Below are positions 1 to 23,018 of a stretch of 23,018 nt of DNA, one piece after another. The stretch spans positions 1 through 23,018 of the forward strand of contig JBBIGR010000059.1 in assembly GCA_037447435.1 (NCBI GenBank), given 5' to 3'. The translations under genes and the position numbers were made by a program. The DNA is from Fibrobacteria bacterium. Its GTDB lineage: Bacteria > Fibrobacterota > Chitinivibrionia > Chitinivibrionales > FEN-1185. A model generated the notes under the pieces. The model was not told the DNA's origin. It searched no databases and worked only from the letters and a program-made list of their open reading frames with translations. Each line of letters starts with the position of its first letter. Position 1 is the stretch's first letter.

Positions 1-799
1 TTTTTTCTATGGGCATGCTTTTTGAGAATTTTTCCCAGGTCTGGTTTTTCCCGTTAAACCGGGCGACGCCTTCGGGCGAAACGATCCAAATAAACGAAGC
101 GTCAACGAGCATGTAATTGACACTGGAGCCGACAATCCCGTCTCCGAGCTTATATGAATTCCACGACTTCATGCTGCTTGCGTACCGGGAAAAGCCCTTG
201 TCCGTCAGGACCCAGATGTAATCGGAAAAATAAAAAATCCTGAATGCGTTGTTGGAAACGAGGCCGTTGTTTTGCGTATAACTTTCCCATTTCTCAAATT
301 TTTTATCAAAATAAAAAACCCCCGCATCGGTAGCGACCCACAATTGCGTCTGGTTAGAGTATAAGTCGTAAATTCTTTTGTCGCTGAAATCGCCGATCGG
401 TTCCCACTGTTCCACCAGTTTATTGTATCGGGCCAAGCCGTGCGGGCCTGCGATATAGGTGTAATCGAGGTCCGAGACAACGCGTACGACCGTGTCCGAA
501 GGAATTCCCTGTTTACTGGTATAGCCTTTCCAATCAAGATACCGCAAATCGGCATAGAACACGCCGTGCTCGGTACCGACCCACATGATTTTATCGTCTG
601 TGCAGAGATCGGTAACCGCATCGGACCGTATATTGGCCCATAATTCGTTTTCGGTTTGAAAACGATTGAGTCCCAGTTCCGATCCCCACCATACCGTATT
701 GTCGGATTGGAAAAACAACTGACGGGGCGGCGGTGTTGCCGATAATGATGCAGACACAATTCCGGCAATAAAAACCAAATTAAATACAACTCGCAGCAT
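1..799 (-). CDS. Secreted beta-propeller protein (two-component-regulator-propeller-like repeats), 3' end runs off the window
   Basis: Not in the ORF track because it is open at the edge. Manual translation from ATG 799 (GGAG upstream) gives MLRVVFNLVFIAGIVSASLSA (signal peptide), then blade repeats VWWGSELGLNRF, MWVGTEHGVFY, LWVATDAGVFYF, WESYTQNNGLVSN, IWVLTDKGFSRY and IWIVSPEGVARF, with no stop before position 1. Confidence 0.85.
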   Translation of the reverse strand, partial: MLRVVFNLVFIAGIVSASLSATPPPRQLFFQSDNTVWWGSELGLNRFQTENELWANIRSDAVTDLCTDDKIMWVGTEHGVFYADLRYLDWKGYTSKQGIPSDTVVRVVSDLDYTYIAGPHGLARYNKLVEQWEPIGDFSDKRIYDLYSNQTQLWVATDAGVFYFDKKFEKWESYTQNNGLVSNNAFRIFYFSDYIWVLTDKGFSRYASSMKSWNSYKLGDGIVGSSVNYMLVDASFIWIVSPEGVARFNGKNQTWEKFSKSMPIEK

Positions 800-1111
800 G
801 ACGCTCCACACGTTTTAAATTCAGTTAATCGTTTATTCTTTTGCGTAATTTCATGGTTGGGAGTGGAAATGATTGGAACATCATTTTTCCACCCTATCGA
901 TTCCCCCCAGAGGATACTACAAAATACCACTTTTTTAAAGAAATTTTTACATTTTTTAGCTAAAAAAGGTAAAAACACGGAAAAATCAATAGAAGCTGTT
1001 TACCGTCATTTTTCCAAACATGAGATAATATATCTAAAATTTGGTTTTTTTCAATATAAAAAGGTTTTTTGTTTACCGATTTTTAAATATATCGACTTTG
1101 AACGGAAAAAG

Positions 1112-1127
1112 GGGCCTTATATTTGCT
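1112..1127 (+). promoter_or_regulatory. Possible sigma-54 (-24/-12) promoter upstream of rtcB
   Basis: GGGCCT-TATAT-TTGCT has GG-N10-GC spacing (GG 1113-1114, GC 1125-1126). It is only a partial match to TGGCAC-N5-TTGCW. Confidence 0.3.
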
Positions 1128-1204
1128 AAGGGTTTTTAATCAAGAGAGGGAATTAAACAGTATTCAATCGCAAACCGTATTTTATAAAATTTATTTTATT
1201 AAAT

Positions 1205-2368
1205 ATGAAAACAATCGTAAACTACCGCATACCGATAAAATCGTGGTGCGCCGACATCGAGCCCGGGGCAATGGAACAGGCGGTCAATTTAACCGCGCTG
1301 CCGTTTGTGTACGGCCACGTTGCGATAATGGCCGATTGCCATGTCGGTTTCGGCATGCCCATCGGCGGGGTTATTGCTTGTAAAGATTTCATCGTTCCTA
1401 ATGCCGTTGGTGTCGATATCGGATGCGGTATGTGTGCGGTAAAAACTTCCTTGAAGGCACAATCGCTTGCTCCGGATACGGTCCGTTTGCTGCTAAACCG
1501 AATCCGCAGCAGCATTCCAATGGGCTTTGCGCATCACAAGTCCGAGCAAAACTGGGAGGGATTTTCCAAAGCGCCCGACATTGGCGTCGTGCAGCAGGAA
1601 CTGCAATCGGCCAAAAAGCAACTGGGGACATTGGGCGGCGGCAATCATTTCCTGGAAATACAGGAAGGTGACGATGACCATATTTGGTTTATGATCCATA
1701 GCGGTTCAAGAAATTTCGGGCTTAAAATCGCCGAGGACTTTCACGGCCGGGCATTATCGTATTGCAACAAACACGGTTTGGAATTGCCAGACAAGGATCT
1801 GGTGTATGTTCCTCTGGAATCCGAAACAGGCGCTCAATACCTTGCAGCTATGAATTACGCGCTTTCCTTTGCATATGAAAACCGCCAGCGGATGAAAAAC
1901 CGCATTTCCGATATTTTTTCCGAAGAAACGCGATGCGGTTTTCTACACGAAATAAACATTCATCACAATTTCGCGGCGCAGGAAACCCATTACAACAGGC
2001 AGCTCATTGTCCATCGTAAAGGTGCGACGCGTGCAAGCAAAGGCCTGGAGGGGATAATTCCCGGCAGCATGGGAACCGCATCGTACATCGTCCGCGGAAA
2101 AGGACAGGCCGACAGCTTTGAGTCGTGCTCGCACGGCGCAGGCCGTGTCATGGGACGCAACGAAGCGAACAGAAAACTTGTTTTTGAACAGGTGCGGCAA
2201 TCCATGAAAGGCATCGTATTCGACGCATGGCCCAGAGGACGAAAAGGCAAAATAGATTTATCGGAAGCTCCTGCAGCGTATAAAGACATCGATGCGGTTA
2301 TTGCGGCACAAAAGGATTTGATCGACGTTGTTGTAAAGCTCCGGCCTATCGGCGTGGCAAAAGGATGA
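1205..2368 (+). CDS. rtcB: RtcB family RNA ligase (3'-phosphate/5'-OH)
   Basis: Motifs MADCHVGFGMPIGGV, PNAVGVDIGCGM, LGTLGGGNHFLE, HSGSR, HHNFA, HRKGAT, IPGSMG, SCSHGAGR and EAPAAYKDI are all present. Confidence 0.97.
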   Translation: MKTIVNYRIPIKSWCADIEPGAMEQAVNLTALPFVYGHVAIMADCHVGFGMPIGGVIACKDFIVPNAVGVDIGCGMCAVKTSLKAQSLAPDTVRLLLNRIRSSIPMGFAHHKSEQNWEGFSKAPDIGVVQQELQSAKKQLGTLGGGNHFLEIQEGDDDHIWFMIHSGSRNFGLKIAEDFHGRALSYCNKHGLELPDKDLVYVPLESETGAQYLAAMNYALSFAYENRQRMKNRISDIFSEETRCGFLHEINIHHNFAAQETHYNRQLIVHRKGATRASKGLEGIIPGSMGTASYIVRGKGQADSFESCSHGAGRVMGRNEANRKLVFEQVRQSMKGIVFDAWPRGRKGKIDLSEAPAAYKDIDAVIAAQKDLIDVVVKLRPIGVAKG

Positions 2369-2380
2369 CGGCCGCTTTGA

Positions 2381-2695
2381 TTATTTCGTCTCGTCGAGTA
2401 TCCAGCGTATATAGTCGGGATTGCCGCCCGTAATAGGCATCGCCACGATGCAGGGGACCTCGTAGCTGTGCAATTGCTTTACGCGGTTCACGATGGAATC
2501 GACAAGCGATTCCCTGGTTTTTGCGATGATAACGACCTCGTCGTCCCGCTCGATCGTCCCTTTCCATCGGTAAATCGATTTCATGTTGCCAAGTATGTTG
2601 ACGCACGCGACAAGACGTTCGGCAACAAGCGCTTCGCCGATGACGGCGGCCTGCTTTGCGTCTTTGGCCGTTATGTAAATGGCTGTAGGGTTCAT
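2381..2695 (-). CDS. cutA: Divalent-cation tolerance protein CutA
   Basis: Motifs LVAERLVACVN, SIYRWKG, IAKT, LHSYEVPCI and YIRWI. Start moved to ATG 2695 (MNPTAIYIT), which has GGAGAG upstream and gives 104 aa. Confidence 0.95.
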   Translation of the reverse strand: MNPTAIYITAKDAKQAAVIGEALVAERLVACVNILGNMKSIYRWKGTIERDDEVVIIAKTRESLVDSIVNRVKQLHSYEVPCIVAMPITGGNPDYIRWILDETK

Positions 2696-2838
2696 GGAAA
2701 CGGCGCTCTCCGAATAAATGTGTTGGGAAATGAAGGAGCGAACGATCCGGCAAAAGCAACCACGCTGCCGAAGCCAAGACAAACCTGGATTCAGCGTGGG
2801 GAATATCGTAGTGAGCAGTTATCCAAAAGAAAAATTAT

Positions 2839-3210
2839 TCAATTATCCAATTTTTCCTGTTGGTCGGAAATGATTTTAGCGAGTGCTCTCAGGGGCACCG
2901 GCTTTTCGAAAAAAGTCGCATTGAGTTTTTGAAGCTTTTCTTCCGCGATTTCGGAAACATAACCGGAAATCATGATTTTTCGCACCTTGGGGGCAGCCGC
3001 CTCCATAAGTTGCAAACCGTCAATTTTCGGCATTTTATAGTCCGTTATTAAAACGTCAATGCTGTTATTAACGACAAAATCTTTTGCAACAACAGAATCG
3101 TTAAATGTATGGACATTGATATCTTGCGTCACGCATTGGATAAATGTCTTGAGCAGTTCGGTAATCTGCTCCTCGTCGTCGACAACGACGACTTCAAGCT
3201 TTCGAGCCAT
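2839..3210 (-). CDS. Single-domain (CheY-like) response regulator
   Basis: VVVVDDE, phosphoacceptor in ITDYKMP, ISG and EKP. It is 123 aa with no output domain, and GAGG lies upstream. Confidence 0.93.
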   Translation of the reverse strand: MARKLEVVVVDDEEQITELLKTFIQCVTQDINVHTFNDSVVAKDFVVNNSIDVLITDYKMPKIDGLQLMEAAAPKVRKIMISGYVSEIAEEKLQKLNATFFEKPVPLRALAKIISDQQEKLDN

Positions 3211-3250
3211 TACAATGTTTCCTCTTTGTGAAGTCTCCTTATTGTTGTAT

Positions 3251-3279
3251 ATTGTATCACATCATCAAAAGGCGTGCAA
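3251..3279 (-). promoter_or_regulatory. Sigma-70-type promoter for the response regulator (and possibly cutA)
   Basis: Minus strand TTGCAC-17 nt-TACAAT with an extended -10 (TG-A-TACAAT). Confidence 0.55.
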
Positions 3280-3323
3280 TACATTTTTTCATATAAATAA
3301 TATAAGATAAAAACGCAAAAACT

Positions 3324-6300
3324 ATGCCCAATTTTCATTGTAATTCAAAATTACCCATATTTGAAAAAAAAGACGACATCATCATCGCCTTGCAATCTCA
3401 TCAGGTAATAATTGTTTCCGGAGAAACCGGCTCGGGGAAAACCAGTCAATTGCCGCTTATATGCTGCGAAGCCGGATACGGCCGCCATGGGAAAATCGGA
3501 ATCACCCAACCGCGCCGTATAGCTGCAACGTCAATTGCCGCCTATGTCGCGGAACAATGCCAAACGCAATTGGGGGCCTTTGTCGGCTATAAGGTACGGT
3601 TTCACGACAAAGAATCTCGAGATACGCGGATTAAATTCATGACCGACGGTATTTTGCTTAGAGAACTCGAACACGACCGATTGCTCAAGGCGTATGATGT
3701 GGTCATCATCGACGAGGCGCACGAGCGCAGCCTCAACATAGATTTCCTGCTTGGTTATATGCGGACGATTTTGCCCAGGCGGCCGCAACTGCGGCTCATT
3801 ATTTCTTCTGCAACCATAAACACCGCTTTGTTTTCCAAAACATTCGGCAACGCGCCGATCATTTCCGCTTCCGGCAGGCTATTTCCGGTCGAAATTCAAT
3901 ATTTGTCAAGAAACGACGAGAAACGGCCCGACGCCGAAGACGAGGGAGACGGCGATTTCATCGACGATGTCGTCCGCGCAATCGCAAACATCATCGAAAC
4001 GCAACCCGACGGCGATGTCCTGGTTTTTTTGCCTACCGAACGCGACATTCTTGAGGTACGTGGCGATCTTGATCATAGGTACCAAAAGTTTTGCGCCATT
4101 GTTCCGTTGTTCGGCCGCATGCCGCTCGGCGATCAGCAGGCGATTTTTAAAACCCTTGACAAACAAAAAATAGTCCTGGCCACCAATATCGCCGAAACGT
4201 CGGTGACCGTGCCTAATATCCGTTACGTGGTCGATGCGGGGCTCGCACGGATCAAGCGCTACGATCCGTCGATGCGCGTCACCCGCTTGCCGGTCGAGGC
4301 AATATCGCAGGCAAGCGCCCAGCAGCGGGCGGGCAGAAGCGGACGCGTGCAGAACGGTGTTTGCGTCAGGCTGTACAGCGAAACCGATTTTGTCTCGCGC
4401 GATCCGTTCACCGCGCCCGAAATCATGCGTTCGAACCTCGGTCAGGTCATTTTGTCAATGGCCTCGCTTGGCCTGGGCCCCATAGAAAATTTCCCGTTTT
4501 TGGAACCGCCGCCGCCTCGCGCGGTTTCGCAAGGGTATGCGTCGCTGCTCGAACTCGGTGCGATAGACGACATGAAAAAGCTTACGCAACTCGGGCGCGA
4601 CATGGCAAAATTCCCGCTCGATCCGCCGCTGTCCCGCATGATCATCGAGGCAGGCCGCGAAAAGTGCCTTGGCGAAATGATAATCATCGCCGCAGGACTG
4701 TGCGTGCAGGACATGCGCGTTCGCCCCCAGGAAAAAAAACAGCAGGCCGACGAAATGCATGCGAAGTTTTCCGACCCCATGTCCGATTTTCTGTTTTATT
4801 TGAAATTATGGGACGAATCGGGCCTGGATTCCAAAATTTCGAATTCACAACTAAAAAAATTCTGCAATGGTAATTTCCTGTCCTATACGCGTATGCGCGA
4901 ATGGCAAGACGTGTGTTCGCAATTGCGGCTGGTTCTCGAAAACAATAAAATCGCTGCAAAAAGAACGCAAGGGGTGAAATACGAACAAATCCATCGTTGC
5001 GTATTGTCGGCGTTTTTATCGCATATCGCAAAAAAGACCGAAGACGGCGATTATCAGGTCGCAAAGGGACGTAAGGCATTTTTGTTTCCCGGATCGAGCC
5101 TGTATAAGAAAAAACCCGATTGGATCGTATGTGGCGAACTTGTGGAAACTTCGCGTTTGTATGCCAGGACCGCCGCGATAGTCGACCCGATATGGTGCGA
5201 GGCGCTGGCGCCGCATTTGTGCAAATATACCTACGGAGAACCTAAATTCGATGCCGAAAACGGGACCGTACGCGCGCGCGAAAAGGTTTTGCTGTTCGGG
5301 TTGACAATTGTAGAAAGCCGCAATGTGGCGTACGGCAGGATAAACCCGGGCCTGGCAACGGAAATATTCATCAAAGACGGGCTGGTCGAAGGCAAATTGC
5401 AAACGCATCACCGCTTTTTCGCACATAATAAAGACCTTATCGAAAAAATCCGGCAGCAGGAAAAGAAAATGCGCGCGAGCGCAGACTTCAGTACCGAAGG
5501 CATTGTGTACGATTTTTATTCGAACAGGCTTTCCGGAGTTACTTCGATACACGATTTAAACCGGGTCATTCGTGAAAAAGGGTCCGACTTGTTTTTGCAT
5601 ATGAAGGAATCCGACATATTGGCCCAAGATGTTTTGGCAAAAAACGATTTGAATCAATTTCCGGATTCTGTAACCATCGGCGTAGAATCCTTTCCCGTAA
5701 AATATGAATTCGATCCGATGTCTCTTCATGACGGCGGGACAGTAGAAATCCACGCTTTGCAGCTTAAATATTTAAACGAGTCGGTTTTCGATTGGATAAT
5801 TCCGGGATTTATCAGCCAAAGAATCCAGTTTTTATTGGAAAGCCTTCCCAAAGCTATTAAAAAACAAATCGAATCAATTCAGCAAACCAGCAGCACCATC
5901 GCAGAATCAATGAAATTTGAAGGCCAGGATTTTCTGCAAAGCATGTGCGATGCGCTTTTTCAATTAACGGGGATTGAAATTATTCCGGAAGAATTACCGG
6001 TTCAGGATTTGCCGCAGCATTTGTTTGTGAAAGTTAAAGTAAAAAAGGATGTCAATAGTAGGGGCATAAAATCTAATGCACAAAATGATAACAACCTCAC
6101 CAATCAAATCGAATGGAACAAAAAAGCCATTCAAATCGAAAGAAAAAATATCCAGGCATGGGATTTTGGCGATATTTCGAAAAAAATTGAGATAATTCAT
6201 TGTTCAAAAGGATTTTCGATTTATGGATTTCCGGCAATTGTTGAAAATGAAAATTCAATAAACTTGATAATTTTCCAATCCGAGGATGATCAACAGAGCG

Positions 6301-7040
6301 TTCATGCAAACGGTGTTAAAAAGCTATTGGAAGTTTGTGTTGAAAAGGAAATGGCCTGGCTTGAAAGGGAATTAAAATTCGGAAAACAATTGCAGATGCT
6401 GTGCGCGCCTTTTGCAAAGGCAGATATTTTTAAGGAAAGCTTAATCCGATTGATCGAAAATCAGTGTTTTTCGAATGAGGATTTTGAGATCCGGCGAAAG
6501 AGCGAATTCGAAAAAATTTTGCAAAAAATAAAACGGGTTCTTTCGTCGGAAAGTACCAAGCTTATTAGCATTCTAGAACAGGTTTTATTGGATTATAATG
6601 AATTATCGTCGATGATTAATAAACGAATAAGTAATTATAATATAGTAAGTTACAAAGAAACCGCTAAATTAATAAAACAAGAAATGCATGACTACATCGA
6701 TTATTTATTAAATAACACATTGAATTATAATATGATGCTGCAATATTCAAGGTATTTTTCAGGATTTAAGTTTAGAATCAATCGTGCGTTCTCGGATATG
6801 GCAAAGTATTTGGTAAAATACGATATTGTAAAGACTTATGTAGATTTAGAAAGAAAACTTCTTTCAAAAAGTCCCCTGTTATCCCTTGAAATTCAACAGC
6901 TTATCACTGAATTTGCAATGATGGTTGAGGAATTCAAGATATCAACCTTTGCGCAACAGGAAATAAAGACCATTTTCCCTATTTCGCAGAAAAAGATTGA
7001 TGAAAAATTAGCTGAAATCAGGACAAAAGTGAAAATATAG
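3324..7040 (+). CDS. hrpA: ATP-dependent DEAH-box RNA helicase HrpA
   Basis: GETGSGKT, TQPRRIAA, FMTDGILL, DEAHERSLNIDFLLG, SAT, ATNIAETSVT and QRAGRSGR, followed by HA2/OB regions and a long HrpA-type C-terminal region ending MVEEFKISTFAQQ. Confidence 0.95.
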   Translation: MPNFHCNSKLPIFEKKDDIIIALQSHQVIIVSGETGSGKTSQLPLICCEAGYGRHGKIGITQPRRIAATSIAAYVAEQCQTQLGAFVGYKVRFHDKESRDTRIKFMTDGILLRELEHDRLLKAYDVVIIDEAHERSLNIDFLLGYMRTILPRRPQLRLIISSATINTALFSKTFGNAPIISASGRLFPVEIQYLSRNDEKRPDAEDEGDGDFIDDVVRAIANIIETQPDGDVLVFLPTERDILEVRGDLDHRYQKFCAIVPLFGRMPLGDQQAIFKTLDKQKIVLATNIAETSVTVPNIRYVVDAGLARIKRYDPSMRVTRLPVEAISQASAQQRAGRSGRVQNGVCVRLYSETDFVSRDPFTAPEIMRSNLGQVILSMASLGLGPIENFPFLEPPPPRAVSQGYASLLELGAIDDMKKLTQLGRDMAKFPLDPPLSRMIIEAGREKCLGEMIIIAAGLCVQDMRVRPQEKKQQADEMHAKFSDPMSDFLFYLKLWDESGLDSKISNSQLKKFCNGNFLSYTRMREWQDVCSQLRLVLENNKIAAKRTQGVKYEQIHRCVLSAFLSHIAKKTEDGDYQVAKGRKAFLFPGSSLYKKKPDWIVCGELVETSRLYARTAAIVDPIWCEALAPHLCKYTYGEPKFDAENGTVRAREKVLLFGLTIVESRNVAYGRINPGLATEIFIKDGLVEGKLQTHHRFFAHNKDLIEKIRQQEKKMRASADFSTEGIVYDFYSNRLSGVTSIHDLNRVIREKGSDLFLHMKESDILAQDVLAKNDLNQFPDSVTIGVESFPVKYEFDPMSLHDGGTVEIHALQLKYLNESVFDWIIPGFISQRIQFLLESLPKAIKKQIESIQQTSSTIAESMKFEGQDFLQSMCDALFQLTGIEIIPEELPVQDLPQHLFVKVKVKKDVNSRGIKSNAQNDNNLTNQIEWNKKAIQIERKNIQAWDFGDISKKIEIIHCSKGFSIYGFPAIVENENSINLIIFQSEDDQQSVHANGVKKLLEVCVEKEMAWLERELKFGKQLQMLCAPFAKADIFKESLIRLIENQCFSNEDFEIRRKSEFEKILQKIKRVLSSESTKLISILEQVLLDYNELSSMINKRISNYNIVSYKETAKLIKQEMHDYIDYLLNNTLNYNMMLQYSRYFSGFKFRINRAFSDMAKYLVKYDIVKTYVDLERKLLSKSPLLSLEIQQLITEFAMMVEEFKISTFAQQEIKTIFPISQKKIDEKLAEIRTKVKI

Positions 7041-7050
7041 GCAAAAAAGG

Positions 7051-7710
7051 TTATTTCTCAACAACGAAGCTTTTTACATCGCGACCTTGCGCTTCCCAAA
7101 TTTTGCGGTAGCGGGTGCTTATGTCGGCATCCGCAATTTCCATGTCGAGAATTTTATAGCCCAATTCGGTTTTGGCTATAGCCTTCATGTTTTGAAACAA
7201 CAAGTTCGAATCGCTCGCGAAAAAGAATCTGCCGCCGGCCACAAGGGCATTGTAAATACTTTGCAGAAAAATTTTTCGCCTTCCGTTTGCTCTATCCTTA
7301 TGATAATCATTCGGTGGATTTGGGAATAAATAAAAAACAGTCTTTACGGTTTGGGGCTGCAAAAGACCGAGCATAACCTCGAAATCGCCACGAATGAATT
7401 TGATGTTTTCCAATTTTTCGGCATTGGCCGTTTGCACAGCGTAAAAAAGCGGCTTCTGCGATTTGTCGATGCCGAGAAAGTTTTCTTGAGAAAATTGTTG
7501 GGCTCTACTGCAGGCGAGTACGCCGGTTCCGCACCCAAAGTCTATTTCCAAAGGAAAATCATTGCCGAACAATCCCAAAGATGTCAGGCTGGGAAACTTT
7601 TGCGGTTCATGACGAAGCTTTTCGCTGCTCCAATACCATAAATATTTGGCCGCGACTTCTTCGTTTGGCGGATCTATATGCATTCGTGTCGGATGTCGTC
7701 CTCGTGCCAT
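7051..7710 (-). CDS. trmB: TrmB-like (tRNA m7G46 family) SAM-dependent methyltransferase, divergent
   Basis: LEIDFGCGTG, NFLGID, LENIKFIRGD, YLFPNPP (usually FPDPW), LVAGGRFFFASD and STRY. Confidence 0.7.
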   Translation of the reverse strand: MARGRHPTRMHIDPPNEEVAAKYLWYWSSEKLRHEPQKFPSLTSLGLFGNDFPLEIDFGCGTGVLACSRAQQFSQENFLGIDKSQKPLFYAVQTANAEKLENIKFIRGDFEVMLGLLQPQTVKTVFYLFPNPPNDYHKDRANGRRKIFLQSIYNALVAGGRFFFASDSNLLFQNMKAIAKTELGYKILDMEIADADISTRYRKIWEAQGRDVKSFVVEK

Positions 7711-7818
7711 GTATGGAAAATACTTGGTAATTAAAAAACAAATGACGGCTTATTGTACTTTAAGACTAGGGATTTTTTGCTATCGAGTCGAAACCGATTT
7801 CTCTTAAAAGGAGCAGGT

Positions 7819-8520
7819 ATGGATACGGAAATAAAAAAAGTATCTGTAGTGCAATTTTTGTTCACCTTTTTATACATATTGGTTTTTCCCGCTCTGTTAT
7901 TATTTCTTTCCGGAAATTGGCTTTGGATCGAGGGCTGGATATTCAGTATATGGTTTTTATCACTATGCTATACTGCAATCATATACCTATATATTAAAAA
8001 TCCGGCATTACTGGCAGAAAGATACCGTAAGCCGGGAACCGGCAATCAAAAAAAATGGGATGTTTATGTCGTCATAGGCCTTGTCGTCGGGTTCATATCG
8101 TGGATCGTGATCATGCCGCTCGATGCAAAGCGATTCAACTGGACAAGTAATTTTCCCTTGTATTTAAAAATCATCGGGTCCGTGCTTCTTTGCATCTCGT
8201 TTTTTTTATTTATCAGGTCGTATACCGACAATAATTTTTTGTCGCCGCTTGTACGCATCCAAACGGAAAGGAAGCAGGAAATCGTTTCCACCGGCGTATA
8301 TGCCATTGTTCGCCATCCTATGTATCTTGGCGCAACCTGCCTCTTTATCGGAACTCCCTTGCTGCTGGGCTCGGTTATCGGGCTCAATATCGGCCTCCTT
8401 CTTATTTTGCTATTGGCCGGGCGAATATTCGGTGAGGAAAAAGCCCTGACAAATGAACTGAAAGGATATGCCGATTATACACTCAAAGTAAAATACCGGC
8501 TTATTCCTTTTGTTTGGTGA
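7819..8520 (+). CDS. Isoprenylcysteine carboxyl methyltransferase (ICMT/PEMT) family membrane protein
   Basis: Multiple TM segments, NPALLAER, VRIQTERKQEIVSTGVYAIVRHPMYLG, RIFGEEKAL and VKYRLIPFVW. ATG 7819 follows AAGGAG. Confidence 0.9.
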   Translation: MDTEIKKVSVVQFLFTFLYILVFPALLLFLSGNWLWIEGWIFSIWFLSLCYTAIIYLYIKNPALLAERYRKPGTGNQKKWDVYVVIGLVVGFISWIVIMPLDAKRFNWTSNFPLYLKIIGSVLLCISFFLFIRSYTDNNFLSPLVRIQTERKQEIVSTGVYAIVRHPMYLGATCLFIGTPLLLGSVIGLNIGLLLILLLAGRIFGEEKALTNELKGYADYTLKVKYRLIPFVW

Positions 8521-8540
8521 ATCGTTACAAACGGAAAAAA

Positions 8541-9632
8541 ATGCAAACACCGATGAAATTCTCCGAAATTTCAAATATCCGTTTATCAAGTCAAAAACTT
8601 GTTGGCCCAAAATTACCCTCAGCCAAAGAGGCGGTTGAATATTTGGGCGCAATGCAAGCCCAGGATTTTGCCATGGCGAAATTGGCGATCGGCATTCGCA
8701 CAAAAGGTTGCACGGAAAAAACAGTCGAACAGACCATTAACAAAGGCGACGTTTTGCGCAGCCATCTCATGCGGTCGACATGGCATTTTGTTTCATCATG
8801 CGACATTCACTGGATGTTGGGCCTCCTTGCCCCAAGAACCAAAGCGTTGATTAAACCGAGACTTAAAAGTCTTGAGCTCGACGGACCGGTTTTAATGCGA
8901 AGTTACGATGTCATCGAAAAATCCCTTTCAAGCAATGTGCACAAAACAAGGGACGAGTTGGATGCCGAATTAAAAAAAGCGAAAATTAAAACGGATGATA
9001 ACCGGCTGTCGCATATCATGGTATGCGCCGAACTGGACAAAATCATCGTGAGCGGCGAAATACGGGCTAAAAAGCAGACGTATGCGTTGCTTTCGCAAAG
9101 GGTATCGGAAAAAGGGGCGCTGGCGCAAGACGAAGCGTTGGCCATCTTGGCAAAGCGGTATTTCGAGGGCAGAGGACCGGCAACGGTGCGGGATTTTGCA
9201 TGGTGGTCGGGTTTATCGGTTACGGAAGCGAAGCAGGGCTTGGAATTGGTGAAATCGGGACTTCATAGCGAAACAATTGAATCCGGCGAATATTGGATGT
9301 CAATTTCGAAAAATAAAAACAAACCGCATGAAAACGAGGCGCTATTATTGCCTGCCTTCGACGAATTTCTCATCAGCTACACCGACCGCAGCGCGTCGCT
9401 TACGGGTGTGGATAAATTGAAGGCGGTTTCCAATAACGGAATATTCTATCCGGTTATCGTTGTCAACGGACAAGTCGTGGGCCGCTGGAAACGTACGTTT
9501 AAAAAAGACACCATGATTGTCGAAACCGAATTTTTTAAAAAGCAAAGCAACACAGCGAACTTATTGATAGAACAAGAAGCGCAAAAAGTCGGGAATTTCC
9601 TGGGGAAAAAAGCGGAAATCGTCATTAATTAA
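8541..9632 (+). CDS. AlkZ/HTH_42-family winged-helix DNA glycosylase (interstrand crosslink repair)
   Basis: AMQAQD (QxQ motif), LMRSTWHFV, RYFEGRGPATVRDFAWWSGL, LLPAFDEFLISY and VNGQVVGRWK. The start is uncertain (8541 or 8553). Confidence 0.9.
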   Translation: MQTPMKFSEISNIRLSSQKLVGPKLPSAKEAVEYLGAMQAQDFAMAKLAIGIRTKGCTEKTVEQTINKGDVLRSHLMRSTWHFVSSCDIHWMLGLLAPRTKALIKPRLKSLELDGPVLMRSYDVIEKSLSSNVHKTRDELDAELKKAKIKTDDNRLSHIMVCAELDKIIVSGEIRAKKQTYALLSQRVSEKGALAQDEALAILAKRYFEGRGPATVRDFAWWSGLSVTEAKQGLELVKSGLHSETIESGEYWMSISKNKNKPHENEALLLPAFDEFLISYTDRSASLTGVDKLKAVSNNGIFYPVIVVNGQVVGRWKRTFKKDTMIVETEFFKKQSNTANLLIEQEAQKVGNFLGKKAEIVIN

Positions 9633-9658
9633 AATCATAATCCGGGAATAATGTCTGT

Positions 9659-10888
9659 ATGAAAAATATGAAATTGATTGCGACCGGATTGCTCGGTTTC
9701 ATGACCGTCGTTTTTTGTTTGTCGTGCTATTACGAACATGCATTGCCGTGGCTGCGTATAGTCCAGGCCTTTGCCGAAGCGTCGATGGTCGGCGCATTGG
9801 CCGATTGGTTTGCCGTGGTCGTGCTATTCCGCCATCCCCTGGGAATTCCCATTCCCCATACGGCAATTATCCCCAAAAGCAAAGACAGAATCGGGTCCAT
9901 CCTCGGTAAATTCGTGGTTACCAATTTTCTGACAGCGGATGTCATAAAAAAGCATTTGATCAACAAAGTCGATTTTAGCGCGGCAATATCGAAATTACTG
10001 GAACAAAATGCGCGCGAAATTTCGAAAGAATCGGTTGCGTCGTTGCCAAAACTCCTGGAACTTGTCAAAGACGACGATATCCATGAGATAATAAAATCGA
10101 ATGTGTTGCCGCATATCCAACAGCTTAAACTTGCCAACATTGCGGGAGGCATGCTCGAATTCATGACGCACGGCGAATCGTTTCAAAACCTGTGCGACGA
10201 AGGCATACGGATAGGGCGAAGAATAGTCCGTCAAGGACTACCGGTCATACGGCGATACATTCTCGACGAACTTCCCACGATTTGGCCCGATTGGTTCGGC
10301 AAAAAGGACGTGGCAAACGGGCTTGCTAAATATATTATCGGTAAACTCAAGGACCAAATAGACACAATAGACAGGGATTCCGGGCACGCCACCCGAAAGG
10401 CGATCCAGCGTCAATTAAAAAACCTTGTGGAAAAACTGAAAACATCGCCCGAATATCAAACCAATGCCGTGCAAATTATTAATAAAATCATGGCCAACCC
10501 GATGTTTTCCGAGTATGTTTTGACCCTTTGGAAAGAACTCAAACGGTTCATTGATTCCAAAGTAAATAATCCCGACGAGGCAATGAACGACCGGTTGGAA
10601 ACAATGATAAAAGGTTTCGGAGCATCAATGAAATCCGACCCTGCGCTCCATAAGAAGTTGAACGAAACCGTGGAAAAAATACTGCTGGGCGCCTTGCCCC
10701 ATTTTGCGCCCGACATTCAAAAGATGATAGAAAAAACGGTGAAGGGCTGGACCGAAAAACAAATCGTGGAAACGCTTGAACCCGCGGTTGGCCAAGACCT
10801 GCAATTCATACGAATCAACGGCACGATAGTCGGCGGTTTGGCCGGCTTGGCCATTTACGGAATATCGCTGCTTTTGACTTCAATCTGA
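9659..10888 (+). CDS. DUF445 family membrane-anchored protein
   Basis: AFAEASMVGALADWFAVVVLFRHPLGIPIPHTAIIP at the N-terminus and VGQDLQFIRINGTIVGGLAG at the C-terminus. Confidence 0.93.
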   Translation: MKNMKLIATGLLGFMTVVFCLSCYYEHALPWLRIVQAFAEASMVGALADWFAVVVLFRHPLGIPIPHTAIIPKSKDRIGSILGKFVVTNFLTADVIKKHLINKVDFSAAISKLLEQNAREISKESVASLPKLLELVKDDDIHEIIKSNVLPHIQQLKLANIAGGMLEFMTHGESFQNLCDEGIRIGRRIVRQGLPVIRRYILDELPTIWPDWFGKKDVANGLAKYIIGKLKDQIDTIDRDSGHATRKAIQRQLKNLVEKLKTSPEYQTNAVQIINKIMANPMFSEYVLTLWKELKRFIDSKVNNPDEAMNDRLETMIKGFGASMKSDPALHKKLNETVEKILLGALPHFAPDIQKMIEKTVKGWTEKQIVETLEPAVGQDLQFIRINGTIVGGLAGLAIYGISLLLTSI

Positions 10889-11205
10889 TTCAGGACATTC
10901 ATTACCATGTCCTGCGTGTCAGTTTTCTCAATTGCTTGCAATATTTTACTGGGGATAAATACGGGGGGTCTGAGAAAAGAACAAATCTTGATTTTGTTTT
11001 CTGCAGAGGGAAAAACACATTCGGTCGCCAGCTCAAGTTCGCCGAAAGCGGCATTGGTAAGGGTTACCGATGCCATAAACAAGTCGGGATTAAGCGCTGC
11101 TTCATACAGCATTGTTTTAATCATGCTTTCCCTGTTAACGATAAAACCAAAGATAATTTCCCATCGTTCTCGGCTTATTTGTGTTTTTTTATTATTTTGA
11201 AGCAT
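10855..11205 (-). CDS. Hypothetical protein X1 (116 aa), paralogue of 18454-18786
   Basis: Aligns with the 18454-18786 product with one gap (39 identities over ~110 aa by hand), which supports both being real genes. Its last 34 nt overlap the DUF445 3' end. Confidence 0.8.
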   Translation of the reverse strand: MLQNNKKTQISRERWEIIFGFIVNRESMIKTMLYEAALNPDLFMASVTLTNAAFGELELATECVFPSAENKIKICSFLRPPVFIPSKILQAIEKTDTQDMVMNVLNQIEVKSSDIP

Positions 11206-11249
11206 AAGGTTTTTTTGCCCTTTGTTCTAAAAAGGGAAAGAAATTGTAA

Positions 11250-11279
11250 GCTGCCGGCAAGGTGGTTCTTGCCGGTAGC
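11250..11279. repeat. GC-rich inverted repeat (hairpin) in the X1/HTH1 intergenic region
   Basis: GCTGCCGGCAAG-gtggtt-CTTGCCGGTAGC forms 12 bp with one G-U on + (one mismatch on -). There is no U-tract. Confidence 0.75.
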
Positions 11280-11414
11280 GCGGATAACAAGCATGATACA
11301 GGTTAAAAGGTATTGCGCTCTATGCGTCGGAGGGTTTTTTATTGGCGCCGTCACTTTGTTTCTGTATCAATTTCAAAATAAAATAACTACTTACATAATT
11401 ACAAGTACTTTATT

Positions 11415-11621
11415 ATGATTTCGGTAAATGATAAACCTGGTGATTTTATTTCCTTATCCGAGGCCGCAAAAATTCGCGGTTGTTCCCATCAGGCAATTTC
11501 TGAACTTGTAAAGAAAAATCGGTTTAAAATATTTATGATTTCCGGGCATGTGCATTTAAGCCGAAAAGAAGTGACGGCATACAAGCCTGTCAATACCGGC
11601 AGACCTCCAAAGAAAAAATAG
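11415..11621 (+). CDS. Excisionase-like (HTH_17/MerR-like) DNA-binding protein HTH1
   Basis: FISLSEAAKIRGCSHQAISELVKKNRF...ISGHVHLSRKEV and a basic GRPPKKK tail. It has 29/64 ungapped identities to the 17996-18301 product. Confidence 0.85.
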   Translation: MISVNDKPGDFISLSEAAKIRGCSHQAISELVKKNRFKIFMISGHVHLSRKEVTAYKPVNTGRPPKKK

Positions 11622-11630
11622 GAACACCCA

Positions 11631-12479
11631 ATGCCAGACAAAACCGTATTTCCGAACCTAACCGGGTTAATAAAGCAAAGACATTCATGTCGTACCTATC
11701 AAAAAAAGGCGGTTGAAGCCGAAGCCAAGGGAAAGCTTCTCGATTTCATGGCCACGCATTGCAACGGCCTGTACAACGACAAAATAGAATTCGGTTTCAT
11801 ACAAAAAGACCCGGAAGCAAACAAAGAAATGAAATTGGCGTATGGTTTGTTAAAAAACCATAACGCCTATATCCTGGCAAAAACTCCAAACGCCAAAACC
11901 GCGCGAATAAGTTACGGTTATATTCTTGAAAAAATCGCATTAAAGGCAACCGAACTCGGGGTTGCAAGTTGCTGGGTCGGAATCGTCGATGTGCGCTATT
12001 TTCCGGAGCTTGTATTAAATGCCGATGAAATGCTTCCCGCGATTTTAGTCGTTGGCTATGCAACGGAAAAACGGCGGCTCAAAGAAAAACTCATCAGATT
12101 TGCCGTCAAAGCGCAACAACGGAAACCCTGGGACGAATTGTTTTATCTGAACGATTTTTCGGCAAAATTAACAAAAGAAAAAGCGGGAAGCTATTGCGAA
12201 GCATTGGAAATGCTGCGGCTGGCGCCGTCGGCCGGCAACTCTCAGCCGTGGAGAATCGTATTCGACGAGAGCCGGAACGCGTTTCATTTTTATAAAGAAC
12301 CTAAATCCCCGGCATACGAAGAGCGCGGCATGCACGATGTCGATATGGGTATTTGTATGTCGCATTTTGAATTGACAGCAAGGAATAACGGCTTGACGGG
12401 ATCGTGGAAAGCGATCGATGCGCATGCCCTTCCAAAAAACAACGCAGCACAATACGTGCTTAGTTGGGTGATCGGGTGA
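11631..12479 (+). CDS. Nitroreductase family protein (two-domain, TM1586-like)
   Basis: IKQRHSCRTY, GYILEKIALKATELGVASCWVG, RKPWDELF, LRLAPSAGNSQPWR and VDMGICMSHFEL. Confidence 0.92.
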   Translation: MPDKTVFPNLTGLIKQRHSCRTYQKKAVEAEAKGKLLDFMATHCNGLYNDKIEFGFIQKDPEANKEMKLAYGLLKNHNAYILAKTPNAKTARISYGYILEKIALKATELGVASCWVGIVDVRYFPELVLNADEMLPAILVVGYATEKRRLKEKLIRFAVKAQQRKPWDELFYLNDFSAKLTKEKAGSYCEALEMLRLAPSAGNSQPWRIVFDESRNAFHFYKEPKSPAYEERGMHDVDMGICMSHFELTARNNGLTGSWKAIDAHALPKNNAAQYVLSWVIG

Positions 12480-12509
12480 ACAGGCCGCAAAATAGGAGCA
12501 AAAAGAACA

Positions 12510-13862
12510 TTAAAATCCGGTCATGATGTCGACATTCTTGAGAAAATCGGAATCAAGCGCCTTAACGATTATGATGTCCTTTTGTTTAGACAAATCTTCC
12601 TGAACGATACTCCCTTTCGAAAGAATTTTTCCCAAAGAATCGGTAATGACGCTCACAACGGGTTTATCAAGGAAATCCTTGTTCGCGTCAATTACCTTTG
12701 CAATCCGTTTGTCGTTGAGTTCGACCAGGCTGCCCACGGGGTACAAAGAGGCATATTCAAGAAACGCTTTTACGAATTCTCCCGAAATCAGACCGAGCCG
12801 GGCCATCTTGATAAGATATAAAGCAATCTCGTGAGGGGTATGCGCATTGCGATAAGAACGCGGGGAGGTCATGGCTTCGTAAATATCCGCGATTTGGGCC
12901 ATTTTCGCATACCGGTGAATAAGAAGACTGTTTCTTTGTTTCGGATAGCCTTTGCTGTTTTCGCGTTCATGTATTTGATAGGCGATAAAGGGAATTGCTT
13001 CAGGCAGCTTTTTAATCTTTTCCAAAAGATTAAGCCCCAAGACCGGATGCTTCTGAATTATCAGAAATTCATCGTCGGTCAAGCGCCCTTGTTTTGTGCG
13101 GATTTCTTTTGGCAAAAGAAACATGCCAACGTCGTGTAAAAGCGCACCAATGCCGATATCGACGACCTGATTTTCGTTATAGCCGGAAGACGCCGCGATA
13201 TTTATCGCTAAAAGGCATACGTTGAGAGAATGGTGGTAAATGTAATCTTCCCCGGTATGCTTTATTCCCGATATATTAAGAAGAATATTCCGGTCTGTAA
13301 TGAATATCTTTTTAAACCGCTCGACAATAGCTTTTATCGGTCTGCCGTCCGAATTACTGTCCACCACGAGCGAATCGAGAATCTCCTTTACTTCCTTGAG
13401 TGCAAATTCATAGGAATACGTTATACCCGCCTTATAGTCATCCGATCGATCCTGTACCGAAATCTGCGACGCTCTGCTTTTAAGCGGAGGCCCCACAGGC
13501 CTGTCCGGGGTCTTGCCCAGTTGCTTGTCCAGCTCAAAAGTCTTATCGTTATGCAGGAGCTTTTTCAGACTGTTCCGGGTTATGGATTTCGGTTTTCCAA
13601 AAGAAGGTTTTTGGGCAGGCAAATGCTCGTCTATGTCCACTTTGGCAATGGGTTTGAAATCAGTGGTGAGCAGGCTGCTGAGCTTTTCTTCCTCCGTGGA
13701 AGGGATGGTGTATAACTCGAAAATATTACGGCGATTGAACGCGTCCAAATGGCTTTGAGTGATCCGTACGCCGCGCGATATAAGCAATTCGCCCTTTTCC
13801 GAATAATAATCCTGAGGCGCTAATGTTCCGACCACAAGAGACGATACGTTGACGGCTTTCAT
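12510..13862 (-). CDS. HD-GYP domain protein (putative cyclic-dinucleotide phosphodiesterase)
   Basis: YHHSLNV, ALLHDVGM, KHPVLG, HERENSKGYP, IADIYEAMTSPRSYR and YPVGSLVELND. ATG 13862 is the likely start. Confidence 0.92.
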   Translation of the reverse strand: MKAVNVSSLVVGTLAPQDYYSEKGELLISRGVRITQSHLDAFNRRNIFELYTIPSTEEEKLSSLLTTDFKPIAKVDIDEHLPAQKPSFGKPKSITRNSLKKLLHNDKTFELDKQLGKTPDRPVGPPLKSRASQISVQDRSDDYKAGITYSYEFALKEVKEILDSLVVDSNSDGRPIKAIVERFKKIFITDRNILLNISGIKHTGEDYIYHHSLNVCLLAINIAASSGYNENQVVDIGIGALLHDVGMFLLPKEIRTKQGRLTDDEFLIIQKHPVLGLNLLEKIKKLPEAIPFIAYQIHERENSKGYPKQRNSLLIHRYAKMAQIADIYEAMTSPRSYRNAHTPHEIALYLIKMARLGLISGEFVKAFLEYASLYPVGSLVELNDKRIAKVIDANKDFLDKPVVSVITDSLGKILSKGSIVQEDLSKQKDIIIVKALDSDFLKNVDIMTGF

Positions 13863-13962
13863 ACTTCCGTATCTTTCTGCAAAAGCAAGCAATGAATTCG
13901 GTACCCAAGGTTCCTAATCCATGATACCATTTTGGCGAGGCAGGTTTCAATATAAGGAGTGC

Positions 13963-13988
13963 AAAACCGTTCCGAAAATCGGAACCGG
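13963..13988 (-). terminator. Putative intrinsic terminator after the minus-strand genes ending at 14007
   Basis: Minus strand GTTCCGA-ttt-TCGGAAC followed by GG-TTTT, about 20 nt downstream of the stop. Confidence 0.5.
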
Positions 13989-14006
13989 CAGAATTATTTT
14001 CAAGGG

Positions 14007-14288
14007 TTATTTTCTCTTGTTCCGGGATGCGCCGAATAACCCGCCGCTGAATCCGCCGATGCCGATCATGAAACCAAAATCATACCATCGTCCGGCATTT
14101 GGAAATTCATAAATCCTATAATCGGTAAACAGGCTCACGATAAAGGAAACCGGAGCGATGAATCCGTGCAATAGGCCTTTCCAAAACCCTGCGGCATGGA
14201 GCGTCGGTATAAATGATTGATGTGCACAACCCGACAGTAATAGTACAAAAAGAACAATTGAAAAAAGACCGATTGACTTGTTCGACAT
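14007..14288 (-). CDS. Small conserved hypothetical membrane lipoprotein
   Basis: AGGAG RBS, lipobox LLSGC, and GFWKGLLHG...RIYEFPNAGRWYDFGF, a pattern I recognise in widespread uncharacterised proteins. Confidence 0.8.
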   Translation of the reverse strand: MSNKSIGLFSIVLFVLLLSGCAHQSFIPTLHAAGFWKGLLHGFIAPVSFIVSLFTDYRIYEFPNAGRWYDFGFMIGIGGFSGGLFGASRNKRK

Positions 14289-14325
14289 GGCAGTTCTCCT
14301 GGTTATGTTTATTATATTGCAGGGC

Positions 14326-15141
14326 TTAAATAATACGCAATTTATTTAAAATCTTTTTTGTTGTTTCGATCCGTAAATTATTACCTAAATCATTAATATT
14401 GTTGACGATAATATTCATGGCAAATATGTGCACTCCGGAATTTGTTTCAATAAATCCTACATACCAACCAAGTACTTTGCCGTTTAAACAAGTGCCGGTG
14501 CCGGTTTTTCCATAAAGCTTGTAAAGAGGGGTTGATTCATAGAGCATAATGCTTTTTACTTCTTTAATGGTTTTTACCGAAAAACCACTGAGCATATTCA
14601 AATAGAGTTTCTTTAAGAATTCAATTTGTTCGTCTATGGAAATTTGAATAGATCCGCAAAGCCAGAAAGAATCGACAGCGCCGGAAATGTCGTTATTTCC
14701 ATAACTAATTAAATCAACATATTTTTTCATTTGTATTTGTCCGACTCTTCGAGCCAATTCCTGATAATACCAAACGCAGGAATATTTAAAAGCCCGAGCA
14801 AGAGAAAGGTCTTGAAACCAATATTTGAACGGTTCCGATTGAAGCATTTCGGAATTTTTAGGATGAATTATACTGTCGTACTTAATAATGTATCCGGTGT
14901 CTTTTATTATGCCGGTTTCCAAACCAATAAGCGAATTTGCAATTTTAAAAGTAGAGCAAGGAGATATTCTTTTTTTACAATGTTCAGGATTAAAAACAGA
15001 ACGATCGCCTGTTTTAATATTGTAAACGGCAAATCCTCCGGTAAATCTACCGAAATAAGATGCAAGGTCAACAGTGTCTATCTTTTGAGCAAATGAAGTG
15101 ATAGCAAATAGTAGTAAAACCATAAAAAATGATCTGCCCAT
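14326..15141 (-). CDS. blaOXA: Class D (OXA-type) serine beta-lactamase homologue
   Basis: Signal peptide, PCSTFKI (SxxK), YSCVWYYQ (SxV), YGN, FWL, GKTGTG (KTG), GWYVGFIE and FAMNI. It is 271 aa with no BlaR1 protease domain. Confidence 0.9.
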   Translation of the reverse strand: MGRSFFMVLLLFAITSFAQKIDTVDLASYFGRFTGGFAVYNIKTGDRSVFNPEHCKKRISPCSTFKIANSLIGLETGIIKDTGYIIKYDSIIHPKNSEMLQSEPFKYWFQDLSLARAFKYSCVWYYQELARRVGQIQMKKYVDLISYGNNDISGAVDSFWLCGSIQISIDEQIEFLKKLYLNMLSGFSVKTIKEVKSIMLYESTPLYKLYGKTGTGTCLNGKVLGWYVGFIETNSGVHIFAMNIIVNNINDLGNNLRIETTKKILNKLRII

Positions 15142-15156
15142 ATTAAATCCCTTATG

Positions 15157-15483
15157 CTATTCCTTTTTCTTTTTATTGCCCTTACTTCCGATTTTCAACA
15201 AAATAACAATAGGGATTATCACGACAAGCAATGGGGTGAGGAAGGGAATTGCTATGGCAAGGAAAATCACGCCGATCAAACCCAAAATTGCGGGTATTAA
15301 AATGCCGACGCCTAAAAAAACAGAAATAATAATAAAAATTGCCAATAATAGTCCGCCGATTCCGCCCAATATTCCCAAAGTTATCCCGGTTGTGATACCT
15401 AAAATTCCAGGAAGAATAAACGTGCAACCCAATGCGACGAGCAAAATCCCGATAGATAACAGTACTATTGATTTAAAGGTCAT
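15157..15483 (-). CDS. Small Gly/Ile/Leu-rich integral membrane protein
   Basis: Almost entirely hydrophobic with a basic C-tail. ATG 15483 follows GGGAGG. Confidence 0.7.
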   Translation of the reverse strand: MTFKSIVLLSIGILLVALGCTFILPGILGITTGITLGILGGIGGLLLAIFIIISVFLGVGILIPAILGLIGVIFLAIAIPFLTPLLVVIIPIVILLKIGSKGNKKKKE

Positions 15484-15572
15484 CCCAGCCTCCCTCAGCA
15501 TTCGCATTTGCTTTTTGCTATTGTCTAGTGCTTATATCTTCTAACTTTCAACTTTTGAATTCTGACTTGGAT

Positions 15573-16334
15573 TTACGGCAAATTTGTTCTGAAGCCCAAT
15601 CCTAAAAAAGAAATTTCGCCTTCCTGCGTGGTTGCTGAAGAAATCGGCGATGTATTGAGGAGTCCAAACACATACCCCGATTCAATAAAAAGGAAACCGA
15701 TTTTTGCAATTGCGAATTCCGCCCCCAAACGAATTCCGAGCCCGAAATTGAACCGGGGAGTCAAACCGGCAAGGTCTTCGGACGTATTGGAAATATCGTC
15801 CGTATAGGTGGAGGCGAGTAGTATCGAGGCTTTGGGACCAACACCCAAATAAATTCCGCTCCGGCGAAACGGGAGAGTCACCTTGAAGTCGATAGGAATC
15901 GACAGCCAATGACGATCGATCCGGGATTTAACAAAAGGCATCTCGGTATTGTCCCCTTGGAAATACCCGGGAATGCTTGCCGCATACGCATCCATAAGCG
16001 CTTGCTGATATCCGATAGCGCCTTTAAGAGAAAGTACCCGGTTAAAAGATTTTTCATAACCAATTTCAAACGAATACTTAACAGCGTATTGAAATTCGAC
16101 CGGATAGCTTGAAAACGGAGTATAAGTGTTTTTCTTCTTTCCTTCTTTACCGTTCTGAATGTAGACGACGGAATCTCCGGCCAATACGCCGATTTGCGCT
16201 CCTTCAAAGTTATAAAGCTTGTCGCCGTTCATTGTTCCCTGGCTCACATTTGCTTTAAAAAAGATTCCGGAATCATCCGCATGTACGGAAAAAACGGTGA
16301 TAATTACAAATAATAACAAGGAATGGCGAATCAT
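15573..16334 (-). CDS. Outer-membrane beta-barrel protein (PorT/OMP_b-brl_2-like)
   Basis: Signal peptide MIRHSLLLFVIITVFSVHA and amphipathic strands WLSIPIDFKV, IYLGVGPKASILL, FNFGLGIRLGAEF and FIESGYVFGL. ATG 16334 follows AAAGG. Confidence 0.8.
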   Translation of the reverse strand: MIRHSLLLFVIITVFSVHADDSGIFFKANVSQGTMNGDKLYNFEGAQIGVLAGDSVVYIQNGKEGKKKNTYTPFSSYPVEFQYAVKYSFEIGYEKSFNRVLSLKGAIGYQQALMDAYAASIPGYFQGDNTEMPFVKSRIDRHWLSIPIDFKVTLPFRRSGIYLGVGPKASILLASTYTDDISNTSEDLAGLTPRFNFGLGIRLGAEFAIAKIGFLFIESGYVFGLLNTSPISSATTQEGEISFLGLGFRTNLP

Positions 16335-16443
16335 AGTGCCTTTCTTAATTAGTTTTACGCCCATCGGTTAACTCGGCAATTACTTGCGAGTAAACGGGGT
16401 TTTGCGCTTGAATAAAATGATTGAAGTTCAATTCAAATAATTT

Positions 16444-17448
16444 CTATTCTGCATTGTGCAATATACGCTTAATACAAATTAATCCTTTTGGTCCAACGAT
16501 CCGTTCGAAAACAAGCTCATTACTTTTTCGAAGTTCCACGGCCTGTAATTTTTGACCGCGAAGATTGTAATATTCACTGGTATATTTAATTTTATTCGGT
16601 TCGGCAATCGTAGACGACTTTCTAAAAACGCCATTAAGGTTTTTTGTATTGGGAGGTGTAAAAAGATTTGTGGTGATACTAATATCCGAGCCGGTGACAT
16701 GGCGTTCCGCATAAAATAAATCGAATTTATATTTTTGCCCAACAATCAAGCCCTGTAAGTTATCGAGATTTACCAAAGCCGACAATGGACCATGAAATCC
16801 CCCAAGGTCTATAACCATCGTGCCATTAACGAAAATCCAAATATCATCGTCGCCTTGAATTTGAAAAATTAGACCTGCTTGATAAGTAAATTCTCTATGA
16901 ATTTGCATGGTAAAACTATAATTATGCGGAGAGGATATTCCGGAAGGTTCATTTCCAAACCCTTTTCCATCGAGTCTGAAAAAGGAGGAATTATTGAACT
17001 GATATACGCCAGCAGTACCAGAAACTAAAGAAAATGGAAGAGAGTCTTGGATAGTTATATTCTTATATGCAGTATCAGTTTTTGTTATAGTATCTCGTAA
17101 ATACGTACCGTCCGTTGAATAAATAGGAATTGACAGATCTCCCGGTTGCCAGGGGATAAACCATTTTCCAACCCGTTGACTAAAATGTGGAGAGGAACCT
17201 GAAATAGGTTTTCCTTGAATATCAAGGGTAGATTGAACTTCATTTACATATAATCCATCAAGGTTTTTAAGGCAATTTAATGTTCCGCAAGTAGATAAAC
17301 CAGGTTCAAAATCCGGATTGCTTCCGTCCGCATGAAAATCGTAAAAGGTAACAGGGATTTGTAGAATTGTTTGAGCTGGAGTTTGAAATTGAAAAGCCAA
17401 AACCAGTATTATTGCAAAACAGTATTTTGAGGCGTTATTATTGGTCAT
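16444..17448 (-). CDS. Secreted fibro-slime (PA14-related) domain protein with C-terminal sorting-like tail
   Basis: FYDFHADGSNPDFE, HNYSFTM, FQIQGDDDIWIFVNG, IDLGGFH and FDLFYAERHVTGS, with tail YYNLRGQKL. ATG 17448 follows GAGG. Confidence 0.9.
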   Translation of the reverse strand: MTNNNASKYCFAIILVLAFQFQTPAQTILQIPVTFYDFHADGSNPDFEPGLSTCGTLNCLKNLDGLYVNEVQSTLDIQGKPISGSSPHFSQRVGKWFIPWQPGDLSIPIYSTDGTYLRDTITKTDTAYKNITIQDSLPFSLVSGTAGVYQFNNSSFFRLDGKGFGNEPSGISSPHNYSFTMQIHREFTYQAGLIFQIQGDDDIWIFVNGTMVIDLGGFHGPLSALVNLDNLQGLIVGQKYKFDLFYAERHVTGSDISITTNLFTPPNTKNLNGVFRKSSTIAEPNKIKYTSEYYNLRGQKLQAVELRKSNELVFERIVGPKGLICIKRILHNAE

Positions 17449-17699
17449 TGATAGTATCCTCTTCGGTGTAAAGATCATTCGATCCTGTCATATATTTCTG
17501 GAGATATTGTAAAGGATTCATCGAGCCTAATTGGTAAAGAAGAAGCATTGCCTTTTTATTATTTATTGCTTATATATGATAAAATAAACTCCATCCAAAA
17601 GAAAGCATATTTTATTGTACAAAATCTACAGTCCCAATTTTTAGATGCAATTTAGTTTTAATTCTATTTTCTTTCTCCAAATAATAATTTTCTACTATC

Positions 17700-17995
17700 A
17701 TGCCTAAAACGGAATCCAATATCTACTATCCGGGTCCGGATTTCCTCACCGGAATCATCGGCCGCACGTTATACGCAGCCTGGCTTTATAAGAAAGCGCG
17801 AAACGCTTACCGCCGGGACTTGGCGGCAAAAAAGCCTTTTGCGATAAACGGATCTTGCGCTTTGTATCAAAAACTGATTCACGAAGCCGTCATTGCGGGG
17901 CAGGGTAAAGGTCCGTTCTCCGGGGAAACGCTCGATTGGAACCTAATCATTTTATGGGACACGGGAAAAATCAAAAACAATTTCGAATTGCAGTG
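17700..17995 (+). pseudogene. Probable 3'-truncated hypothetical gene, resembling the N-terminal part of an HNH-like family
   Basis: PDFLTG..Y..WLYKKA..RRD..KKPFA..Y.KLIHEAV...PFSGETLDWNLI..WD resembles (from recall) a family that continues with PTVDH...N..K. Here the frame instead runs into the antisense of HTH2 (CYFFFFNF) and stops at 18086. Confidence 0.5.
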
Positions 17996-18301
17996 CTACT
18001 TTTTTTTCTTCAACTTTGTTCCATACTTTACAGAAGGTTTTTCCGCCACTTTGAGCGTTGATGCGGCATCGGCCGGGGACATATAGGCCGTATTGGGATC
18101 ATTGCGAAACGGCCTGCCCGCCTTAAGCGGCTTATAGGACTCGACTTCCATCCTGTTTAAAAATTCCCGCCCGCCAATCGATACCGGGTTGAACCTGCCT
18201 TTAGCCACAAGCTTGGTTATCGATTGGCGCGAAACTCCGCGTAGGCGCGCAGCATCGGCAAACGAAATAAGGTCTTCAAGTTTAAAAAGAGAGAGCGGCA
18301 T
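17996..18301 (-). CDS. Excisionase-like (HTH_17/MerR-like) DNA-binding protein HTH2
   Basis: LISFADAARLRGVSRQSITKLVAKGRF...IGGREFLNRMEV..YKP...GRP. Paralogue of 11415-11621. Confidence 0.85.
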   Translation of the reverse strand: MPLSLFKLEDLISFADAARLRGVSRQSITKLVAKGRFNPVSIGGREFLNRMEVESYKPLKAGRPFRNDPNTAYMSPADAASTLKVAEKPSVKYGTKLKKKK

Positions 18302-18311
18302 AATTAATAGG

Positions 18312-18346
18312 TTGACATTGTTACCGTATTAGTGTATATTATACAC
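18312..18346 (+). promoter_or_regulatory. Sigma-70 promoter towards X2 overlapped by a palindromic operator candidate
   Basis: TTGACA (18312-18317)-17 nt-TATATT (18335-18340). The palindrome GTGTATA-T-TATACAC (18332-18346) also gives TATAAT on the minus strand (18338-18343). Confidence 0.7.
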
Positions 18347-18453
18347 ATGTCGTTTAAAACCGAATCCTTTGTAACTGTAATTCAATCTGCGCATCCCGCG
18401 TAGATATTCTCTCTATAGTTACTATTCATCCTTTGTAGGAAAGGATTACCCGT

Positions 18454-18786
18454 ATGTTTGAAAATAATAAAAAAACTCAAATGACCACGCAAAGAGGTGC
18501 ATTTATCTTTGATTTCCTGGTCGAGCATGAAAATTATATCAAAGCCCTGTTGGCCGAAGCCGTTCACCCGGACATGATACGCGTCGACGTCTATATCGCA
18601 AATGCCACGCAAGGCACTCCAAAAATTATTGTAGAAACTATGGAGCCAAGCGGCGGCGAAAAGCTTCTTGTTCATTCCATTCAAAGGCCGTTCCCGTATA
18701 TGCCGCAGGCAATAGCCCGCGAAATAGAAAACGTGACATTCTATCACATGGTCAGTATGTTGGTAAATCAAGTCGACATAATTTGA
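18454..18786 (+). CDS. Hypothetical protein X2 (110 aa), paralogue of 10855-11205
   Basis: AAAGGA RBS 8 nt before the ATG. About 35% identical to X1, with shared NNKKTQ, IFxF, PD, NA, PS, RP, IE, MV and NQ. Confidence 0.85.
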   Translation: MFENNKKTQMTTQRGAFIFDFLVEHENYIKALLAEAVHPDMIRVDVYIANATQGTPKIIVETMEPSGGEKLLVHSIQRPFPYMPQAIAREIENVTFYHMVSMLVNQVDII

Positions 18787-20379
18787 TCAAAACGTTCGGT
18801 TCCGTATCATGATCATTTCTTCCGACGTCGAAGTGCCTAGAAGCGTCTTGACATTAAATGAGCCGCTTTGCGTAAGCGAAACGGTTTTCAACACGCGGCC
18901 GCGAATATCATATATATCAACAACGCCGGAATGCAAACGCAGCTTTCGGCTTGCAAGGCTGCAAAAATGCATTGTCGATTGCTTTAAATCGGCCACTTTG
19001 TTTTGGAATGTTGCGACTTCCGTGACCTGACCTTTTTTTAACGCAATAGGGACACTTTTTGGTCCGGGCATGTCTGCCCAGTTTACCGTACTTATTTCAT
19101 AGGTGTAGGTGCCGGTATCCGAAAGATTATTATCCGTATAGGTCATGGCAGGCGCCGTAGACGGGTCGGGTTGATCGCCGTCTTCCCAGCGCTGAAAGCC
19201 TTTGGCCGTCGTAAAAAGCGTTGCCGGGGCATTAGGCCATTGCATGGTTTGCAAGAGAGTTCCGTTTCGGTAAATCATAAAAGTTTTGATGCCCATTTCG
19301 ATGTCTGCATCGGCGTTCCATTTCAGCGTAAGTTGCTTGTTGCCGTACGTTGCCGACAGATTATACGGTTCAGGAGCCAGGGGAGTGGAATCTTTTATAG
19401 TACCGTTTGCCATATATTCGGCCCACAGTTTGGCAAAAGATTGGTTGGGGAACCAACATGCCTTGAGCTTATTGCCTGTAAAGGTAGCTGCAGAAGCAAT
19501 TGCCCTGGTCGCAGTATCGCCAAGCCAAGCATTTGAGGTGTCCATGTCCTTGAGAGTTGCCGAACCCGCTTGGTCAGGAAGACGTGCGGTCAAGGCGATA
19601 TCCATCCAGGGAATCGCTATCATCCGCAGGTCCCATGGCGCGTGCCCATACACTGTAGTGTCCCAACACAGCTTGTTCGGAGGGGCACATGAACCGTTTA
19701 CCCATAACGGATGCGGGTTGATTGCATGGGCCCACAACGCTCCTTTTGCCCGACCGTTTCCAAAATAGGAATCGTTGTAGCACATATCTTTTCTGCCGTT
19801 ATGATGAAGCACGGGAACTTTGAGAGCTGCCGGAATGTTGGAAATATCAATACCGCACGCTTGCGCAATCACAACGGCGATTCTTTCGGGGTACTTGCCG
19901 AGCATCGCGGTCGACCACATTGATCCGCCCGAATGCCCCCACAGCGCCCAGGGGATTGTCGCAATTTCGGTATGCCCCGATCTCTTGGCAAGTGTATCGA
20001 GCGCGGCCAGATACGTGTTGCCCGATCCGTTGTTTATCTGGTCCCAATTGTTGCAATCGGAACCGGTAGTCAAACTCGGCGCGATGAAAGCCGCATGCCA
20101 CTTCTTTGCAAAAGTCAACCATTGCAAATCGCCCATCATTTGCGACGCGTCCCCTTCCCTGGTGCATCCGTGCTGGTGAACAATGATACAGCGCAATGTA
20201 GCCACGGATTCGGGAAGCCAGCAATAGTACGTCGGATTGGCGGTCATGCTCCCCTGTTTGGGAACGGTAAACTGATAGGTTGTTCCTTTTGGACCGGCCC
20301 CGAAAGCCGATACGAAAATACCCGCACAAAAAAATCCCGCTAATACGCAGACGATAAACAGGGAACGTGCTTGTGCCAT
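18787..20379 (-). CDS. Secreted alpha/beta-hydrolase with Fn3-like domain and C-terminal sorting-like tail
   Basis: Signal peptide, IIVHQHGC, nucleophile elbow WGHSGG and candidate Asp (GRKD) and His (YGHA). Fn3-like segment PYNLSA...LKWNA...IYRNG...YTYEISTVN and tail VDIYDIRGRVLK. Confidence 0.85.
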   Translation of the reverse strand: MAQARSLFIVCVLAGFFCAGIFVSAFGAGPKGTTYQFTVPKQGSMTANPTYYCWLPESVATLRCIIVHQHGCTREGDASQMMGDLQWLTFAKKWHAAFIAPSLTTGSDCNNWDQINNGSGNTYLAALDTLAKRSGHTEIATIPWALWGHSGGSMWSTAMLGKYPERIAVVIAQACGIDISNIPAALKVPVLHHNGRKDMCYNDSYFGNGRAKGALWAHAINPHPLWVNGSCAPPNKLCWDTTVYGHAPWDLRMIAIPWMDIALTARLPDQAGSATLKDMDTSNAWLGDTATRAIASAATFTGNKLKACWFPNQSFAKLWAEYMANGTIKDSTPLAPEPYNLSATYGNKQLTLKWNADADIEMGIKTFMIYRNGTLLQTMQWPNAPATLFTTAKGFQRWEDGDQPDPSTAPAMTYTDNNLSDTGTYTYEISTVNWADMPGPKSVPIALKKGQVTEVATFQNKVADLKQSTMHFCSLASRKLRLHSGVVDIYDIRGRVLKTVSLTQSGSFNVKTLLGTSTSEEMIMIRNRTF

Positions 20380-20536
20380 TGTGATTTCCCCTTTTAAAAT
20401 TTTAAAAAAGGTTATTGCTAAGCCTAATGGTTTGTCCTGGATGCGCTAGTTATAATGTAGCGGTTTTAAAAATCCTGATCTTATATAAATACGTACACAA
20501 ATTAACGAAGCTTATATATTTATATATAGATTAAAG

Positions 20537-21967
20537 CTACGGCACCGGATCAAACGCTTTCAGCGAATCCAAAACCCGCCAGGCATCCGAAAGCACGGCA
20601 GTGTCTATTGCGCCGGGAGAATCCACATATCGTGCAAAATAGTCGGTTAGGTCCAGGGAATTGCCAAGTTCGAGCACTGCCTTGAACTCTGACCGTGAAA
20701 ATCCCGTATGATCGTATTGCGTGCATAATGCGCCGGTTTTGCTAAACAGCGTTTGCGAATTGTTTGTGGCCACGCGCAATAGTTTGTCAAGAACCACGCT
20801 CACTTGGTCGCCCTTGTCGTATACGAGTGCCAAACAATTGGTGTTTGTGTCCGCGTCGTACAAATGCTGCCGCACATACGGGTCCGACAGCGCATGCCGC
20901 AAAACGGATGGGTTTGCGGACAAATCGCGCACGAGTTGACCGCGTATAGTCTCTTTTGAAAAGCCGAGCCGCGCGGCGAGATATCGCCCGAAATACGAGG
21001 TCGTCCCTTCTTTCCACCAGGGATCGTTCAGATCGCCGCAGCGTATTCCCACCCACGAATGCATTGCCTCATGCGTCACAAGCCCGCGGATGTATCCGGG
21101 ATAATCGGGTGGTTGCGGCAAAAAAGCGTAAAATGAAAAAGTCCCTTCCATGCCCGAACCGGAGTCCTGAAAAATCACGGTTGCAGGAGCCCGGGGTGCA
21201 GGAAAAAACAAAGAACACCATGAATTGATTTTTGATACATCGTCGCAAACTTTTTGGGTTATGTCGTCTAAAAGCGGATAAACGGACAATGAGGCGACCG
21301 TATTGCCCGAAGGTCCGCATTGCTGCGCCGTATTTGTGATTGCCCATTGCAAAAACAGCAATTCATAAATTGTAAAGCAGGAAAACAAGGAAGCGGGCAG
21401 GCCGTATGCCGGGCCTATGGAACGCGTGTCCCTGGAAATTTCTATGGCTAGCGGGCGCCGCCACCATTTCGCAACATCGCTTTCATAGGCAGGAACGCAA
21501 AAAACATAATTGCCCTGAAAATAGCCGCTGGCTGAGCCTGATTTGCCGGGAAGAACGGTTCTATATCCCAGGCTGCCGTTGGGCGCGTAAGGAAAAGTGA
21601 TGTCGTACTCAACGGAGAAATTGTCTGCTGCGTTAGAAAGCATTATGCCCTGCACCGAATCGCCAAGCCAAATTTCCTTTCGTAACGAATCGGCAATGGT
21701 CGCATTTTTTACCGAAAGAGAATGAATGTTATTACCTAAAAAAGTTATGGAAGGGTTGTCCGCATTAAACGGCGGGAATAAAATGCGCGCGGTACCGGCA
21801 TCGGCAATATTGGAAAAGGTCACCGAAACATGGGTTGTGTCAAAGGTTTTCTGGAAAAAAGAATAATTGGCAGCAGGCGTTTTTTTTAGTATCGGCTTGC
21901 CAATATCGCGGGAGCACGAAAAACAAAATAAAGCCAAACAAATTGAAAGAAATTGTTTGGCTTTCAA
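20537..21967 (-). CDS. Gluzincin metallopeptidase lipoprotein (M1/M61-like)
   Basis: TTG start, lipobox-like LFCFSC, GSGMEG, HEAMH followed by WWKEGTTSY, and VYDKG. Confidence 0.85.
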   Translation of the reverse strand: MKAKQFLSICLALFCFSCSRDIGKPILKKTPAANYSFFQKTFDTTHVSVTFSNIADAGTARILFPPFNADNPSITFLGNNIHSLSVKNATIADSLRKEIWLGDSVQGIMLSNAADNFSVEYDITFPYAPNGSLGYRTVLPGKSGSASGYFQGNYVFCVPAYESDVAKWWRRPLAIEISRDTRSIGPAYGLPASLFSCFTIYELLFLQWAITNTAQQCGPSGNTVASLSVYPLLDDITQKVCDDVSKINSWCSLFFPAPRAPATVIFQDSGSGMEGTFSFYAFLPQPPDYPGYIRGLVTHEAMHSWVGIRCGDLNDPWWKEGTTSYFGRYLAARLGFSKETIRGQLVRDLSANPSVLRHALSDPYVRQHLYDADTNTNCLALVYDKGDQVSVVLDKLLRVATNNSQTLFSKTGALCTQYDHTGFSRSEFKAVLELGNSLDLTDYFARYVDSPGAIDTAVLSDAWRVLDSLKAFDPVP

Positions 21968-21969
21968 AG

Positions 21970-22938
21970 TTAAAAAATCCTGCGATAATAGGTTTTACGC
22001 TGACAGCCGTTTGCGCCCATGGATTCTTTGAATTCGATGAGCGACCATGACGGTTCCATGGGATCGATGCTGAAAGTATCGGCCGAAACCCCGTAATCGA
22101 AATATCGAAAACCTTTTTGATTGCTCCAGCGGATGGAGTGTTCGATGAGGTAGTTGACCGCAAAGAGATTATGAAAATCGTACAAATGCATTGTATAGAA
22201 ATTGAGAACGCATTGCTTGTTGCATGTAAACAAAAGTTCCCCGGCAATGGGTTGGTTTTCATAATAGGCCATAAAAAGAGTCATCATACCGGGAAGCAGT
22301 TTGTCGATTTTTTTTAATTCTTCAAGAGTATGCGTCGGCGAAACGCCGAATTTTTCCTTGTTCTTGAGCAGTATGGGATAAAACTCGTCGTAATGGTCGT
22401 TTTCCTCGATCCTGATTCCTTTGTTGATTGCTTTGTTGATTTTATGGCGCGTGTTTTTCGACAAATCGTCCTTTGAATGGATGATCGAAAAATCGATGAC
22501 CGAAGAGAACAAGCTGGACAAAACGATGAAATGATTGTAATGCATGGCATATTCGACGGATTCGTTGAATGTATTGCTGTAAATCTGCATGGGCGGCGTG
22601 AGATAGGCTTCCTTGATGTGGTTTGCCGCGCAATAGCGTATGAACGATTTGACAACCGCATCGGCATCCTGAAGCCCGATGCGCGGGCCGGTCACAAAAC
22701 CGCCGAAGCTTGCGCCCATGGGGCTTTTGAACATATCGCCCGACAGTCCGCCCGGAAGCAAAGCGATGAGTTCGTCGCCTTTGTAAAACATCAGATTGAG
22801 AAATTTGAATCGTCCCTGCGGGTGATAGTCTAAAAAATCAAGTTTATGGAATATGGTGCCGTTGTTGGACGCGTCAACAAATGAATTCCATGTTTCCCGA
22901 TGTTGCGGGCTGTATTCGACGACAGATATTTCGGGCAT
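21970..22938 (-). CDS. FemAB-like GNAT family acyltransferase
   Basis: WNSFVDASNNGTIFHKLDFLDYH, ASFGG, KNTRHKINKA, PTHTLEEL, FRYFDYGVS and LIEFKESMGA. ATG 22938 follows AGAAGG, although the frame is open further upstream. Confidence 0.88.
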   Translation of the reverse strand: MPEISVVEYSPQHRETWNSFVDASNNGTIFHKLDFLDYHPQGRFKFLNLMFYKGDELIALLPGGLSGDMFKSPMGASFGGFVTGPRIGLQDADAVVKSFIRYCAANHIKEAYLTPPMQIYSNTFNESVEYAMHYNHFIVLSSLFSSVIDFSIIHSKDDLSKNTRHKINKAINKGIRIEENDHYDEFYPILLKNKEKFGVSPTHTLEELKKIDKLLPGMMTLFMAYYENQPIAGELLFTCNKQCVLNFYTMHLYDFHNLFAVNYLIEHSIRWSNQKGFRYFDYGVSADTFSIDPMEPSWSLIEFKESMGANGCQRKTYYRRIF

Positions 22939-23018
22939 ACAAGACCTTCTTTTATTTAATAAATTTGCCGCATCGCGTGATTTAATGGGTAACCCCAATA
23001 TATTGTGTTTTAGTATTT

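Follow-up and report, generated by a model that had tools for sequence, protein, structure and literature searches.

Excisionase (Xis)-type proteins bind direct repeats, and Mad1 of the MADS defence operon is a putative repressor. In Kpn2I, as presented in PMC6237814, the C and M genes are divergent, their -10 boxes overlap, and C represses M. HTH_17 genes adjoin Acr homologues, and Aca2 represses its own operon, in the systems treated in PMC6739104, and Mad1 is described as the first gene of an eight-gene operon (PMC13662399). The locus considered here lies in a window of 23,018 nucleotides (the whole stretch of DNA analyzed) and comprises two copies of a two-gene module of about 0.75 kb, in which a gene of no assigned family (X) stands head to head with a gene for an HTH_17-like protein (H).

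The four open reading frames (Table 1) have the coordinates given in a first-pass annotation made from the letters of the window, and its other measurements were reproduced: head-to-head gene order, mutual inversion of the copies, 39 identities between X1 and X2 (global alignment with one internal gap), 29 identities within the first 64 residues of H1 and H2, and 26/30 matching positions over the first 30 nt of the X genes. Local alignment scores were 180 for X1/X2 (maximum of 53 in 1000 shuffles) and 136 for H1/H2 (shuffle maximum of 44). A single 17.6-kb public contig, from a run that is possibly the same source as the window, carries both copies with zero differences. The 3′ end of X1 overlaps a convergent DUF445 gene by 34 nt. 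The source genome (G000) has two further X genes: the third, on contig G000:C93, is intact and has no HTH gene, and the fourth (G000:C28) is decayed. That the copies might be a one-off recent duplication was ruled out: synonymous sites are near saturation between them (pS 0.73), and there is purifying selection in relatives. Among G042, G045, and G047, dN/dS for unsaturated full-length pairs is 0.27 for X and 0.10-0.11 for H, and for the partial G042 X it is 0.44-0.46; the X2 differences listed in contigs from another study (depth 2.7) are synonymous in 6/6 cases.

Table 1. Genes and predicted control elements of the two module copies, in window positions
Feature	Positions	Strand	Description
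X1	10855..11205	-	116 aa; no family assigned (ORF reading, alignment, Pfam scan)
SD hairpin, X1	11218..11236	-	Pairs the AAAGGG Shine-Dalgarno-like tract
Predicted X1 promoter	11375..11404	-	TTGTAA-18-TATTTT; weak, 8/12; missing from one promoter scan's list
Predicted operator, copy 1	11388..11407	.	TACTT-N10-AAGTA over the -35 box
H1	11415..11621	+	68 aa; HTH_17/excisionase-like winged helix; predicted repressor
H2	17996..18301	-	101 aa; HTH_17-like; C-terminal tail common to the G005 copy
Predicted operator, copy 2	18307..18329	.	Imperfect palindrome ATAGGTTGACA-T-TGTTACCGTAT; 8/11 pairs; centre just behind the -35 box
Predicted X2 promoter	18312..18340	+	TTGACA-17-TATATT; 11/12
Predicted H2 -10 box	18338..18343	-	TATAAT; overlaps the X2 -10 box; lies 36 nt upstream of the H2 start
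Dispersed repeat copy	18368..18427	+	About 60 bp, intergenic, genome-wide; lies within the X2 leader; not conserved as part of the module
SD hairpin, X2	18428..18446	+	Pairs the AAAGGA Shine-Dalgarno tract
X2	18454..18786	+	110 aa; no family assigned

Judged from its sequence, X is a real and very rare family, with 22 credible matches in 1.84 billion representatives and, within the phylum, 11 loci in 8/296 genomes. The earlier statement that X belongs to no characterised family holds, as searches of Pfam, PHROGs, PADLOC, NCBIfam, and the PDB (by profile) gave no usable match. Structure searches (ESM Atlas, and Foldseek against PDB and viral structures) gave none either, which is not proof of a new fold. 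A PDB profile match to ribosomal uS19 (E 0.48) was rejected as chance because the matched stretch begins in a predicted helix and the fold searches never listed uS19, and two repeat proteins (P0025 and P0026, of 939 and 1599 aa) were removed from the X matches as spurious. The predicted structure is confident, and none of the folds compared with it reached Z 8: in VIA-align the best result was a mitoribosomal chain (Z 6.5, rmsd 4.2, 101 aligned), then SodB (Z 5.1), and a further run reached Z 4.1. The superoxide dismutase-like shape amounts to Z 5.1-6.5 only, at an rmsd of about 4, and a Fe/Mn superoxide dismutase fold was rejected, the His/His/Asp/His metal ligands not being conserved (no His or Asp column at 55% in an alignment of 26 sequences). 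The helix, three strands, and two helices guessed earlier agree with model 1 of X; a second, open model suggests that X may form an intertwined oligomer. No known toxin family was matched. The predicted X-H complex (score 0.01, mark 0.32) was counted neither for nor against contact between the two proteins.

Searches further afield found little. A metagenome scan for X gave one match of 21 residues, which is spurious, a scan of genome contigs recovered only G003 again, and a literature search found no paper on the X family or the X-H module.

The pairing of X with a divergent HTH gene recurs, which supports the first-pass annotation. Six of the eight intact X genes have an H partner and one has an XRE repressor; across all 11 loci there is a head-to-head H in 7, an XRE repressor in 1, and neither in 3, counts that come from 8 genomes of 3 genera, with G042, G045, and G047 close kin and 19/22 credible homologues without genomic context. 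Of 11 H matches, 7 stand beside X, in a search whose profile derives from X-linked copies and favours these. The presence of X is patchy (2/5 congeners; 4/7 members of another genus), and 3/11 loci are decayed. Several features of these loci would fit a costly gene, namely the Shine-Dalgarno (SD) pairing considered below, the cutting of X to 52 aa beside an intact H in G042, and the remnants at G000:C28 and in G043.

Neighbours differ at every locus, and within the loci examined no recognised defence gene was seen beside X (by ORF reading, not a full scan). These neighbours are mostly metabolic or unassigned genes, an intact H-free copy exists, and a few polar residues of X are nearly invariant (Q106, R78, N105, G54), all of which could be accommodated if X were an ordinary accessory protein, such as a chaperone, a ligand binder, or a small enzyme, that H simply keeps under negative control and that is neither toxic nor conflict-linked. 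We consider this improbable, because the patchiness, the decay, the change of site at almost every occurrence, and the three diverged paralogues (29-35% identity) of a single genome are more typical of conflict genes than of housekeeping genes.

Compactness, occurrence at unrelated sites, and the empty sites in kin (next to cbiO the site is occupied in G045 and G042, and empty in G033, G043, and G046) could point to a minimal mobile element of a new kind, in which X would act as recombinase or mobility factor. This is highly improbable: eight loci have no terminal or flanking repeats, the cassette ends pair no better than shuffles (z +0.8 to -2.1, six loci), no catalytic set of His, Tyr, Ser, or acidic residues is conserved in the X alignment, and copies within one genome are saturated at synonymous sites. 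With no integrase seen and no terminal repeats, the first-pass suggestion that H might be a directionality factor, and X a mobility factor, was set aside. On balance, the module appears to travel as a passenger of other transfer events, since it has no mobility gene.

The earlier claim of a retained promoter position extends to relatives: a TTGnnn-17/18-TATATT-like promoter, its TTGnnn placed at +7 to +13 relative to the start codon of H, is found at 7/7 X-H loci and at 2/4 other H loci. Across 21 scanned genomes of the phylum, TTG-N-TATATT is enriched relative to the reversed control, and so looks like a host promoter type. Over the X-directed -35 box lies a palindrome that is fixed in place, its letters differing between loci. 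The summed palindrome pairs are 50 against 37.1 +/- 2.0, with 0/2000 shuffles as high, at a common centre that was spotted by eye and then tested, is intergenic, and ranks first among all centres scanned between -30 and +45. At least 6/11 pairs are formed at this centre in 6/7 loci versus 11/148 TTG-N20-TATATT sites of the source genome (Fisher p 3e-6). It should be noted that the copy-1 palindrome is off-centre (6/11 pairs at a half-step shift, 2/11 at the common centre), that the G045 and G042 palindromes count 5 and 4, and that three other G003 promoters carry palindromes without H or X. The transcriptional control of X proposed earlier thus gains new support from an operator-like palindrome, and H probably binds it and represses X.

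Between copy 2 and the G005 copy, likeness is 53% for H, 86% for the promoter (over 43 nt), and 36% for X; the operator therefore tracks H rather than X. The X and H trees are poorly resolved and too weak for a co-divergence test. Each H may read its own operator, leaving copies 1 and 2 mutually insulated, a prediction on which we are evenly divided.

H matches HTH_17 and not HTH_3, with scores of 20.1 and 26.5 bits for H1 and H2, just under the 27-bit cut-off of the Pfam model, and all five scanned H proteins match Mad1 (E 1.7e-7 to 0.005). The excisionase model TIGR01764 matches 6/7 H members, every one below its cut-off (19.7 for H against 28.8), while a relative of H at locus L032 exceeds the curated cut-off (HTH_17/TIGR01764) at 31.4. 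At this X-free locus, the H-subfamily gene precedes an unassigned 229-aa ORF and lies opposite an N6_N4_Mtase gene, and a promoter and palindrome of geometry like that at the X-H loci face the DNA methyltransferase. Because the unit of H, promoter, and palindrome faces a methyltransferase in this relative, as a restriction-modification controller would, H is likely a self-regulating repressor and not an excisionase.

The likeness of H to excisionase/Cox-type proteins could instead mean that an unknown prophage or integrative element left the pair behind as a remnant of its lysis-lysogeny or excision switch, X being a regulator (Cro/CII-like or an antirepressor). In G020, X does stand opposite a 192-aa XRE repressor, adjoining a radC gene, and X has a conserved basic N-terminus and conserved R14, R43, and R78. 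However, X matches no HTH model and most members carry a net acidic charge, ORF reading of the window and of five wider loci (14-20 kb) showed neither integrase nor phage genes, and selection persists without a prophage or integrative element, so that we judge this origin quite unlikely.

A second layer of control, translational, had been proposed from a hairpin over the ribosome-binding site. The hairpin is present in both window copies (SD pairing probability 0.96 in each), but as a general feature it fares less well, beating own-leader shuffles (5% or less) in only 3/9 loci; in G003 and G020 the pairing is absent by that measure. Pairing of the SD with upstream RNA exceeds the 90th percentile of 600 host genes at 6/8 scored loci. 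The X leaders are not conserved (163 and 106 nt in the two copies; 51-206 nt in six folded loci), and their whole folding ranges from z 0.0 to -6.1 (8 leaders). Leaders cannot be aligned beyond the promoter, so that neither a conserved riboswitch nor a conserved antisense RNA emerged; Rfam gave four sub-threshold matches, none credible, and neither long-range 5′-3′ pairing nor a conserved upstream ORF was detected.

In the mechanism that we favor, H would bind the palindrome that belongs to it, over the -35 box in the back-to-back promoter, and, while bound, would keep X off; X would be made in a burst once H is absent or lost. X would be a non-enzymatic effector limited by dose, which most likely inhibits growth or modulates the host. 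As a whole, this H-gated switch with a dose-limited effector is our best explanation, a tentative one. X would most likely act as a short-lived toxic or host-modulating effector; whether it would be harmful or costly if over-made we put a little below an even call. A strongly toxic X is hard to square with the intact H-free X on G000:C93, although the upstream DNA of that copy has been replaced by repeats.

A burst followed by shut-off would also suit a protein for counter-defence or establishment, akin to anti-CRISPR or anti-restriction proteins, that is made on cell entry and then silenced by H as Aca silences acr, the copies being stranded relics of mobile elements. At about 110 aa X is small, it is acidic or neutral in most cases, and it is domain-less, with an HTH neighbour and an inverted repeat over its promoter; a methyltransferase occupies its slot at L032; and HTH_17 genes beside Acr homologues, with Aca2 repression, provide a precedent in the systems of PMC6739104. 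Yet the Acr-Aca loci described there are same-strand operons, X is absent from 50,697 phage records, 72,556 plasmids, and two IMG/VR pattern scans (one query or a few patterns each; phage and plasmid tblastn gave none), and no H was found in the viral scan. A simple repeat scan of G000 turned up no CRISPR array, so no self-targeting is demonstrable, and Cas1 is strong in only 2/5 of the X genomes searched. We regard this alternative as unlikely.

Returning to the H-gated effector, its most specific form is one that we find rather doubtful: X would be a new, undescribed class of toxic or anti-phage effector, probably folding as an intertwined oligomer, and would be restrained not by antitoxin contact but by an excisionase-like repressor with a co-diverging operator (a portable controller also reused for restriction-modification genes) and by a ribosome-site hairpin. 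Several points would matter beyond this window. An unannotated family from an uncultured order, the Chitinivibrionales, has a confident model and no fold match, and one genome offers two natural H/operator pairs that are expected to be orthogonal. The methyltransferase at one locus and X at seven suggest that HTH_17 "excisionase-like" genes can serve as portable controllers of varied cargo; if true, such controllers would be guilt-by-association markers for new conflict genes. The reach of these points is limited by rarity (8/296 phylum genomes).

Set against known systems, the X-H module is unlike an IS, MITE, or integron cassette: its ends neither pair nor carry terminal inverted repeats, and it shows no target duplication. 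It resembles type II toxin-antitoxin pairs in being two small, patchily distributed genes with putatively insulated paralogues, the putative toxin decaying first (G042), but it is divergent and not co-transcribed (head-to-head at 7/7 X-H loci), and X matches no toxin family. H would fall in the excisionase/Cox-type HTH_17 fold family (PF12728, TIGR01764), scoring just below the cut-offs, whereas no integrase or att sites were seen with X-H and its predicted operator is a palindrome instead of direct repeats. In sequence H resembles Mad1 (PADLOC PDLC04133; best E 1.7e-7), although no other mad gene was seen at H loci. With the Acr-Aca loci described in PMC6739104 the module shares a domain-less protein of <200 aa beside an HTH gene, the regulator being presumed a repressor; those loci are same-strand and on phages or islands, in contrast to the divergent, chromosomal X-H, absent from the phage and plasmid collections searched. 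From Kpn2I it differs in that X is no methyltransferase (Pfam, NCBIfam, and PADLOC gave no such match), the X loci have no endonuclease gene, and C.Kpn2I, as reported in PMC6237814, is an XRE-like protein with its binding site within the C coding sequence, whereas H is HTH_17-like and its palindrome intergenic. The likeness to the Kpn2I arrangement of that account lies in a small regulator back-to-back with a strong sigma-70-type promoter, in overlapping -10 boxes, in a binding site (predicted in X-H) at the -35 end near the regulator's own start, and, at L032 and not at the X loci, in an H-subfamily gene opposite a methyltransferase.

The four open reading frames of the two divergent pairs, X1/H1 and H2/X2, lie where the first-pass annotation had placed them, and the kinship it proposed was borne out: the alignment of X1 with X2 has 39 identities and a single gap, and H1 matches H2 at 29 of 64 residues, both far over 1000 shuffles. 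The copies are not an assembly artefact, because a single public contig covers both with zero differences (although that run may itself be the source of the window DNA). The genes flanking and separating them are ordinary accessory genes (DUF445, nitroreductase, HD domain, transpeptidase/class D beta-lactamase-like, PA14, and hydrolases), and the DUF445 gene was not found, with the query used, in any of five congeners. The Transpeptidase-domain protein (Pfam Transpeptidase) presumably resembles a class D beta-lactamase or BlaR-type sensor domain. The 128-aa frame, which overlaps the end of H2 and is perhaps truncated, belongs to a multi-copy family without assignment; this family forms tandem pairs on contigs C2, C9, C10, and C11, and is single in the window.

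Coordinates of the X-H copies, related loci, and side features (G000, host genome)
Feature	Location	Strand
X1 (copy 1)	window 10855-11205	-
H1 (copy 1)	window 11415-11621	+
H2 (copy 2)	window 17996-18301	-
X2 (copy 2)	window 18454-18786	+
Transpeptidase-domain protein	window 14326-15141	-
128-aa frame	window 17700-18086	+
Dispersed ~60-bp intergenic repeat	window 18368-18427	
Repeat, example copies	G000:C36:44601-44664; C9:103588-103651; C17:9216-9275	
L001, intact X without H	G000:C93:1211-3100	
L006, X with XRE repressor	G020:C791	
L032, H relative without X	G003:C17:99240-102449	
L033, H relative without X	G005:C35:40972-44175	
Weak Cas1-like matches	G000:C96:875-1510; G003:C30; G047:C1	

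The first-pass annotation could not assign X to a known family, and X indeed has zero matches in Pfam, PHROGs, NCBIfam, PADLOC, and PDB. A profile search over 1.84 billion representatives gave 24 hits; after two long repeat proteins were dropped, the 22 homologues are stand-alone proteins of 40-154 aa. Ten that were looked up fall in clusters of 1-7 members whose best name is "hypothetical protein," and two homologues carry the name Chitinivibrionales. The 296 genomes of the phylum contain 11 X loci, spread over eight genomes that all belong to the host's order: eight intact genes, one cut to 52 aa (G042), and two remnants (G000:C28 and G043). Weakly acidic proteins make up most of the family. 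Conservation is found at N4, R14, W15, P39, M41, R43, N50, G54, P65, R78, P79, I91, and N105, with Q106 invariant; the alignment holds no conserved His, Cys, or acidic catalytic set. The AlphaFold model (pLDDT 86.9) has a strand, two helices, a three-strand meander, two helices, and a strand. A second model (26 sequences; pLDDT 88.2), with pTM down at 0.68, lacks the third and terminal strands, a hint that X may form an intertwined oligomer. All fold-search matches were under the tool's mark of Z 8.

The proposed head-to-head pairing with an HTH_17-like gene holds at seven X loci out of 11, namely the two in the window and those of G003, G005, G042, G045, and G047, but not at G020, which has an XRE repressor, nor at three loci without a partner. 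Counting intact X genes, six have H, one XRE, and one no partner. A profile built from the seven X-linked H copies matched 11 times in eight of 296 genomes, seven of these adjoining X. At L032, an H relative stands opposite an N6_N4 methyltransferase and ahead of a 229-aa frame (no family match; PD-(D/E)xK-like by eye), which reads as the layout of a restriction-modification controller; the locus is likely a type II system with an excisionase-like controller. The palindrome of L033 scores highest, with 10 of 11 pairs; no gene was seen there in the position of X, and a GIY-YIG-like frame and an IS1-like fragment adjoin the locus. At L006, the start codon of the two-HTH XRE repressor overlaps the -35 box and radC lies behind it; this looks prophage- or island-like, though the contig is only 2 kb. 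The intact H-free X of L001 is set among multi-copy repeats (19 blastn rows upstream and 45 downstream, self-hits counted); the C28 remnant has 79% DNA identity to it, and the same repeat adjoins both.

All seven X-H loci, as well as L032 and L033, have a TTGnnn that begins 7-13 nt from the start codon of H. A spacer of 17-18 nt separates it from TATATT or a close variant, which is overlapped on the opposite strand by a TATAAT-like box 28-36 nt ahead of the H start. In a scan of 21 genomes, TTG-N20/21-TATATT was commoner than its reversed control. A palindrome is centered immediately behind the -35 hexamer of P(X), the promoter directed at X. In seven loci chosen to avoid close relatives (G045 and G042, kin of G047, were omitted), summed pairs were 50 vs. 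37.1 +/- 2.0 in shuffles that held the promoter boxes fixed, and none of 2000 shuffles reached this value. At least six of 11 pairs occur at the exact center in 6/7 loci vs. 11/148 like promoters of the host genome. The weakest case is copy 1 (two pairs at the center, six at the half-step); G045 has five, G042 four, and the XRE locus three. The arms vary from locus to locus and appear to track H rather than X; between copy 2 and G005, identity is 53% for H, 86% for the promoter, and 36% for X. A protein on the palindrome would cover the P(X) -35 box and lie immediately behind the predicted H start site, from which repression of X together with self-regulation would follow.

In the six loci folded, X leaders span 51 to 206 nt; past the promoter, no alignment of the leaders holds. 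Pairing of the Shine-Dalgarno (SD) tract with upstream RNA ranks above the 90th percentile, relative to 600 host genes, in six of eight scored loci (G003 left out). The ribosome-site-hiding hairpin claimed earlier survives in part: SD pairing beats own-leader shuffles (<=5%) in copy 1, copy 2, and G042, but in only 3/9 loci overall, and translational damping is therefore plausible, no more. The large hairpin in the copy 2 leader is itself a dispersed repeat, for which nhmmer gave 47 hits in G000, 46 of them elsewhere. It carries the palindrome ATCT(G/A)CGC-N5-GCGTAGAT, then a TATAGT-like box, and is often upstream of same-strand genes; we propose that it may be a mobile promoter or global operator.

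Between the window copies, synonymous sites are near saturation (pS 0.73, pN 0.44). The suggested check for selection succeeded in the unsaturated pair G045/G047, with an X dN/dS of 0.27; H gave 0.10-0.11 in three pairs. Against contigs from another study, X2 has six listed differences at low depth, all synonymous. It is quite improbable that X is an ordinary accessory gene. Neighbors differ at every X locus except the common site of G042/G045; G033, G043, and G046 lack the module at that site, and the G047 copy sits elsewhere. Such placement would suit a self-mobile unit, a highly improbable reading; no integrase was seen around the loci read, nor terminal repeats, target duplication, or paired cassette ends at those checked. 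The phage, plasmid, and viral collections searched yielded no X and no H. That X-H is left over from a phage or element switch is improbable.

H probably represses P(X) from its palindrome and limits its own expression. In the mechanism we propose, H would hold the promoter off until it is inactivated or absent, as in a newly entered cell; X would then be made, its output damped by the SD hairpin in some copies. That X is a costly effector, toxic or host-modulating, is a tentative reading, put forward because of the two damping layers, patchy presence, frequent decay (in G042, X was lost before H), and paralogues that have diverged, each with its own operator. Against the costly-effector reading stand the intact H-free X on C93 and the lack of recognised defence neighbors at the loci read. 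A counter-defence role for X is unlikely. Separately, weak Cas1-like matches in frames of ~315-320 aa are possibly solo Cas1 homologues; a simple repeat scan of G000 found no CRISPR array.

No description of the X family or X-H module was found in the literature searched, most subscription papers lying outside it. Membership failed for a type II toxin-antitoxin pair and for a Xis-integrase unit. H resembles Mad1 of the MADS operon. X-H would work like Aca-repressed acr genes and the Kpn2I controller unit, yet belongs to neither. In the Kpn2I unit, the divergent C and M genes have overlapping -10 boxes and C.Kpn2I represses the strong M promoter (PMC6237814), a tested precedent, by analogy, for the X-H promoter geometry; C.Kpn2I differs, as described there, in being XRE-like and binding within its own gene (PMC6237814). 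X is a new protein family inside a variant of a known regulatory layout.
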